From a virus: a stretch of 64,000 nt of DNA. This document shows, in pieces, positions 1 to 64,000 of this stretch (positions are counted from its first letter, which is position 1; the number at the start of each line of letters is the position of its first letter). Location: the IMG/VR virus record IMGVR_UViG_3300034102_002416. One strand, written 5' to 3'. The notes beneath the pieces were generated by a model. It was not told the DNA's origin. It saw only the letters and a list, made by a program, of their open reading frames with translations, and made no database searches. Made by a program: the position numbers and the translations under genes.

Positions 1-695
1 AATATCTTTTTAATAGTTGTTTGATAAACCGCATTAGATACAGTGTAATTAGGCGTAGGAGAAGGATTTTGTGGAGTGGCTACTGTTAATGTTCCGCCAA
101 TCATATCTCCGGTAAAAGATCCCCCGGTAATTTCTATAGCAGCTGCACCGTTATAATTATAATATCTTACGGTGCCGGTGTTATATGTAGGAAACTGCGT
201 GTTATTTGCGTATACTCTGTCTAACTGAACTCCAACCTGTTCTGATAACGTTATAGTCGGTAATGTTTCAAATATTATTTCAGTATCATTAGCTATATTA
301 GGGTTAACAGGTACCGTACGAGTCCATTTAACATTAGCACGATTTTGCCATTCAGATGGGGCATTAACTGCTTCACCTATCAATGTAATTCGACAATCAC
401 CCGGAGATGTATTTTCATATATATAAATTGCAACAACTCTGGATTTATCTTCATCTAAATAATCAATAACTTCAGAATAGATAGGATCACCATTATAATC
501 TAGTACTTCGATATTTAGATACGATCCTACTTTTAAATTCGTAGGATTTCCACGAAGTTTAAATAAATTTTTTCCAGCAGTTAACCGAAGTGGAAATTCT
601 GAAATTTGAAAAAAATCTGGTGATGTTAATGATGTATCGTTGTATAAAACATCGATAAATTCTAAACCTTTATAAACAGCTTCTTTGCGTTTCAT
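1..695 (-). CDS. Virion structural protein (partial; runs off window start)
   Basis: ORF read manually from ATG at 695 (MKRKEAVYKGLEFIDVLYNDTSLTSPDFFQISEFP...), open to position 1; late-type ATATTTAT box at 715-722. Confidence 0.6.
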   Translation of the reverse strand, partial: MKRKEAVYKGLEFIDVLYNDTSLTSPDFFQISEFPLRLTAGKNLFKLRGNPTNLKVGSYLNIEVLDYNGDPIYSEVIDYLDEDKSRVVAIYIYENTSPGDCRITLIGEAVNAPSEWQNRANVKWTRTVPVNPNIANDTEIIFETLPTITLSEQVGVQLDRVYANNTQFPTYNTGTVRYYNYNGAAAIEITGGSFTGDMIGGTLTVATPQNPSPTPNYTVSNAVYQTTIKKI

Positions 696-721
696 CCATT
701 GATATTCTTTTTATATAAATA

Positions 722-3700
722 TCAAACATGATTAATCTGGCTGAATCCGTCGATTTTATTAACTTCAATTAAATTGTCTACCATATCTCGCATAGAATCA
801 ACATGGCTGATAATAATAGAAAAGTCAAATTTAGTTCGAAAATAATCAAATAGATTTACTACTGCAGAAATATGTTCTGCATCCAATGATCCCCATCCTT
901 CATCTATTGCAATAAAATTTGGTCGTGGTAGTGCAGATACATTGATAAGTGCTATTCGAATTGCTAATGATGATATAAAACGTTCCATACCACTTGTTAA
1001 TTCCAATGGCCAAAAATTATCTTCATCATAAATAATGTATCCATTGATATTTTTACCATCACTTTGCAACACCATATTAAAATCTACAACCTGATTTAAA
1101 ACATTGTTTATTTCAGTTTCTATTTTCGGCATTGCTTTAGAAATTAATTCATATGGAATTCCATCTCGTTTTACCGTTTGTAAATAGTATTCATATGCTT
1201 TATATTCTGTTTCTAATTTATGATATGCATCTAAACTCGTCAATGCAGATTGTTTATTTGTTTTTGCAACTTCTATAGCACCAAACAGTGATTTGATTTG
1301 TGTTTGAATAGATTTTATTTCCTCAGTAAATGCATCGATATCTTGTTTACATTCAGTAATTTTTTCATCAATTGTTTTATTATGAGTTATAGCAGTTTCA
1401 TTGTTTCGGAATAATTCTTGCCGTTCCAAACAAGTTTCAAGTTCTGATTCTTTAGTTTGCAGTTCATTTTCTGCAATCTGAAGTTGCAATTCTAATTTTT
1501 CTACAGCACTTTGTTTGGTTTGTAAATTGGTTCGAAGTGTAATTAATTCAGCATATCGTTGTTCATATTGTTGAAGCAATTCAATTTCAGCATTAATGTC
1601 TTGTTTAGTGGTTTGTAGTCCTGTTAATATGTTTCTATCCGAATCGATTGTATTTTGCGCTTCGATTGCATCTTGTACAAAAACGTTAGATGTACAATAT
1701 TTGCATTTCGGATCATATTCATGTTCGGCAAGATGATTAATTTTTTCTTGTTTAGCATTTACAACTCCTTGTTGTTTGTCAATTTGAGTTTCAATTTGTT
1801 TGAGATTGGTTTTAAAAATTTTCAATTGGTCCAATTGTTCTAATAAACCAGGTTCATCATAAGTACGAATTTCTTTTTTAATCGTAACATGTTGTGTTTT
1901 TAAATCTTCTAAAGTTTGTTCTGATTGATCGATATTATTTTGTAAGTCATCAATTTTTTCTGTTAAATCAGATTCAGTTTTTCGTAATTTTGTAATATCT
2001 GGTCCATCATATGTTGTTGGTAATTTTGTTTCAATTAATGATACGATTTGATTTTGTAAATAATTTCGTCTTTCTTGAAACTCATCTTCTTGTGTTTCTA
2101 ACGTTTGAATAGTTCCATGATTTGCATTTATTATGTTGTCTGTACTAACAATTATTTCAGCAAAATCTGTTTTCTTGTATTCTTTTAATTTACCAGCAGT
2201 TTCTTTAATTTCATCTGCAGCAAGTTGATATAGTTGTTCAAATACCGTTATGTCTAAAAACTGCGATAATAGATCTTTACGTTCTCTTTGTGATTTTTCT
2301 ATAAAATTGTTGTTATCAGCTTGAAGTGAAAATGCAGTTAAAATAAAATCATCATATGTTCCTAAATACCTACGAATCGATTTATTTGTATCACTTCGTT
2401 CTTCTCCATTTAAATTTTCTGTGTCGGTATAAAAATCTACCAAAACTTTAACATGACCATTTTTTTGTTTAATACCATTACGTTCGATAATGTATTTAAC
2501 ACCATTCATTTCAAATGTAAATTTACCTCGGAATGTAGCTTTTTTATTATTTAATACTTCATGTGCTTTGCCTGTTTTGCTGCATTTATCAAAAATTGTA
2601 TATGTAATTGCATCGAGTAAAGATGATTTACCAGATGTATTTGCTGCAAATAATCCACATACATCCTGCATGTTTTCGAAATTAATAACATTGCCTTCCC
2701 CATATGAAAACATGTTATCAAATTCAAATTCAATTGGATGCCAAGTCATATGACGAACAGATTCGATAGCTGGTAGTTTAGAATTAATTGTTCGGTTAAT
2801 GTGTCGAATTGCATCTGTTTCCTCCGATGTTGCTTGTGGAAAATTAACTGCAATGTAATCTGTTATCAATGTGTTTTGATATTCAACATCTCGTACGTTT
2901 CCTATAGTAAATGATGAAGAAGCTTCATTATGAATTGAAGTAGAGTTTCGCTGTATTGTGATATCCTGTACATCATATTTTTTTCGAATAGCAGCAATCA
3001 TTTTTTTCATATCAGCTGCACTAGTGTCGGAAAATTTAATACGAACTCGGGGCTTATTCGGAATACGTGATGGTGCGTTAATAACTGTGGTGCCTTGCAC
3101 ATCGAGTGTTACATATCCATAATCATTGTGTATTGGAACAAACTTTGCTGAACGATCTGGCAAATCCCATACTAATATTCCGTGATCTAATGCTTCACCG
3201 TGATTTTGTTGAATTAATGATCCTGGATATGCAATTGTTTGTTTATCATCTAAGAATTGTGCCGGCTTATGAATATCGCCTAGCAATGTAATATCATGAC
3301 CAGCAAACAAATCGATTCCAACATGCTCATTAGATATTTGATAACCAATATCAGTACGAGCAGAATTCACAGCTCCATGATGTAATGCAATTTTATATGC
3401 AGCTTCGAATTGATCAGCTCTAATATATTCAGTTGGTGCAACATCAACAGCCATGTGATTGAATACAACATTAGCAATTTGAAATAATCCATTCTCTTTA
3501 ACAAAAATAATGTTAGGATTCTTAATAACATTGATTATTGGACTAACCGCATCCGTTCGATGCATGTTGTTTAAATTCATGTCATGATTACCTAAAATAA
3601 CAACCGTTGGTATCATGAATCCTTCGAAGAACTCAACAAGTATTTCTATTAATTCCGGAGACATATCTAATTTACTATGAACTATATCACCGGTAACAAC

Positions 3701-3862
3701 AGCTATACTATTATTAGTTGCATGTTGTGCAATATGATCAAATAAATTCCTAAATACCTCTCGGTATTCTCGATGGCGTTTTAATGTGCGAATATGAATG
3801 TCAGAACAATGAAAAATTGTATCTACCCATTCTTTTCCAATATCATAACGTTTTATGTCCAT
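722..3862 (-). CDS. Fused Mre11/SbcD nuclease + Rad50/SbcC ATPase (T4 gp47+gp46-like)
   Basis: Metallophosphoesterase motifs SDIH, GDIVH, GNHD, GDIH; Walker A NTSGKSS; coiled coil with CKYC zinc hook; signature TSGME; Walker B IAIDEGWGSLD; H-loop ISH. Confidence 0.92.
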   Translation of the reverse strand: MDIKRYDIGKEWVDTIFHCSDIHIRTLKRHREYREVFRNLFDHIAQHATNNSIAVVTGDIVHSKLDMSPELIEILVEFFEGFMIPTVVILGNHDMNLNNMHRTDAVSPIINVIKNPNIIFVKENGLFQIANVVFNHMAVDVAPTEYIRADQFEAAYKIALHHGAVNSARTDIGYQISNEHVGIDLFAGHDITLLGDIHKPAQFLDDKQTIAYPGSLIQQNHGEALDHGILVWDLPDRSAKFVPIHNDYGYVTLDVQGTTVINAPSRIPNKPRVRIKFSDTSAADMKKMIAAIRKKYDVQDITIQRNSTSIHNEASSSFTIGNVRDVEYQNTLITDYIAVNFPQATSEETDAIRHINRTINSKLPAIESVRHMTWHPIEFEFDNMFSYGEGNVINFENMQDVCGLFAANTSGKSSLLDAITYTIFDKCSKTGKAHEVLNNKKATFRGKFTFEMNGVKYIIERNGIKQKNGHVKVLVDFYTDTENLNGEERSDTNKSIRRYLGTYDDFILTAFSLQADNNNFIEKSQRERKDLLSQFLDITVFEQLYQLAADEIKETAGKLKEYKKTDFAEIIVSTDNIINANHGTIQTLETQEDEFQERRNYLQNQIVSLIETKLPTTYDGPDITKLRKTESDLTEKIDDLQNNIDQSEQTLEDLKTQHVTIKKEIRTYDEPGLLEQLDQLKIFKTNLKQIETQIDKQQGVVNAKQEKINHLAEHEYDPKCKYCTSNVFVQDAIEAQNTIDSDRNILTGLQTTKQDINAEIELLQQYEQRYAELITLRTNLQTKQSAVEKLELQLQIAENELQTKESELETCLERQELFRNNETAITHNKTIDEKITECKQDIDAFTEEIKSIQTQIKSLFGAIEVAKTNKQSALTSLDAYHKLETEYKAYEYYLQTVKRDGIPYELISKAMPKIETEINNVLNQVVDFNMVLQSDGKNINGYIIYDEDNFWPLELTSGMERFISSLAIRIALINVSALPRPNFIAIDEGWGSLDAEHISAVVNLFDYFRTKFDFSIIISHVDSMRDMVDNLIEVNKIDGFSQINHV

Positions 3863-4797
3863 ATCATTCCCATCTTTAACTGCATTAACCGTTCAAATGT
3901 TAATACATCGGTATTTTGTAAAATATTATTTATTGCATGAAATCCCAATTCAGAAGCATCTTTATCTTGTAACTCAACAAAATAAACATTTAATCCTTCT
4001 GACATGAATCGTTCAGCAATTTGTATTGCATTACGCAAAGCGTCTGCATCTAAACAAAGATATATATCTCGTACTCGTTCTTCAATTATTTTCTTTTGAA
4101 GTGTCGGTTGTATTATTTTACCAAATAATGGTATTGCATTTCTTTTAACAGCAATTGCATCAAATGCACCTTCACATAGTATAATAGGTTCCGCCCAATT
4201 AATAAACATTTCAAACCCAATAATATCTTTAGATACTTTAGGATTTTTATGTTTTTGCGAATCTGCTTTATAAAATGCTCTGCTAACAAAGTAATTTAAT
4301 TGTCCTGCGCTATTGTAACTAGGAATAATTATTTTGCCTGTATACTCACCAGATTCGCAATATCCAATTCGATATTTAATTATATCAAAAACACCAATAC
4401 CTCTATTTAATAAGTAGTGCATTGCATTTTTATAATCCGGAGTATTTTTTTTTATCCATAACGGTTTATAATCTTCCGGAAGTTGCAATGTAACAACTTT
4501 AGTTTCGGTATCATTTAATGATTTATATCTAACGTTATTTAATATTTTTTGAAGTTGCTCAAAGTTTTCTTTACCTAAATTTAGTTGTTTAAATAAAGTA
4601 GCAATTGACCGACCTTTTTTATCAGAAATCCAACAATGCCATGGATTTTCACCGGCATGATTTGTGTTAATATTAATTTCTAATTTTGGCTTGTAGTGAG
4701 AAACGAATGGAGAAAAGAATGCTATGTTATCACCAGATGTAGGTTTACCTTTACCTAATACTGATTCTAATAACTGTAATAACTTAATATTCTTCAT
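3853..4797 (-). CDS. DNA primase (Toprim)
   Basis: N-terminal zinc-ribbon-like region (WHCW); IIIPSY..YFVSR; Toprim CEGAFDA and LDAD; KDASE. Confidence 0.85.
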   Translation of the reverse strand: MKNIKLLQLLESVLGKGKPTSGDNIAFFSPFVSHYKPKLEININTNHAGENPWHCWISDKKGRSIATLFKQLNLGKENFEQLQKILNNVRYKSLNDTETKVVTLQLPEDYKPLWIKKNTPDYKNAMHYLLNRGIGVFDIIKYRIGYCESGEYTGKIIIPSYNSAGQLNYFVSRAFYKADSQKHKNPKVSKDIIGFEMFINWAEPIILCEGAFDAIAVKRNAIPLFGKIIQPTLQKKIIEERVRDIYLCLDADALRNAIQIAERFMSEGLNVYFVELQDKDASELGFHAINNILQNTDVLTFERLMQLKMGMIWT

Positions 4798-4980
4798 TAT
4801 TAATAATATAATTAAATTACTATACTAATCCAATTAATTATTAATATAATATTATTAATATTAGTTAGACACATACACTACATTTCTGGTCTAACGATCG
4901 ATTCAATACTGAATCAATCATTTAATTAATATAACATTAATTTCTATGAATGTATTAAAAATATTTCACATTTCAAATCT

Positions 4981-5463
4981 TTATGCAAAAAATTTTCTAA
5001 CATTAACTGGTTCTTCGCCATTTTTTAAACATTCCGCAAGCCATTCGCTAGGAATTTCTTTTTTTGCAACATGATGTATACCTAATTTTACAGCATAACT
5101 TTCATATGTAGTTTTACTTCCTTTAGATATTTTTTGCGTAGGAGATTGAAAAACCATGCGGATATCAATGCCAGGATTCGATGCAAGTACATGTTTCATT
5201 TTTAAACGATCAGAACTAGTCCATCGACCTTTAGTTTCAATAAACATTAAAGTACCATCTCGTTTAATAAAAACAAAATCTGGAGTATATTTTGCTTTAC
5301 GTTCCGGTACTATATAATTTAATGTTTCAGTTTCATATTTCAAAGGATATTCTGCAGATTTTATTTGTTCCGCAACCGTATGTTCTAATCCTGATTTATA
5401 ACCATATTTTAATGCCGCCGCTCGTTTAGCATTACCGGCACTATGAAAATGATTTCGTTTCAT
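4981..5463 (-). CDS. T7 endonuclease I-like Holliday junction resolvase
   Basis: YKSGLE, YTPDF, IETKGRW and DIRMVFQ motifs. Confidence 0.88.
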   Translation of the reverse strand: MKRNHFHSAGNAKRAAALKYGYKSGLEHTVAEQIKSAEYPLKYETETLNYIVPERKAKYTPDFVFIKRDGTLMFIETKGRWTSSDRLKMKHVLASNPGIDIRMVFQSPTQKISKGSKTTYESYAVKLGIHHVAKKEIPSEWLAECLKNGEEPVNVRKFFA

Positions 5464-6306
5464 TTAAAATTTTGTTTTAAATTTTGGTAACATTTTTCCA
5501 TTTGCCGATTTATTCTCTAAATTAAACGATCCTAATTCATACATTCTCATAATCATTTCATGAAATTCCGCGGCACTTCTAGGTTTTTCAAATTTGGAAC
5601 TTGTATTATCGTCAGTATAATTAATAACACCATATAAATTGCTTCGAATTTCAGCAACTACTTTATTATCAGATGACATATCTAACATTTTACCAATTGG
5701 CTGTTGTGGATTAAAAATTGAATTAATATTTTTTAAAGATGCATCTTTTGGCATATTAAAAATTGCATTTACTGAAATACTATTCAATCCGTTACTAGAT
5801 AATGCATAATTATATTGTTTTTGAAATTTCATTGCTAGTTTTTGATCTATAGATCCAGGTGTGGATAATCGTAATATCCAATCAATATATACACATACCA
5901 TATATGTAGAATTAGTATTATTTCGTATAATATATTGTTTAATTAAGTTATACATTAAATCAGTATCTCGTTTACGACTAGCAGCTCCAAATTTTTGTAA
6001 AAATTCTACTGAGCTAGTTATTAACGGAATCCATGCTTTTTTAGCAATTATAGCTACGTTCCTATCTTTAGGATCTTTAGATCCTCCTTTTAATCTACGT
6101 TCCGCATCTTCTTTTGATTTGCGTTCCGCATCTTGTTTTGCCTTTAAAGCTGCGGCATCTCTAGCTCGTTTTGCTGCATCTGCATCTCCTCCGGATTTAG
6201 GTGGTGTAGTTATCTTACCGGTACTAGTAGATTTACTTTTTGTTGCTTGTTGTATTGCAGCATCAGCCCCAGCCCATGGATCTTCTTGTTCGTTAATTTT
6301 ATACAT
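5464..6306 (-). CDS. Hypothetical protein, probable virion internal protein
   Basis: 280 aa ORF in late operon; N-terminal INEQ. Confidence 0.5.
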   Translation of the reverse strand: MYKINEQEDPWAGADAAIQQATKSKSTSTGKITTPPKSGGDADAAKRARDAAALKAKQDAERKSKEDAERRLKGGSKDPKDRNVAIIAKKAWIPLITSSVEFLQKFGAASRKRDTDLMYNLIKQYIIRNNTNSTYMVCVYIDWILRLSTPGSIDQKLAMKFQKQYNYALSSNGLNSISVNAIFNMPKDASLKNINSIFNPQQPIGKMLDMSSDNKVVAEIRSNLYGVINYTDDNTSSKFEKPRSAAEFHEMIMRMYELGSFNLENKSANGKMLPKFKTKF

Positions 6307-6310
6307 ATAG

Positions 6311-7327
6311 TTATTTCAATTTAGTTCGTAATAAATCTATAAAATCTGATGTTACTATATCTGGATTTAAATCTTTATATTTCAAAAGATCTTTTATAAC
6401 AGATATTATTTGTTGTGTACCACCTAGTTTTTTCAACACCGGCATACCATCCCAAAAATCACCACGATTTTCTTTTGTATTTAATGCATTTTTAACATTG
6501 TTATACCAAGCTTTATTTTCAACGCGTCCAATAGATTCTGCAAATCTTAACATTAAAACTTGCACTTTATAAAATTCATTATCATCTTTTAATCCTACTT
6601 TAAATCCGCCAGCTGGCACAATAATAGAATTTAAAATTTCATTTGATATTTTATCAGGTGTTAAATCTAAAACTGGAATACCTTGTTTAGTTGTAGTTGT
6701 CGATGTTTCCGGTTGTTTAGGTGTATCACCTATCGATAAAAGTTCAGGTTTTTCTGCAGGATCTTTAATTCTAACTACCCAATCAGAAATATTAATTTTA
6801 TTTATATCAAAAACCAAACCTCCTTGTTTAAACGTTTTTAACCATCCGGGCGTCGATGAATTAATCTTTACACGTTTAAATTGACTAATCATATCAGCTT
6901 TTACATAGGTACATACAACTTTATATCTTGCTCGTTTCTTTTCGTTTTTAGTATCTTTAGCATCAATATCCCCACTAATAAACCAAAAATAACCGGCACT
7001 TCGACTTCTTGCCCAAACACCACCGATACTAGTTTCTAAATAATCTAATACATCTTCTTGTAGTTGTTCCGGCGTATATAAAATTTCTGCTGTTTCATCT
7101 GGATCGACTGATACATCGCCTTTTCGTTCTATTATAACTTGAAATCCATTAATTCTAGGATCGGTTGTTAAAGCATTTGGATTGATACCTAGTTTTGGAC
7201 ATACTTCTGTTTTAATAAAATTAGTAGCTTTCCCATCTAGTAACGCTGTTTTTGTTACTAATTTTGGTTTAGTTTTAAACTGTTCTTGTAAAACTAGTTT
7301 AATAATATATTCTAGTTGTTTACTCAT
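6311..7327 (-). CDS. Hypothetical protein, probable virion internal protein
   Basis: Start moved to MSKQLEYIIKLVLQEQ, downstream of late box at 7343-7350. Confidence 0.55.
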   Translation of the reverse strand: MSKQLEYIIKLVLQEQFKTKPKLVTKTALLDGKATNFIKTEVCPKLGINPNALTTDPRINGFQVIIERKGDVSVDPDETAEILYTPEQLQEDVLDYLETSIGGVWARSRSAGYFWFISGDIDAKDTKNEKKRARYKVVCTYVKADMISQFKRVKINSSTPGWLKTFKQGGLVFDINKINISDWVVRIKDPAEKPELLSIGDTPKQPETSTTTTKQGIPVLDLTPDKISNEILNSIIVPAGGFKVGLKDDNEFYKVQVLMLRFAESIGRVENKAWYNNVKNALNTKENRGDFWDGMPVLKKLGGTQQIISVIKDLLKYKDLNPDIVTSDFIDLLRTKLK

Positions 7328-7353
7328 GTTATTCCGTTTTATATAAATATATC

Positions 7354-7911
7354 TCACCAATCAACCATTACTAAATTTCCATTCCATATCATGATATTAT
7401 CAGAACTAAAATCTAAATCTAAATCTAGATCTGGAATATTTGTTTTAGATACATCTTGTTGTAACGCATCTAAAAAGTTTTTAACTATAGGATCAATTGC
7501 AAATACAGCATCACTATTTAAAAAATCAAAAATTGAAACTTCACCACCCTGATCATATGAATATGTTTTAAATTGATTAATGAAATCATTTATTTTATTT
7601 TTTATATTTGCCGGCAACTCCGATGCATTAGCCATAATAATTGATTTTGAGTTTACAGAATCAATAGTACCAGCATAATATACTGGAATAAACGTTGTAT
7701 ATTCAGTGTATTTATTTTGTATTACATCTGCAACTTCTAACTCTTGATCATCAGTTGTTATTTTTAAAACTAAATCTTCTCCATCTATTTCATATACACG
7801 GCTATTATCACCCATACCAATATATCTAAACTTTTTAGATTTAATTTTATCTAAAACACGTTTCATTGTGTCGGTAGAAATTTCAGAAAGTAAATGTTTT
7901 AAACGTATCAT
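7354..7911 (-). CDS. Minimal protein-kinase-like (APH/ePK fold) protein with N-terminal MIRLKHLLSE tag
   Basis: Gly-loop IGMGDNSRVY, VLKIT lysine, catalytic DFSSDNIM and VMVD. Confidence 0.65.
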   Translation of the reverse strand: MIRLKHLLSEISTDTMKRVLDKIKSKKFRYIGMGDNSRVYEIDGEDLVLKITTDDQELEVADVIQNKYTEYTTFIPVYYAGTIDSVNSKSIIMANASELPANIKNKINDFINQFKTYSYDQGGEVSIFDFLNSDAVFAIDPIVKNFLDALQQDVSKTNIPDLDLDLDFSSDNIMIWNGNLVMVDW

Positions 7912-7913
7912 AT

Positions 7914-9491
7914 TTATGCTTTCAATTGAATTGTTTTATCTAAATCAATACGAATTAAAAAATTCATATCTACATCAGATCTTTTACGAACCGGTTGTGC
8001 TAATTTTCCGATAGCTAATAATCTACCAAAATCATCATATAAACCAATTGTAGTTATATATGGGGCAAAATCACTTCCTGATACAAAACTTTGATATGTA
8101 CTATCATCATCTTTAGTAAGAGTTAAATTTGTTGACATATTAAAATCACCAGAATCTAATTTTGTAATAACATTTAATTCGTTTATTGTTAATGTGCTAC
8201 GATAACTAGAAGTATATGGTGACGATAATAAGGTGTGATATCGATAGTCAGGCGATGTTATAACAACTAAACCTTGTTTACTAAAAACATTTCCTACATT
8301 TGCAGTTTGTAAAAATGTACCACCTTCTGATCGGTCACGTAATGAATTAATATTAGATGTAGTTAATGCATTATTATAAATTCGAATTTCATCTAACGAA
8401 CCATTAAAATTTAAACTTTGCGTGTCAAACCCGCCAACATATAAACCATCAAAATTATCAATTCGACCTGATGCAGTAAATGGTGAAAATGTATTAATTA
8501 ATAAATTATTTGTAACAGAAGCATGCAATACATTATTAATATACATTTGTAAACTACTTCCGGATTTTTGACAAACAACATGATTCCATGATCCGGTTAA
8601 TATCAATGATGATGTTACCTGTGTTTTAAACGTAGTGCTCACCGCAGCAGAAAATACCAATTGTTTAGAACCACTTAGTTGTATATTAAATGGATATGTT
8701 GGAGATAAACTGCTTGATGCTTTGGCAATAATCAATTCATTATTAGTTCCAATATTGGATGCTGATATAAAAAATGATATAGCATAATCATGATCTCGAT
8801 CATAGTATCCATTGATACTACTTTTTAAATAGCCATTTCCGGAAAATTTTGCAGAATACCCAACTGGTAATTGTAATCCAGATGTTGTTGGTACACCATT
8901 TTTAAATTCAATGTTTGAATACTCAAAATTAATTCTATTAATATCAAAATATTCATTAAATCCTTCATACCATTTTACATTATCTACAATACTACTAGTG
9001 TTAAACGCGATATCATATAAATTGCTGTATACATCAGATGCTAAATTCAAAGATGATCCGGTAAATGTAAATGATGCTGGTTTAATACCTTCACCAATTT
9101 TTACTTGCGGGATTGATAATATAGATGCCGATTGAAATAAATATTTTTTAGTACGATTTAAATCAGTTGGTCCATAAGTTTTCAAAGGTTCATTTTTCCA
9201 ACGATAAAATAAATGATTAATAGAAAAATATGTAATAGTCTGTAAACTATCATCTATATTCATAGCATCATTATATGTTAATTCAGTGCCTAGAGCCGGT
9301 AATGTATTTATATCACTATAAATTCCAATTAATGGCAATGCACTACTAGTAGCACTTCCAGAAATAAACGACCATGATTTATATACTTGAAACGTATTAA
9401 CAGATACATCGTTAATATCCACTTTTTTAAAAATAGATGGATATACGCCTTGATAAGTATCTTGTTGATTATTTAATCTAGATTCTGCCAT
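7914..9491 (-). CDS. Virion protein with LamG/ConA-like domain
   Basis: WNHVV, LQMYINN, FNGSLDEIRIYNNALT; C-terminal YITTIGLYDD..LLAIGKL domain. Confidence 0.75.
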   Translation of the reverse strand: MAESRLNNQQDTYQGVYPSIFKKVDINDVSVNTFQVYKSWSFISGSATSSALPLIGIYSDINTLPALGTELTYNDAMNIDDSLQTITYFSINHLFYRWKNEPLKTYGPTDLNRTKKYLFQSASILSIPQVKIGEGIKPASFTFTGSSLNLASDVYSNLYDIAFNTSSIVDNVKWYEGFNEYFDINRINFEYSNIEFKNGVPTTSGLQLPVGYSAKFSGNGYLKSSINGYYDRDHDYAISFFISASNIGTNNELIIAKASSSLSPTYPFNIQLSGSKQLVFSAAVSTTFKTQVTSSLILTGSWNHVVCQKSGSSLQMYINNVLHASVTNNLLINTFSPFTASGRIDNFDGLYVGGFDTQSLNFNGSLDEIRIYNNALTTSNINSLRDRSEGGTFLQTANVGNVFSKQGLVVITSPDYRYHTLLSSPYTSSYRSTLTINELNVITKLDSGDFNMSTNLTLTKDDDSTYQSFVSGSDFAPYITTIGLYDDFGRLLAIGKLAQPVRKRSDVDMNFLIRIDLDKTIQLKA

Positions 9492-9500
9492 AATCAGTAA

Positions 9501-9540
9501 TAAGCCCCGCTACATTTATTAATAAATATAACAGGGCTTA
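9501..9540 (-). terminator. Long RNA hairpin overlapping a late promoter box
   Basis: UAAGCCCUGUUAUAUUUA/UAAAUGUAGCGGGGCUUA 18-bp stem with G-U pairs; ATATTTAT at 9522-9529. Confidence 0.6.
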
Positions 9541-9564
9541 AATCTATGTATTTTTTTAACTATG

Positions 9565-10872
9565 TTAGAAATCTAACTTAACACGAATTAATGCTTCTCG
9601 TTGGAATGATTTCAATAACGGTTGACTTAATTTAGATACTGCTAATAATTCTTGAGAATCATTGTATAATCCAACGGTTGTAATATATGTTTTTGGATCA
9701 CCAACAAATGTAGATTGTGCAATTTGACCAACACTTCCCGTTGTATAGGATGGATTATTAGAAAAATTATATTCTGCATTTTTAATTCTAACAAAATAAT
9801 GTGTACTAGTAATTGTTTCTGAATTACGAGCCTGGAACCCAAATGGATCGCCAGTTGCTGGATTCGTAATTAATGCCGATCCAGATATTGAACGAAATAG
9901 TGCAAAATGATTATTACCTTCTGAGCTAGAACCTGTATTTGTTTGGAAATTTAATTGTTGATCTAACATTTTCCCATCTAATACCAAAGTACCATATTGC
10001 GGATATGCTAAACCATAATAAACTGGTGCACCCGGATTATGTACTCCTGTATTAATAGATCCAGAAACAATGTTATACACAGAAACGCCACCATTTAAAG
10101 TAACAGGCGAGATAGATGAATCATCGATCAATGTAATAACTTGAGATCCAGAGACATTAACACTACCGGTTGCATTTAATGGTCTAGAACCAGAAATTGT
10201 TCGTAATGGTAATTCCCAATTGCCGGCATCTAAACTCTCTTTAAATCGATTTCTTTTAAAGTTAACAACATAAATATAATCAGTACTTCCAGAACCTGCA
10301 GTTGTAAATCTACTATCAGTCGGACTTAATAATAACTGTTTGTATTGTGAATACACTGCTTTTGATGGCGAATCATTTAATTGACCCTGTGAATCAGATC
10401 CACTTCCTAAAGCATGACCAAATGCCAATGAAAATTGCACTGCAGACCCATCCGCTAACGGCGTTTCTTGCAAAACATCAACATAATATGTTCTTTGCGA
10501 ATTTGTCTGTGTTGATGCTGTAAAAAAAGTTGTTAGACTTGCAAGATTATCACTCCATAATCCACCGGTAACAACTTCTAACTGATTTTGCACAACATCA
10601 TTTGCCATGTCAAACTTGGTAAATATACGACCGTTCCTAGTTAATAATTGACCTTGTTGCATTTCTGCAACCATTTGGTTAGCTAGTTGTTGTGCTAATA
10701 CTTGCACTTGCTCATTAACAGCATTTGCAGTAGCAGCTGCAGCATTAGCAACAGTTACACCACCAATTGAACCTTGTTGTACAGGTTGACCAGCCACATC
10801 TATCGCAATTCTATTAGTTTGACCATGTCTGGGTTGACGTTTTAATTTTTCAATTAAATTATATGTATTCAT
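9565..10872 (-). CDS. Virion/baseplate structural protein
   Basis: C-terminal YITTVGLYND..LLAVSKLSQP paralogous to 7914..9491; located in structural operon. Confidence 0.65.
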   Translation of the reverse strand: MNTYNLIEKLKRQPRHGQTNRIAIDVAGQPVQQGSIGGVTVANAAAATANAVNEQVQVLAQQLANQMVAEMQQGQLLTRNGRIFTKFDMANDVVQNQLEVVTGGLWSDNLASLTTFFTASTQTNSQRTYYVDVLQETPLADGSAVQFSLAFGHALGSGSDSQGQLNDSPSKAVYSQYKQLLLSPTDSRFTTAGSGSTDYIYVVNFKRNRFKESLDAGNWELPLRTISGSRPLNATGSVNVSGSQVITLIDDSSISPVTLNGGVSVYNIVSGSINTGVHNPGAPVYYGLAYPQYGTLVLDGKMLDQQLNFQTNTGSSSEGNNHFALFRSISGSALITNPATGDPFGFQARNSETITSTHYFVRIKNAEYNFSNNPSYTTGSVGQIAQSTFVGDPKTYITTVGLYNDSQELLAVSKLSQPLLKSFQREALIRVKLDF

Positions 10873-10889
10873 AATATCCTATTATTCTA

Positions 10890-11540
10890 TTATAATGTTG
10901 CAGTTGTTGCTTGTTTAATAGTTAAATTAATAGTAACACTTCCTCCGGTTTCATTACCAATAATTGTAATCGTCGCAGTTTTGTCACTTAATAATTGCGT
11001 TTTAGCTACAACACGGAATTCAAATCCTACAACTGCAACACTTTGTGCATCTTGATTATCCCCAATGAATCTTGGTGTAGTAGGAAGTACTGAATTTTGT
11101 AAAGCTCGTGTAACTTGTATATCTGCTACAGTCGAATCTGATAATATCGCAGTATATCCTAAGTTTGCATTACCACCTTGTAAATTACTTGTATTTGGTG
11201 CAATTGTCGCACTATCATTTGGAGCTAATAATGTTATCGCAGTATTTCCAACAGTTACAATTGGAATATTAGTAGTTTGTTTTGGTAATGTAATTAGTTT
11301 GTATTTTAATGCCTGCGTTTCATCCGGTATTGCTTCAGTAATAGGCATATTTTCAATAATTACCCCATAGTATGCCGTTCCCAATGGATGATCCGGATTC
11401 CATAATGTATAATCAATTTCATCATCGCCAACTGCAAATTGTGTAATATTAAAAGCATTTCCGCCTTGAGCAAGCAATTCACGACCTTTTAACGTCAAAA
11501 TTGCATCAACTGTTACACTTGTATTATCTAAATATCCCAT
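10890..11540 (-). CDS. Virion structural protein (tail-collar-like N-terminus)
   Basis: ILTLKGRELLAQG..ITQFAVGD motif; late box at 11562-11569. Confidence 0.6.
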   Translation of the reverse strand: MGYLDNTSVTVDAILTLKGRELLAQGGNAFNITQFAVGDDEIDYTLWNPDHPLGTAYYGVIIENMPITEAIPDETQALKYKLITLPKQTTNIPIVTVGNTAITLLAPNDSATIAPNTSNLQGGNANLGYTAILSDSTVADIQVTRALQNSVLPTTPRFIGDNQDAQSVAVVGFEFRVVAKTQLLSDKTATITIIGNETGGSVTINLTIKQATTATL

Positions 11541-11589
11541 ATTGTTTTAACCTTATTTTATATAAATATACATGTTAGTAATTTTAATG

Positions 11590-14500
11590 TTAAACTAAAA
11601 CAAAAGACCCTTGATCCCCTAATGTTTGATAGATTAACTGATTTGGATTAGTAGTACGCCATTCTACGACTGGACCACCATCTACTGTTTGTGTAGAATT
11701 AATGTTAAATGCTGGCGATGACATTTTTGCACCTGAATATCGTTGGTTATCAATTCCTTGTGGTAAGTAATCTTGCACCTCAGCTAAACTTCCAGATAAT
11801 CCATATGTGTATGTTGCATACGTACCAGAACCATATACGCCGGCTCCATATAATGATCCAATTGCATTTTCTGCTACATATGAAACAGTACCAGAAACAA
11901 AACGATATTCGGATTTTACACTTGAAATAATAGTAGGACAAAGAGCTTCACTTAACCAATATGGTGTAGATCCTGTAATCCAAGTACTTCCAGATCTTAA
12001 AATATATTCATGTGAGTATATTACCCCATCATACTTTTCAGAATTTGAAGCAGTTAAATACATTGTATATTCTGGATCAAACTCTGCAATAACATTTAAT
12101 ACGTTTGCATCCAAACTTCCAGTAAATAATAAACTATCTCCAGATCCGGATGGTACTATATTTTGTAAATTAGCATCATATACTGAATTATAACGTTCAA
12201 TTTTTGGTAGTATAGAATCTTTATTTCGTTCTAAAAAGTTTGGCTGTATTAATACGCCGGTAAGTTTATCAGCACGGGCTGGTAATAATTGTTCTAGTTG
12301 TTTAAAAAATGATAAATCATACAATGAAAATATTTTTATATATGAATTAATGTCATTTCTAGTAGAATATTTTTTCCAATATTCCTGAGCTTTGTGTATT
12401 AATTCTGGGTACGCAGTTTCCTCAGTATTACCCGGGTCTCCTATATAATCATCCAACGATATATAACCATATTGAGCTATTATATCTTCATCAATCATTG
12501 TCTGTGGAGAAAAATATACTCCTAGTTTTTTACTATCTAATGGTGCTTTATCAAATTGACTTCGTTCCGCTCTAGTTTTTACATCCAATGTTCCAATTAG
12601 TTCATTATCTTCTAAACGAATTTTATTATCATCAAACGTACCTGCACCTAAACTAGGAGAATCGTAGTAATATATTTCTTCTATGGAATCGTATGGTGTT
12701 GCTATAGTCCATCCAGAAAATGATGCTGATAATGAAGATAATTTAGGTTGTACACCAACTAAAGATCCAGTAAGATTATGGTTAATTTTTTGTGTTAATG
12801 GCAATCTAAATAGTAATTCGTTATATGGATCGGGCGAATTATATGCAGCAGGGGCTTTAACATGATTATTAAAATCAGAATCTGCTAAATTAACAGTCCA
12901 AATTCTTAATTCCTGCAATTGTCCTTCTAATCTATTAGCACCAGTACTAGTACCACCTAAAATAATAGATCCAGTTGGATTAAATGAACCAGTGCCAGAT
13001 GCTGAAACTGCTGCTACTATTTTACCATATTTTGAACGTTTTGCTGTAATTTCTAAATCGGAGCCGTTCGTACGAAGCATCGTAGATATCCATCCTCCGT
13101 CAAACATTTCAATATTAGCAGACCCCGTACCATTAACTAATATAGTACCTAACGTACCACTTGTATAATCTATTGTAACTACATTTGACCCAATGGTATA
13201 TAAATGCATTGTACTAGACATAGTTGGATTAGTAATTACATTATCTGTTCTAAATCTAAGTTCTACCGTATTAATCGATTCGGAATAATTTATAGTAACA
13301 GTACCCGCAGGATTTTGTAATAAATCTAATGCATAATCAAAATTCAATTTTTCATATATAGGCACTCGATCAAGTCTAGGTCCACCGTATTCATTAATGG
13401 ATATTATAGATTGTGGTATACCATAACAAGATAACAATGCTTGTATACTTCGTTTAGTACCTTTAGATTTTAATAATACCGGTAAGTTATTTACAATACG
13501 TCGCCAAACGGCATATGTACGATCTCGACCAGATACCGATGGATCTCCTATAGTATTAGACCCAGTTAATGGAGTACCAGTTTCAGATGTTCCTAATACA
13601 TATTCCCATAAATCTAATCGCTGATTCCCATCTGTTAAGTTCCATCCAAATTGTTTTGCTACCGAATATAATAATTCATTAGGCATTCCTAATTTAGGAT
13701 TTTCTTCTCGCTTGTTAATTTGAGACATATGATTGATATATGAATATAATATATCGTAATGATGTCCTAACATATTAACAAATGAAGTTATACCTTCATT
13801 AGCTGTATCTAGTTTTATAAATTGTGGCAATGCATATACTAACGCATTGTAATTCAATGTGTCATATAATGAAGCTGATACATAAATGTTATCATACCAA
13901 TTAATAAACTGACTTGATGTTACTGATGCTAATGTATACGGTACTGTTGAATTTATTTTAGGGGCTGGCGTAATATAACTACCAGTAACAGATGCTACAG
14001 TAAAGTTTTCTGATAGTATTGGATTTGATGTTAATCCAGATGATGATTGATAATATAAATATTGTTCAAATCCATCAAATCCACTTATCAAATTTGTTTT
14101 ACTTGCTTGGAAATCTGCAACATTAGTTGTAGCTACGCTACCCGATAATTGAGAAACTACTGAACTCTGAGACGTATAATACTCAATTAATTCTAATTTA
14201 TATTTGAAATTTTCTAAACGTTCTGTAGCTGAACTATAAAATATAAAATTATTAAAGTCCGAATAATCTATATTTAATTTTATTCCAGATAAACTTCCAG
14301 AAAAATATGAATCAACAATTTGTTGTGAAGTTTGTACACTTGATCCTAATAAATCTGTCCATGCCTGAAAACCGGTTTCAGTCGATGTATTATATACTGC
14401 ATTTGCATACCAATTTGGATTTGCTAATGTACGAAACGTAGTTTCAATCGGCTTTGGAGAAATTGAAAGTTTATCAATATATGTTGATTTTAATTCTTCA

Positions 14501-15165
14501 ACAACCCAACATTTAAAGTCAACATCAATATCAACAGATAATGGTTCATATAGTTTAACATATAAATAGTCACCAATAACTACACTATTAACAAAAAGTA
14601 CATTATTATTTCTGCTAAAATTTAATAAGTATTTTTTATAAAATTTGCTAGATGTATGTCGGACTGTCTGTATATACGATGTAATCTGTTTTAAAAATTC
14701 AGTATCTTCTGCATCGATTGCACGTAAACGTAATTCAGTACGATCTGGTGAAATTTCATCAATTCGTAAATGTTGTCTTTCGTAACCTCCTATTAAATTT
14801 TTAAAGAAATTAACAGCAAATCTAAAATTACCAGATGTTAGTTTTAAGTTATTAAATTCATCATATAAATTAATTGCAACCGGTCGATTTTTAATTGAAA
14901 TAATCTGTTTAGTTAATTTATTACGATATTCTGGAATTTTAGATTCTAATTGTATTTTATGATTTCCAGTTATCCACGTGTCATCAGAATATACATGTAA
15001 TTCAACACGAATATCTTCAGATTGTTGAGAAATTTCTGGTACTGGTACAACACGTTCATTTGCATCATAACTAAAAAATTCAGATTTTGTTTTTGCTATT
15101 CGATCAGCAGAAACTGATTTTGTAGAATTTTTAATTTCTTCGATATTTTTATATTGTGTTAACAT
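11590..15165 (-). CDS. Large baseplate/virion structural protein
   Basis: 1191 aa; LLKSKGTKRSIQALL tail/baseplate-like motif; LamG-like GQLQELRIW; adjacent to baseplate genes. Confidence 0.65.
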   Translation of the reverse strand: MLTQYKNIEEIKNSTKSVSADRIAKTKSEFFSYDANERVVPVPEISQQSEDIRVELHVYSDDTWITGNHKIQLESKIPEYRNKLTKQIISIKNRPVAINLYDEFNNLKLTSGNFRFAVNFFKNLIGGYERQHLRIDEISPDRTELRLRAIDAEDTEFLKQITSYIQTVRHTSSKFYKKYLLNFSRNNNVLFVNSVVIGDYLYVKLYEPLSVDIDVDFKCWVVEELKSTYIDKLSISPKPIETTFRTLANPNWYANAVYNTSTETGFQAWTDLLGSSVQTSQQIVDSYFSGSLSGIKLNIDYSDFNNFIFYSSATERLENFKYKLELIEYYTSQSSVVSQLSGSVATTNVADFQASKTNLISGFDGFEQYLYYQSSSGLTSNPILSENFTVASVTGSYITPAPKINSTVPYTLASVTSSQFINWYDNIYVSASLYDTLNYNALVYALPQFIKLDTANEGITSFVNMLGHHYDILYSYINHMSQINKREENPKLGMPNELLYSVAKQFGWNLTDGNQRLDLWEYVLGTSETGTPLTGSNTIGDPSVSGRDRTYAVWRRIVNNLPVLLKSKGTKRSIQALLSCYGIPQSIISINEYGGPRLDRVPIYEKLNFDYALDLLQNPAGTVTINYSESINTVELRFRTDNVITNPTMSSTMHLYTIGSNVVTIDYTSGTLGTILVNGTGSANIEMFDGGWISTMLRTNGSDLEITAKRSKYGKIVAAVSASGTGSFNPTGSIILGGTSTGANRLEGQLQELRIWTVNLADSDFNNHVKAPAAYNSPDPYNELLFRLPLTQKINHNLTGSLVGVQPKLSSLSASFSGWTIATPYDSIEEIYYYDSPSLGAGTFDDNKIRLEDNELIGTLDVKTRAERSQFDKAPLDSKKLGVYFSPQTMIDEDIIAQYGYISLDDYIGDPGNTEETAYPELIHKAQEYWKKYSTRNDINSYIKIFSLYDLSFFKQLEQLLPARADKLTGVLIQPNFLERNKDSILPKIERYNSVYDANLQNIVPSGSGDSLLFTGSLDANVLNVIAEFDPEYTMYLTASNSEKYDGVIYSHEYILRSGSTWITGSTPYWLSEALCPTIISSVKSEYRFVSGTVSYVAENAIGSLYGAGVYGSGTYATYTYGLSGSLAEVQDYLPQGIDNQRYSGAKMSSPAFNINSTQTVDGGPVVEWRTTNPNQLIYQTLGDQGSFVLV

Positions 15166-15168
15166 AAA

Positions 15169-16329
15169 TTACCCAACCGGTTGATTCCATTCATCAACAT
15201 TTTTTGCCGCATCTGTAACGACCATGTATGTTTGTTCTGAAAAAATTGTATGCTGATCAGGTTGTCCTGCATATGCACCTATACCAAAATAATCTCCTAT
15301 ATCAAATTGTGAATTTGGGATAACTTCATCAATATATAATATTTGAGTTTCTCCAGAAGTAATAGAACCAAATATTGGTTCATCTACTTGAGCTGCTTGT
15401 AATAGTACATCTCTATATAATGTTAATACTGCAATCGTATTATCATAATCATTTCGTAAATCTGCTAAAATAACAGCACCAGACGTAACGTTTGATATAA
15501 ACAATGTTATTAAATTTGGATCGATACGATATCCAGGTATTACTACTGATTGTATATCAGTTGGTATTTTTGACTTCATTGCATCAAAATGCGTTATTAA
15601 TGCAGTTTTTGGTGGCCCTGGTGGAAGTAGATTAATTCTTGTTTTTGCAGAATCAATATATGAATTAGCTCTTGTTAAAAATTGAGATGCTCTAAAAGCA
15701 ATATCATTATTATATGGATTTGCCGCGGGAGATGCATATGCTAAATTAGGACCTGGTCTAAAATAACGATTAAGCGGTTTATTAGGACCACCTTGCATCA
15801 AAGTAAAATAACATGTACCAAAGCCAGATACTGCTAAAAAGTAATGTGATATTTTAATACGTATACGAATATCCACTCCGGAATTTTTAACATCTTTAGT
15901 AATATAATATGTATTTGTAACAGTTTGAGGAACGCCTTCTACAATTTGATCTAATAATATTCCGGATGGAATTCCACCAGCATTAACCGTAGCATTTTCA
16001 CTTGGTTTATATCTTGCGTATACAGGATCTATATCTAATGTAAGATCTACATTTAAATTTAAATTATCACCAGTTTGAACTTCTACTGGGAACTTATAAT
16101 ACTGAAAACGAGTATCTAATACACGTAACAAAGAATTAGTAGCAATTTGTTCTGTAACTGGATCAATTATTAATAATGGATTGTTATTAGATCCTTCAGT
16201 CATTTTAATATTACCTGCATCATCTCGCGGAATAATATTTGTATCATTTGAAATGTATGTTAAACCATCAAGTCTATATTTTGCTTGAACTTTTTGATTA
16301 ACAGGATCTAACTTTTGTATTTTAGCCAT
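15169..16329 (-). CDS. Hypothetical structural protein
   Basis: 386 aa, translationally coupled within the virion operon. Confidence 0.5.
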   Translation of the reverse strand: MAKIQKLDPVNQKVQAKYRLDGLTYISNDTNIIPRDDAGNIKMTEGSNNNPLLIIDPVTEQIATNSLLRVLDTRFQYYKFPVEVQTGDNLNLNVDLTLDIDPVYARYKPSENATVNAGGIPSGILLDQIVEGVPQTVTNTYYITKDVKNSGVDIRIRIKISHYFLAVSGFGTCYFTLMQGGPNKPLNRYFRPGPNLAYASPAANPYNNDIAFRASQFLTRANSYIDSAKTRINLLPPGPPKTALITHFDAMKSKIPTDIQSVVIPGYRIDPNLITLFISNVTSGAVILADLRNDYDNTIAVLTLYRDVLLQAAQVDEPIFGSITSGETQILYIDEVIPNSQFDIGDYFGIGAYAGQPDQHTIFSEQTYMVVTDAAKNVDEWNQPVG

Positions 16330-17447
16330 TATCTAACTACTTTAAAATAAATTTGATCATCAACATATTGTTCTACAATTCCATCAATAATCTTTAATTC
16401 TAAACGATAGTAGCGTTCCGGCATAAAACTATTCATATCAACATAAATAAAATTTCCCGTACTATCGCAACTAACTTTATTATAAATATTATCATATGAA
16501 ATTATAGGTTCATCTGTTTGTGCATCAAATATTGCATAATATGTAGTAGATGGTAAATATTTTACAGTTTCATATGGAAATAAATTTGTTGGAGATTTTC
16601 TAGGAAACTTATCACGTGCAAATATACGTATTTTTGTTACTTCAGTGTCTTTATACTGCGGTTTAACCTGGGTATATACATCATATGAATCAATATTAAC
16701 CTGGGTAAGAGATCCTGTTGTAAAAGTGCTGTTATCCCAGTACATAGTTAATCTAGGGACATATATAGTATGAGTATCTCTACTAAAAAATCTAATATAG
16801 CCTGATACATTATCATTTTGCTCATCAGAGTCAGAAAACTGCAGTAAGAATCCATAATTTGGAATAGATGCTCCACCACTTCCACTTAACCATATTTTAA
16901 CAGAATCGGTTACATCAATATTTAAATCAGTAGTACGATATGAAAATGATTCTGATGTTATTAAACCAGCTGTGCTACCACCAGATGCTGATTGAAACAT
17001 CCATGAACTACCGGTACCAGATCCTGACGCATACAATGTACTAGAACCAATTTGTATGTTCTGACTGCTAGAATACCATGTGCTACCAGATACCGGATAA
17101 TTCCATGTTATACCATCTGTAGTAGGACTTGTTTGATATCCTGTACCATTAATCCAATCTTGTGCTATTAGTTTGGAAAAGATAGAATATTCTGCTGGTA
17201 AACTTTTTGCATGAGATGTATATAATTGTAAAATAAATTTACAGTCGTTTACCGTTTTATTATATTTTGCTAATGATGCTGAAATTTCAGACATATCAAA
17301 TTTTACAACAGCTCTAGATTTTAACAATGTAGCACCATCATCGCCTAAACGTTTGCCTATTTCTAGTATTTCATCTAAACCGGTATTTGCATTAGGAGCC
17401 GATTCATATAATGTTGCATCTTTTTCTGCATAAAAAATTCTAAACAT
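16329..17447 (-). CDS. Virion protein with DNRLRE-like domain
   Basis: KDATLYE..PNANTG, SRAVVKFD, NYGFLL and PRL motifs. Confidence 0.6.
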   Translation of the reverse strand: MFRIFYAEKDATLYESAPNANTGLDEILEIGKRLGDDGATLLKSRAVVKFDMSEISASLAKYNKTVNDCKFILQLYTSHAKSLPAEYSIFSKLIAQDWINGTGYQTSPTTDGITWNYPVSGSTWYSSSQNIQIGSSTLYASGSGTGSSWMFQSASGGSTAGLITSESFSYRTTDLNIDVTDSVKIWLSGSGGASIPNYGFLLQFSDSDEQNDNVSGYIRFFSRDTHTIYVPRLTMYWDNSTFTTGSLTQVNIDSYDVYTQVKPQYKDTEVTKIRIFARDKFPRKSPTNLFPYETVKYLPSTTYYAIFDAQTDEPIISYDNIYNKVSCDSTGNFIYVDMNSFMPERYYRLELKIIDGIVEQYVDDQIYFKVVR

Positions 17448-17456
17448 GTATCACCT

Positions 17457-19343
17457 TTAATAATTTACTACTCGACCTTTAATATCTCTTGTTGAAAATT
17501 TAACTTCAAAAATACTAGGATCTAATGAAGGATAAATAATACCATTCTTAGTAGCAGAATTTAAATCATAAATGTTACCTGAATACCCAAAAGTCGTATC
17601 AAATAAATTGTTTAACGAAACTCCAATAACTGATTGAACTCCTTTTACATTGGCTAATGTAGTAGTTATATCAGATTTAATAATTGGTTGGTTTATTTGC
17701 CATTTATCGATATCAAAAAATGATTGTAATGCACTAATACAATTTAATAATACTTCATTGCTATTATAATTTGGTAAAACTGATATTTCAAAGTTAACAC
17801 CAATATTAATTATAAATGCATCTTTAATATTAACTGCATCTGTTAATATACGATAATAATCTAAATATGTTTTTAAATTTTCTTTAATAGCTTGATTTAA
17901 TTGTACTAATTGTTTCGAAGAATTATATCCTAAAACATACATGTTCATTGCTAATGGATTTAATACACGAGATTCCTGATAATCTTGTTGTGATAATTGA
18001 TCATCTGGAACTATATATGCTTTAGCAACACTTCCATATTTTGCCGGCATTGAATATGCACGAATAATATAATCTTCACGTGTTACTAAACGATTTTGTG
18101 TAGCAAAGTATGCTAGTGCATTATTTTTTATATCTTGTGCAGTATCGGCAGTTTTAGCACCAGTTGCCGCAATTGGATTATTAACAGCTACTGTTGTTTT
18201 AACAAAATTAACTAATGCAGCGCTTAAACTACTATTAATATCATCATTATATTCGATAAAATTAATTTGTGTTAATACATTTGCTGGTACGTTATCAACA
18301 ATTCCGTTACCAACTGTATATATAACTGTTAACGTTGTGTTTGCCGGTGCTTGGCCATATGTTCTTGTATATAAAAAATTAGACGGATCTATATCGACAT
18401 CTACGGCACGCCTAAAGCCGGCTAATCCATTCCCGACGTTATCTGGATTTGGTATTACTTCTTCATCATTATTATCAGAAACACCAGAACCAAATTGTAT
18501 TTCTAAACGATTATCACTTCGCAATCTGGTAATAAATCGTTTTGCAGTTTTTCTAAGTTTTAATAAGCTAGGAGATGATGATCTATAAACATATAAATCC
18601 GGATCAGTTTCTGCTAAATTTGGTACATCTTCGAAGATAGTGTCTTGTGCTAAATATGGAACTTGATACCAATTATCGCCATCGGATTCGGTCATAGAAA
18701 GTATTTCTATAATATTCGTATCTGGTAATACAACTTTATCGTATGGTATTGGAGTAGTAAAATTGTAAGATGTTGTTCGAACATCACCTGACACTGCTCG
18801 TACTTGTTTTTTAAGAAGATAATATGTTGGTAATTTAGTGGATGGATCACTTTCATATATAGTTACTTCAGTAGTATCAAATGATGATGAAAAACCAAAA
18901 TCTACGCTATCCAATGTTCTGAATATAGATGGTCCGTTTGACTGTTGTATACGCATTCCCGGTTTAATTGATAATGCATAATTATAATCAGGTTGCACAT
19001 TTGCACCAGTACCTGTTGCTGGAACTAACTGAAATATATCTAATGTAACATATGCTGGTACAACATTATTAGGCGTATAACCTAATGATTTTGCAATATC
19101 ATATATATTTGTTCGTTCCGATGCTTGTTCTAAAAAAGATTCTCTTAAATTTGTATCAGCATAGTATGATAATACATCGCCAACATATGCAGCTAATTCC
19201 AGAAATATCATTCCAGGAGATGACTCGTTAAAATCAGTGTATGTTTGTGGAAAGTATTGTTTCGTAAAATCTATTAGATTTTGTCGAAATTGACTAAAAT
19301 CCTTTCCTAAGTATGATATATCTTTTTTAGTTTCCATCAGCAA
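17457..19343 (-). CDS. Baseplate wedge subunit (T4 gp6/baseplate J-like)
   Basis: DFNESSPGMIFLELAAYVGDVLSYY, FLEQA, IQFGSG, QNRLVTREDY. Confidence 0.88.
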   Translation of the reverse strand: MLMETKKDISYLGKDFSQFRQNLIDFTKQYFPQTYTDFNESSPGMIFLELAAYVGDVLSYYADTNLRESFLEQASERTNIYDIAKSLGYTPNNVVPAYVTLDIFQLVPATGTGANVQPDYNYALSIKPGMRIQQSNGPSIFRTLDSVDFGFSSSFDTTEVTIYESDPSTKLPTYYLLKKQVRAVSGDVRTTSYNFTTPIPYDKVVLPDTNIIEILSMTESDGDNWYQVPYLAQDTIFEDVPNLAETDPDLYVYRSSSPSLLKLRKTAKRFITRLRSDNRLEIQFGSGVSDNNDEEVIPNPDNVGNGLAGFRRAVDVDIDPSNFLYTRTYGQAPANTTLTVIYTVGNGIVDNVPANVLTQINFIEYNDDINSSLSAALVNFVKTTVAVNNPIAATGAKTADTAQDIKNNALAYFATQNRLVTREDYIIRAYSMPAKYGSVAKAYIVPDDQLSQQDYQESRVLNPLAMNMYVLGYNSSKQLVQLNQAIKENLKTYLDYYRILTDAVNIKDAFIINIGVNFEISVLPNYNSNEVLLNCISALQSFFDIDKWQINQPIIKSDITTTLANVKGVQSVIGVSLNNLFDTTFGYSGNIYDLNSATKNGIIYPSLDPSIFEVKFSTRDIKGRVVNY

Positions 19344-19791
19344 TTAATAATTGGTTATCATTTGTTACATTTAATGTTATAGTTGATAATGATTCATCTG
19401 TAGTATTTGTTTGCACTTGAAACGTAATTTTTACAGAAATATTATGATCTAAATTTGCATCATCTTCAGCAGTTACAGTAGCAATTTCTATTATATTAAT
19501 ATATGGTAACCAAAAATTAACTGGCTGTGTTATAACATCATTTATATTTTGTTTAATTGCATTTGTATTAGGTTCAAATAGTAATCTAACTAAATTAGTA
19601 CCAAAATTTGGCTGAAGTGGTCGTTCACCTTTAGTTGTTAACAGTAAATTTTTAAGATTACTAATTGCTTGATCGACGGTAGTATATGTCGATGAAAAAA
19701 TTCCAAAAGCACCATTAAATGGTAATTGTACACCTAGTGCACGATTTTCAGTCGTATCAGATTGATTTACACTTAATACTTGATACGCCAT
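19327..19791 (-). CDS. Baseplate wedge protein gp25-like (sheath initiator)
   Basis: NLKNLLLTTKGERPLQPNFGTNL..LLFEP. Confidence 0.9.
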   Translation of the reverse strand: MAYQVLSVNQSDTTENRALGVQLPFNGAFGIFSSTYTTVDQAISNLKNLLLTTKGERPLQPNFGTNLVRLLFEPNTNAIKQNINDVITQPVNFWLPYINIIEIATVTAEDDANLDHNISVKITFQVQTNTTDESLSTITLNVTNDNQLLIADGN

Positions 19792-19795
19792 TTAA

Positions 19796-20302
19796 TTATA
19801 ATCCTTTCTTCTTATTCACTGCTTTCATTAAAGCCGAATAATCTCTTGTTAACGCCTTTTGAACCTCAGGCGCTACTTCATATGTTTTACCCGTTTCTGG
19901 ATCTTCCATAACTGTCGGTGTTTGTGGTGCCAATCCCATTGCCTGTTGCATATTTTGTCGCATCATACCAAATCCTTGAGCATCTGCTGAAGTGAATGAT
20001 AAGTCATCTACGCCTTCATTCATTAAATCAGAAAAACTATTCATTGCTAAAGGCGCCTGTTCAACTAACGCATCTGTTTCGTTTAATATCGATGCCCATT
20101 TGTTTTCTGTGAATTGAACCGTAGATTTTTTCTTCGGTGGCGGAGGTGGATTTCGGTGGCCTGGCAAATTTGTTGTTCGCTTCGGCTGTTTCATTTCTGT
20201 AATAGTAGATTGTAATCCTTCTCGAAGAATTTCTGTTAATTCTTCTTTAATAACTTCACGTACGGCTACTTTAAGCGCTTTTATCAATGTTTTTGAATCC
20301 AT
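19796..20302 (-). CDS. Hypothetical late protein
   Basis: AVREVIKEEL repeat-like N-terminus; late box at 20317-20324. Confidence 0.5.
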   Translation of the reverse strand: MDSKTLIKALKVAVREVIKEELTEILREGLQSTITEMKQPKRTTNLPGHRNPPPPPKKKSTVQFTENKWASILNETDALVEQAPLAMNSFSDLMNEGVDDLSFTSADAQGFGMMRQNMQQAMGLAPQTPTVMEDPETGKTYEVAPEVQKALTRDYSALMKAVNKKKGL

Positions 20303-20332
20303 GGTATATTTTTTATATAAATATTGTAAATA

Positions 20333-21169
20333 TTAATTTACGGGATTACCCCAATTAGTAGCAGATACTTTTGGTCCGTAAACTGTATTTGTAGTTGTAT
20401 CAATATAATAATCGCCAGTTTTACCTAAATCTACCGGTGGTATTCCAGCCTGTTGATATACTTTGCTAGGTGCTTCTTGTAACGATGTTAGTAAATCTTG
20501 TTGTTGCTGTAAAAGTTGTTCAATCTGGCCAGATCGGTCTGTTAAATCAGAATCTGATACATTTAGTTCGTTATAGAATTCACTGTTAACTAAATCATTA
20601 TAATCCGTGATATTGGCATTTTTTAATTCATCTGGTACTTCTAATGCCGGCGCTTCGCCGTTACACGCTTCTCCAATTTTAGCAATTGCTGCAATTAATG
20701 GAGGTAATAAAGTTTGTAAACGTCCTAATAATTGAGTCGGCAACGTTGCAAATTGATTTAATGACGCAATTGCATTAACAATCGTAGCATCTTGTATTGC
20801 TTGTAATTGTAATGCAATAAATAAACCAGCAGTTGCTGGATTTGAAAGTTGTGCTGCAGCTATCGTGGCTTTAATTCCTTGTGCAATATTAACAATTTGT
20901 TTAACTGCATTGATTGATTGTTGTATTACTGGTATAGCAGCTTGTACTTGCTGAATAATTTCTTGTATTTGAGCTAATTGTTCTTTTAGTTTTTTTATAC
21001 GAGGATCATCACATTGAATATTTCCTGGTAATTTAACTGATTCTTGTATGACATTCGAAGCAATTTCAGTTAATTGATCTAATTGTTGATTTAATTGATC
21101 AATTATAAATTCGGCGCCACGTGCTGGTAATTTAGGTATAAAATCTAATGGTGGTACTATTGATGGCAT
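20333..21169 (-). CDS. Hypothetical virion protein
   Basis: Helical Q/A-rich region plus C-terminal GKTGDYYIDTTT..YGPK..W fibre-like motif. Confidence 0.5.
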   Translation of the reverse strand: MPSIVPPLDFIPKLPARGAEFIIDQLNQQLDQLTEIASNVIQESVKLPGNIQCDDPRIKKLKEQLAQIQEIIQQVQAAIPVIQQSINAVKQIVNIAQGIKATIAAAQLSNPATAGLFIALQLQAIQDATIVNAIASLNQFATLPTQLLGRLQTLLPPLIAAIAKIGEACNGEAPALEVPDELKNANITDYNDLVNSEFYNELNVSDSDLTDRSGQIEQLLQQQQDLLTSLQEAPSKVYQQAGIPPVDLGKTGDYYIDTTTNTVYGPKVSATNWGNPVN

Positions 21170-21177
21170 AACTTTCC

Positions 21178-22185
21178 TTAATATGTATTTTTCTTAATAA
21201 AATATGTAGAACTTAGTAATTCTTGCAATAATTGCTGGGCTCGTTGGACGTATGATCCTCCATTAGCATAACCGCCAGTGGGTGCATATGTATCTCCGAC
21301 TACGATTCCTGATTGCAGTTGTAAAATAATATTTTGTAATATTGATACTAATACATCACCATGTACCATAGATTCTGTAGCATCATCACTTCCAATTTTA
21401 ACTTCACCGGTGGTATTTAACACGATACCAACTGGCGCATCAATAACCGCAATATCTGTTTTTGCTTTTAATATAATACGATCAGCAACACCAATTAGTT
21501 GTGATCTAGAAAACTGTGATTCACTAGGACCAAATTTAGTAAGTGGATTTCTTTGATTACCAACGCCTAATAATAAATTTGGAATATTTTGTGTGCTTGT
21601 TAAGTATATAGATGAAGCATCTGCCTCAACATTCTCAATAACATATGAATCTTTTGTATATGGAGTACCATTGGAAATTGCAATAATTGGATCGCCATTT
21701 ATAGCACCACGCCATAGTGGACGCGTTTCATATTCGCCTCCGATAACAGTACTACCTAATCTAATAGTATTACTAAATCGACCTTCGATTAATATATCAC
21801 CCTCATACGGTTGTTTAAATGATACTTCTTTTTCTTCGAATGATGTTTTTGGAATATATGGTATACTTTGTGGTTGAGAAACTCCTTGCAAAAAATTGCT
21901 ATTAACATCTGAATTTAAAGCAAAACTTGAAATCCAATACCACTGTGGATATGCTGATTCTGAGTTATTTTCTGCCGATAATCCGCGCACTAATAATACA
22001 TGTTCTCCGACACGCGGTATATCTTTTATATTAGAATTTAAAGGAATTGCTAATATTTCTTGTTGATTATAAAAATCAGTATATGTTTTTACAGATATTT
22101 GAAATTTATTACTATCCACATACTCATATGTAGATACATTTGGATTTGAAATTACTTCTCCGATATGAAACTCTACATTAGACAT
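21178..22185 (-). CDS. Putative baseplate hub/spike (gp5-like) protein
   Basis: IPRVGEHVLL OB-like segment; EGDILIEGRFSNTIRLGST; upstream of gp25. Confidence 0.55.
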   Translation of the reverse strand: MSNVEFHIGEVISNPNVSTYEYVDSNKFQISVKTYTDFYNQQEILAIPLNSNIKDIPRVGEHVLLVRGLSAENNSESAYPQWYWISSFALNSDVNSNFLQGVSQPQSIPYIPKTSFEEKEVSFKQPYEGDILIEGRFSNTIRLGSTVIGGEYETRPLWRGAINGDPIIAISNGTPYTKDSYVIENVEADASSIYLTSTQNIPNLLLGVGNQRNPLTKFGPSESQFSRSQLIGVADRIILKAKTDIAVIDAPVGIVLNTTGEVKIGSDDATESMVHGDVLVSILQNIILQLQSGIVVGDTYAPTGGYANGGSYVQRAQQLLQELLSSTYFIKKNTY

Positions 22186-22615
22186 TCATATCTCTTTCTT
22201 CTAATTTGTTTTTAACTGCAGTTATTTTTTGATTTAAAACTGTATCTTCATTAGTAATATCAGTTAACTCATCAGTTAATTCATCGGATAAAGTTTTTTC
22301 TGCAATTTTGAGTAATTGTTCTTTTTCTTCATCGGATAATAATCCATCAGCTCCAGCAATTGTTTGTTTAGTCGAAATAAATCGTTGCACGATTGCTGTT
22401 AGTTTAACAAGATGATCATCATTTTTTACAGCAACATCTAAGTACTCTTTAATTAAAGGTACAATAATAGTAGCATCTGATGCATTTTTAATTAAAGGTT
22501 GTAACTGAGCGATTAGTTGATTAATTTGCCTATCTTTCTTTTTTGAGTTATGATAGACATCTGACATTAAATCCGCAAATGAAGTACCTTTAAATAGTTC
22601 ATCATTTTTGTCCAT
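22178..22615 (-). CDS. Conserved phage hypothetical protein
   Basis: 145 aa helical ORF; late box at 22633-22640. Confidence 0.5.
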   Translation of the reverse strand: MDKNDELFKGTSFADLMSDVYHNSKKKDRQINQLIAQLQPLIKNASDATIIVPLIKEYLDVAVKNDDHLVKLTAIVQRFISTKQTIAGADGLLSDEEKEQLLKIAEKTLSDELTDELTDITNEDTVLNQKITAVKNKLEERDMNV

Positions 22616-22639
22616 AACGTAAATCCTTTAATATAAATA

Positions 22640-23338
22640 TCAAAAAGGCAATTTTACGAAGTTTGTACGTTCATACATTAAGAAATTCTCATCGTATATT
22701 TGTTTTAAAGTTTTAATAACTTTAGTAATATTAGTAGTTTTTAATCCAGTTCGTTCTCGTATAAAAATATACAATGCTTTTTTATTAAAATCTTCAATAT
22801 TTTCTCTAGTTTCAAAAATATGTAAAACTGAATCGGCTACATGTATATCAACTGGATTATTGAATATGTAATTTAAATTATCATAACAATGTTCGATATA
22901 AGCATTCATAAAATATTCTAATGTTTCACGCATCTCGATATTATGAATTTCAGTCATAATATTTCGTTGATCATCAACATCTAATTCTAGAGTATCTGCC
23001 TTAAGTTTATTATATGCTTTTTGATTTTCAGCAATTAAATAATTAAAAGATGTTCTAGTATAATAAGAATAGGCTTTACCATTATTTGGATTAAACTTAT
23101 TTAATCGTTCTGTCAGATATGTAACTAAATCTGTTTGTAAATCAGTAAATGTGGAATCTATATAGGTAGGTTTAACCTTATTAATTAGATTTTCCGCAAG
23201 TTTCATGAATGGAGGATAAATAAATCTGCGATATATCTTTTCTCGCTTTACTGTGCTGTCTGACTTGTTATATGCAGATATTGCAATGTCTGTTATTTTT
23301 GTAAAGTAAACATTACTTTTTTTCTTGCGTTTCGCCAT
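22640..23338 (-). CDS. Late-transcription sigma factor (T4 gp55-like)
   Basis: FMKLAENLIN; KFNPNNGKAYSYYTRTSFNYLI sigma region-2-like motif. Confidence 0.7.
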   Translation of the reverse strand: MAKRKKKSNVYFTKITDIAISAYNKSDSTVKREKIYRRFIYPPFMKLAENLINKVKPTYIDSTFTDLQTDLVTYLTERLNKFNPNNGKAYSYYTRTSFNYLIAENQKAYNKLKADTLELDVDDQRNIMTEIHNIEMRETLEYFMNAYIEHCYDNLNYIFNNPVDIHVADSVLHIFETRENIEDFNKKALYIFIRERTGLKTTNITKVIKTLKQIYDENFLMYERTNFVKLPF

Positions 23339-23612
23339 CGAATTGTTCTTTAAGTTCTGTGATTACTTCGTTTAATAATTGAAATGTAGTTCCTGCTTCG
23401 TCTTCAGATTCAAATGCACCTAATCGATCAATTTGTTTCATGATGTTATATGATGATTCGATTCGACTATACATGAATTGATTGGTAGATTCTAATTCTT
23501 CAATATATTCCTGAGCTTCAGCCAATGTTCCTGCTAATTGCCACATTCTAGCTCCAAAATAACCAGCAATACCTCCAGTTATTATCCATAATATTATATA
23601 CAATGTTACCAT
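23313..23612 (-). CDS. Membrane-anchored coiled-coil protein
   Basis: N-terminal TM helix followed by coiled coil. Confidence 0.5.
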   Translation of the reverse strand: MVTLYIILWIITGGIAGYFGARMWQLAGTLAEAQEYIEELESTNQFMYSRIESSYNIMKQIDRLGAFESEDEAGTTFQLLNEVITELKEQFDGETQEKK

Positions 23613-23614
23613 AA

Positions 23615-24391
23615 TTAATCCTGATTAAATGCACTAAAAATATCTGTTAATGTTTTTTCAACATCTGGATTATTTTCTGCTAAGTTTTTAAGTCCGTTTG
23701 ATTTTGTTACTTTACTTTTTTCTGCAACTGGTTTTGGAGTCACTTTATCTCGGTTTCTCCATCGCTCGTATTCAATTTGGGATGCCATATGATCTGCGTG
23801 GTGTAGAAGTAAAGGTAAATTAGTTTTTAATTTAGCTTGAGCCGATCGTGCAACAAAGTAAGGTTTATTTGCATCATCATACATTCCATCATGTATTTTA
23901 ATTGCCTGATATTCAGTCCAAGACAATTTAATACCATATTCTTGTAGCAACCAAATTGAAAGATCTGGTACCATTGTGAACGGAATATTTTCATTGTGCT
24001 TATACATTTTGTTTTGGTTTTTACGATGCCAATCCGAAGTTTCTACTTGATATACTTCATTACCATCGCCTGGAAATCCTATTTTTCCTAAATCATGATG
24101 CATTGCTGCAAATAACATTTCTTCTTCAGTATAACCAGACATATCAGCACCCATTGACTTCCAAGTTGCATATAATGCTTTTGTGCAATCAATAACACGA
24201 AGTATATGATCTACATATCCGCCAGCAAACGCATTATGAAAATGTGCAATTGAAGATGCTGGCATTAAAACCATTCGTTCTTCAAAATCATCATACATTC
24301 GATTTAAGGCATCTTTACGGGTAGTAAATGTTGTATCAACAATTGCACGATACTGTTCCCAATTAGATTTTATTTTTTCTGCTTCTAACAT
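23615..24391 (-). CDS. HD-domain phosphohydrolase
   Basis: HNAFAGGYVDH, HHDLGK, HDG and HHAD motifs. Confidence 0.85.
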   Translation of the reverse strand: MLEAEKIKSNWEQYRAIVDTTFTTRKDALNRMYDDFEERMVLMPASSIAHFHNAFAGGYVDHILRVIDCTKALYATWKSMGADMSGYTEEEMLFAAMHHDLGKIGFPGDGNEVYQVETSDWHRKNQNKMYKHNENIPFTMVPDLSIWLLQEYGIKLSWTEYQAIKIHDGMYDDANKPYFVARSAQAKLKTNLPLLLHHADHMASQIEYERWRNRDKVTPKPVAEKSKVTKSNGLKNLAENNPDVEKTLTDIFSAFNQD

Positions 24392-24413
24392 AGTTTATAT
24401 AAATAATATAATA

Positions 24414-24578
24414 TTACTTTCGTAATTCCAATGTTTCGCCATTAACTAGTTTCAATGTGCATTTCCAACATGTAATAGCAGTTGCATTAACATCGACTCG
24501 TTCGGAGATAGTATCACAATATTTACATTGTAACTTTTTAAAACCTTTTGGTAAAGGAGCACGTTTTGATTTTTTCAT
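24414..24578 (-). CDS. Small zinc-ribbon protein (54 aa)
   Basis: Manual translation MKKSKRAPLPKGFKKLQCKYCD...TCWKC with two CxxC. Confidence 0.55.
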   Translation of the reverse strand: MKKSKRAPLPKGFKKLQCKYCDTISERVDVNATAITCWKCTLKLVNGETLELRK

Positions 24579-24589
24579 GTGATGATTTT

Positions 24590-24769
24590 TTATTCGCGGT
24601 CAATGTAATAACGAGCCGAATCTAATTTTGTTAAAGCTCTTGCTAAATTATCTAAGGCAGAATCTTTATCAATTTTACCTTCTGTTAACATACGACCGGT
24701 GTTCCGGATAATCTCTCTTGCATCTTCAATATCATCCGTAATTTTTGCTTTGTACTTGTAATGTGCCAT
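24590..24769 (-). CDS. Hypothetical protein (59 aa)
   Basis: Manual translation MAHYKYKAKITDDIEDARE...; late box at 24788-24795. Confidence 0.55.
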   Translation of the reverse strand: MAHYKYKAKITDDIEDAREIIRNTGRMLTEGKIDKDSALDNLARALTKLDSARYYIDRE

Positions 24770-24796
24770 AACTTTTTTTCCTTTATTATAAATATA

Positions 24797-25825
24797 TTAT
24801 CCTAAAATAATTGCTGGATTTTCGCGATGGCAATCGATACCAACATTCTGAATAGCTTGCTCTTTTGCCTTAGCCTCTACTTCAACATCTAATGCATCAA
24901 CACCGTAAGTATTCGGTAATTGCAAAATAAAGTCAGAATGCGCTGGTGCTTTGATCTTGCTGAACTCTTTGTACATCTTAGCAAATGTAGGCCACTTTGG
25001 TAAATCTTCTTGCGGAATACCATGTTTATCGCAAATGCCTTCGATAAGACGTTGTGCTTCGCGTCGACGAGATTCTGAGTAATGAGTGCATTGAGTAACA
25101 CCGTGACGAGTCCAAGTTTCTCGAGCCATAAAGAATGCTTCTTGTTCGGATAAGTCACCGGTATTGAATGTATGATGCCAATAGTCAAATGTAATCGGAA
25201 TAGCAATATCGCGATGCAACATTTCATACAAGTCGCGAACTGAATACATAGAAGCCTTGTCATCATTTTCAATAACAAGACGTGCCTTAAGATTATCAGA
25301 CAAACGATCATAATTCTTCAACCAACGTTGTATGGTAGTTGCCTTATCGCCGTAAGTAGCACCTACGTGAATATTAATAAGATTGTCAAAGCTAGGAGCA
25401 AAGCCCATAAGATCAAACATCTCAGAATGACGTTCTAATCCAACAATACTATTTTCGACCACAACAGAATCTGGACTACCTAATATATGGAAAGGACCAG
25501 GATGTGTAGTAAGACGATGGCCATGTGCCCGAGCATAATCGCCTGCTACGCGAAGGTGATGTGCAATCTCAGCAATATCAGGCAAATCTGCTAATTCATA
25601 ATGATTCCATCGAGGAAATATTTCTGAACCAATTCGGAATAAACGTATACCTTGCTGTTCGTTCCATTGGAGTATAGGTAGTAAGTCACGAGCATTAGCT
25701 AATGAAATATCAGAAGCTAACTGCATACCGCCAGCCTTGAATTTACGTTCAATCATGGTGCGACCTGTGCGGATACCTTGAGAACTAAGTTGCATGTTAA
25801 TGCAGCAATAACCAAATCTAATCAT
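24797..25825 (-). CDS. uvsE: UV DNA damage endonuclease
   Basis: RFGYCCIN, IRLFRIGSEIFP, THPGPF, IHVG, IENDD, FDYWHH, HYSES, AHSD, EAKAKE. Confidence 0.93.
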   Translation of the reverse strand: MIRFGYCCINMQLSSQGIRTGRTMIERKFKAGGMQLASDISLANARDLLPILQWNEQQGIRLFRIGSEIFPRWNHYELADLPDIAEIAHHLRVAGDYARAHGHRLTTHPGPFHILGSPDSVVVENSIVGLERHSEMFDLMGFAPSFDNLINIHVGATYGDKATTIQRWLKNYDRLSDNLKARLVIENDDKASMYSVRDLYEMLHRDIAIPITFDYWHHTFNTGDLSEQEAFFMARETWTRHGVTQCTHYSESRRREAQRLIEGICDKHGIPQEDLPKWPTFAKMYKEFSKIKAPAHSDFILQLPNTYGVDALDVEVEAKAKEQAIQNVGIDCHRENPAIILG

Positions 25826-25928
25826 AGTATTTTTTTATTAATATAAGAAAAATTTTGTAAATAACCTAGAATGCAATGTTTTTATTGTAGTTTATATTTA
25901 TATGAAAAGATATAATAAAGATAGTATT

Positions 25929-27416
25929 ATGAATTTACAAAAACTACTTGCAGAAAATATGCTTAGGTTTGCACCTAAAAATTTAGATGAGACATCTATT
26001 AGTAATATTTTAACAATAATAGAACAAGCTGGTGTTTCTGGATTACCAAAAACATATGAAGAATTTATTGCATTAGATTCAGCTGACGTAACAAAAACAC
26101 CAGGATATGCAGAATTATTTAAACGCGTATTTGAATTACAATCTGGTAAAGGCGATGGGTATAACAATTCCGAACAATATGCAACTGAAACTATTGGTTG
26201 GTGGTCCGGTTCCCCACAATTAAATAATCAACAGAACCGAGCAAAAGATCAAACTGATAATGTTATTAAAAATATAGATTTTATGATTTCTAGTTTAGAA
26301 TCAATTAAATCTGGTAAATTTAATATACAAATTTCAGATTTAGATAAACGACTAATGCTTTTAAAGCAAGTTCGAGCTCAACTAAATTCATTAATGTCTA
26401 AAGATATATACATAAATAATTGGCGCCCGCAAGGAGTTGATCTAGCTGGAAAAATTTATAATCTATCTACTAAAGTTTATGGTGATATCGATCGGTTATC
26501 ATCTACAGTACCAGCACCATCTGATTTGCAAAAATTTTTAACAAATATAGATGCAGAATCTGCGCCAGGCAAACAAATTTATAGTAAACAAACATATTCT
26601 TCAAAAATACCTGATACCGATAAGGTTAAACTTATAAGTCAAGCCATACAAAAAGCAAGAAATGCAAATAAACCTTTAAGTAATGCAGATCGTATATATA
26701 TAGGTCCTAAAAATACCGCAGTTTTATATTCTAAACAAGAACAAACGACGCCGGCGGCGCCCATGGCATTTCCAATTGCATATCCACCTAAAAATCCAAA
26801 TTCGCCATTAATACAAAACTTTTTCGGGGATGATAAATATCAAGTAAGTCCAGAACAACAAGCAGGTTTTGCTAGCACATTGCAACAAGCAGTACAATAT
26901 TGTAAATCTCAAGGTACTATTCTAGAAGTACAATATAAAGCTGGTAGTAGTACTAGTAAAGTTCCTACGAGGTTTCCTCGAGGAAATGAGGGATTGACCG
27001 ATGCACGATTGAAGTCTATCGATACCGTATTAGCTTCTACTATTGCAAATAATCCAGATCTCAAAGGTATTAAAGTAACAAAACTTGATCCGGAGCGCAA
27101 AGTTGAAGTAGGTCCAGCTTATGATGGAGATACATATTCACCAGAGAAACGAAAAGCTAATCCAGAAACACAAAAAAAGTATGATGCATTATACGGACCA
27201 CATCGTGGAAGTTATGGTGAATTTGTTATTATATATCAACCACAACCGGAAGAACCTAGCTCGAATACAGAATATACACCAATTGGCAATTGGGCAATTA
27301 AAATAGATTGGCACAAAATTCGAATACCAAAAATTAGTATACCAAAAATTGGAGTAATGCAACCGAAACAACGGAGAGCTAAAAATTTTAGTACAACTGA
27401 CTGTTGGGCTGGTTAA
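25929..27416 (+). CDS. Late protein with LLAENMLRF N-terminal tag; C-terminal half possibly OmpA-like
   Basis: Only long + strand gene; ATATTTAT at 25894-25901 on +; start assigned to MNLQKLLAENMLRF; GSSTSKVP..GNEGLTDARLKSI. Confidence 0.6.
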   Translation: MNLQKLLAENMLRFAPKNLDETSISNILTIIEQAGVSGLPKTYEEFIALDSADVTKTPGYAELFKRVFELQSGKGDGYNNSEQYATETIGWWSGSPQLNNQQNRAKDQTDNVIKNIDFMISSLESIKSGKFNIQISDLDKRLMLLKQVRAQLNSLMSKDIYINNWRPQGVDLAGKIYNLSTKVYGDIDRLSSTVPAPSDLQKFLTNIDAESAPGKQIYSKQTYSSKIPDTDKVKLISQAIQKARNANKPLSNADRIYIGPKNTAVLYSKQEQTTPAAPMAFPIAYPPKNPNSPLIQNFFGDDKYQVSPEQQAGFASTLQQAVQYCKSQGTILEVQYKAGSSTSKVPTRFPRGNEGLTDARLKSIDTVLASTIANNPDLKGIKVTKLDPERKVEVGPAYDGDTYSPEKRKANPETQKKYDALYGPHRGSYGEFVIIYQPQPEEPSSNTEYTPIGNWAIKIDWHKIRIPKISIPKIGVMQPKQRRAKNFSTTDCWAG

Positions 27417-27429
27417 AAAATAATTTAGT

Positions 27430-27456
27430 AAATGGGAGTTTAGGCTCCCATTTTTT
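27430..27456 (+). terminator. Intrinsic terminator between convergent genes
   Basis: AAATGGGAG-TTTAGG-CTCCCATTT followed by T-tract. Confidence 0.75.
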
Positions 27457-28060
27457 ATTTATTAGAAAACACTGTTACTGCATAAATTTTAGTATCAATT
27501 GGCGATTTGATAAACGAAATTCCAATTTTTGTAAAATTTGGATTCAATTGGGCTTGAGCATGACCTTTATTACTAGATGCCCATTGATCTAATGATTGTT
27601 GTGCTACCGTACGATTACGACCAAAGCAAATAACTATAGGGAAACATAATGCATTTTCACTAATACGATAATCTACACAGTTATAATTTGGGTAAAATTG
27701 AAGAATTCTATCAGTCAAAGTTGGATAAATATCGCCAGAAATAACATTATTAAAATCTTGTACGTGACCGACATATTTTGTATTGACCATATAGCGACAT
27801 TGGTTATCAGCCGCGGCACATAAATTTACATCTAATTGCAACTCACCCAATCCTTTGAATTTTCGATATTGATTAAGTAAACGTAAAAATTCAATTTGAA
27901 TTGATACTGAATCAAATTTCCGACTGTTAAAGGCATTCACCGAATCCATTGAATAATATTCAATTATGGAGGTTTTACTATAATCTATAAGTTTGACTGG
28001 ATTTTGACTAATAGAATTATAAGATATTATAATACTAACAATTGTGATTATTTTTTTCAT
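27455..28060 (-). CDS. Secreted CAP/SCP domain protein
   Basis: Signal peptide; LNQYRK..L..L..AA..YM..GH, SENA, W..S.GH..LNP.FTKIGI. Confidence 0.8.
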   Translation of the reverse strand: MKKIITIVSIIISYNSISQNPVKLIDYSKTSIIEYYSMDSVNAFNSRKFDSVSIQIEFLRLLNQYRKFKGLGELQLDVNLCAAADNQCRYMVNTKYVGHVQDFNNVISGDIYPTLTDRILQFYPNYNCVDYRISENALCFPIVICFGRNRTVAQQSLDQWASSNKGHAQAQLNPNFTKIGISFIKSPIDTKIYAVTVFSNK

Positions 28061-28118
28061 ACTCTCTTATTTTTATACTTTAAATATAAGAAGAATAAAT
28101 CAAACGTCCAACCACCCG

Positions 28119-28700
28119 TTAATCTTTTTTTACTGGATTAGTAAAATCTAAAAAACTTCGTTGTTTTGCAATTGCCGCATCTAATTCTACATTTTTAGCA
28201 GTTTTTCGTTTTGTTGTATTGTTTCTGCCAGTTCTATCAGAGCCAAATGAAACAGCATTTGATTTGGTAGATCGCTTGGTTCTAACCTTTGTATCTTCAG
28301 CGTTATGGTTTCCATCATCTGCGTTGCCATCTTGATCGCTAACTCGGCTTTCATTCGTTGGCCTGCTGGTGTCGATAGAAATTGTTGTAACTGTTCGACG
28401 TTTTGGGGCTGTTTGAATGCGTCTCTCAAGTTCGTCTGGTCCGATGGATATAGTGTCTTCGAAGAAGATGAATCCTGTGTTATAGCTCGTCTTTTGCCCC
28501 TTAATTTGTATACCACACGGGTAACTAACACCCATAGTCGATTCCACCATGTACTGAATACCCCATCCAGTTTTCTTTGTTTTTGTAACATATCCGTAAT
28601 ATTTTTGTCCAAGCCAAGAAAAGAAAACCGCATCCCCTATTGAGAATTGCGGTTTATCAAATTTTCTTTGAAGTGCTTCTGGTATTTTTTGTTTTGCCAT
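28119..28700 (-). CDS. Hypothetical protein (SH3/KOW-like N-terminus)
   Basis: FSIGDAVFF..GYV motif. Confidence 0.5.
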   Translation of the reverse strand: MAKQKIPEALQRKFDKPQFSIGDAVFFSWLGQKYYGYVTKTKKTGWGIQYMVESTMGVSYPCGIQIKGQKTSYNTGFIFFEDTISIGPDELERRIQTAPKRRTVTTISIDTSRPTNESRVSDQDGNADDGNHNAEDTKVRTKRSTKSNAVSFGSDRTGRNNTTKRKTAKNVELDAAIAKQRSFLDFTNPVKKD

Positions 28701-29143
28701 TAGTTAATGCATATTGTTGAAACTTGATCTACTATTCGAAATATTCGCAAGTACTTTGTAACTTTGTCCCGACGAAACATTTTCTCCATATTTTTATCAC
28801 GAGATAAGATATATCCGGATTCAAAAAATTTATAAATTATAACACGCAATCCAATTAAACTATTTGTTTCTATCATGATGTTATCATCATCAATCATTAC
28901 ATCTACTTTTTCAATATCATCTGGCCAACTTTCCGGAGCTGTTTGCTGATCGATTGGATCCGATTCCTTTAAGGATTCATGCACCATGTTAAATATTTTA
29001 GATAAATCTAACCCATCGCTATGCTTTATTAAAGCAGCTTCATAGATTTCAAAAAAGAACATTACTTGATCACGCCGCGATAATTGCTTATAATAAGTAT
29101 ACTCGGCATAATTAACATGTAATACATCAAATACGGTTTTCAT
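28700..29143 (-). CDS. Hypothetical protein
   Basis: Start reassigned to MKTVFDVL, overlapping the upstream 59 aa ORF. Confidence 0.5.
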   Translation of the reverse strand: MKTVFDVLHVNYAEYTYYKQLSRRDQVMFFFEIYEAALIKHSDGLDLSKIFNMVHESLKESDPIDQQTAPESWPDDIEKVDVMIDDDNIMIETNSLIGLRVIIYKFFESGYILSRDKNMEKMFRRDKVTKYLRIFRIVDQVSTICIN

Positions 29144-29306
29144 ATGGCAACACCTGTTTAATTTCAAATAATTCATCAATTGCCTCACCAGACAATTGTT
29201 TTCGTTGTTTGATTAATTCACGTGCCTCGCGCAAATCCATTGCCATTACACGTCCTATGGGTTCACAAGTAGAATCTGTCTTAAAGAAATATACATATGT
29301 GTTCAT
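29127..29306 (-). CDS. Hypothetical protein (59 aa)
   Basis: Manual translation MNTYVYFFKTDSTCEPIGRV...; late box at 29321-29328. Confidence 0.5.
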   Translation of the reverse strand: MNTYVYFFKTDSTCEPIGRVMAMDLREARELIKQRKQLSGEAIDELFEIKQVLPYENRI

Positions 29307-29318
29307 AGGCCTATTTTA

Positions 29319-29711
29319 TTATAAATATAAACCTATTTCATATGCTCGTAATGAAGATGCTAATGCTTCGGATAATGTTTGTGATAACCGACCAATTTCA
29401 GTGCAAGTTAAATCAAATTTAGAACCCTTAACAGAAACTTCAAATCGATGTGTTTTATCTACTCGTTCTGAATATAAGTTTGTAGATAACGTGTCAATTG
29501 ATTTTGCATATGAAATTAAGTCTTTATATTTCATATTAATTTTTTGATTAGCAATATGTAATTGACCAATCAATGTGTTCATTGGATCTGTTTTAAAGTG
29601 ATCATTTGAAATTTTGTCTTGAAATACAAAATCCATATCACTCCAGATTGTTCCATACCGGCTTCTGAATTTATCGCTAATTGCCCATGGATGATTAATA
29701 CTTGTTGTCAT
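29319..29711 (-). CDS. Hypothetical protein
   Basis: 130 aa ORF in operon. Confidence 0.5.
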   Translation of the reverse strand: MTTSINHPWAISDKFRSRYGTIWSDMDFVFQDKISNDHFKTDPMNTLIGQLHIANQKINMKYKDLISYAKSIDTLSTNLYSERVDKTHRFEVSVKGSKFDLTCTEIGRLSQTLSEALASSLRAYEIGLYL

Positions 29712-29715
29712 AATA

Positions 29716-30372
29716 TTATGCGTTGATTTTATAAATTGTTACTGTGTATACATCATTTGAATAGTTATGTCGAACCGAGACATATCGATACTTTTCAATC
29801 ATCATATCCATAATTAAACCTGGATGTGTATAAAAGAAACCTTCATGCAATGTGTTATTAATTGGAGATAATAAATTGAAAGATACTGCAGTTTTGGCTG
29901 CGTTATACATTAAATGCACATCGCTAAATAATTTTTGTAAATCTTCATTTTCATCGTTGCAACGACGTTGTGTAAATAAACCACTTGCAACTACCCAATC
30001 GCAACTAGGTAATTCTGCAGTTTCAAATGCATTAGTTTGAATTTCTAATGAATAACGATCGGTTGCCAATTGAGCCATTAATGGATTGTGATCGATGCCA
30101 TGGTAGATAGCTGGTTGCCCGTAGAAATCATTGATAAAATTAGATAGATCAGCACGACCACATCCAATATCCAATATACTTAATGACGGATCGTATCCCA
30201 CTAATAAATTTTGAAAGATATAGTGTTGTTCTGCTGTACTATGATATCCAACAGGTTTTGGACTATATAATAAATAGTTTTCATCAGTTGGTAACAATGA
30301 ATCCCATTCGTTAGCATCGATACTATTGTCTAATACTGACTGTATTTTATTTTGTAATTCAGATGGTTGCAT
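29716..30372 (-). CDS. Class I SAM-dependent methyltransferase
   Basis: SILDIGCGRAD, YHGID, DWVVASGLF. Confidence 0.85.
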   Translation of the reverse strand: MQPSELQNKIQSVLDNSIDANEWDSLLPTDENYLLYSPKPVGYHSTAEQHYIFQNLLVGYDPSLSILDIGCGRADLSNFINDFYGQPAIYHGIDHNPLMAQLATDRYSLEIQTNAFETAELPSCDWVVASGLFTQRRCNDENEDLQKLFSDVHLMYNAAKTAVSFNLLSPINNTLHEGFFYTHPGLIMDMMIEKYRYVSVRHNYSNDVYTVTIYKINA

Positions 30373-30382
30373 GAACTATGAT

Positions 30383-30658
30383 TTATGCATTACAAATAGG
30401 TAAAAGATCTTCTTCTAACAATGTTTTATACGGAATGGTTGTTTCGATCATTTTCGTATCACACAATTTAGCCGTTAATGTTTTATTAATAAACGTATTC
30501 TTTGAAGGAGCCGTAGGTACCATTACTAATGCTGTACGGTTTTCTAATAATACATTGTATACTGTTTGTTTGTTAACAATGTTTCGATCTAAAACTACAC
30601 CTACGTGATTAGTTTCATGAGTTGTTACGATTACTGTTTCACCTGCTCGGTATCCCAT
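30383..30658 (-). CDS. Hypothetical SH3-like protein
   Basis: YRAGETVIV..GVV. Confidence 0.45.
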   Translation of the reverse strand: MGYRAGETVIVTTHETNHVGVVLDRNIVNKQTVYNVLLENRTALVMVPTAPSKNTFINKTLTAKLCDTKMIETTIPYKTLLEEDLLPICNA

Positions 30659-30867
30659 TATTCTAAAATTTTAATGATTTTACTTGCAGTTACTGATTTT
30701 ACTTCAAAATCGAAAGTATATCCTTTAAAGTCTTCAATAACCTTAGCTTCTGCGTCAGTAACTGACATTGCTTCTACAAGATACATTTCAGTAGTTTTTT
30801 TGATTTTTGGACCTTTCGGCGTGTCTACTTCGTCCGTTAATTGGACTTTTGCTACATAATAACTCAT
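30658..30867 (-). CDS. DUF4494-like protein
   Basis: KKTTEMYLVEAMSVTDAEAKV..FEVKSV. Confidence 0.7.
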   Translation of the reverse strand: MSYYVAKVQLTDEVDTPKGPKIKKTTEMYLVEAMSVTDAEAKVIEDFKGYTFDFEVKSVTASKIIKILE

Positions 30868-30931
30868 TTGTTTTTAATTTAGATTATAACTTTTTAATAA
30901 ATATAAGAAAAAATATTATTGATTCAAAGTT

Positions 30932-32521
30932 TTATTTTGATGAAATCACCAGATTCCATTTTTTATCTGTCGATGACCATTCCCAATACCACGTTTTTCC
31001 GGATTTAATAACTTTTCCAGTTTTTTTATCAACAACAGCCCATTTAGAATCTGGATATAATCTTGTAATTTGATTACCTTGTGTGGTTGCAGCATATACA
31101 TAACCATATCCAGCTGGATCGACCCATGCATTATATGAATCAACTATTTTACGTACATTTTCTTTAGATTGGCCGTCTGGCATATTGACTATAAATGTAT
31201 CAATATTTTTTTTGATTTGGTCTTTTGCAGCTTTACCACGTTTAATTTTTTCTTCTTTACTTAAAGTATCTGCAAATGTTACGGGTTTAGTTTTTGTTAT
31301 AGCACCACCTTTAGTAACAGCATCAGACTGATATGGAGCTAATAATTTTAATACCCATGCCATTGAATCTGCAGATGTATATGTTGGGAAGAATTTATAT
31401 GGGTTGCTTCTCATATCAGCTGATACCAGCATGCCAATTCCTTTGCTATTTAAATCAGATTGCAATTTCCATGTCATGGTTTTACTAATATCATTGCCTT
31501 CAGCATCTTTTCCGCTAACAAACGTTTCAGGCTGATTTTCAGAAAATATATATTTAGCTACATCTGGGTCTTGTAAAATTTGTTGAATTGATTTAAATTC
31601 ACTACCCAAATCGACTAAATTACTCCATTCTTTACTAAACCAATCTTTCATGAATCTAGTAGCAGGAGCTGATTTTTGTTGAGAAGCTTGAACGGTCATA
31701 TACATTATAGTACGAATTGCATCTGTGATTAAAACTTGTCGAACTGCATTAGGCTGATTAGTTATATAAACTTTGAATGCATTAAAAAACCGTTTTTCAT
31801 CCCAATCAAATTCGGATAATGATGTATCAATCAATTTCCAAAAATTAAATGCCGTTTGTAAACTTTTATCCATAGTCAGATATTTACTTTGCAGATATTT
31901 TTTCTCTGGAGATTCATCAATTTCGTTTAACGATCTAATAGCTTCGATTAATAAATCAGCATGTTCATTTAGATTTATTTTTGATGTTACATTTGATATT
32001 TCTTTAATTAATTTACCAGTTGGAATATAACCTGCTACTTCAGGAGCTGGTTCAGATGGTATTTCTGGCATAGGCGATTCTGCTGCAGAAGCAGCAGCGC
32101 TACTACCATCACCGCCACCAGCTTCAATTTTTTCTTTATCTTCTTTACCTAAACCTTTAACATCATCGAGTGATAATTGCAATTCGATAGTATAATCAGT
32201 ATTTCTACCAAATCCTGTATAAGGTACAATTTTAATAACTAGATTTCTTATTAAATTTAGAAGTATTCCAGGCGTTATATTTAAATCATTGCCTGATCTA
32301 GCAATAAATTCTCGTATACCTATATCAGTTGGAGAATATATTACTCCTAAATGTGTAGTACCATATGCATCAAATTTTCCTAAAAACTTTTCTTCTGCTG
32401 GAGTAAATGGTGATGTATCAGCATCAGATTTAGCATTAGCTGTTACTCGAGCATTACTCTTTGCGTCCTGTTCTGTAATAGTTTGGAGCACTGTGTTAAT
32501 GATATGGTCTATTTTTTTCAT
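30932..32521 (-). CDS. Hypothetical late protein, probable internal head protein
   Basis: Several L/I-x-E sites (ITEQ, LIKE, LNEH, LNEI). Confidence 0.5.
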   Translation of the reverse strand: MKKIDHIINTVLQTITEQDAKSNARVTANAKSDADTSPFTPAEEKFLGKFDAYGTTHLGVIYSPTDIGIREFIARSGNDLNITPGILLNLIRNLVIKIVPYTGFGRNTDYTIELQLSLDDVKGLGKEDKEKIEAGGGDGSSAAASAAESPMPEIPSEPAPEVAGYIPTGKLIKEISNVTSKINLNEHADLLIEAIRSLNEIDESPEKKYLQSKYLTMDKSLQTAFNFWKLIDTSLSEFDWDEKRFFNAFKVYITNQPNAVRQVLITDAIRTIMYMTVQASQQKSAPATRFMKDWFSKEWSNLVDLGSEFKSIQQILQDPDVAKYIFSENQPETFVSGKDAEGNDISKTMTWKLQSDLNSKGIGMLVSADMRSNPYKFFPTYTSADSMAWVLKLLAPYQSDAVTKGGAITKTKPVTFADTLSKEEKIKRGKAAKDQIKKNIDTFIVNMPDGQSKENVRKIVDSYNAWVDPAGYGYVYAATTQGNQITRLYPDSKWAVVDKKTGKVIKSGKTWYWEWSSTDKKWNLVISSK

Positions 32522-32706
32522 TATACGTTTTTAGATTCTAGTAATTGTGTTGATCTGTATTTACTAGCTAATTTTTTTAATTCATTAATGGATTTTCTAG
32601 CTGCAGCCGCGGCTTTTTTTACTTTTTTATCTTGAAATCGTTCATGATTTTCTTTAAATGATAACCAATGTGCTTCAATTTGTTCGTAGATTTCTTGTGA
32701 TGTCAT
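32521..32706 (-). CDS. Histone H1-like (Hc1-type) nucleoid protein
   Basis: KKAAAAARKSINELKKLASKYR resembles Bacteroidota Hc1. Confidence 0.7.
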   Translation of the reverse strand: MTSQEIYEQIEAHWLSFKENHERFQDKKVKKAAAAARKSINELKKLASKYRSTQLLESKNV

Positions 32707-32745
32707 TATTAACCTTTTTATTATTTTTATTTATTAATAAATATG

Positions 32746-32940
32746 TTATCGTACAAAACGATCCATAAATACGTTGATATTTTCATTTCTCACTTCTAAT
32801 ACATCATATCCAGTTAATTCTATAAATATAATCCCAGAATCTTCATAAATCTGTTGTATATGTGCTATATTCACATAACGAACCATATGGTTACCATCTT
32901 TTTGCGTAACCGTTATTGGAATAAATGTATAGGGTTTCAT
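32746..32940 (-). CDS. Hypothetical protein
   Basis: 64 aa; YVNIAHIQQI. Confidence 0.45.
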   Translation of the reverse strand: MKPYTFIPITVTQKDGNHMVRYVNIAHIQQIYEDSGIIFIELTGYDVLEVRNENINVFMDRFVR

Positions 32941-33467
32941 TAATCTAATCCTCTAGTACGACCCGCTGCTCGTTCGCGATCCATAAAATCTCGCATAGCA
33001 TCACCACCGTATGTAGTAGGTTTTTGTCCTGCATTCAAAAATCGTTGTATCGCAATATTAAGTTGTTCAGCTTGTTTACCAGTTAATGAGTTTACATCCA
33101 TTCGGTTTACTTTTTTCAAAAACATGTCGATAACTTCCTGTGTTCTAGCATCTCGTTGCAACATGGTATTGATACCTCGTAGATATACCCGATAAACTGA
33201 ATCATATTTAGCTAATTCATAATCTGAAATATCTAAACGATCTTGCAAATTTGCAGGAATATTATCCCAATCTGATTCTTTATTATATGGATCAGCCGAA
33301 TCTAAACCAGCATTTAATAATACAGTACCACGTTCTGTTTCATTCATGTTTTTCCAGATTTCATCTGCAGAATACATAGAAGATTCGGAAATTATTTTAT
33401 TTATACGAGTTAATTCTTCTTTAAGAATTTTAATATGTCTAGGATTATTATGATCAAATATTTTCAT
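32940..33467 (-). CDS. Hypothetical late protein
   Basis: N-terminal ILKEE..IISE. Confidence 0.5.
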   Translation of the reverse strand: MKIFDHNNPRHIKILKEELTRINKIISESSMYSADEIWKNMNETERGTVLLNAGLDSADPYNKESDWDNIPANLQDRLDISDYELAKYDSVYRVYLRGINTMLQRDARTQEVIDMFLKKVNRMDVNSLTGKQAEQLNIAIQRFLNAGQKPTTYGGDAMRDFMDRERAAGRTRGLD

Positions 33468-33488
33468 ATGTTTAACTTTTTTTTTTAT

Positions 33489-34763
33489 TTATACTAAACG
33501 GTTTACAACATCTTTTGTTATATCATTATAAATGTCTTCTGCATATTTTAAGCGACTACTAGAAATTGATGATGGTCTTTCGAAATATTTTGCAAAAATA
33601 TATGCAGCGTCTCTAGGATTTGTTTGTTTTTTTAACTGAGATAAAGCTCGAGATTCTGTTGTGTTAAGTTCGTGCCATAAAAATTCAAGTTGGGCAGTTG
33701 CGGATTTAGGATCTGCATTATTCTTGCTACTCCAGTTTAGTAATTTTTGATAACGATCCTTATGCCATTGTGCTAAACCATGGGAAGTGCCGTTATCACC
33801 GACTGCGGTTGTATTAAAACCTGACTCAACTTGTAGATTTCCAGCAATTCCAGAAGCTTGTGATGTTGTTAATCCTTTATTTTTAAAAAATTTAACAATC
33901 TGATCACCAGTTATCCGAGTACCACTATACGTTTCTGATGGTTTAGCTGTTGATTTTGCTGTTTGTGGTTGTCGGCCTAGTAATTTTTGAACAAAATCCG
34001 AAGCTAATATTCCTGAAACTAAATTTATTGCTTTTTGAGACCATGAATTATCGGCTTCAGCCTGTTTTTGTTTATTAGCTAAATCTTCAATTGCTTTTTG
34101 TGTTTTTGGACCAGACACTCCCAATTCAGTTTCGCGACCTAAGTCATATCCTAGTCGCTGTAATTTTGCTTGTGTTTTACGAATACTTGAAGTATTAGCA
34201 GAATTTCTAGAAGTTAATTGCAATAGTATTGTTTTTACTGCATCATAAATTATGTTTTGACCGTTTTGATTAAAATGAATTCGGTCTCCTAAAAAATTTG
34301 AACGGTCTTGTGTTAATAAATGTGCATCAACAATGAAGTCAGATATGTTTTGAGAACGTATCCATTGTGCAATTGCATCGGCTCCTGGAAATTTTGATGG
34401 ATCTTTAGTATGTTTTTTTGTAGGATTTGTAATAGCAATTACTAACGCGCCATTTATATGTGCTAAATTATACATAGCAGTTAAATTCTTGGCAGAAACA
34501 TCAGCAGTTTTTCTCCATGCATCATTACTTCCTGCTAGAATACATACAACATCATAGCTATCATTAATAGAATTTCGCATCATCGCCAATATTTGCGAAG
34601 TATTTGCGCCGCCTTTGGCTACAACATCACCATCTACGATTCCGTTTTTTAAAAGTTTATATGCATAACTTATAGAAGACATCGCAGTCTGCGAATCTCC
34701 TAAAAATAATACACGCAACTTCTGTTGCCGATCGTCTTGTTCTATTAATTTGATGTGTTTCAT
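33489..34763 (-). CDS. SGNH/GDSL esterase + PG-binding + phage tail lysozyme fusion
   Basis: FLGDSQT, GGANT, AGSND, DRIH; LQRLGYDLG..GVSGPKT; GIAGNLQVESGFN..GLAQW..R..QLEF..EL..FERP. Confidence 0.85.
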   Translation of the reverse strand: MKHIKLIEQDDRQQKLRVLFLGDSQTAMSSISYAYKLLKNGIVDGDVVAKGGANTSQILAMMRNSINDSYDVVCILAGSNDAWRKTADVSAKNLTAMYNLAHINGALVIAITNPTKKHTKDPSKFPGADAIAQWIRSQNISDFIVDAHLLTQDRSNFLGDRIHFNQNGQNIIYDAVKTILLQLTSRNSANTSSIRKTQAKLQRLGYDLGRETELGVSGPKTQKAIEDLANKQKQAEADNSWSQKAINLVSGILASDFVQKLLGRQPQTAKSTAKPSETYSGTRITGDQIVKFFKNKGLTTSQASGIAGNLQVESGFNTTAVGDNGTSHGLAQWHKDRYQKLLNWSSKNNADPKSATAQLEFLWHELNTTESRALSQLKKQTNPRDAAYIFAKYFERPSSISSSRLKYAEDIYNDITKDVVNRLV

Positions 34764-34912
34764 TTTCCTTGTGCTACATATGGTTTAACGTAGTTAGTTG
34801 CATTTTTACTACGACTTATTTTTGTTTTAGCATGAATACCTGGTCTTTTTACTTTTGGTTTTTTAATATGTAATTTAACAGCATTCCCTTTAACTTTTTT
34901 TACTGCGGCCAT
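34760..34912 (-). CDS. Small highly basic protein (50 aa)
   Basis: MAAVKKVKGNAVKLHIKKPKVKRPGIHAKTKISRSKNATNYVKPYVAQGK; ATGA overlap with next gene. Confidence 0.6.
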   Translation of the reverse strand: MAAVKKVKGNAVKLHIKKPKVKRPGIHAKTKISRSKNATNYVKPYVAQGK

Positions 34913-35021
34913 GTAAATCCTTTATTATAATATTAATAACATTACATAACCCAGCAAATGCCATAGAAAACATACCAATTAAAAATCCAAATAACCTGTT
35001 CATATTAATAAATATTAAACA

Positions 35022-35051
35022 GTAAAAAAACCTTCTTTTTAGGGAAGGTTT
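35022..35051 (-). terminator. Intrinsic terminator
   Basis: AAACCTTC..GAAGGTTT stem followed by T-tract and ACTGTT. Confidence 0.65.
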
Positions 35052-35073
35052 CTTACATTTATTTAACTTGCTA

Positions 35074-35448
35074 TTATTTTAAATTTTCTAACTTATAAAT
35101 AGTAGTATAAATTAAATCTTTGAATGCATCTAACTGGTTAATTATGTTAGTGTTTTCTTTTGGTATTTTATTATATGCACGATCGATATAAGTAGCTAAC
35201 GCCTTAAAGTATTTCACAGCTGTTTCTTCTGAATATTCATCAAATCGTTCAGCAGGTACAAATCCATTTAATAATCCGTTACGGCCTTGCCATGCTTCAA
35301 CTAATGCATCTAATAAATCTGGTACTGCATCATAATATTTGCAAAGTGCTTTATGAGCAGCATACGACCCTGGACCTGTTGTTCCCCAATGAAAGATATG
35401 TGCTTGGTCTCGGGAAGCCATTAGGGTGGATACTAATTTTTCAAACAT
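35074..35448 (-). CDS. Ferritin/Dps-like (DUF5856-type) protein
   Basis: QAHIFHW, SYAAHKAL..YYD..DALVEAWQG, TIYKL. Confidence 0.8.
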   Translation of the reverse strand: MFEKLVSTLMASRDQAHIFHWGTTGPGSYAAHKALCKYYDAVPDLLDALVEAWQGRNGLLNGFVPAERFDEYSEETAVKYFKALATYIDRAYNKIPKENTNIINQLDAFKDLIYTTIYKLENLK

Positions 35449-35456
35449 TGCGTTCC

Positions 35457-35942
35457 TTATTTATTTCCAACGTAATTTTTACGAATTCGATCTATTAATG
35501 GAGTTTCGCGTAATGCTTGAAGTCCTCCTTTAGTAATAAGAAGTGATTCATTTTGTTTTCGTTTATCAATTTCGCGATTTATTTTTTCAATATCCTCTTC
35601 GTTACCTTCATAACGAGAAAGATTAACTTTCATATCAGTTAATGCATTAAGTGAATAATCTGAAAAATCTGAATCTTCTTTATCTGCTGCTGCTTTCTTC
35701 ATTGATTCTTCTTCGTTACCATCGCCATCTAGATCGATATAATCTGGTTTAGCTTCTTCTTCTACAGTTTCTTCTGCATCAACATCTACTTCTTCACCAT
35801 CTTCAAACGGCATATTTAATTCTGCCTCTTCTTGCAGTTTACGTTCATATGCTGCGGTTGTATCAGCAAGGGTAGGTAAAGATCCATTTGCTTTACGTTC
35901 CCACGCAAAACCTTCGGCAAGTATGTTTTTAAGTTTTATCAC
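35457..35942 (-). CDS. Acidic late protein with MIKLKNILAE tag and EF-hand-like DLDGDGN
   Basis: GTG start; late box at 35958-35965; PDYIDLDGDGNEEESMKKA. Confidence 0.6.
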   Translation of the reverse strand: MIKLKNILAEGFAWERKANGSLPTLADTTAAYERKLQEEAELNMPFEDGEEVDVDAEETVEEEAKPDYIDLDGDGNEEESMKKAAADKEDSDFSDYSLNALTDMKVNLSRYEGNEEDIEKINREIDKRKQNESLLITKGGLQALRETPLIDRIRKNYVGNK

Positions 35943-35973
35943 GATATTCCTTTTAGTATAAATATATGAACAG

Positions 35974-35996
35974 TAAAAAAGCCCCTTATACGGGGC
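35974..35996 (-). terminator. Intrinsic terminator
   Basis: GCCCC-GTATAA-GGGGC followed by T6 and ACTGTT. Confidence 0.7.
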
Positions 35997-36021
35997 CTTA
36001 ATAACTATATATAAAATCTAA

Positions 36022-36252
36022 TTAATCAAATGCATTTTGCATTTTCTGTGTAATTGGATTTAATTCTTGCTGAACATATTTAATAACATTCTCAGATTCT
36101 GTTACTAAAGTACCATGTTCACCATGGGTAACAATTCCACCTCGTTTCGAAGTTTTTACTTTTAGGATACCGTGTCCTAAATCGGTTACTTGCACTGTGT
36201 CGGATTCTAAACAGTGTGTGTTTGTACTAGGTTCTAAAACAACTACTTGCAT
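36022..36252 (-). CDS. Small HGEH-motif protein, partner of upstream gene
   Basis: THGEHGTL..YVQQE. Confidence 0.5.
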   Translation of the reverse strand: MQVVVLEPSTNTHCLESDTVQVTDLGHGILKVKTSKRGGIVTHGEHGTLVTESENVIKYVQQELNPITQKMQNAFD

Positions 36253-36316
36253 ATGATATTGATTTATGATTACTTAATTAATATAATAAAATTATTTGAA
36301 ATATACAATCTAATTA

Positions 36317-37102
36317 TTAACTTTGTGCCGTTAATAATCCAAAATACTGTTCTTTGCTTAAAGATACCATATTTCCACGTGGTTCAATATCTTCAGTTAA
36401 TTCAACTAATAATATATCACCTTGACGTTTTAGTTCTTTAATAAATGGAATTAAATTTTCATGTATGAAAAATGTACGAGCAATTGCTTCTAATGGATCT
36501 GCTTTATATTGCTCATCGATCCACAGCCAATGCTCATTATCAGTCGTTGTGCACCAACATCTAACAGCATATACATCTTCACGTAATCCTAATTTTTTGC
36601 CATTAACTCGGTGTGTTTCGAAAATAACATCATATTCACGATATCCTAAAAATTCACCGTCCTTAGAAAATTGTTTATGACGAACAGGCTGTCCTGCGGT
36701 CGCAAATCTTTTATGACCTAATTCCTTAATCATATCTGGTACTCGTATACAACCAAACACAATAGATTTAAATAACTCAGAATTAATTTGAAAAGCTTCT
36801 GTATAACTATACGGTTTCACAGAATCATACTCTTTTCTAAACTGTGTTAGTACATTAGCTAATGGTGTTAATAATTCTGGATTATTGCACTTATTAATAG
36901 ATTCTTCAATTGGAGCAACAAATCCGGCAATAAAACGTTCGCGATTAGTATACTTGGTTTTTAAAAAACGAAGCACAGCTGAAGTTAATACGGACTGTTT
37001 ATTGCTTCGCCACACAGTATCTATAACATAAAACGTGTCATCATCTGTTTCATAGAAAAATCCTGGGGTATCTTGGAAAAAATATACTTTCATAACTAGC
37101 AA
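36317..37102 (-). CDS. Hypothetical protein (DUF6745-like C-terminus)
   Basis: AVRCWCTTT..HWLWI..DPLEAIARTF; RQGD. Confidence 0.55.
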   Translation of the reverse strand: MLVMKVYFFQDTPGFFYETDDDTFYVIDTVWRSNKQSVLTSAVLRFLKTKYTNRERFIAGFVAPIEESINKCNNPELLTPLANVLTQFRKEYDSVKPYSYTEAFQINSELFKSIVFGCIRVPDMIKELGHKRFATAGQPVRHKQFSKDGEFLGYREYDVIFETHRVNGKKLGLREDVYAVRCWCTTTDNEHWLWIDEQYKADPLEAIARTFFIHENLIPFIKELKRQGDILLVELTEDIEPRGNMVSLSKEQYFGLLTAQS

Positions 37103-37336
37103 TTAAAGGTTACAATAAAATTCATGAACTACACCTGATGTCGATGCTACAAGATGATATTCCCATAAACCAACTTGTTCACCAACTTCGAACCGACCAT
37201 GCCAAGCTGCCCGTCCCGATTTCCAATAACCTGTAAATTTTCCTGTTTTTGCGTTTGGGCTATTCTTAGTTCGTCCAGGCCACCCATACAACCTCGCATT
37301 CCTTCGAGCTAACTCTTCTTCATTTTCTTTAGTCAT
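37103..37336 (-). CDS. MORN-variant repeat protein
   Basis: GKFTGYWKSG..GRFEVGEQVGLWEY; has its own cassette promoter. Confidence 0.55.
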   Translation of the reverse strand: MTKENEEELARRNARLYGWPGRTKNSPNAKTGKFTGYWKSGRAAWHGRFEVGEQVGLWEYHLVASTSGVVHEFYCNL

Positions 37337-37420
37337 ATCTCTTATTTTTTAATATACTTAAAGATAAGAAAAAAAAGAACACGAGTCAAGCATTTTGCAA
37401 GAAAAGTTCGAAAAAAGTTT
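37334..37420 (-). promoter_or_regulatory. Early cassette promoter + leader (outlying copy)
   Basis: TTGACT-17-TATCTTTA followed by AAAAAATAAGAGATATG. Confidence 0.7.
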
Positions 37421-37483
37421 CATGGTAATAGAACGTTAGTAAGCCCGAATAAGATAAGTGCGCCCTTCCAGGTCCGCACAGTA

Positions 37484-37996
37484 TTAATTCATGGCATCCG
37501 ATACACCCGAAGCATCATACGCCGTTTTACGAACTATCCACAATTTACCGTTGCGATACAACCAGGTGTACCCAGACGTAGCTAAACGTGATGCATTTGC
37601 TTGAAGCATCATTTTGTATATACGAGTCTTTTGCAGATCCTTCTCGGTGCTTGAGGTATCCGATCCAGTAATGTCAATGCTCTCAGGTTGCCAATCCGCA
37701 ATGAAGTCTAACAAGGCGGCCGCCACAGTACTCATTAAGCGTAGATAGGAAATTTGACCTGTCGCTGCACTACGGGCATGCGCCGCAGTCCATCCACCGG
37801 GCTCGCGAGTTGGAGTTAGTATGGCAAAATCCCATTCTCTGCTGTTATGTGGTGTAAATGCAAACAAGATGCGTACGCCGTCAGCATCAATTTCTGCTTC
37901 ACGATGTTCTCCGTTTTCACGCCACACGAAATTGCTCACATAGGGGTCGACACTTCCTATACCAATTTCAGTTAATAAGTCTTGCAAACGTATCAT
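37484..37996 (-). CDS. Late protein with MIRLQDLLTEIG tag (paralog of 38049..38516)
   Basis: Shared N-terminus and (YL/VY)R(L/V)MSTV core; late box at 38003-38010. Confidence 0.6.
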   Translation of the reverse strand: MIRLQDLLTEIGIGSVDPYVSNFVWRENGEHREAEIDADGVRILFAFTPHNSREWDFAILTPTREPGGWTAAHARSAATGQISYLRLMSTVAAALLDFIADWQPESIDITGSDTSSTEKDLQKTRIYKMMLQANASRLATSGYTWLYRNGKLWIVRKTAYDASGVSDAMN

Positions 37997-38048
37997 ATAC
38001 ACATAAATATCTGTTTCCGCATAAATGCTGGAAACGATTCACAGCCTT

Positions 38049-38516
38049 TTACTTGTCTTTAATTCCCGTCCAATCAAATCGATCCAAGAATCCACGTTTA
38101 GCCCGACGCGTTAACTCCAGAAATGATGCCGTCTCTGCCGTAACCTCATATGCTGGTAACCCGCGCATCACATAACTACGATATAGCCGCATTCTGCGTG
38201 GATCCGATTTAGCAACGCCAAACACTATTTGTGTAGGACGCAGTTTTTCCACTGCGCGCTTCGCAATCTCAACAACCGTGCTCATTACACGATACACATC
38301 AGACTCCGCCGTTTCCACATCATGGTGGAACCGTCCATCCGCACCTTTAACTGCAAAAGAAATTTCCATGATCTCATCAGACCCATATGGAAATGTGACT
38401 TGATACATTGTACCACCCGCAGTCTCGAAATAAGCTTCTCCATTGTACATTTGAAATGGATATGGGGTCGCTGAGCCTTCCCCTATTTCTGCGAGCAATT
38501 GTTTTAATCGTATCAT
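38049..38516 (-). CDS. Late protein with MIRLKQLLAEIG tag
   Basis: VYRVMSTV..RMRLY core. Confidence 0.6.
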   Translation of the reverse strand: MIRLKQLLAEIGEGSATPYPFQMYNGEAYFETAGGTMYQVTFPYGSDEIMEISFAVKGADGRFHHDVETAESDVYRVMSTVVEIAKRAVEKLRPTQIVFGVAKSDPRRMRLYRSYVMRGLPAYEVTAETASFLELTRRAKRGFLDRFDWTGIKDK

Positions 38517-38554
38517 ATTAATTCTTCGAAGAAGATGTGTTATTTTAATAATTA

Positions 38555-39136
38555 TTAAATTAATTCGTAATAATTATTGTTTTCATCAACTATTAATATA
38601 ATACCATCTGCCTGCATTATTGTCGCAGTTTTACCTATAGGCAATATCGAGAATAATTGTGTTTTATTAACCTTTTTGCGAGTTTGCATTTTTTTTACTT
38701 TTTCGTCGTAGTTCATTTCTTGTTCCGCGAGATTCTTGTTATCATTAGTCGTTTGTTTGTTAAGATATATCTTATCGTATTGATTTAAAGAAAGATATTT
38801 ACCATTAATCTTTTTATCTAACATACGATCGAACATTTGCAAAACTTTGCCTTTATGCAATTTATTGCGTTGCAACATTTGTTTAACTTGATCGGGAGTT
38901 AATCCTGGCTGTAACGCTGCGATAACCTTGCTATCACTTGCATCCAGTAACTCTCCAGTTTTTGGTACATATTTTGCCGTAGCAATTCCATCGGGGTTAC
39001 TAGGTCCTTTACGTAAATGATACATGTTTACTGGAACTGTTTCTAGGCTTCTAGGCTCCGGCACTTCCTTGTTAGGAATTTGGTTGGCGAATTGTTCGTT
39101 TAAGATGTTTTTAAAAATGTTTTTTAGCTTAATCAT
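38555..39136 (-). CDS. Late protein with MIKLKNI..LNEQ tag
   Basis: Late box at 39162-39169. Confidence 0.55.
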   Translation of the reverse strand: MIKLKNIFKNILNEQFANQIPNKEVPEPRSLETVPVNMYHLRKGPSNPDGIATAKYVPKTGELLDASDSKVIAALQPGLTPDQVKQMLQRNKLHKGKVLQMFDRMLDKKINGKYLSLNQYDKIYLNKQTTNDNKNLAEQEMNYDEKVKKMQTRKKVNKTQLFSILPIGKTATIMQADGIILIVDENNNYYELI

Positions 39137-39256
39137 GATTATACCTTATTATTATACTATAATAAATATATGCACCGCATATTCTAATAAAGAGCATCTA
39201 TATAGCAAAATTTTTACCCGTGCTAGAAAAACATATATAACCTCCTCCATATATCA

Positions 39257-39371
39257 GGGGGTGTTCTACCCCTTAATGAAACCCTCCCCCACCCCCCTGT
39301 TTTGGGGGGGCTACCGGGGTCAAATACGGGGGGGCTATACCCCATGTAAATAGGGGGGCTACCTACCCCCC
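39257..39371. repeat. G/C homopolymer element with 3x G6-7CTA at ~24 bp period
   Basis: GGGGGG(G)CTA at 39304, 39328, 39353; C-tracts able to pair with them; non-coding. Confidence 0.75.
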
Positions 39372-39399
39372 TTTCTAGACTCTATATATGTATGGAATG

Positions 39400-39612
39400 C
39401 TATTGTGGCAACACTCCTTCTGCTATGCAGTCACTCATTCCTAATGACGGTATGCCTAATGCAGTTCTCAATTCGAATACCGGACCCCAAGCATTGCGGC
39501 TTATCGCTGTCACCACGTGGTCCTCTCCGAATGTCTTCTTGTCGGCTTGAAGTGTTTGCCATGCTCGGGCTTCTGTGATTTGGATTGCTCGGATTAACTC
39601 TTTCTTTGTCAT
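39400..39612 (-). CDS. Small early hypothetical protein
   Basis: AAAAGAGAGAGTATG leader. Confidence 0.55.
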   Translation of the reverse strand: MTKKELIRAIQITEARAWQTLQADKKTFGEDHVVTAISRNAWGPVFELRTALGIPSLGMSDCIAEGVLPQ

Positions 39613-39718
39613 ACTCTCTCTTTTATTTTTTATTAACTTGAACTCCTAGGATAAAACCTACAATTAGGCCTATTGCTAACATTGCTGTTTCTATATGCAT
39701 CTCTCTCGTTATATATTA

Positions 39719-39922
39719 TTACTTACCTAATGCCTTTAAGCATTCTGCGCACCCTACTTCTTCAATGCCGGCAAATAATGCGTGATTGCTGCTTAATGCT
39801 GGAGTACCACATACATTGCCTTTGCCTAATTGGTATGCGTGTGCCGTGCCGGTCCACACATTGCCTTTGTTACCAAAGATCATAAATCCTGCGCCTAATT
39901 CTTTTACTGCTACTTTTTTCAT
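39719..39922 (-). CDS. Small Cys/His zinc-binding early protein
   Basis: AH..VCG..GCAEC; cassette promoter at 39920-40005. Confidence 0.6.
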   Translation of the reverse strand: MKKVAVKELGAGFMIFGNKGNVWTGTAHAYQLGKGNVCGTPALSSNHALFAGIEEVGCAECLKALGK

Positions 39923-40016
39923 ATCTCTTTCTTTTAATTTTATAATATAAAGATAAGGATAATAAGTACACGTGTCAACCTTTTTCCAAGAAAAGTTTAA
40001 ACTTTTTTTCAGCAGA

Positions 40017-40066
40017 AATCCGACACCATTTCTGATGCCGGATCCTTATTTGAGAGATATGTTTAC
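40017..40066 (-). ncRNA. Anti-leader + GNRA hairpin RNA motif, copy A (3' UTR)
   Basis: GUAAACAUAUCUCUCAA then AUCCGGCAUCA-GAAA-UGGUGUCGGAU. Confidence 0.55.
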
Positions 40067-41017
40067 TTATTCTGCTGCGATGATTTGTTCTGCTATCATC
40101 TCCTCCGGATTATCAAATCCCATTGCGCATATTCTTGCTGCTTTGATAAAGCTTCTGAGGTTAACATCGATGCCGGCAAATTTGCTGTCTAGACGTTTCA
40201 TAATCTCTAATGCTTGTTGCTTTGCTGCTATTGGAATGCTACGCTCCATGCCTTCCATCAATTGCTCCATTCGAGTAAACATCTGAGTGGTGTTCATTGT
40301 GATGTCTGACACAAAGCTACGTGAACGAATTGCCTCATCTAATTTGCTTTGATGGATGTTGGAGATGAATATGATGCGACCTGTAAACTCAAAGTGTGGT
40401 GGGATTGGATCGCCGTACTCATCCTTAAGTGGCTTGCTAGAGATATAAGATATCTTGCGTGTGTCATAGCTGTCTAATGCTGCCTTAAGGATATTAACTG
40501 CATCGTCATCTTTGAATACGGAGTCACAGTCATCCAACACAATAATCTTATCCGAATTTTGATACAAGGTAATAAACAATCCGGCTGCTGTGGCACGACC
40601 TTTGAAGTGAACAAAGTCTTTGGATTCTGTAAGACCCATTCCTTTAAGAGTCTCTTTAACTAAGTGTGTCTTACCTACACCTGCCATACCTGTGATAACT
40701 AATGAAGGCTGAATACCTCTACCTACCATCTTAGTAAGACGCTCCAGGTTGCTGAACATTACTTGTGGATCTCTGCCTTCGAGTACTGTCATGAAAGACA
40801 TCTTTGCTGGTGCTGCTGGTGCTACGGCTACTCCTGCCATGGCTGCTGCTACTCTGCTTACTCTGCCGTTAGCGCTTACCATTAATACTTCTCGGTTAGC
40901 TTCTGCCGTGCGTAATTGCACATCGCGGATTAAACCCTTTGGCGCGAACTCTCCTGACTTCACATTCTTCGCCATTAACTTGCCTTTTACTCTTACTGCT
41001 TCAAATACATTCATCAT
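40067..41017 (-). CDS. P-loop/AAA-type ATPase
   Basis: Walker A GMAGVGKT; Walker B IIVLDDCD; FTGRIIFISN; AIRSR. Confidence 0.85.
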   Translation of the reverse strand: MMNVFEAVRVKGKLMAKNVKSGEFAPKGLIRDVQLRTAEANREVLMVSANGRVSRVAAAMAGVAVAPAAPAKMSFMTVLEGRDPQVMFSNLERLTKMVGRGIQPSLVITGMAGVGKTHLVKETLKGMGLTESKDFVHFKGRATAAGLFITLYQNSDKIIVLDDCDSVFKDDDAVNILKAALDSYDTRKISYISSKPLKDEYGDPIPPHFEFTGRIIFISNIHQSKLDEAIRSRSFVSDITMNTTQMFTRMEQLMEGMERSIPIAAKQQALEIMKRLDSKFAGIDVNLRSFIKAARICAMGFDNPEEMIAEQIIAAE

Positions 41018-41105
41018 ATCTCTCTCTTTTTAATTTATATAAAGATAAGGAAAAAAACCCTTCGTGTCAACCTTTTTGGTAACTTTTTTTAAGAAAAGTT
41101 TCCGG

Positions 41106-41360
41106 CTATTCTTCGCCGGCTACTTCCTCATGTAGATCCAATAACCACTGACGATTCATCATCTCTTGCTTGTATGTCTTAACACAATACAATTCAAATG
41201 GAGCAATCGGATCCTCTGATTTGAACTCGACATGGAATTCATCCCATACCTTGCGTGACTCCTCAAAGGTTGCTAATACATCCGCTGGAGCTATGTCTAA
41301 TTCATACTGCTGAACGATCCCTCTGGTTAACTCTCCCTTTACTGTTACATTTACTTTCAT
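41106..41360 (-). CDS. Small early hypothetical protein
   Basis: Cassette promoter and leader. Confidence 0.6.
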   Translation of the reverse strand: MKVNVTVKGELTRGIVQQYELDIAPADVLATFEESRKVWDEFHVEFKSEDPIAPFELYCVKTYKQEMMNRQWLLDLHEEVAGEE

Positions 41361-41574
41361 ATCTCTCTCTTTTTAATTTATATAAAGATAAGGAAAATAA
41401 GAACACGTGTCAAGCATTTAGGTAACTTTTTTTAAACTTTTTTTACGCCGACGGTAAGAAGGATTGTGGTTGGAATTAGACCTAATAGGCCAATACAGTT
41501 ACCAGTTGCTACTAATGCAAGTCCGGTGATCAATGCTAATACTGATGTTGTTTCTTTCATATGCTCTCTTTTTT

Positions 41575-41632
41575 ACGTCCGCAAGGGCCAACATTGCTGC
41601 TGACCCGGGACTATGTTGAGAGATATGTTTAC
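41575..41632 (-). ncRNA. Anti-leader + GNRA hairpin RNA motif, copy B (3' UTR)
   Basis: GUAAACAUAUCUCUCAA then GUCCG-GGUC-AGCA-GCAA-UGUU..GGCC..CGGAC. Confidence 0.55.
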
Positions 41633-42063
41633 TCTTCTGGGTCGCCGTCGATTACTTCTTCGTCTTCGGCTTCTTCATCATCTTCATTGCGCTCCAACTC
41701 TACGACGTCGTCAGTTTCAACTTCCGCCTCTTCCGGCTCCTCAACGAATCTTTCTAAGGAGGCAGTGACATGATCCATTATTTCCCTCATATTGACGTCG
41801 ACACTATTTAATTCGATTCGGTTATCATAAGTCAACTCAAACTCCGCAGAATCTACATCAATCAAGTCTCTGCTATTATAATCCAAACTTCGTTCAATTC
41901 TATTAGCAATCTCTTCAGCAAAGTCTGGAGTCAATTTGAAATCCTTCTCAACGATAACTACCGGCTCGATGCTTTGGATCAATGCAATAACATTGTCAAT
42001 GCTTACTACTGAGGTTAGCGCCTTTGCTCCCTCCAACTGTGCAATTAAATTTTCTTTTGTCAT
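41629..42063 (-). CDS. Acidic early protein
   Basis: Start MTKENLIAQ after GAGAGAT leader; D/E-rich tail. Confidence 0.65.
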   Translation of the reverse strand: MTKENLIAQLEGAKALTSVVSIDNVIALIQSIEPVVIVEKDFKLTPDFAEEIANRIERSLDYNSRDLIDVDSAEFELTYDNRIELNSVDVNMREIMDHVTASLERFVEEPEEAEVETDDVVELERNEDDEEAEDEEVIDGDPEE

Positions 42064-42149
42064 ATCTCTCTCTTTTAAATTTATAATATAAAAATAATGA
42101 ATTAAATAATGCGTGTCAACCTTTTTTGAAACTTTTTTCAAACTTTTTT

Positions 42150-42341
42150 TTACTTGGATTTGCAAGGGCAAGATTCAGAGTGAACCACTCCTCCATCGTA
42201 ATGGTTACCATCAAATGATAGGTACTCATGTCCTTCGAATTTAATAACCTGAATCGATCCGCCGTGATAACTAGTCTCCGGGTTTCTTTGTGATGTACAT
42301 CCTACCAATGCTACTGCTAATGCCAATGCTAATGTTTTCAT
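42150..42341 (-). CDS. Small lipoprotein
   Basis: Lipobox LVGC; GGVVHSESCPC. Confidence 0.65.
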   Translation of the reverse strand: MKTLALALAVALVGCTSQRNPETSYHGGSIQVIKFEGHEYLSFDGNHYDGGVVHSESCPCKSK

Positions 42342-42413
42342 ATCTCTCTCTCTTTTAATTTTAATAAAGATAAGGTTTTAATCAATGCGAGTCAACCTTT
42401 TTGGTAACTTTTT

Positions 42414-42578
42414 TTATCCGAAGAATCCTCCGGCATAAAGGATCCAAATAAAGATTGCTGCATCAATTAGCTTAAAGAATATGTTATACTTGTCGGTTCT
42501 CGGTTGGCCATGCTTATAAGCATTTAGTAATAATCCGATACCTATCATTGTCAATAAAATAATTTGTGGTGTTCCCAT
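42414..42578 (-). CDS. Small two-TM membrane protein (54 aa)
   Basis: Manual translation MGTPQIILLTMIGIGLLLNAYKHGQPR...ILYAGGFFG. Confidence 0.6.
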   Translation of the reverse strand: MGTPQIILLTMIGIGLLLNAYKHGQPRTDKYNIFFKLIDAAIFIWILYAGGFFG

Positions 42579-42586
42579 ATGTCCTA

Positions 42587-42709
42587 TTAATTAAAAATTA
42601 CTGAATAAATAAATGCATTACCTGCCAACGTCTGCTGCAGACGAATCATTTCGATTTGCTGTACCTGCTTCTTTGCGGTGAGCCTTTTAAAATTGCCTTT
42701 TCCTTTCAT
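42587..42709 (-). CDS. Small early peptide (40 aa)
   Basis: MKGKGNFKRLTAKKQVQQ...; directly follows a cassette promoter. Confidence 0.5.
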   Translation of the reverse strand: MKGKGNFKRLTAKKQVQQIEMIRLQQTLAGNAFIYSVIFN

Positions 42710-42791
42710 ACCTCTTATTTTTTATTATACTTAAAGATACCGATAATATCAATGCGAGTCAACCTTTTTTATAAAAAAGTTTCAGAAAAGT

Positions 42792-43532
42792 TTATAGGTA
42801 TTGTTCTAGCAATTCAATGCCCGGTAGCTTTGCTAATTCGGTTTCTGCCTGGCGAACCAATTGTCTAGCTCTCTCTCCGGTTACTCCCATCTCTTCAGCA
42901 ATCTGATCCATACATTGTGGATACTCTTGTCCGATGCCGTAGAATCTGCGTATAGCTTCTTGCTGCTTCGGTTTAAGTTGTGATAAGGCTCTGTTTAAGT
43001 CATAACGGAGATCTTCTGTGTCCCGGGCTGTTTTCACACTATCCGCAGCCAAGTATCGGTCCGCATAGGTTTCTTTGTTCTCGTCATCACCTACCGGAGT
43101 GTGGATTGATTTGATGCTTTGCTCCTCAGTTGCTACTCGATGTGATGGGATCCTAACTACTCTGGATAAGTCATTCAATGCCTTCTGCAATTCGGCTCTA
43201 ATGTACCACACAGCAAATGTAATGAACTTAACACCTTTTGTGGGATCGAATCTCTCAGCCGCTTCGAAGAGTCCTATGTTAGCAAATCCGATAAGATCCT
43301 CCAATTGTAATCCCATTCCTTGATACTGCTTTGCTACTTGCACCGCGAATCGGATATTAGCTTCCACTAACGCATTAACTGCTTTGCGGTCTCCGGATTT
43401 GATTCGGCCGGCTAACTCTTGTTCCTGCTGCCGGGTTAAGGTTGGGAGCTTCTTAATGTCTCTTAATAACTGATTGGTGCTTTCTGCGGTTGCTACAATT
43501 GCTCCGGTGCTTACATGAATTCTTTTTGCCAT
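42792..43532 (-). CDS. RpoD/SigA-family sigma-70 factor, compact (no region 1.1, most of region 3 missing)
   Basis: Region 2 ANIRFAVQVAKQYQ..EDLI..IGL..AAERFDPTKGVKFITFAVWYIR; RVVRIP; region 4 IAEEMGVTGERARQL. Confidence 0.92.
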   Translation of the reverse strand: MAKRIHVSTGAIVATAESTNQLLRDIKKLPTLTRQQEQELAGRIKSGDRKAVNALVEANIRFAVQVAKQYQGMGLQLEDLIGFANIGLFEAAERFDPTKGVKFITFAVWYIRAELQKALNDLSRVVRIPSHRVATEEQSIKSIHTPVGDDENKETYADRYLAADSVKTARDTEDLRYDLNRALSQLKPKQQEAIRRFYGIGQEYPQCMDQIAEEMGVTGERARQLVRQAETELAKLPGIELLEQYL

Positions 43533-43577
43533 AACTCTCTTGTGTTTTTAAATAAATGAATAACTGAATGCAACCGA

Positions 43578-43775
43578 CTACTTGCCGGTTGCTAAGAACT
43601 TGAATGATACTCGGATCGGTTTCTCAACCCGTGCCCGGTACTCTGCGTTGCGCGCTCCTTGCGTAATAGCTTGTGCTACTGTTACGGCATTGCCTCCGGT
43701 TCTTGCATCTCGACTCATTTGAGCCATTACTGCTCCTTGTCTTTCAAATCCTGAATTTCTTCCTTTTTTAGCCAT
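43578..43775 (-). CDS. Small basic early protein
   Basis: Cassette promoter at 43773-43862; probably co-transcribed with the sigma gene. Confidence 0.55.
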   Translation of the reverse strand: MAKKGRNSGFERQGAVMAQMSRDARTGGNAVTVAQAITQGARNAEYRARVEKPIRVSFKFLATGK

Positions 43776-43861
43776 CTCTCTTATTATTTAATTTCTATAC
43801 TTAAAGATAAGCATTTTATCAATGCGTGTCAACCTTTTTGTTAACTTTTTTTACTTTTTTT

Positions 43862-44047
43862 TTATAAAGGATCCACAGTGTCATCAACTACAAATCCTAC
43901 AACACTTTCTAGGTACTGCTTAATATCCGTGTCGTCAAATCCATCTGCTAACAAATCCAGTGTGACGTAACGGATTGCGTCTTCCAACTTGTTTGCGACA
44001 GTGCTATTAACAAGTCCCTCAATTCTCTCAAATTTTTCAAAATCCAT
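43862..44047 (-). CDS. Small acidic early protein
   Basis: Cassette leader. Confidence 0.55.
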   Translation of the reverse strand: MDFEKFERIEGLVNSTVANKLEDAIRYVTLDLLADGFDDTDIKQYLESVVGFVVDDTVDPL

Positions 44048-44128
44048 TTTTCTCTCTTTTTAAATTAATACTTAAATATAATGAAAATAATAATGCGATC
44101 CTAATAAAATGTAAAAAAAGTTTGCTGG

Positions 44129-44506
44129 CTAACTTAAGCCAACAAACCCTTTCTCTAATTCCAACTCTAACTCCTCAGCTATATCCTTAAGTCGGTAATA
44201 AGCAGCATCATCTAATTCCTGCATCACTCTATCTACTACTTGGTTAACATCATATCCTGATCCAAACCCGTAACATGTAACTGCTGTCTGGATTCTTTTT
44301 AACTCATCACTTGCACTAACCCAATCTGCTTCAAGCATTTGATCATTATAATCAAACTCTTTGCGGAACTCTGCCATGGCAGAAATCCAAAGCTGCTTAA
44401 CTTTGATTCGAACCACTACGGCTACTGCATCATTGTGGTCATACATATCGCGGCTCCATGGCTTTGTGATTTGGATTCCGTACTCTACTTTTGCTACCTT
44501 TTTCAT
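44129..44506 (-). CDS. Early hypothetical protein
   Basis: Cassette promoter and leader. Confidence 0.6.
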   Translation of the reverse strand: MKKVAKVEYGIQITKPWSRDMYDHNDAVAVVVRIKVKQLWISAMAEFRKEFDYNDQMLEADWVSASDELKRIQTAVTCYGFGSGYDVNQVVDRVMQELDDAAYYRLKDIAEELELELEKGFVGLS

Positions 44507-44589
44507 ATATCTCTCTTTTTAATTTATATAAAGATAAGGTTTTAATCAATGCGTGTCAACCTTTTTCTGAAAAAAGTTTAAAAAAAAGT

Positions 44590-44799
44590 TTATTCTGATT
44601 TAAAGATTTTGTTATAGTGATCTTCAAATGTATCACCATGAACTGTTGTCCATTGACCATGATTGTAAAACTTCCCTAGCTGTTGCTTCTCCATGGCTTT
44701 AGCTTGGTCAATAATTAATTGCCTATCAGTCATATCTGCAAATTTCCATTTAGATGAATTAACCTGTTGTGCAAACCATTCTATTGCTGTCTGTTTCAT
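44590..44799 (-). CDS. MKQTA(I/V)EW-family small protein
   Basis: MKQTAIEWF..AKAMEKQQ..FKSE; paralog at 51594. Confidence 0.6.
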   Translation of the reverse strand: MKQTAIEWFAQQVNSSKWKFADMTDRQLIIDQAKAMEKQQLGKFYNHGQWTTVHGDTFEDHYNKIFKSE

Positions 44800-44896
44800 A
44801 TCTCTTATTTTAAAAAATCTTTAGCTATTACTATGATTATTGCAAACGTGATTAAACCTGTGGCTACTACTAATACTATCATACTCTCTTTTTAAA

Positions 44897-45052
44897 TTAA
44901 TATCCAATCAAATCACACAACATCTCTCCCGTGCAACGGCCATTCCGGGTAATTTCATAATTAGGATCCATGCCGGATGCTGTCACATCGCTAATCAACT
45001 CAGACAATGAGGTAAACTCTTTCTCGTAATAAACACAATCTAAACTATACAT
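44897..45052 (-). CDS. Small early protein (51 aa)
   Basis: Manual translation MYSLDCVYYEKEFTSLSELISDV...; cassette promoter. Confidence 0.55.
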   Translation of the reverse strand: MYSLDCVYYEKEFTSLSELISDVTASGMDPNYEITRNGRCTGEMLCDLIGY

Positions 45053-45126
45053 ACTCTCTCTTTTTAAATTATAATCTAAATATAAGCAAAAAAGAGATGC
45101 GTGTCAAGCATCTCTGTAACTTTTTT

Positions 45127-45426
45127 TTAACTTATTTCCTCAACTCTAAATTCAATCACTTCATTTAATATTAAACACATTTCGCCATCTTCATCATAAA
45201 TACAACCTTCAATCATATCATCACTCCACTCAGGAAAATTGCCATTCTCATCAACACCACACCACCACTCAACCAAATCCTTATTGCTATAACAATATTC
45301 AGCCAACTCTTCATTCTCTCTAACCTTATCAACTAAATCCACCAAATCCTTAGCCATTACATCAACAACTAAAAATGCTTCATCACCATTAAAACCATCT
45401 GCTAAACTTACTCTAAACTCTCTCAT
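45127..45426 (-). CDS. Very acidic 99 aa early protein (DNA-mimic candidate)
   Basis: Start MREFRVS; 28 D/E versus 7 K/R; cassette leader. Confidence 0.65.
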   Translation of the reverse strand: MREFRVSLADGFNGDEAFLVVDVMAKDLVDLVDKVRENEELAEYCYSNKDLVEWWCGVDENGNFPEWSDDMIEGCIYDEDGEMCLILNEVIEFRVEEIS

Positions 45427-45499
45427 TTTCTCTCTTTTTAAATTAATACTTAAATATAAGGATAATTTCGATCGGATCCTAATTTTTAGCAAACTTTTT

Positions 45500-45703
45500 T
45501 TAAACTTTTTCAATTACGGTAACTGGTACATTAGGATTCATGCCATAATAACATTTAATATCGATATCCTCTAATTCGACGATACGTGCATTTTTTCTAG
45601 TTTTTACTACTTTTGCCCGTATTAATACATCCGGTTTTGTATCCCAAGCAAATTGTACAATTTGTCCTTTTGCTACAGTTCCTAATATTACTAAGTTTTC
45701 CAT
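45500..45703 (-). CDS. Small SH3/KOW-like protein, paralog 1
   Basis: KGQIVQFA..RAKVVKTRKNA. Confidence 0.6.
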   Translation of the reverse strand: MENLVILGTVAKGQIVQFAWDTKPDVLIRAKVVKTRKNARIVELEDIDIKCYYGMNPNVPVTVIEKV

Positions 45704-45779
45704 ATATCTCTTATTTTTTAATTTATATAAAGATAAGCAAAATACTTATGCGTGTCAAGCATTTTTTAAAAAAGTTTAA

Positions 45780-45971
45780 CTAAATATTAACTATAGTAAC
45801 TAAGCTATCAGCTGGCATTATGGTCCATCCGATATCATTAATATTTTCTAATAGTACAGTAACTGCATTTTTCCTTGTTTTTATTACTTTTGCACGTCGC
45901 ACCATATTAGGATTACTCATTGCAAATTCAACTATTTGTCCCTTTTTTACTGTTCTAACTTCTACTTGCAT
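45780..45971 (-). CDS. Small SH3/KOW-like protein, paralog 2
   Basis: Start MQVEVRTV; KGQIVEFA..RAKVIKTRKNA. Confidence 0.6.
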   Translation of the reverse strand: MQVEVRTVKKGQIVEFAMSNPNMVRRAKVIKTRKNAVTVLLENINDIGWTIMPADSLVTIVNI

Positions 45972-46065
45972 ATCTCTTATTTTTAAATTAATACTTAAAT
46001 ATAAGTAAAAAAAGTGCGCGGACCAAATTATCCACACACTTTTTTACGATTTTTTTTATATTTTT

Positions 46066-46383
46066 TTAAACTTTGTTACGGAGCATTTTCGCGCGCAACC
46101 TGTCTATTAATTTAATATAGTCATTTATATTTGCATCATAATATTCATCACGTACAAAGTCGTTATTCCAAAAGTTTAAATTATAATCTCCGATGAGCCA
46201 TCGGCGCTTGTCGCCTGCTTTACGCATCGCATACTGTTTTTCTGCTACTTTTTGTGCTAATGCTAAAACTCGAGGATCTTGCATATCGAGGCTTAGTAGT
46301 GTTGTTTCATCAGAATCTTCAGATAAATTCTTTGTTTTAAAACGATGCATATTCTCTGCAAGTATATTTCGATTCGTTGTCAT
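46066..46383 (-). CDS. Late protein with ILAENMHRF tag
   Basis: Start MTTNRNILAENMHRFKTKNL; late box at 46402-46409. Confidence 0.6.
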   Translation of the reverse strand: MTTNRNILAENMHRFKTKNLSEDSDETTLLSLDMQDPRVLALAQKVAEKQYAMRKAGDKRRWLIGDYNLNFWNNDFVRDEYYDANINDYIKLIDRLRAKMLRNKV

Positions 46384-46417
46384 ATTACTCCGATGTTTTA
46401 AATAAATATATAAACAG

Positions 46418-46725
46418 TAAAAAAGGACCCGGGAATAAGAGAGAGAAACCCGAGTCCCTACACGATTCACATCGCCTTACCTAAATCCGATCCGCCGGGA
46501 GTGTCTTGCGAGCACTACGATCCCGGACCCCGTCGGTATATTGAGAGACATGTTTGCAATACAAAGGCCCGGAGGTGTTAGCAAGTTGTGCTCCGTAGTG
46601 CTCTGATGCTTGTGGTTACCGGGCCTAATCGATCCATGTTTTATCGCGGGATGAATCTTTCCCATATCTTTGTTCGTGATCCTTCTGGCCGCCTTAAGCA
46701 TTTGGTTGGATCAACCTTCCTTCTT
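46418..46725 (-). ncRNA. About 300-nt structured non-coding RNA candidate with intrinsic terminator
   Basis: GC-rich island; stems AGGCCCGG/CCGGGCCU, CCGGGA/UCCCGG, GGUUG/CAACC; 10-nt complement 46510-19/46594-603; terminator GGACUCGGG..CCCGGGUCC-U6; TATATTTG at 46731-38. Confidence 0.65.
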
Positions 46726-46754
46726 AATTACAAATATATAATATGAAAACTAAA

Positions 46755-47432
46755 TCTAAAAACCAACCGTATCTAAAAATAAATCTAAAAATACATCTAA
46801 AAATAACGTGATATTGGTCTAAAAATCGTCTAAAAATAGCCTGTTCGGTTACTCCGTATAGCTAGCAAAGCAAAAGAAACCGGCCCAAAAGTGCTACTTT
46901 TCTAAAAATACGTCTAAAAATCAAACCGGATATTGAGCTAAAAATCGACTAAAAATAGCGGATTCATCTAAAAATAGCCGGGGAGCATCAGATATCCATC
47001 TAAAAATAAACCTGACAGTTACTCTGTATAATTAGCAAACCGAACGTATACGCACTATAAGAACGAATACAGGTTACTCCGTATAGCTACAGAATCGAAC
47101 TAACCGATTTCTCGCCAAGCAATAAACCCTATTATTAACCCGAAAAATAACACCGATACCATCATACCTCTTTAATTTAATTACACTTTAAATATAAGAA
47201 GAATTCGCCACATATCCAACCAAAAGCAAAAATCAATCTAAAAATAGACCAAAAAGGTTGGATATTACAAGACACAGTATACGCACATATAACACGGTTT
47301 ACAGTGTAACGGATATCAGTAATCCAGGCGACCCGTAATAAAGAGTCTATGCCCCCCGTATTAGTTGTATAGGGAGGGAGATATATATAACCTATCTGTC
47401 TGGATGCTACTAGACACCATTTCGTCTAAAAA
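46755..47432. repeat. Iteron-like array: 14x (T)CTAAAAA and 3x GTTACT(C)YGTATA; candidate origin or terminus region
   Basis: Copies at 46755, 46772, 46784, 46796, 46818, 46829, 46901, 46913, 46937, 46948, 46967, 46999, 47237, 47425; GTTACTCYGTATA at 46848, 47018, 47073. Confidence 0.8.
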
Positions 47433-47531
47433 TAACGCCCTATATCTGCGTATTTTACCTTAAAAACGACAGGGAGATGCTGAGGGAGTCTTATTACTAG
47501 ACACTGAATGCGATGCGATACCAGGTACTAC

Positions 47532-47780
47532 TTAACCTATAACACACTGCCATATCGCGTCTCCCACTGCCCACGCCATTACTCCGATTGTTATGCATCC
47601 TAGGATTACAGCTAACGCCATTATGCCTGTCAATGTGCGTAACACGTAACCCCATATCCACACATAGTCTGGACGTTTTTCATCTAATATGTAACGTTCT
47701 GTGAGACATCCTATTAAATATACTGAGTACCATATAGCTATTATACTCGTTATTCCTATTACAGTCTTTATTACAATCAT
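47532..47780 (-). CDS. Small two-TM membrane protein
   Basis: Two hydrophobic helices. Confidence 0.5.
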   Translation of the reverse strand: MIVIKTVIGITSIIAIWYSVYLIGCLTERYILDEKRPDYVWIWGYVLRTLTGIMALAVILGCITIGVMAWAVGDAIWQCVIG

Positions 47781-47938
47781 TCTTACTATTATTTTTATTT
47801 AGAAGCTTATCCGTATACAGCTACATCTTCTAATTAGTCCAGGATCCGTTAAATCTTTTTAAGTATTAAACATCCAGTTGAGTCAAGTTTTGGTATTGCT
47901 CTGTCACATAAACCATCTTCCTATCATTCTATTCTGAT

Positions 47939-48310
47939 TTAAAATTCCGGCTCTTCTGTACGTGCTAATTCTTCTGCTTTAATACGATCCTCTGCATATT
48001 CATACACTGCAAAGAAGTCAGCACGATCTTTTTGATCTAACTCCAATAGTCTTGCACCAACTGTGTTCAAATCACAACATGCTTCATCGTCATCATAATG
48101 CAATGTAGCTACAGTGTAACATCCTTCTGGTCGATCGAATACCGTTTCTTGTATGGCAGTATTGTTAAGTCGTAAAAACTCTCCATCGGATACCCAACCA
48201 CCTTCTAAGTATTCAGCTAGCTTACCGTAATAATGATTAGGTTGCCATTTAACTATTTCATAACGTCCTTGATCGAAACGGCATTCAATGTTGTTGATTC
48301 TTATTCTCAT
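47939..48310 (-). CDS. Hypothetical protein
   Basis: 123 aa ORF with GAGAGTTATG leader. Confidence 0.55.
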   Translation of the reverse strand: MRIRINNIECRFDQGRYEIVKWQPNHYYGKLAEYLEGGWVSDGEFLRLNNTAIQETVFDRPEGCYTVATLHYDDDEACCDLNTVGARLLELDQKDRADFFAVYEYAEDRIKAEELARTEEPEF

Positions 48311-48320
48311 AACTCTCGTT

Positions 48321-48569
48321 TTATCGTTTTCGTTTATCTACTAGGAAAAATTCTTCGAACTCTGTTGGAGTGAAATATGTTAACTCATCATCCAGATAGT
48401 CTGCATCAAACCGTACTCCATATCTGCCAGTCAGCTTAGTAATAGTTTGCAGTGTACCAAACATCACATTGCGACTAGCGATAGCATCACCAATCTTAAC
48501 ATTTCCTGATTTTAAGTTAACTGGCTCGAACCCAGCTTCCAACATTTTCTTTATTGTCTGTTCTCTCAT
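48321..48569 (-). CDS. Hypothetical protein
   Basis: TTGGA-type promoter at about 48590-48620. Confidence 0.55.
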   Translation of the reverse strand: MREQTIKKMLEAGFEPVNLKSGNVKIGDAIASRNVMFGTLQTITKLTGRYGVRFDADYLDDELTYFTPTEFEEFFLVDKRKR

Positions 48570-48628
48570 GACTCTTATTTTTTATACTTTAAATATAAGA
48601 ATTATTTTGCAAACGTCCAAATAACTGA

Positions 48629-48964
48629 TTAATTTAATTTGCGAAGCCGTACGGATATTCGTCCTTGAGATCGTTTTGCGATACATCCGAATGCAGCATA
48701 ACTCAAATCAATTCGATTGCTGGATTTTACTCCCATTCGGTCCGTAACTGTTACAGTGCATTTAACTGCAGTTGCTATGTTAGTTACTTCCAATATGGTG
48801 CCAAACTTTGCAAAGTTGTATGCGGCCGTTAGTGAATCTCGATGCATCCGCGTGCCTGATGCAGTGCGTCTTCCATGCATATCATACCAAGTAGCTATAT
48901 GCGTTGATGTACTGGATGCTGTTAGTAATAGTGAGGCAATGCTGCCAAGTAATAGTGTTTTCAT
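48629..48964 (-). CDS. RlpA-like double-psi beta-barrel lytic transglycosylase
   Basis: ATWY..GRRTASG..LTAA..FGT.LEVTN..VTDR..IDLSYAAF. Confidence 0.85.
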   Translation of the reverse strand: MKTLLLGSIASLLLTASSTSTHIATWYDMHGRRTASGTRMHRDSLTAAYNFAKFGTILEVTNIATAVKCTVTVTDRMGVKSSNRIDLSYAAFGCIAKRSQGRISVRLRKLN

Positions 48965-48975
48965 TTCATTTCCTT

Positions 48976-49569
48976 TTAATCCCAACAATCATCTAATCGT
49001 TGTTCTAATAACTTAAATAGCAGTCGTCGACATCTTTGCTGATTCTCATACGCAATACACATTGCTACATGTTCTTTGTTAGTGATGTCAATTGAACTAT
49101 TCGTGAGCCAGCGTATCTCGCCATTAACTACTCGTTTATACTGCCTAGGATATCGTTTAAAATACTCATCTAAATCATTTCTGAGTACCGTAGATTCCAT
49201 CGTGTACCATTTGCCTGTTTCATCAGTAGGAACAAATTCAAATTCAGAATCAATATATTCTAAATACTCAGTTTCATAAGCTCCATCCTGCATCAGCCAA
49301 CACAATCTGGCACATGTTAATAATACTTCGGAAGTCCGTTGAGCTGACTCATGTCGGTCTCTGGATCCGATTCCTGCAGCTTGTTGTTCCAATTTGAATT
49401 GCATTATGCGATATACATATGCTGCATCCCAATCGCGGTCCTTCCATATCACAGGCAACCATCGCCACAAATTACGTACTCCTTGTGCAAAGTCTTTGTG
49501 CCAATACTTGCCTTCGAATCGCCACCATAATGCAATTCGTTCCCACCATGTTGTGTTTCTTGCTTTCAT
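48976..49569 (-). CDS. Hypothetical protein
   Basis: WLPVIWKDRDWD motif. Confidence 0.55.
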   Translation of the reverse strand: MKARNTTWWERIALWWRFEGKYWHKDFAQGVRNLWRWLPVIWKDRDWDAAYVYRIMQFKLEQQAAGIGSRDRHESAQRTSEVLLTCARLCWLMQDGAYETEYLEYIDSEFEFVPTDETGKWYTMESTVLRNDLDEYFKRYPRQYKRVVNGEIRWLTNSSIDITNKEHVAMCIAYENQQRCRRLLFKLLEQRLDDCWD

Positions 49570-49973
49570 TAGTCGTTTCGTTTAAACCATTTAGCGGATG
49601 CAACTGGATCTACTCGTGCTAACGGTTTCTTTGATACCTTTCCGGCGTCTTGTTGCATCCGTTGATATGCAGCACGTGCTTTCTCAGCAACCGAATCCTG
49701 ATATGGCACATGTTCTTGCCGTTCATTATAAAAATTAAGATTAGGCCGGATCGCGCTCATTTTTAAAGACTTTATCAAAGAATGATTCCCAATGCTTAAG
49801 TAATGGTCTAAAAACTAACCAGGAAAACGTAAGAGCCGGAATCCATATCCATATTTCAAACCAACTTGCTGATGCAGCAATTAGCAGTGTTATGTATCCG
49901 AGTCCAATTGCAATCCACGTGGATAATGAAACTACAAAATCTTTTAAAACTTTAACTACAATATTTTTCATAA

Positions 49974-50333
49974 CTACTTGGTTAATAAATTTATTATTGA
50001 ATAGTTTTTATCAAATTTATTCTTAATCAGATAAATGTATGTTATTCGTTCCGTTTCATCCATTACAATCCAATAAGGATCTCCAGCATCATCTTTTCCT
50101 TTTGGTGTATCCATGTTTAAATCATATGAACCTAGAATTGATTCTAATTTAATTAAAACATTAACAGTTTCATCCTGGAAAAACATTTGATTCTCAAATC
50201 CTTTCCCATTTACTACGTACCAGAATCCTAGTGGCGTTTCTTTGGCATTTTTATCTACTGTTACTACACCAATTTGTGCATTAGCTGATACTGTTGCGAG
50301 AGCTAATGCTATTGTTAACATGATTTTTTTCAT
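49974..50333 (-). CDS. Secreted hypothetical protein
   Basis: Bacteroidota-type signal peptide ending SANA-Q. Confidence 0.55.
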   Translation of the reverse strand: MKKIMLTIALALATVSANAQIGVVTVDKNAKETPLGFWYVVNGKGFENQMFFQDETVNVLIKLESILGSYDLNMDTPKGKDDAGDPYWIVMDETERITYIYLIKNKFDKNYSIINLLTK

Positions 50334-50702
50334 AATTTAATTGTTTTGATATGTTATTTATTTGAATTACAATTTAAAGCAAATTCTTCGATTGATGCTG
50401 CGCCACATACGCACTTTCTAGTATTAGCATCAAACTTACAATTGGGACGACTCATTAATTTAGTTTGAATCCATACATGTTGTTCCGATTCAATCGTATT
50501 AACTCGACCAGCTGGGTACACTGTACGTGCGATACGAAGTTTTGGTTTTTCATCTCTAGGCAATTTGCAAAGCATACCTAACCGACGAAGCAGCAATAAA
50601 GCTGATGTTTGTATGTTTCTTTTACGTTTCATAACTCTTTTATTTACTTAAATAATAAGAAAAATAAATATAACAACCAACCGGAGAGGATTCTTTTCTT
50701 GT

Positions 50703-51047
50703 TTATCCTTTAAGTACTTCTTTGCTTGATTTAAGTGTGCCTGTTAGTTTAGCTTCTAACTTGTCAACTCGATGGTCGACATACTGTTGCACTTGATCGG
50801 TGTGGCGATGTGCTTCATCGATTCGATTATTGAGTCGATCATACTCACTACGTACGCCATTAGCTAACACAGATTCCACCATGTTAATTTCGCGACTTAA
50901 TTCTCGTTCGTCGTCTGTTAAACGTTGTTTTAACTGCATTAAGTCTGTTGACAATTTTACTGCCTTAAGCAAACCTACAACTGAAATGATAGCAATTGTC
51001 ATCACTATAACTGTAAGTGCACCTACGGCCATTGATTCTAATATCAT
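50703..51047 (-). CDS. Membrane-anchored coiled-coil protein
   Basis: N-terminal TM helix plus coiled coil. Confidence 0.5.
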   Translation of the reverse strand: MILESMAVGALTVIVMTIAIISVVGLLKAVKLSTDLMQLKQRLTDDERELSREINMVESVLANGVRSEYDRLNNRIDEAHRHTDQVQQYVDHRVDKLEAKLTGTLKSSKEVLKG

Positions 51048-51048
51048 G

Positions 51049-51381
51049 TTATTCTCCTATGTTAATAGAATCCTCCCCGGTTGGTTGTGTTTCTTTGTTA
51101 GGCCAGTCGCTGAGTTTAAGTCCCCACATAAGACTAGTCCACATCATTTCTTTTTCTGCTTGTTTAGCATATAATTTTAGGTTCTTTTGAAGATATTTCT
51201 TTCCCCAGCGTTTCCATTCGTCATGCTGAGCCTCAGTCATAGTCCATTGTGTGAACCAATCGTCTTTACGATCCTTTACATCATCATAAGTAACAGCATG
51301 TCCTGCAATCTGAAACATTGCATTGATAATATCAATTACTGCATTGTCCCACTTTTCTTGTCGTGTTAATCTCTTTGCCAT
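51049..51381 (-). CDS. Hypothetical Trp-rich protein
   Basis: MAKRLTRQEKWD... ORF in operon. Confidence 0.5.
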   Translation of the reverse strand: MAKRLTRQEKWDNAVIDIINAMFQIAGHAVTYDDVKDRKDDWFTQWTMTEAQHDEWKRWGKKYLQKNLKLYAKQAEKEMMWTSLMWGLKLSDWPNKETQPTGEDSINIGE

Positions 51382-51593
51382 ATTATAAATCAATTTGGTA
51401 TGTTTCTACTACTTTCATCATTCCTAACCAAAATACTACATCATCTGCAGAAGGTAATGGATAGTTTGGTATAAATGTCTCAATAAACTGAGATCGATAT
51501 CTGAAAGGTACCTTAAGCATTACTAAATCGTCTTCTTGCGTTAATGCCCAGATGTTTAAATCTTTTTTGCTAAGTCTTAATCGTCTTTTCATT

Positions 51594-51860
51594 TTATTCT
51601 GATTTAAAGGTTTCTTTGTAGTGTTGTCCTAAGTCTTCTTGTTCCGCTTCAAAGTCTAACAATTTAGGCCTCATTGGTTCTTTATTTGCTACACCATCAT
51701 CATAACCTTGAGCATAGCCATAAAACGTATCAAGTTTTCGTTGACTTTCTTCCATTTCTAAAGCAGTCTCAATTAAAACATGAAGTTTAGCATCACTTAC
51801 AATTTCTGTGATGCTACCTCTTAACCCATCAATTAAATATTCTACTGCTGTTTGTTTCAT
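51594..51860 (-). CDS. MKQTAVE-family small protein
   Basis: MKQTAVEYL..ALEME..FKSE. Confidence 0.55.
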   Translation of the reverse strand: MKQTAVEYLIDGLRGSITEIVSDAKLHVLIETALEMEESQRKLDTFYGYAQGYDDGVANKEPMRPKLLDFEAEQEDLGQHYKETFKSE

Positions 51861-52597
51861 AGCCATGTTATTTTATTTGTTATATTATCCCATTCAAACG
51901 TAAATGGTGCGTGAGCGTATTTGTATCTTTCATCTAATACCGATGCATTGAAGAAATGTGTATGACCATCAAAATGGTAACCATAACTGCCATGTATATG
52001 TCCACACACATGAATCTTTGGTCGTATGGTATCTATTCGATGCCGAAGCATTTCACAACCTACACGAACACTTTGTCCTCCTGGAATATCCAAATGACCA
52101 AATGCTGGTCCATGTGTTACGAGTATGTCGGTATCTTCTGGTATTGCATTCCATCGTGATTGCATCTCTTCACCATTACGAGGTAAATTAAATGCCCAAT
52201 TATGAAATTCAGGTTGCCATGGCGAACCATATAATTTAATAGATGCATCTTCATCGATGTTATATAAGGCCATGCCTTCATCTTGTAGATATTCTATTGT
52301 TTTATAATAACCTTTCAATAAACTACGAGCTTCATCTTCTGAGTCTTGCATCCACCTATCGTGATTACCCGCAATGAGTATTTTAGTATCATAATTATCA
52401 ATTGCATCAAACCACTGAAAAAACATTACTGCTTCCATTGGATTGTAACCCGAAGACATAAAGTCACCTGCATGAATCAGTATATCACCACCGGGTAAAT
52501 CTACGGGCTGATCAGCCTTGCGTAACGATGTTGTCGTTGTCAGCTGGGCATGCTTTGTATGCGTATCCGATATCAATGTTACTCTATGCTTTCCCAT
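51857..52597 (-). CDS. Calcineurin-like metallophosphoesterase
   Basis: ISDTH, HAGD, AGNHD, THGP, CGHIH. Confidence 0.9.
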   Translation of the reverse strand: MGKHRVTLISDTHTKHAQLTTTTSLRKADQPVDLPGGDILIHAGDFMSSGYNPMEAVMFFQWFDAIDNYDTKILIAGNHDRWMQDSEDEARSLLKGYYKTIEYLQDEGMALYNIDEDASIKLYGSPWQPEFHNWAFNLPRNGEEMQSRWNAIPEDTDILVTHGPAFGHLDIPGGQSVRVGCEMLRHRIDTIRPKIHVCGHIHGSYGYHFDGHTHFFNASVLDERYKYAHAPFTFEWDNITNKITWL

Positions 52598-52622
52598 ACC
52601 TTAATATAAGAATAATTCTTTA

Positions 52623-52970
52623 CTAATCCAAATCATCTAGTCCATCCATCAGAGTATTATCCCAATCTGATAAGTCATCTTCATCATCAGGTTCGAATTC
52701 GCCATTCATGTATGCATTGTATAGTTCAAGTGAAGTATAGGTCGTTCCACTACCATCTGCTAGAACCCAACAAGCAAATCCATCTTTGTCATAACTATTT
52801 GCCAAGTTATGCTTTAAAATCCAATCTGCAAATTCAATTGCTGAGGAACGTTTTGCCGAGTATATAGCTGCAGCATTATGCGCTCGTTTCACATCAGCGC
52901 GAGATCGTAACTCATTCCATTCGGTATCACTCATAGCATTAATGAGTATGTCTAAAGTTTCTTTATTCAT
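52623..52970 (-). CDS. Hypothetical protein
   Basis: C-terminal DWDNTLMDGLDD. Confidence 0.5.
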   Translation of the reverse strand: MNKETLDILINAMSDTEWNELRSRADVKRAHNAAAIYSAKRSSAIEFADWILKHNLANSYDKDGFACWVLADGSGTTYTSLELYNAYMNGEFEPDDEDDLSDWDNTLMDGLDDLD

Positions 52971-53110
52971 CTTCCATGTGAGTTTTTATAGCATCAAGTA
53001 ACGTTTGTAAAGGAAAGCGGATTGGACCATATTCTTCATCTGAACAATCAAATTCAACCATATCGTCTTCTAATATTAAATATGATGATCTGCTATAAGC
53101 AGCATTACCT

Positions 53111-53434
53111 TTATATACTACTGTTTGTTTCATCTTCTTCATATAATCCTGAATCTTCATCATCGCGCATCATATCTTCTAGAGCCCGTTGCCATCGTGA
53201 TCGAGAATTTAACATTGCAGTTCCCATTTGTTTTAATTCCTCAATATCCTTTTCTTCGGCATTAACTGCATTATAACATTCGAACTGGGGCGAAGATACT
53301 CCCGGATCTGTCATACACAGTACATGATAGTCAGATAACTTTGCTTGTAGATCTTGTTGTATTTGTTCAAACTGTTCACTATTGCCTACTACTGCATGTA
53401 ATGGAACTCTCCATATGAATATTGGTTTACTCAT
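53111..53434 (-). CDS. Hypothetical protein
   Basis: Start MSKPIFIWRVP. Confidence 0.5.
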   Translation of the reverse strand: MSKPIFIWRVPLHAVVGNSEQFEQIQQDLQAKLSDYHVLCMTDPGVSSPQFECYNAVNAEEKDIEELKQMGTAMLNSRSRWQRALEDMMRDDEDSGLYEEDETNSSI

Positions 53435-53768
53435 TGTCTTTGATTTTAAAAAGTTCATATCTACTATTCTTCGTATCAAAACAAATATAATCTTCTCTTT
53501 GCTCTTGTATACCAGTAATAGACGTAGTTTGCCATGTAAAGAAATCATTGAATGGAGACATTAGCAATGATCGGCCTAAATCTGGGTTGTCATGGCGTGC
53601 TTTAAATTTACCATTCTCATCAAACTCAAGCCACATTACCTCAGCAGATTGTCTAGTTAAACCATCTCTTTCTCTTACTAGTCTCCATTTAGGTGTTTCC
53701 GGTTTTGGTAACATTTCACTTAGATTATCTAGTGTTACTGGAATCTTTGTTTGTTTTAGTTTACTCAT
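53427..53768 (-). CDS. Hypothetical protein
   Basis: FTWQTT..F.TKNS.YEL motif. Confidence 0.55.
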   Translation of the reverse strand: MSKLKQTKIPVTLDNLSEMLPKPETPKWRLVRERDGLTRQSAEVMWLEFDENGKFKARHDNPDLGRSLLMSPFNDFFTWQTTSITGIQEQREDYICFDTKNSRYELFKIKDNE

Positions 53769-53771
53769 CGT

Positions 53772-54290
53772 TTATCTGTTTATTCCTAATTCTTTAAGAG
53801 TCTTAGGTGTGTAATTGACTTGTTCACATGATACACAAATGTATCGACGATCTATTCTTTTAAATATTGGAATGCCAAACAATGTGAAATCGCGTTCGAC
53901 CATTTTCTCGTGAATGTGGCCGTGAATGTTATACTTTACTCGGTAATCCATTTCCATTGGGTGAACCGGACAGTGAGATAAGAATATGCCTTTGTATTGC
54001 ATCATACCGGCTACTGAATCAACGTGTTCAAGCAATTTTCGAGTGTGGCCTAATTTATCGTGGTTTCCGAGCACTACAAACTTGCGACCATTAAGACGAT
54101 CCAATATATCATAGTTGGCCTTTTCCATTGTTACATCCCCTAAAATGTAGGTGATATCACGCTTATGTACGGTATTGTTCCATTGAGACACAATGTATTC
54201 ATCTTGTTCGGCAGCTGAAGCGAATCCTCTGTGCCGTGCCATGTTCTCATGTCCGAAGTGTAAATCTGCTATGAATCGTACCGTACTCAT
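53772..54290 (-). CDS. Calcineurin-like phosphoesterase
   Basis: Start MSTVRFIADLHFGH; LGD, GNHD, SHCP, IHGHIH. Confidence 0.88.
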   Translation of the reverse strand: MSTVRFIADLHFGHENMARHRGFASAAEQDEYIVSQWNNTVHKRDITYILGDVTMEKANYDILDRLNGRKFVVLGNHDKLGHTRKLLEHVDSVAGMMQYKGIFLSHCPVHPMEMDYRVKYNIHGHIHEKMVERDFTLFGIPIFKRIDRRYICVSCEQVNYTPKTLKELGINR

Positions 54291-54403
54291 TTTTTCTATA
54301 ATATAAGAAATAAACATAAAAAACCCAAGCAGTTTCTGTTGATCAGACAGTCTTACTTGGGTGCGATAGTTGGTTATATGAGATAAACTCAACTTCCCAA
54401 TAT

Positions 54404-54545
54404 CAAAAAAAGACCATCTGAGTGAGCAGATCTAACGGTATGCCTGATGGTACATGACCTGCAGAATAGAATCCACAGGGGAGCAAAAGACCTACCCTGG
54501 TACGCTCGATCGGGGACACCCCAGTCCAGAAGCGCGGTAGGTACT
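54404..54545 (-). ncRNA. Multi-hairpin RNA at the 3' end of the tRNA cluster, ending in a terminator
   Basis: ACCUACC/GGUAGGU enclosing GCGCU/AGCGU and GGGG/CCCC; CCUGUGGA/UCUGCAGG; ACCAUC/GAUGGU plus U-tract. Confidence 0.45.
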
Positions 54546-54550
54546 ATTTG

Positions 54551-54632
54551 TAGTCAGGATGAGACTCGAACTCATAATGTGCAACCATTCTGCAGGGTAG
54601 GATACCGTTTTCCTATTACGCACTACCTGACT
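54551..54632 (-). tRNA. Atypical/degenerate tRNA-like RNA (possible GCA anticodon)
   Basis: Acceptor AGTCAGG/CCTGACT and T-arm ATGAG-TTCGAGT-CTCAT; D and anticodon arms non-canonical. Confidence 0.5.
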
Positions 54633-54797
54633 AAATTGGTAGAGATTTGAGCACCAACGCATGATCACCCATACGTCTCGTTTCTTGTGTATTCGGCACT
54701 CTACCGTTGCAAGTTCATCTTACCTTGCGCCCCCATTCGTGGAATTATCCGACATCCCAATGAGTTTTACCGTACTATCGGAGTCAGGTAACCGCTG

Positions 54798-54869
54798 TAG
54801 TCGGTACGGGATTCGAACCCGTGTGACAAGAATGAAAATCTTGTATCCTAACCCCTAGATGAACCGACC
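54798..54869 (-). tRNA. tRNA-Glu(TTC)
   Basis: GGTCGGT/ACCGACT acceptor; CAAGA-TTTTCAT-TCTTG anticodon arm; ACGGG-TTCGAAT-CCCGT T arm. Confidence 0.92.
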
Positions 54870-54946
54870 AATTTGCAGGGTCACGCTATTAACCTGCTAT
54901 GGAGTTACTAGCCACTCTTTGATGGCAATTTCCTTCCATCAGCGTT

Positions 54947-55105
54947 TTATATGCCTGTATACAATAAAAAGTCTCGATATAAACGTTTTTCTTCTTCTGT
55001 AAACATTACATCCTGACAGGCATCTAAACTTCCTTCATGCATCACATTGCCATTTGCTAAATCAATCAATTGATACAATCCGGATTTTGATTCGATTATT
55101 TCCAT
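54947..55105 (-). CDS. Small hypothetical protein (52 aa) leading the tRNA transcript
   Basis: MEIIESKSGLYQLIDLANG...; TTGGA-type promoter at about 55125-55156. Confidence 0.5.
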   Translation of the reverse strand: MEIIESKSGLYQLIDLANGNVMHEGSLDACQDVMFTEEEKRLYRDFLLYTGI

Positions 55106-55157
55106 CTTTTTATTTTTATACTATAAATATAAGAAATAAATCAATTGAATCCAACCT

Positions 55158-57362
55158 TTATCTGATAATTGTTATGTGACCATAATCGTTGTAACGAGCA
55201 TCATTAACTGCATCACCAAATGTTAATTTCCATATGTAGATGCCTTCGGATACATATCGACCATTATAAGTCCCATCCCATCCCGTTAACATGTCACGCG
55301 ATTCCCATATTAATTCTCCCCAACGATTGTATATTTCAAGTTGGAAATCATATGCATCGAATCCTGCAGTAAATACCGGTTTCCATGTTTGGTTGAATTC
55401 GTCGCCATCTGGTGTAAAAGAGTTTGGCATATAGTAAATAGTTTCTGGACAATTGGCAATTGATATGGTTGTTTGTTCTGGTTCTGATACACATCCGTTA
55501 GACACATGCACGGCTGTTAATGTGTAAATTCCTTCTGTTTGCCAGGTGAATAATGGAGCATTTAATAGAATAGTATCGTTTTGAAAATACCATTCGGTGG
55601 ATCCTGGTACTGATGGTACTACCAAATACATGAAGGTTACGGAGTCTCCATCACATATTTGATAAAACTGATCCGATGTTATGTCTAAAATAACAGGTTT
55701 CTCATTCACTTGCACTGTGATGGTATCATCAAACACACAACCACTCTGCGTATATGTATAAACTACAGCATTTGCAGCGGTATCAGCTATACCCGGACAG
55801 AATTCATCGATGTTAACTCCTGGTCCAGAATATACTCCATTGAGTGGTAATGCGGTTAATGGCACACAGTCTGAATCCGTACAGAAAGGTCCAATTTGGT
55901 CAATTTGTGGTTCTATGTTCAATACAAACAAATCAACTGACACTAGTGCACTTTCACAACCATTGGCATCCGTTGCAATAACATTAACTGCATTTGAAAC
56001 CAATCCTGCTGCAGTATTAGTCCAATCCACAACAACGGCTGTCGATCCTTGGCCAAAGGTTATGTTGCCCGAACTATTCCATGTATATGAAAATCCGGTG
56101 CCTAAATCGGCAACAGAATATATTTCAGCATTTGCTTGAAAACATGCGGTATCACTGAATACAATAGGTCCGACAATAATAGGTGGAGGATCTGTTAGTG
56201 TAACATTAGTAGTAACATCACATCCGGCAGCATCTTCAATTTCGACTGTGTACGTACCAGCACATAGGCCTGTGATAGTTGATGTTGTTTGTCCCGTAGT
56301 CCATGTATATGTATATCCTGGAGTTCCATTTAATGGTGTTACTGTGATCTCTCCATTGCAGTCTCCGATACAAACCGGATCCGACACAACTACATCTGGT
56401 GCTGATAAGTTAGGCGGACCTGGTTGTACAAACACAGTATCTGGTCCTAATCCTATAATTGCATTGCAAGAATTCCAACCGGTGTTGCATGCCGGATAAA
56501 CTAGTTGGCAAGTATAATTTGCACCCGCTGCCGGTGGCGTAACAGTGATTGTGGTTCCTTGGCCTATAGGCACGGGATTGCCAACTAGATACCATGTAGG
56601 TACCGGCAATACAGCAGGGCCAGCTGGCGTATATCTCCAAGCATCATTGTTTGCCGTCCACTGTGTTGAATTACGTCCTGGTACTGTTACTGCTGCGGTA
56701 CCTGCTTGATTATGTACTCCCTGCACTGCAGTTCCACCAGCCCATTGTAGACAGTTTGGTTTGCTTTGAATATGATTTTCAATGACATTGGTTGACTCGT
56801 AAATTACAATATGAAATGTTCCTATAGTAGATGTGCACGAAAACATTGGCATATTTATCCAACTCACTACCAGTTTGCGACATGGAGCTGTGCCCTGAAC
56901 TTGATATCTGATCTGTCCTCCGATACCAGGATGCCAATCTTGCCATGGTCCCATAATGCAGTTCCTAGGAACATTTGCAGCTGCACTAGGAATTGGGGTG
57001 GATGTGAACGTAGTAGGCTGTGCTGCAGAGAATGAGATCCATCCATTAGATCCTACCCAAAACTGTGTATATGTTTGTCCATAAAAACAAAATGTGAATC
57101 CTATATTGAATGGTCCTTGTTGAGAATCATCGGACATGGACAATTGAGTGCCCGTGTTGGTCTGTGCGGCATATTGAATATTTGTAACTCCATAATTAGT
57201 TGTAGAGTTAGGATTACTACCGGGTGTGCATTGCGAAAAATCTGCAGTTAATGTGGTTGAAGAAACCCCACATGGTAATAACTGATCAGGACCTAGTGCC
57301 GGACAGTACTGAGTATATGCAGTGCCACATAACAACATCATGTATAGTAATAACCGTTTCAT
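55158..57362 (-). CDS. T9SS type-B sorting-domain (gliding motility-associated CTD) secreted protein with SprB-like repeat
   Basis: Signal peptide; C.GDCNGEITV..GTPGYTYTW..GLCAGTYTV..DAAGC; C-terminal YMPNSFTPDGDEFN..IYNRWGELI..GWDGTYNG..GHITIIR. Confidence 0.9.
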   Translation of the reverse strand: MKRLLLYMMLLCGTAYTQYCPALGPDQLLPCGVSSTTLTADFSQCTPGSNPNSTTNYGVTNIQYAAQTNTGTQLSMSDDSQQGPFNIGFTFCFYGQTYTQFWVGSNGWISFSAAQPTTFTSTPIPSAAANVPRNCIMGPWQDWHPGIGGQIRYQVQGTAPCRKLVVSWINMPMFSCTSTIGTFHIVIYESTNVIENHIQSKPNCLQWAGGTAVQGVHNQAGTAAVTVPGRNSTQWTANNDAWRYTPAGPAVLPVPTWYLVGNPVPIGQGTTITVTPPAAGANYTCQLVYPACNTGWNSCNAIIGLGPDTVFVQPGPPNLSAPDVVVSDPVCIGDCNGEITVTPLNGTPGYTYTWTTGQTTSTITGLCAGTYTVEIEDAAGCDVTTNVTLTDPPPIIVGPIVFSDTACFQANAEIYSVADLGTGFSYTWNSSGNITFGQGSTAVVVDWTNTAAGLVSNAVNVIATDANGCESALVSVDLFVLNIEPQIDQIGPFCTDSDCVPLTALPLNGVYSGPGVNIDEFCPGIADTAANAVVYTYTQSGCVFDDTITVQVNEKPVILDITSDQFYQICDGDSVTFMYLVVPSVPGSTEWYFQNDTILLNAPLFTWQTEGIYTLTAVHVSNGCVSEPEQTTISIANCPETIYYMPNSFTPDGDEFNQTWKPVFTAGFDAYDFQLEIYNRWGELIWESRDMLTGWDGTYNGRYVSEGIYIWKLTFGDAVNDARYNDYGHITIIR

Positions 57363-57364
57363 AG

Positions 57365-57580
57365 TTATTCAATTGGAGGGGTTGGCTTTGGCTCGTATGG
57401 AATCAAAGGAAGTTCTTTTACCCATAGAAATTCAGTAGTCACGCATTGGTCTATTTCTTCAACTGAGATTATCCAATTGTCGTTAATGTCTTGAATAGGA
57501 TTAAAATACGAATCCTCGTCATACATCTGACCTACTAATTCGTCTTTTTGTACTTCTGTTAATAGTGCTACTTGTATCAT
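57365..57580 (-). CDS. Small protein coupled to fibre-like gene
   Basis: FNPIQDINDNWIISVEE; ATGA overlap with upstream gene. Confidence 0.55.
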   Translation of the reverse strand: MIQVALLTEVQKDELVGQMYDEDSYFNPIQDINDNWIISVEEIDQCVTTEFLWVKELPLIPYEPKPTPPIE

Positions 57581-58542
57581 ATGTTACGTCCTAATGTTGT
57601 TTGAAATGCTTGTACTGCTGTGTATAAGTTAGCTGCTTCTGTATCGGTTAATCCGTCACCTATTGAGGCAAAGGCGTATTGTCTATTAGAAAAATTGGAA
57701 GGTGGATTTACACCAATTTTATATGCACCTATAGGTAATGTTAAATCAAATCTAGCTCCATTGGCACCCGTATACGTACTTCCCAATTGTACATTATTTC
57801 TAAATAGCTTTAAACTTGTGCTTGTTTCTCTAGTTGAAACATACATACCAGTACTGTTTGGATTTGCAGTTACTATTCCGTTAAGATGTGCATAATTAAA
57901 AACGTTCCCAAGTGCCGATCTTAACAATAAAGCAGTTCTTGTAGATCCATTTTGTCCCCCCATTTCATATGCTGAATTCGATGCACTATTTGTTCTAGAA
58001 TATATTGATAAATGAAATGAATCATTTGTATTAAACACTGTATTTGGATTTAAGTATGTTTCTGCCCAACCATTAACACCTCCAAATTGTACACCATTTG
58101 TTGAATGTGTAACTCCACCACTAAACAATAGTCTAAACGCTGCGTCAGTATCTAAAGGATTTTTCAAGTTCCATTTATGAGTTGATGCCGTGCCTCCAAC
58201 AAAAGGATAAATGAAATTCATTTTAGTCCATATACCGTAACCCTTCAAGTCAACAACCAATTGATTGACCGCACTCTGTTGTGTAGGGTCTGTTATTGCT
58301 GCTGATGTGATGAATGCCTGAGCGTCTGCATCTACAGAAGAATCGCCACCTGTACTATAAACGCTAGCAAACATTCTAGATGTTAGTTCAGCTTGAAGTA
58401 TTTGTTGTTGTTTTTCTAACAATTGTTTTCGCATTCTTTGTTTACGTGTTTGTTGTACTTGTTGTTCACGTAAGCGTTCTCGTTCGACTTGATTTTTAAT
58501 CAAATCGACTCGGCTAAGATAGTTTTTATAATCATCATTCAT
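57577..58542 (-). CDS. Virion fibre/lectin-like (ConA-type) protein
   Basis: DADAQAFI..AVNQLVVDLK..YPFVGG..FASIGDGLT..FQTTLGR; late box at 58547-58554. Confidence 0.6.
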   Translation of the reverse strand: MNDDYKNYLSRVDLIKNQVERERLREQQVQQTRKQRMRKQLLEKQQQILQAELTSRMFASVYSTGGDSSVDADAQAFITSAAITDPTQQSAVNQLVVDLKGYGIWTKMNFIYPFVGGTASTHKWNLKNPLDTDAAFRLLFSGGVTHSTNGVQFGGVNGWAETYLNPNTVFNTNDSFHLSIYSRTNSASNSAYEMGGQNGSTRTALLLRSALGNVFNYAHLNGIVTANPNSTGMYVSTRETSTSLKLFRNNVQLGSTYTGANGARFDLTLPIGAYKIGVNPPSNFSNRQYAFASIGDGLTDTEAANLYTAVQAFQTTLGRNI

Positions 58543-58557
58543 ATTAATAAATATTAA

Positions 58558-58959
58558 TTATTTAGATTCTACTAGTTTAGCAACTCTCGATCTCGCTTTT
58601 TCTCCTAACGGAATAGGATGTCCTTCTTCATCAATGTGTACAAATTTGATATGAGTCTTGAGTACAACAACCTGATTTCCGGTATATACATTGTGCGCAC
58701 GTGCTTCCATATACAAATTAATCGATGTATTTCCGATTGCCTGTGGATGACCGTATATCTTTAAGAGTTGCCCTTCACGAGCCGGCTTTTCGAAGTTACA
58801 CTTATCAATTGATACTGTTACCATTCGGGGAGTATCACATAGTTGCATTGCATATCCAGCTGCAGATCCGTCAATCCATTTGAGTAAAGACCCGCCAAAG
58901 AGATTGCCATGAAATCCTAAATCAGATTTCTTAATTGGGTGAGTTGATATTAAGTCCAT
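58558..58959 (-). CDS. Acyl-CoA thioesterase (hotdog fold, YciA-like)
   Basis: HGNLFGG.LLKWID, VTVSID..F.KP..G, GNTS, FVHIDEEG.P.P. Confidence 0.88.
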   Translation of the reverse strand: MDLISTHPIKKSDLGFHGNLFGGSLLKWIDGSAAGYAMQLCDTPRMVTVSIDKCNFEKPAREGQLLKIYGHPQAIGNTSINLYMEARAHNVYTGNQVVVLKTHIKFVHIDEEGHPIPLGEKARSRVAKLVESK

Positions 58960-59101
58960 TACTTTGTTCCAATAACTAATTCATACCGTAACCAACCTAT
59001 GCAAAATTCATAGCTACCGTTCAACCATTTAGTATGGGTAATCTTTATGTAAGGCAACGGATATATTTGTCCTATTATTTGGTCTATGCTTATTTTCATA
59101 A

Positions 59102-60292
59102 CTAATTACTTAATGGGGCAACAATTTTAGGATGTGATTGATAGTTTTCTACTTGAAAATCTGTTGGATCTATATGGGTAAACAAAGATGTATCTTCACT
59201 TAACGCTTTATAGAACTCATCTGTTTTCATATGTTTTAAAACAGGCAGTGGGTATGGTTCTCTTGTTCGGGTTGGTATACCAGCTTTATCGTATTGTTCT
59301 TCTTTAGACCAATCCTTTATCATTCTAAATTCATATCCTCTATCTTCGAATATTCTATACCTTTCAGATTCACTTAGTTCTCTACCAATCTGTTCTTTAG
59401 CTTGTTCAACGTGATTCAAATACAAATGTGTATCACCCAAGTTACCAATCAATTCATCAGGAATCATATTAACTGCCTTAGCAATGATTTCTAATAACAA
59501 TCCGTAAGATGCAATATTGAATGGTAAACCTAAAAATGTATCTACTGAACGTTGATTCCACATTAAAGAGATTGCTCTGGTTGGGATATTTAATTTTTCA
59601 CATTGTTCTATCCAACCTTCTTCACTTTGGTTTCCTAAAAATGTATTTAATATTGGTAATACTTTTTTAGCAATAACTTTTCTTTCTTCTAAACTCAACT
59701 CTCTTGTATAAACTTGAAATCCATAATGACAAGGTGGAAGAGTCATTTGATCCAATTCTCCAACATTCCAAGCATTAACCATCAAACGTCTTGAGTCTGG
59801 ATTGGTTTTAAGGTCACGGATTAGGTTTGAGATTTGGTCTATATCTTTCTTCCAATGTTCATATCGAGGAGCATCAGTATCATCTGTTTCCCAATTTCTC
59901 CATTGCCTACCATATACAGGCCCGAGCGACCCCCACTTTTTAGCAAACTCAGGATTAGTTTTTATAGCTTCAACGAACTCGTCTTTATCCATTTCAAAAT
60001 TACCTTTGTAAGTGTTTAGGTAGTTTTTGAAAGCATCACCATCCCAAATATGGCAATCATTGTCAACAAGATATTTGATGTTAGTATCGCCACGTAGGAA
60101 CCACAACAACTCTGTTGCTATAAGACGGAATGGCATCTTCTTGGTTGTAAGAAGTGGAAACCCATCTAACATCTTGTGTCGAATCTGTCGGCCGAACACT
60201 GAAAGTGTGCCTCCATTTCTAGTTTCCTTTGTTACTCCGTTGTCTAGGATGTCTTGCAGTAGGTCTGTGTATTGTTTATCTAACGTGTTCAT
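59102..60292 (-). CDS. thyA: Thymidylate synthase
   Basis: Start MNTLDKQY; FPLLTTKK, ELLWFLRG, LGPVYGRQWR, LPPCH, NQRSVD..GLPFNIASY, DTHLYLNH. Confidence 0.95.
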   Translation of the reverse strand: MNTLDKQYTDLLQDILDNGVTKETRNGGTLSVFGRQIRHKMLDGFPLLTTKKMPFRLIATELLWFLRGDTNIKYLVDNDCHIWDGDAFKNYLNTYKGNFEMDKDEFVEAIKTNPEFAKKWGSLGPVYGRQWRNWETDDTDAPRYEHWKKDIDQISNLIRDLKTNPDSRRLMVNAWNVGELDQMTLPPCHYGFQVYTRELSLEERKVIAKKVLPILNTFLGNQSEEGWIEQCEKLNIPTRAISLMWNQRSVDTFLGLPFNIASYGLLLEIIAKAVNMIPDELIGNLGDTHLYLNHVEQAKEQIGRELSESERYRIFEDRGYEFRMIKDWSKEEQYDKAGIPTRTREPYPLPVLKHMKTDEFYKALSEDTSLFTHIDPTDFQVENYQSHPKIVAPLSN

Positions 60293-60608
60293 GTTAACAC
60301 AAATTTTCCTCGTATGGTTTATTAATAATCTTTTTAAGTCGATTGATTTCAGCAATCACATCATCACCTAGTTCAATCTTGGACATCAGGGATAGGTCAA
60401 TCATCTGAATATACAGTAACTCGATTAGAGCGTCTTTTGCTTGGTCTTTACTCATATTTGTTTAATCTTTTTTCAATAATAGATTCAAGCTCTGCTGTTA
60501 TTTCATTTTCAACGTCATCATCCAATTGATCCCACCAATCATCAAATCCGTTTCTTTCATATAATGTATCTAGGATTTCTAAAACACATTTTTTGATTTC
60601 TAATTTAG

Positions 60609-60878
60609 TCATCTTTGTTTGTATTTTCTAAACGTACGTTCGGTTACTTTGGTATGATATTGGTGAAATATGTTGTCCCATGGCCAATCCCAAAAAGCAT
60701 CATAATAATCTGCATTATATTGCAACACGTGTTTTATTAATGATTCTGAGTTATAGTACTCACTAATAAAACCTCCGTGTAATAACATCCATTTGTCTAC
60801 TACAACGCCACCGACATCTTGTTGAACGAATGTCCAACTACAATCTTTTCGTAATTTTTTTAGTAGTTTAGCTTTCAT
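60609..60878 (-). CDS. Hypothetical protein
   Basis: 89 aa ORF in operon. Confidence 0.45.
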   Translation of the reverse strand: MKAKLLKKLRKDCSWTFVQQDVGGVVVDKWMLLHGGFISEYYNSESLIKHVLQYNADYYDAFWDWPWDNIFHQYHTKVTERTFRKYKQR

Positions 60879-61126
60879 TCTTTAATCAAATGTTTTTCTA
60901 ATTTGTTAATAAGTGACTGTACTTCCTCAAATTTCCAGAAACGGATCGGATGCTGTGTGTTGAATACATCTACATACCATTGACCATCTTCTTCAATTTC
61001 ATCACTTGCTGATGATATAAAGGACATTCCGTTTGTGATTTGATAAGAATAGTAGTGGTGGTCTCCATCCCAATCACAGTAGTCTTCTCTTTCAAATCCT
61101 AATAATTGTAATTCTCTTTCTGTCAT
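60875..61126 (-). CDS. Hypothetical protein
   Basis: MTERELQLLGFE motif. Confidence 0.5.
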   Translation of the reverse strand: MTERELQLLGFEREDYCDWDGDHHYYSYQITNGMSFISSASDEIEEDGQWYVDVFNTQHPIRFWKFEEVQSLINKLEKHLIKE

Positions 61127-61142
61127 AACATATTATATGAAA

Positions 61143-61355
61143 TTATTCTATGATTTCAAAATCTACATCCGGGATAGTTTCACAAAACATGAAATGCGTT
61201 TGGGTTCGTAACACGTGATCTGCTCCTAACCACTTCATGTACGACTGCACATACTCCATGTTGGGTGGATCATCGAATCCTTTTGCAAAATGATGAACAG
61301 GAGTCTGCCGCATAACTATGTACGCGGCTTCTCCATGTTTATATACTGGTGTCAT
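61143..61355 (-). CDS. Hypothetical protein
   Basis: WLGADHVLR motif. Confidence 0.5.
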   Translation of the reverse strand: MTPVYKHGEAAYIVMRQTPVHHFAKGFDDPPNMEYVQSYMKWLGADHVLRTQTHFMFCETIPDVDFEIIE

Positions 61356-61372
61356 CTTTATTTACTTTTATA

Positions 61373-61629
61373 TTAACCATTGTTAAAAGTGCGTAATCCA
61401 GCATCAAACCACTCATCATAGGCTAGCATTATAGCATCAGATATATCTAACTTAGGATTATGTTTCATATGCTGCAATGCTAATGTAACTATTTGAGGAG
61501 TTACGCCGAAGTCATCGGCATCCCGTATAATACATTCTACAATAGCCAAAGACCGATGGATATCTTCCACCGGCCTTTTACGCTTCTTGTTTGTAATCTT
61601 TTTGAGTTGTTCGAATAACCGCTGTTCCA

Positions 61630-61630
<1 letters not shown>
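61373..61630 (-). CDS. Hypothetical protein
   Basis: Coupled to the groEL stop codon. Confidence 0.5.
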
Positions 61631-63255
<1,625 letters not shown>

Positions 63256-63289
63256 TTATCCTTTTATAACTTTATTTTAATATAAATAT

Positions 63290-64000
63290 TTACACAGCCA
63301 TTTCCAAGAATTTTTGATTCAATGTTTTTGCAACATCTCTCATATCTTCTGGATTGATGAATTGGGCATCGATGCCATACATTTTCTGAAAATTTTCTCG
63401 GGTATCTGCATATACATATCCAGAATAAATAAAATAACTTACAATGTTCATGCCTAATCCTCGGAAACCGTTAATAACACGTCGGGTGAATTGCACTCCG
63501 TTATAGTAACTGTCAGTGCCGGATATATCTGTAGGTTCACCATCTGAATAATTAAGGAATATCAATTCATCTCCTTTTGCGTCCGATTTAAGATCTGACT
63601 CAATACTTTTGAAAGCAATGCCCTCCGGAGTACATCCAAATGTTGTTAAGTATTTGAAATAGCTTCGTATCTTATTCATTTTGTCATGTGCCGAATCATA
63701 TGCATAAACCGTAACACATTTTTCACGACCTCCTCCTATAGTATCAGTACCGCGGAAAGCAATTTGTACTCGGATACCGGTTGTCATTGAAGCTGCTTGT
63801 GCGACTGCTACTGCACTTGTAATAGCTTGTTTGAACTTATCACCATTCATTGAACCAGATGCGTCAATTGAAATGTGTATGAAATAGTTCTTGTATCGAT
63901 CAGTTACTACACGATGAAACACATTCACATTGTTATATCCCAATTGAGATATTAAACGCTTATCAATTTTACCAGCTGCTAATCTGGTTGACTTCAAACT
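63290..64000 (-). CDS. vWA (MIDAS) domain protein, 5'-partial
   Basis: GKIDKR, IDASGSM, TPEG, SDGEP. Confidence 0.8.
   Translation of the reverse strand, partial: SLKSTRLAAGKIDKRLISQLGYNNVNVFHRVVTDRYKNYFIHISIDASGSMNGDKFKQAITSAVAVAQAASMTTGIRVQIAFRGTDTIGGGREKCVTVYAYDSAHDKMNKIRSYFKYLTTFGCTPEGIAFKSIESDLKSDAKGDELIFLNYSDGEPTDISGTDSYYNGVQFTRRVINGFRGLGMNIVSYFIYSGYVYADTRENFQKMYGIDAQFINPEDMRDVAKTLNQKFLEMAV

Follow-up and report, generated by a model that had tools for sequence, protein, structure and literature searches.

Four anti-leader seeds around an early gene cassette array in a large virus of Bacteroidota

Leader, seeds and hairpins

The window, a 64,000-nucleotide stretch of DNA from a large virus of Bacteroidota, contains four anti-leader seeds, of which two lie in a predicted ORF-less RNA and two just past stop codons (Table 1). 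Their candidate targets belong to an array of repeated early promoter, leader and ORFan gene units, a PeSL-like layout that bears on the array only. According to the preliminary description, most cassette genes open with a variant of one leader; the exact sequence GAGAGATATG heads four genes (42341, 42063, 41360 and 41017), and GAGA lies within 13 nt in 13 of the 17 promoter-linked starts. The leaders are A-rich and open, and GAGA abuts the AUG. The Shine-Dalgarno (SD) sequence that precedes the start codon in PeSLs is not seen in these leaders, and most cassettes have no stem-loop of the polyG/polyC type inside the promoter unit. Within the window, seed 1 is predicted to bind promoter-linked starts at -9.3 kcal/mol compared with -4.3 kcal/mol for other genes (p=3e-5). 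An Rfam search of the window returned tRNA-Glu only, the weak matches being attributable to chance.

Three anti-leader copies had been described on the minus strand, and indeed the 15-mer AAACATRTCTCTCAA has three exact matches, all on that strand (40050-40064, 41616-41630 and 46541-46555, the third shifted by one base from the position first given), while 0 of 100 dinucleotide shuffles yield it. Complementarity to the leader is limited to the central ten nucleotides, CAT(A/G)TCTCTC, and excludes the flanking AAA and AA that had been counted with them. A fourth seed, TTTCTCTCTCTTATT (seed 2), beyond the three already noted, forms the terminator loop of the ORF-less RNA. GNRA loops follow the three copies in the reported order GAAA, GCAA, GCAA, but the (G/A)UCCGG start ascribed to every stem does not extend to the second, which reads GUCCCGG. 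The idea of a single three-copy unit of anti-leader and GNRA hairpin found no support: the seed is the conserved part and the hairpins are replaceable. Two of them are interchangeable 3'-UTR hairpins, and the third is the unrelated module C of the long RNA, which is not homologous to the other two and persists in L013, L014, L016 and L017, relatives in which the seed is missing. Behind the ATPase gene, hairpin stems vary yet remain paired in 50 relatives, and a GNRA loop caps 41 of the 50 distinct hairpins, frequent but not universal; the hairpin in the window was not called as a terminator in terminator prediction. The type of hairpin found behind the acidic-protein gene also occurs behind the ATPase in other lineages.

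Table 1. Positions of genes, seeds and RNA elements in the window
Feature	Position	Strand	Basis or remark
3'-UTR hairpin, GAAA loop, weak U tail	40016..40045	-	3'-end or terminator-like; fold z -5.1
Seed 1a, 5 nt past ATPase stop codon	40052..40061	-	exact match; predicted pairing with own start in naked full mRNA
AAA ATPase gene, PHROG 1250, T4 nrdC.10-like	40067..41017	-	own early promoter and leader
Start region of promoter-less downstream small gene	41558..41570	-	possible cis partner of seed 1b; fold
Intercistronic hairpin, GCAA loop, no U tract	41577..41611	-	fold
Seed 1b, 1 nt past acidic-protein stop codon	41618..41627	-	exact match
Acidic-protein gene	41629..42063	-	homologue in Flavobacterium phage immuto_2-6A; protein comparison
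Phage sigma-70 family gene	42792..43532	-	own start region is a predicted seed target
Early promoter-gene cassette array (target set)	39600..46030	-	start regions share (A)AGAGA...ATG
Putative standalone structured RNA, ~310 nt, head of array	46419..46728	-	5' end placed from the promoter
Terminal hairpin with U6 tail	46419..46458	-	intrinsic terminator by anatomy; fold z -3.4
Seed 2, terminal hairpin loop, complementary to AATAAGAGAGAG	46434..46448	-	fold and duplex prediction
Module C (third hairpin)	46487..46536	-	fold and relatives
Seed 1c, predicted unpaired	46543..46552	-	unpaired probability 0.82
Module B, covarying stem, conserved ACCACA / AACAC internal loop	46565..46626	-	comparison of relatives
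Module A, conserved 5' domain, GAUCC/GGAUC helix, possible pseudoknot	46677..46720	-	comparison of relatives
Promoter variant TTG-N20-TATTATA	46737..46766	-	conserved promoter-like site

The promoter-like site of the long RNA differs from the cassette promoters; it is present at 19 of 21 loci and occurs one to five times per genome in four relatives. Together with the U-tailed hairpin it may delimit a discrete transcript, as would be expected of a trans-acting sRNA. Its seeds are predicted to be unpaired. All 19 head RNAs examined carry one to three seed units, usually in loops of variable stems (two in the window RNA), and seed 1c is missing from several relatives. An exact 10-bp loop-loop pairing in the window RNA is not kept in relatives, which retain only a 4-7-nt GCAC/GUGC remnant. 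Searched against Rfam, the long RNA has no match at the gathering score and none at E up to 10. Modules A and B were also compared by eye with twister and HDV; both readings were rejected, as there is no Rfam match and the topology did not fit.

Covariation of leader and seed

Comparison of lineages shows that selection keeps the seeds complementary to the leader of their own phage. Antisense pairing to the common early leader had been suggested, with covariation across genomes as the check. The outcome named beforehand as refuting it, an unchanged seed under a different leader, did not occur: relatives with another leader drop CAUAUCUCUC and carry the complement of the new leader, behind stop codons or in hairpin loops. 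The sister lineage L254, whose ATPase is 75% identical, has the leader AAAACC(C)TAAAA / AAAACCCATG and no GAGA; the old seeds are gone behind both genes, and new loops read GTTTTAGGGT and CCATGGGTTTT. This switch rests on one RNA sequence, because a pattern search of DNA for further L254-type phages recovered no second head RNA of that type. The search found instead L317, with the leader ...AAACACATG and seeds CATGTGTGTTTTAA behind three stops, and in L062, L023, L059 and L292 the seeds likewise complement the phage's own leader. No close cultured relative was found by ATPase, sigma factor or GroEL; a homologue of the acidic protein pointed to the cultured Flavobacterium phage immuto_2-6A, whose 160 kb contain the leader 15 times and its complement once, directly behind a stop codon and ahead of a terminator (MW353175, 72100-72111). 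Since leader and seed differ between lineages, these phages provide natural matched and mismatched pairs.

In an unbiased scan of 11 phages for Watson-Crick duplexes (a version with G-U pairs was noisy), the best non-coding match to the leader beat shuffles in nine, with z from -3.0 to -9.4; L061 gave no signal and L254 was not significant. Each of 15 seeds binds most strongly to the leaders of its own phage, a result that is partly circular because seeds were chosen that way. Seed substitutions comprise 17 wobble-keeping transitions and one breaking transition, counted as rows (about ten events), with AT bias accounting for part of the excess. This pattern, and the location of seeds in loops of variable stems, argue against a DNA site, be it an operator or an inverted repeat for cassette shuffling. 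Leader and seed do form an inverted repeat around two ORFs, and PeSL cassette arrays recombine, but the paper describing them never mentions antisense or complementary elements (PMC2839356). Antisense genes starting at the seed's ATG were rejected, as the ORFs run from 3 to 129 aa in three frames across relatives. We judge a function as DNA or as a gene start very unlikely.

The same comparison bears on the possibility that GAGAGA is an SD sequence for a host with an alternative anti-SD (AUCUCAUU), the seeds mimicking that rRNA end. ASD2 is found in Chryseobacterium and Riemerella (PMC7797042), and AUCUC is common to ASD2 and the seed. However, the GAGAGA match abuts the AUG, and the seeds follow the phage leader, not the rRNA. 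L254, lacking a GAGA leader and carrying other seeds, together with L317 and immuto_2-6A, already largely refutes this explanation, to which we assign almost no weight.

Possible cis and trans action of the seeds

In full-length mRNA folds, the predicted pairing partner of seed 1a is the ATPase start (1.00) and that of seed 1b the start of the downstream gene (0.99). Seeds lie 1-7 nt past the stop. A purely cis function would accommodate these observations: the 3'-UTR seed would either close its own mRNA, as in icaR, or keep the following gene masked until a ribosome reaches the stop codon and opens it, with no regulon-wide trans action. The ATPase copy agrees with this, pairing more strongly with its own leader than with permuted leaders (-13.5 versus -12.5, p=0.0002 uncorrected) and fitting it better in nearest-neighbour pairs (12 versus 4, p=0.038); like icaR, it places in the 3'-UTR a motif that can pair with the initiation region of its own mRNA. 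These values point to a modest tuning of the ATPase copy towards the start of its own gene, that is, for cis action. The acidic-gene seed behaves differently across relatives, following neither the leader of its own gene (p=0.99) nor that of the gene downstream (p=0.48), and is therefore read as acting in trans. It is kept in the L011 group although its own leader cannot pair there (-1.2 kcal/mol), so that icaR-type pairing fails, and it is also kept in relatives without a following gene. Translational coupling as a general role of seed 1b was rejected, as covariation is absent. The long RNA, being ORF-less and without a cis target, could act only in trans, and in L254, L010 and L041 the seeds occur solely in the ORF-less RNA among the loci read. 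An exclusively cis function is thus unlikely. Both modes put forward in the preliminary description find support, each for part of the set: the ORF-less RNA and the acidic-gene copy would act in trans, and the ATPase copy would fold back in cis.

On the basis of these comparisons, we propose that leader-complementary seed RNAs repress early-gene translation by antisense pairing, with a probability of roughly 0.7. Early mRNAs driven by the host polymerase would receive a common leader, and the phage would make RNA seeds complementary to it; the duplex would span roughly -12 to +3 relative to the start codon and block 30S loading. The two seeds of the ORF-less RNA, with its own putative promoter and terminator, would work only in trans, whereas the post-stop seeds adjoin a putatively stabilising hairpin, and a fold-back of the ATPase seed to the start of its own gene is possible in addition. 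That the seeds act as RNA is suggested by their strand, their position and their display in loops. Repression of initiation is suggested by the geometry and by what is known of initiation in F. johnsoniae, where translation is tuned by structure over the initiation region (PMC6847099). The 3'-UTR seeds probably lie inside the footprint of the terminating ribosome and would therefore be free mainly on untranslated or processed messages; in silico, the predicted cis pairing of both would lower their trans activity. The weakest step concerns timing: synthesis of the long RNA may come later, from another class of promoter and perhaps through the phage sigma factor, and this delay would make the shut-off timed. 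Several points count against antisense repression: the shortness of the duplexes (about 9-15 bp, with a mean near -11 kcal/mol), the absence of the post-stop seed from about a quarter of ATPase and acidic-gene loci, and a scan of ten array proteins that identified no RNA chaperone.

Most seed duplexes are also short for RNase III, and in the window's clade the seed is centred on the AUG; both points speak against pairing that acts on mRNA stability or processing, by duplex cleavage or 5'-end shielding, instead of on ribosome loading. Yet the seeds of immuto_2-6A and L317 reach the presumed first mRNA nucleotides, and as the immuto seed covers the mRNA 5' end and not the AUG, control of stability is also conceivable there; the icaR pairing creates an RNase III substrate (PMC3868564). 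We consider this quite improbable as the main function, and it could hold alongside translational repression. Alternatively, the seeds could activate, tethering phage leaders to a terminating ribosome or ribosome-bound RNA and handing them over for re-initiation. Their fixed place directly behind stop codons, the conserved modules of the long RNA that have no assigned role, and the sparing of the AUG by seed 2 would suit such a function, but seed 1 pairs across the AUG, A-rich open leaders leave nothing to unfold, and no rRNA-complementary element was identified. Activation therefore seems highly improbable.

More tentatively, antisense repression may be part of a self-addressed timer in large Bacteroidota phages. 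Early mRNAs would bear a private leader tag, and an early-made sigma factor would act on a second class of promoter to turn on the structured RNA. The loops of this RNA, and post-stop seeds unmasked as translation wanes, would then silence the early regulon as a whole, including the sigma gene. The common leader would in that case be kept partly as a shut-off address, not only for ribosome binding. Early-gene shut-off by lytic phages is mostly explained by proteins. If correct, antisense repression by seeds would switch off a whole regulon by RNA alone, in a group of hosts whose ribosomes make little use of SD pairing, and would account for the persistence of near-identical leaders in early cassettes. 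Because the layout recurs in immuto_2-6A, which is in culture with Flavobacterium sp. LMO8, the idea can already be tested.

Relation to known RNA systems

Pairing of seed and leader works like that of Cuckoo, C4 and icaR but belongs to none of them, and searches of mainly open-access literature found no paper on a leader/anti-leader system. Covariation of seed and target is a feature shared with trans-acting sRNAs. The Cuckoo RNAs (CcsR1-4, PMC8034643) also derive from 3'-UTRs, have several units per locus and display in hairpin loops a pyrimidine-rich sequence complementary to ribosome-binding regions; Cuckoo has at least two hairpins with single-stranded pyrimidine loops, and such units likewise number two in the window RNA and one to three in 19 relatives. 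Cuckoo loci belong to Alphaproteobacteria, often beside a DUF1127 gene, in bacteria that use SD sequences, and have fixed anti-SD loops, CCUCCUCCC (CcsR, ar14), whereas the window, in a Bacteroidota phage context, has loops reading UUUCUCUCUCUUAUU and CAU(A/G)UCUCUC. In these phages the seed fits a leader peculiar to the phage, varies from one lineage to the next and may cover the AUG, in a host group that largely ignores SD. The Cuckoo Rfam model gave no match at the gathering score or at E up to 10, and DUF1127 was not seen among the proteins scanned in Pfam, a scan that covered part of the small proteins.

C4 antisense RNA of phages P1 and P7 (PMC5320573) is a structured phage RNA with loops that base-pair to mRNA of the same phage, occluding the ribosome-binding site, with specificity that differs between phages; the long RNA shares the loops complementary to such sites, as far as complementarity goes. 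C4 is an RNase P-processed immunity RNA of temperate phages, of about 77 nt and with few targets. In contrast, about 15-20 early mRNAs share the target here, no Rfam model matches, and the C4 three-stem fold is not seen in the long RNA. The PeSL cassettes of T4-type phages (PMC2839356) resemble the array, with early promoter, leader and small gene in series and stem-loops between, but have SD leaders and no described antisense element, and so account for the array, not for the seeds. The icaR mRNA of Staphylococcus aureus (PMC3868564) has in its 3'-UTR a short motif that base-pairs to the mRNA's own initiation region and thereby blocks the initiation complex, a scheme that fits the ATPase copy. 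That case concerns one bacterial gene with an anti-SD motif in a long UTR, whereas the phage seed abuts a stop codon, is common to a trans RNA and fits many genes.

Seeds and hairpins around the early cassette array

The window is a portion of a large myophage genome (complete relatives, 159-197 kb) with genes for a baseplate wedge, an SbcC-like nuclease, thymidylate synthase, GroEL and a sigma-70 factor. A type IX secretion signal domain, Bacteroidota-type promoters (consensus in PMC6847099) and a homologue in the Flavobacterium phage immuto_2-6A point to Bacteroidota as its host group. Promoter-gene cassettes are arrayed on the minus strand from about 39.6 to 46.0 kb; their common start region, an A-rich leader, mostly ends in AGAGA, 0-4 bases and ATG.

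A 15-mer said in the preliminary description to be complementary to this leader and to precede GNRA-capped hairpins indeed occurs in exactly three copies, none being found across 100 shuffles, and the hairpins are present beside it. Complementarity, however, holds for the central 10 nt (seed 1) and fails at the remaining positions. Nor do the three hairpins form one family: two are 3′-UTR types, whereas the third is module C of an ORF-less long RNA at the head of the array and is kept even without a seed. The 3′-UTR types exchange positions between genes in relatives, and their stems differ in sequence yet remain paired, with a GNRA loop in 41 of 50. A fourth seed (seed 2), the complement of AATAAGAGAGAG, occupies a terminator loop; it is the least variable seed among relatives, where it often sits in two tandem hairpins.

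We identified 82 post-stop seed copies that differ from the consensus by at most two mismatches, 59 of them being exact, across 78 distinct ATPase loci and 51 acidic-gene loci. Wherever found, the seed starts 1-7 nt 3′ of the stop codon; it is absent from about a quarter of the loci. Antisense reading frames from the ATG of the seed vary in length between 3 and 129 codons and occupy three frames, and therefore the seeds are not gene starts. In two distant lineages differing in leader (the window and relative L317), the acidic-protein gene has a seed after its stop codon and lies near a different, also seed-bearing ATPase; the immuto_2-6A homologue has none. Directly upstream of the seed in some relatives, tRNA-like sequences were read by eye, and therefore the seed RNA could be freed there during tRNA processing.

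Coordinates of seeds and accompanying features
Feature	Location	Remark
Seed 1 copies	40052-40061; 41618-41627; 46543-46552	minus strand; after ATPase stop; after acidic-protein stop; in long RNA
Seed 2	46434-46448	terminator loop
Long RNA	46419-46728	minus strand; ~310 nt
Modules A and B	46565-46720	
Acidic-protein genes with post-stop seed	window 41629-42063; L317:2989-3470	
tRNA-like sequence beside seed	L009:4100-4180; L296:6100-6460; L006 after ATPase; L295 near 8200	by eye
Two-seed element	L292:4177-4209; L294; L050; L052	
Second promoter class	46737-46766; also 50681, 52632, 54329, 25869	minus strand
Early-type promoter of immuto_2-6A	L324 about 3460-3600	minus strand
tRNA-Glu(TTC)	54797-54869	
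SprB/PKD protein	55158-57362	734 aa; type IX secretion signal domain
Array flanks	46770-47430; 39250-39380	
ATATTTAT box	e.g. 46409, 39169, 38010, 35965, 24795, 11569, 722	minus strand

Covariation of seed and leader

The proposed check of whether seeds follow the leader was positive: relatives with other leaders (L254, L317, L062, L023, L059, L051, L292 and immuto_2-6A) carry their own complements. The ATPase of L254 is 75% identical, yet the leaders read AAAACC(C)TAAAA or AAAACCCATG; the seed is gone after both the ATPase and acidic-protein genes, and the head RNA displays GTTTTAGGGT and CCATGGGTTTT in two loops. In L317, leaders end in AAACACATG, and CATGTGTGTTTTAA or a close variant lies 3′ of three stop codons, each time upstream of a hairpin; the copy behind the acidic-protein homologue is a 22-nt complement. 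In L062 (356 kb), L023, L059, L051 and L292, each with leaders of its own, the seeds obey this rule too. In the cultured immuto_2-6A, 15 early leaders contain ATCAATAATTAA; its complement occurs a single time in the 160 kb, immediately 3′ of the gene 136 stop and upstream of a U-tailed hairpin. In four relatives (Table), a single element holds a pair of seeds, CATATCTCTAA and CTTCATATCC, which correspond to AGAGATATG and AGGATATG, the two variants of that lineage's leader.

When non-coding sense DNA from 11 phages was scanned without bias, the best match beat dinucleotide shuffles in nine. For 7 of 11 leader sets the phage's own DNA scored highest, and for two others, which are shared with kin, it came second or third. 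No signal was obtained for L061; L254 fell short of significance, yet its top two matches are its two head-RNA loops. All 15 seeds bind leaders of their own phage best, a partly circular comparison; seed position, after stop codons and in loops, is independent of seed selection. Given the small number of lineages and the kinship between some of them, we count about five independent leader types. The seed element is real, conserved and covarying.

Predicted targets and mode of action

Mean predicted binding energies of seed 1 in the window are -9.3 kcal/mol at promoter-linked starts and -4.3 at other starts (p=3e-5). Its top predicted targets are array genes, including the sigma gene; structural genes are mostly spared. 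Folded as naked RNA, the ATPase mRNA closes end to end and the acidic-gene seed pairs with the start of the next gene, while the long-RNA seeds stay open. For the ATPase seed, modest tuning to its own start is seen (uncorrected p=0.0002), and 12 of 16 informative nearest pairs agree with it (p=0.038). No such tuning is seen for the acidic-gene seed, either to its own or to the downstream start, and that seed is kept even where neither can pair. There is no cis target for the ORF-less long RNA, and in some lineages seeds are confined to such RNA among the loci read. Cis and trans modes probably coexist around one address.

Complementarity, specificity, covariation, position and conserved folds are established for the seeds. 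Presumably expressed as RNA and unmasked by ribosome traffic, they would repress by occluding the initiation region, and their action may be timed. We favour repression because seed 1 spans the AUG of open, A-rich leaders, where structure tunes translation initiation in this host group (PMC6847099). Cuckoo RNAs (PMC8034643), C4 RNA (PMC5320573) and icaR end pairing (PMC3868564) work similarly, but the phage seeds fail the sequence or model tests that define the first two, and only one seed copy fits the third; PeSLs (PMC2839356) resemble the array but lack a described antisense part. Our literature search turned up no paper describing a phage with a tagged early regulon and an encoded complement of the tag. 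We consider the predicted base-pairing translational control a new variant of its kind.

The long RNA and other promoters

The long RNA comprises three conserved modules, with compensatory change in 14 of 37 predicted pairs (seven sequences) and no Rfam match. Modules A and B, whose order is shuffled among relatives and which are absent from Rfam, contain a possible 5′ pseudoknot (module A) and an ACCACA(A/G)G / AACAC internal loop that recurs (module B). Modules A-C may stabilize the RNA, bind protein or have a separate role.

Its promoter-like site, TTG-N20-TA(T/A)(T/A)ATA in 19 of 21 loci, is unlike the cassette promoters (TATCTTT or TATATTT); four relatives carry 1-5 copies of this variant per genome. 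The adjoining consensus TATATTTG of the window is not kept by relatives. In F. johnsoniae the host box has a nearly invariant TTT (PMC6847099), so the variant promoter of the long RNA is either weak or recognized by a different sigma, conceivably that of the phage. A second class of promoter (TTGG, then TATTAT or TATATTA), which lies outside the array and heads the long RNA, provides candidate middle promoters for the phage sigma factor. The ATATTTAT box, with about 25 minus-strand sites in the window, many a short way upstream of non-array and structural genes, is a candidate late promoter. Many TTTTTAG repeats, found again in relatives, flank the array on one side and G/C-run blocks on the other, possibly marking an origin or packaging region. 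In immuto_2-6A, an early-type promoter oriented against the array is predicted to drive a GC-rich, ORF-poor stretch, possibly a second non-coding RNA in this cultured phage.

Follow-up and report, generated by a model that had tools for sequence, protein, structure and literature searches.

A structured non-coding RNA family from uncultured Bacteroidota phages with predicted antisense elements against early-gene start regions

Introduction

Phages P1 and P7 (c4) and phage P4 (CI) make folded antisense RNAs that use their loops to pair with short, repeated sequences overlapping ribosome-binding sites. In these systems, loop and target co-vary between related phages, and maturation is tied to tRNA-processing enzymes, RNase P among them. 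The RNAs are approximately 70-80 nt long, serve one operon each (ant/icd and P4 immunity, respectively) and are excised from the very transcript that they regulate. A protein-based solution is known from phage T4, in which the endoribonuclease RegB cleaves GGAG and thereby inactivates a class of early mRNAs via a motif in their translation initiation regions. Other phage-borne RNAs, GOLLD and ROOL, are large structured non-coding RNAs of unknown function that lie near tRNAs or contain them and have variable regions. Translation initiation in Bacteroidota is independent of Shine-Dalgarno pairing, and, to our knowledge, the RNA regulators of Bacteroidota are poorly known.

Here we describe an RNA gene found in a 64,000-nucleotide stretch of viral DNA (IMG/VR record IMGVR_UViG_3300034102_002416; the whole stretch is referred to below as the window). 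The gene is real, non-coding and structured, and it belongs to a previously undescribed RNA family of uncultured Bacteroidota phages. The c4 and CI RNAs are its nearest functional precedents, with which it shares the arrangement of a folded phage RNA exposing loops antisense to start regions. Unlike them, it is approximately 310 nt long and multi-domain, is apparently a unit of its own, has approximately 16 separate candidate target mRNAs and shows no similarity to them in sequence or in Rfam. The likeness to T4 RegB is a functional analogy, in which the proposed agent would be an RNA pairing with AAUAAGAGAGAUAUG in place of a nuclease. GOLLD and ROOL are much longer and differ from the RNA in their conserved core; the RNA is, moreover, antisense to phage mRNAs, and it gave no match to the GOLLD and ROOL models at E values up to 10.

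The surroundings of the gene also have a described parallel. In T4-type phages, promoter-terminator cassettes known as PeSLs flank protein genes and act as motifs for DNA recombination and regulation (PMC2839356, PMC4122927). In the island studied here, the small genes likewise each carry a nearly identical early promoter and leader and are shuffled between close relatives. What PeSLs lack is a gene for a structured RNA antisense to the leaders (PMC2839356, PMC4122927). The module swapping within the RNA, which is described below, is explained by the cassette shuffling of this PeSL-like island.

Results and discussion

The locus and its boundaries

An earlier note, made from the sequence of the window alone, had pointed to a GC-rich island in AT-rich surroundings. 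The contrast is real, with a GC content of 0.48-0.51 over positions 46400-46700 versus ~0.26-0.37 in most of the flanking early DNA. The RNA lies on the minus strand, the only one that the G-U pairs and the U-run fit (Table 1). The downstream intrinsic terminator that had been claimed is present, with both its hairpin and its U-run, and is kept in the variants; a simple terminator scan overlooked it because the loop limit of the scan was 3-8 nt and the actual loop has 15 nt.

At the other end, the same note had proposed a "-7 box" of the Bacteroidota type, TATATTTG. This element is unconserved, most variants having TATAAGTG. The putative promoter listed in Table 1 aligns position-for-position with TTGGAT/TTGGAA-N17-TATAAT in seven relatives (L103, L121, L129, L119, L197, L156, and L181), and a promoter scan placed a sigma-70-like site in a register that overlaps the TTGGTT-17-TATTAT pair. 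We infer a transcription start near 46731. Of the two boundaries, the terminator is conserved and the promoter is deduced solely from the conserved TTGGWT-17-TATAAT-like pair. In the relatives, the terminator is followed by the A-tract and promoter of the next cassette. Beside the RNA locus lies an array of 14 copies of the iteron ATTTTTAGA. The RNA is best explained as a separately transcribed unit, the first one after the iteron array of the phage.

Table 1. Positions of the RNA, its domains and neighbouring elements in the window.
Feature	Position	Strand	Description
Putative promoter	46738..46766	-	TTGGTT 46766-46761, 17-nt spacer, TATTAT 46743-46738
Non-coding RNA body	46419..46731	-	~310 nt, inferred start through U-run of the terminator
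5' hairpin	46704..46716	-	GGUUG-AUC-CAACC, nearly invariant in 14 variants
74-aa ORF and nested 62-aa ORF	46477..46701	-	Not a conserved gene
P2 domain	46631..46681	-	GAUC(A)CG/UGGAUC closes a UGGGA...UCCCG hairpin; contains AAAGAUAUG
P3 domain	46565..46626	-	Outer helix AGGCCCGG 46626-46619 / CCGGGCCU 46572-46565; inner helix AGCA/UGCU
5' arm of the proposed kissing pair	46594..46603	-	GAGCACUACG, in the variable P3 apex
Linker anti-leader	46541..46555	-	AAACAUGUCUCUCAA; single-stranded in the model; antisense to GAGAGAUAUG (leader and AUG)
P4 extended hairpin	46487..46536	-	CCGA/UCGG, CCGGG (46526-46522)/CCCGG (46499-46495), AGUG(C)UC/GACACU; GCAA tetraloop 46509-46506; contains CGUAGUGCUC
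3' arm of the proposed kissing pair	46519-46510		CGUAGUGCUC, perfectly complementary to GAGCACUACG
P5 hairpin	46462..46475	-	GCGAU-GUGA-AUCGU, invariant in the close clade
Intrinsic terminator	46419..46458	-	GGGACUCGGG 46458-46449, CCCGGGUCC 46433-46425, U-run 46424-46419
Terminator loop	46448-46434	-	UUUCUCUCUCUUAUU, 15 nt

Searches against known families

The earlier note had suggested a covariance search against Rfam as a check, and this search found no known family at the locus. With Rfam 15, which has models for 6S RNA and riboswitches among others, at gathering thresholds, the sole match in the whole window was a tRNA-Glu at 54798-54869, and ARAGORN likewise called only the tRNA-Glu at 54.8 kb. 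When the RNA region was searched at E values up to 10, three chance-level matches were obtained, all far below threshold. The view that the RNA is not a tmRNA, RNase P RNA or tRNA thus stands, with neither Rfam (E up to 10) nor ARAGORN giving such a match at the locus. Six homologues (L003, L005, L197, L156, L187, and L181) gave tRNA or tRNA-like Rfam matches only. The GNRA loops and tRNA-like inserts brought the group I intron, tmRNA and RNase P into consideration; these three were rejected for want of support from their models.

At the sequence level, blastn of the region versus 50,697 phage records and tblastn of a neighbouring 529-aa protein gave no match. Exact-pattern scans of viral contigs with two segments of the RNA found nothing, and the exact-pattern scan of metagenomes yielded one contig.

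Versions of the region in close relatives

The downstream 105-aa gene (46069-46383) forms one cluster at 90% identity, the members of which are found on many metagenome contigs. In every contig, the ~1.1 kb from the upstream 82-aa gene to this gene is without a called gene. We extracted 15 distinct full-length versions of the region, ranging from 326 to 528 nt, along with partial ones, from phages that are otherwise 93-100% identical here. The differences in length result from whole modules being swapped or inserted. In the L005-type (L005, L010, L031, L020, and L022), the P2 apex is replaced by an unrelated module of ~107 nt; the L013-type has an alternative P3 apex; and L012 contains a 46-nt insert with an additional GCAA hairpin.

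Secondary structure

The minimum free energy (MFE) of the single sequence is not unusual (z = -0.7). Since single folds were uninformative and the MFE folds of the variants mutually discordant, the structure was taken from covariation. The resulting model, built from the variation itself, has 57 pairs and comprises the 5' hairpin, P2/P2a, P3, P4, P5 and the terminator. Across the 20-sequence alignment A2, 97.5% of its cells are paired and 7 pairs carry compensatory changes, values that none of 500 shuffles reached; slid registers of the model drop to 27-53% paired. In one example, AGG[C/G]CCGG faces CCGG[G/C]CCU, with the variable position being C-G in 12 sequences, G-C in 6 and a recombinant mismatch in 2. 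In others, CCGGG/CCCGG becomes UCGGG/CCCGA and CCGA/UCGG becomes CCAA/UUGG, and the hairpin AGUG(C)UC-GCAA-GACACU is rebuilt as UGCA(C)UCA-GCAA-UGAUGCA or CGCG(C)UC-GAAA-GACGCA. P4 contains five compensatory pairs, with the GNRA loop (GCAA or GAAA) and the bulged C retained. The GC-rich helices claimed in the earlier note (AGGCCCGG/CCGGGCCU and CCGGG/CCCGG) and the GCAA loop are present where they had been placed.

Diverged phages preserve the same elements. The 5' hairpin is retained in L119, L197, and L208, and the closing stem of P2 is retained in L119 around a different apex. P4 is conserved in L119, L103, L181, L184, L197, L156, L212, and L164. L197 has a wholly different P5 stem, CAGAG/CUCUG, at the corresponding position, and the stems of the terminator, P5 and P4 differ in sequence yet are retained in L197, L103, and L181. 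As judged from these alignments, compensatory changes have preserved the pairing in P2, P3, P4, P5 and the terminator.

A candidate long-range closing helix, UGCYUA/UAGGUA, and an 8-nt palindrome, GCCUAGGC/GCUUAAGC, were also seen; both show little variation among the variants.

The P3 domain and the wider family

A scan with the 15-mer AAACATATCTCTCAA returned mostly chance matches, together with approximately 15 true relatives recognizable by matching cassette promoters and leaders. Further relatives were gathered by an iteron-pattern scan and then a profile search. The latter found homologues in the same slot in L119, L197 (E = 2.7e-49, full length), L156/L219, L208, and L187, and 3' halves in L103, L121, L129, L181, L184, L199/L211, L212, L164/L215, and L194. 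In all of them, the slot follows the ATTTTTAGA iterons and a TTGGAT/TTGGAA-17-TATAAT promoter. Two architectures were observed: a fully non-coding one, as in the window, and one in which 1-2 tiny ORFs for hydrophobic peptides (~22-30 aa) precede the structured part. Since tiny membrane-peptide ORFs begin the slot in these relatives, the structured part is formally a 3' UTR there. Common to the family are the P4 hairpin (CGACGGGGUCCGGGA ... CCCGGCGGAUCG), one or two CU-loop hairpins and the P3 domain.

P3 consists of a conserved internal loop, UAACCACA/AACACCU in the window, and a variable apex. Across phages, the loop reads (U/C)AACCACA opposite AACAC(C/A) and is the most strongly conserved unpaired sequence of the RNA; both helices are wholly different in sequence between phages, outer helices including AGGCCCGG, AGAGCCGG, GGUAUGG, GGGAUCG, and GGUAGGAUCA. 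Running RNAalifold on P3 of the diverged phages gave compensatory changes in 7 of 9 pairs. A covariance model of the domain (R1) matches positions 46561-46630 of the window at 64.4 bits. It gave one match per scoring RNA locus in 21 of 80 sources, with L187 as the one new member. In the alignment produced with this model, 8 of 11 pairs have changes in both partners, and covariation is 0.354 versus 0.176 in shuffled alignments (0 of 500), figures to be read with the fact that an alignment fitted to the model leans towards structure. The probable role of the conserved internal loop is to bind a protein or a second RNA.

Anti-leader elements and the early genes

The early island of the window (~39.2-46.1 kb) consists of small genes, each preceded by a near-identical promoter and a short leader that ends in ...AAAAAUAAGAGAUAUG or ...AAAAAGAGAGAGAUAUG, with the start-region consensus AAAAAUAAGAGAGAUAUG. 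The RNA carries two elements complementary to these leaders. One is the terminator loop UUUCUCUCUCUUAUU, 15-17 nt in length, which is the antisense of AAUAAGAGAGA, a sequence of the early leaders. The other is the linker AAACAUGUCUCUCAA, the general form of which is AAACAU(A/G)UCUCUCAA; CAUAUCUCUC is retained even in the diverged L012 module, and an A-to-G change in the linker of the window turns an A-U pair with the leader into a G-U wobble. Both elements are unpaired in the covariation-supported model and conserved across diverged phages.

The complementarity of the terminator loop to leader variants, remarked on in the earlier note, proved real and non-random. With at most one mismatch, GAGAGATATG occurs 22 times versus 4.0 expected, mostly at early gene starts. 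Against 16 early start regions (-25..+6), the predicted duplexes of loop and linker average -12.0 kcal/mol each, compared with -3.2 (loop) and -5.0 kcal/mol (linker) against 82 other genes (Mann-Whitney p ~1e-9). There is some circularity in this statistic, given that complementarity was what first drew attention to the elements. At 9-11 nt, the pairings are short, and they are rich in A and U.

Comparison between phages adds two kinds of more independent observation. Firstly, the sequence of the loop is retained while the stems around it differ (L103, L121, L129, L181, L197, and L164), the rebuilt terminator stems being GGGAC.../...GUCC, GCAC.../...GUGC, GGAUCCCGGG/CCUGGGAUCC, and GCCUGG/CCAGGC. 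Secondly, both the loop and the leaders are different in one phage. L100 has the loop UUUCUCUCUAUCUCC, and GAUAGA is found in 6 of its 13 leaders versus 1 of 102 leaders of the other phages examined. In predicted duplexes, the L100 loop binds its own leaders best (-10.2 versus ~-8.5 kcal/mol) and foreign leaders worst, apart from the GAGAGA-rich leaders of the window. Loop and leaders thus appear to change together, judging from this one independent lineage. The RNA of L187 ends in a 12-bp stem capped by a loop of 29 nt, UUUCAUAUCUCUCUCUUAUCAUAUCUCUU; within this loop, 16 nt are perfectly antisense to AUAAGAGAGAGAUAUG, which comprises the whole leader and the start codon.

Of the explanations considered, trans-antisense control of the early-gene start regions is the most likely, and we give it an even chance of being correct. 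According to this mechanism, the RNA would act in trans, with loops and linker pairing with the start regions of approximately 16 early mRNAs. The pairing would either occlude these regions or trigger mRNA decay, and as a result the translation of the early genes would be co-ordinated, probably shut off. A more specific version, which we put forward tentatively as the less probable of the two, is that of a master-switch RNA that silences all early cassettes, may mature at its tRNA or tRNA-like unit and uses the P3 ACCACA/AACACC loop to recruit a partner protein, for which a nuclease, a chaperone or a host factor would be candidates.

Irrespective of mechanism, the RNA represents a new structured family with strong comparative support from Bacteroidota phages. 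If the antisense model is true, a whole class of early genes is under the control of a single phage RNA via the leader that they share, and leader and regulator must co-evolve across a shuffling array of cassettes. The conserved internal-loop motif and the strain-to-strain module swaps, including tRNA-like units, suggest that the RNA has further functions.

tRNA-like inserts and possibly cis-acting copies of the anti-leader

An alternative that we regard as unlikely, although processing and a carrier role could also come on top of the trans mechanism, is that the transcript serves to carry stable RNA modules, as an operon of them, or is a cis element, being processed around tRNA or tRNA-like units, with the anti-leaders acting in cis only. 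It draws its support from two sets of observations. The first concerns the inserts of 83-108 nt found at one fixed site in L003, L014, and L021. They are tRNA-like, with a 7-bp acceptor (AGUCAGG/CCUGAUU) and a T-arm (GGUUCGAAUCC); the L003 insert scores 26.2 bits with the Rfam tRNA model, below the threshold of 29, and ARAGORN calls no tRNA in it. L187 has a bona fide tRNA-Met (54.5 bits) exactly where other strains have the tRNA-like insert, and the tRNA cluster of the window contains a paralogous tRNA-like unit (27.4 bits). These interchangeable inserts suggest possible cleavage of the transcript by tRNA-processing enzymes. In its base form, however, which is the form found in the window, the RNA is without a tRNA-like unit.

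The second set concerns anti-leader copies outside the RNA. An anti-leader 15-mer with a long GNRA hairpin directly follows the stop codons of two early genes of the window (40050-40064 and 41616-41630), and similar modules occur in the 3' UTRs of many genes in the relatives. In "type A" copies, the start region of the next gene follows without an intervening promoter; such copies may act in cis, by translational coupling or insulation. The RNA itself also contains a possible upstream cis target, AAAGAUAUG, which had earlier been proposed as a cis decoy. Against a purely cis role, AAAGAUAUG is missing from the L005-type variants, which nevertheless keep both anti-leader elements, and the transcript of the window lacks a downstream start region of the GAGAGAUAUG type, the next gene using GGAGUAAUAUG. 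In addition, the CU-loop hairpins are found only at the RNA locus in each phage fragment examined.

A possible decoy or scaffold

Returning from the preferred trans-antisense reading to the P3 domain, one could also suppose that the RNA serves to bind proteins or other RNAs, as a decoy or scaffold, e.g. in anti-defence, in which the P3 loop and the tRNA-like modules are the functional parts and the CU loops are secondary. We consider this quite improbable. It would fit the exceptional conservation of the loop (UAACCACA/AACACC) between helices that covary freely, the first position of the gene in the early region, the presence of three GNRA tetraloops and the extensive module swaps between phages that are ~96% identical elsewhere in the region, a turnover typical of arms-race loci. 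Yet the RNA resembles neither known decoy RNAs nor any Rfam family, and a decoy leaves unexplained why the loops track the leader sequence.

The proposed 10-bp loop-loop pairing

The earlier note had described the locus as a "switchable sRNA": GAGCACUACG and CGUAGUGCUC would form a 10-bp kissing helix in competition with the GCAA hairpin. The standalone structured RNA was borne out; the switch was not, since the 10-bp pairing fails the covariation test, and we now regard it as very improbable. Both 10-mers do exist and are perfectly complementary, a perfect complement of at least 10 bp arises in only 3.3% of dinucleotide shuffles, and the MFE fold of the window sequence uses the pairing. However, it is neither conserved nor compensated: over 20 variants, it is 78.5% paired with no compensatory change, which 500 of 500 shuffles equal. 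Its arms are replaced independently, the 3' arm in L003, L023, L012, L020, and L022 and the 5' arm in L013, L014, and L021, and uncompensated point changes occur in L005, L006, L007, L024, and L031. What is conserved instead, and covaries, is the local GNRA hairpin that competes with the pairing. The complementarity itself can be traced to GAGCACU, which resembles the 3' strand of the P4 hairpin, GACACU.

A possible DNA-level element

That the region acts as DNA, either as part of the replication origin and its iterons or as debris of cassette recombination, with the RNA being functionless, is very unlikely; although it adjoins the 14-copy ATTTTTAGA array and lies in a region of recombining promoter-leader cassettes, the compensatory changes, strand-specific G-U pairs, GNRA loops and conserved promoter and terminator are constraints at the RNA level.

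Reading frames

A small protein encoded by the 74-aa or the nested 62-aa ORF is hardly credible. In its favour, base-length variants keep the 62-aa frame open, this frame begins at an internal leader-like GAUAUG (its AUG follows AAAGAU), and tiny ORFs occupy the corresponding slot of related phages. A 1-nt indel at codon 3, however, breaks the 74-aa frame in every close variant except the window type. The 62-aa frame is intact only in base-length versions. Of the 20 aligned variants, 9 (L003, L012, L013, L014, L021, L024, L005, L010, and L031) have it cut to 23-47 aa, frameshifted or lacking the AUG, and 4 more are 5'-truncated and uninformative.

The earlier note had named, as the outcome that would speak for a protein, a 46477..46701 frame conserved with synonymous variation. 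We found the reverse: the frame is broken, and almost every substitution in the 62-aa frame alters the amino acid, the substitutions falling on paired positions and coinciding with base-pair covariation. With the ORF broken and the helices covarying in the variants, the claim of a standalone RNA rather than a protein gene is upheld. The ORF protein has no match in PHROG, its exact sequence is absent from a collection of 15 billion proteins, and gene callers called no ORF at the RNA slot in ~35 related contigs. The small ORFs of the relatives encode unrelated hydrophobic peptides.

Additional anti-leader modules in the early region

The window holds two additional copies of a module in which (G/U)AAACAUAUCUCUCAA is followed by a long GNRA-capped hairpin, each lying directly after the stop codon of an early gene (Table). 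The same module was found again in many related phages, with covarying stems. Because the start region of the next gene (AAAAAAGAGAGCAUAUG) follows the 41616 copy with no intervening promoter, pairing in cis with that start region is suggested there, that is, translational coupling.

Table. Features located in the window and in related phage contigs (L181, L187).
Feature	Position	Strand	Context
(G/U)AAACAUAUCUCUCAA and long GNRA-capped hairpin	40050-40064	minus	directly after early-gene stop codon
(G/U)AAACAUAUCUCUCAA and long GNRA-capped hairpin	41616-41630	minus	directly after early-gene stop codon
8-nt palindrome	46687-46695	minus	window and aligned A2 columns
Tiny hydrophobic ORF MMVSVLFFGLIIGFIAWREIG	47100-47165	minus	upstream of iterons
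tRNA-like unit	54551-54632	minus	tRNA cluster; acceptor AGUCAGG/CCUGACU, intact T-arm
Long tRNA-model match	L181 3302-3400		early region; above Rfam threshold
Long tRNA-model match	L181 7145-7256		early region; above Rfam threshold
Long tRNA-model match	L187 7191-7320		early region; above Rfam threshold

The structured RNA and its surroundings

Across A2, the 20-sequence alignment of variants of the structured RNA, the palindrome takes the forms GCCUAGGC, GCUUAGGC and GCUUAAGC, so that self-complementarity is kept (C..G, U..G, U..A); the window copy carries one extra A. On this small set of haplotypes, the element is at most a candidate DNA operator or a candidate site of dimerisation.

A ATTTTTAGA repeat array (46755-47432, minus-strand reading) was also observed in the window. 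In all relatives examined (L100, L119, L121, L129, L181, L187, L212 and L164), the slot of the homologous RNA comes directly after this same array, so that iterons and RNA promoter make up a conserved unit. The tiny hydrophobic ORF is preceded by a TTGGAT-type promoter and a cassette-like leader, and similar membrane-peptide ORFs of 22-30 aa occur within the RNA slot itself in L103, L121, L129, L181, L184 and L212.

Downstream of the RNA, the 105-aa protein (46069-46383, minus strand) carries the N-terminal motif ILAENM(H/R)RF(K/G)TKNLSEDSD, which is common to otherwise unrelated small proteins on other phage contigs (L001 396-461, L002 3001-3066) and may represent a general N-terminal tag. 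Beyond this gene, the small early cassettes of L003-L037 vary in order and content from phage to phage, although the RNA and the 105-aa gene of these phages are almost the same; the differences are consistent with cassette shuffling via the repeated promoter-leader units.

tRNA-like units

The tRNA-like unit of the window scores 27.4 bits, under the Rfam threshold, and is paralogous to inserts within the RNA of L003, L014 and L021. The long early-region matches in L181 and L187 (99-130 nt, 31-38 bits) may be tRNAs with inserts or more tRNA-like modules. Other unexplained structured stretches flank the tRNA-Glu of the window.
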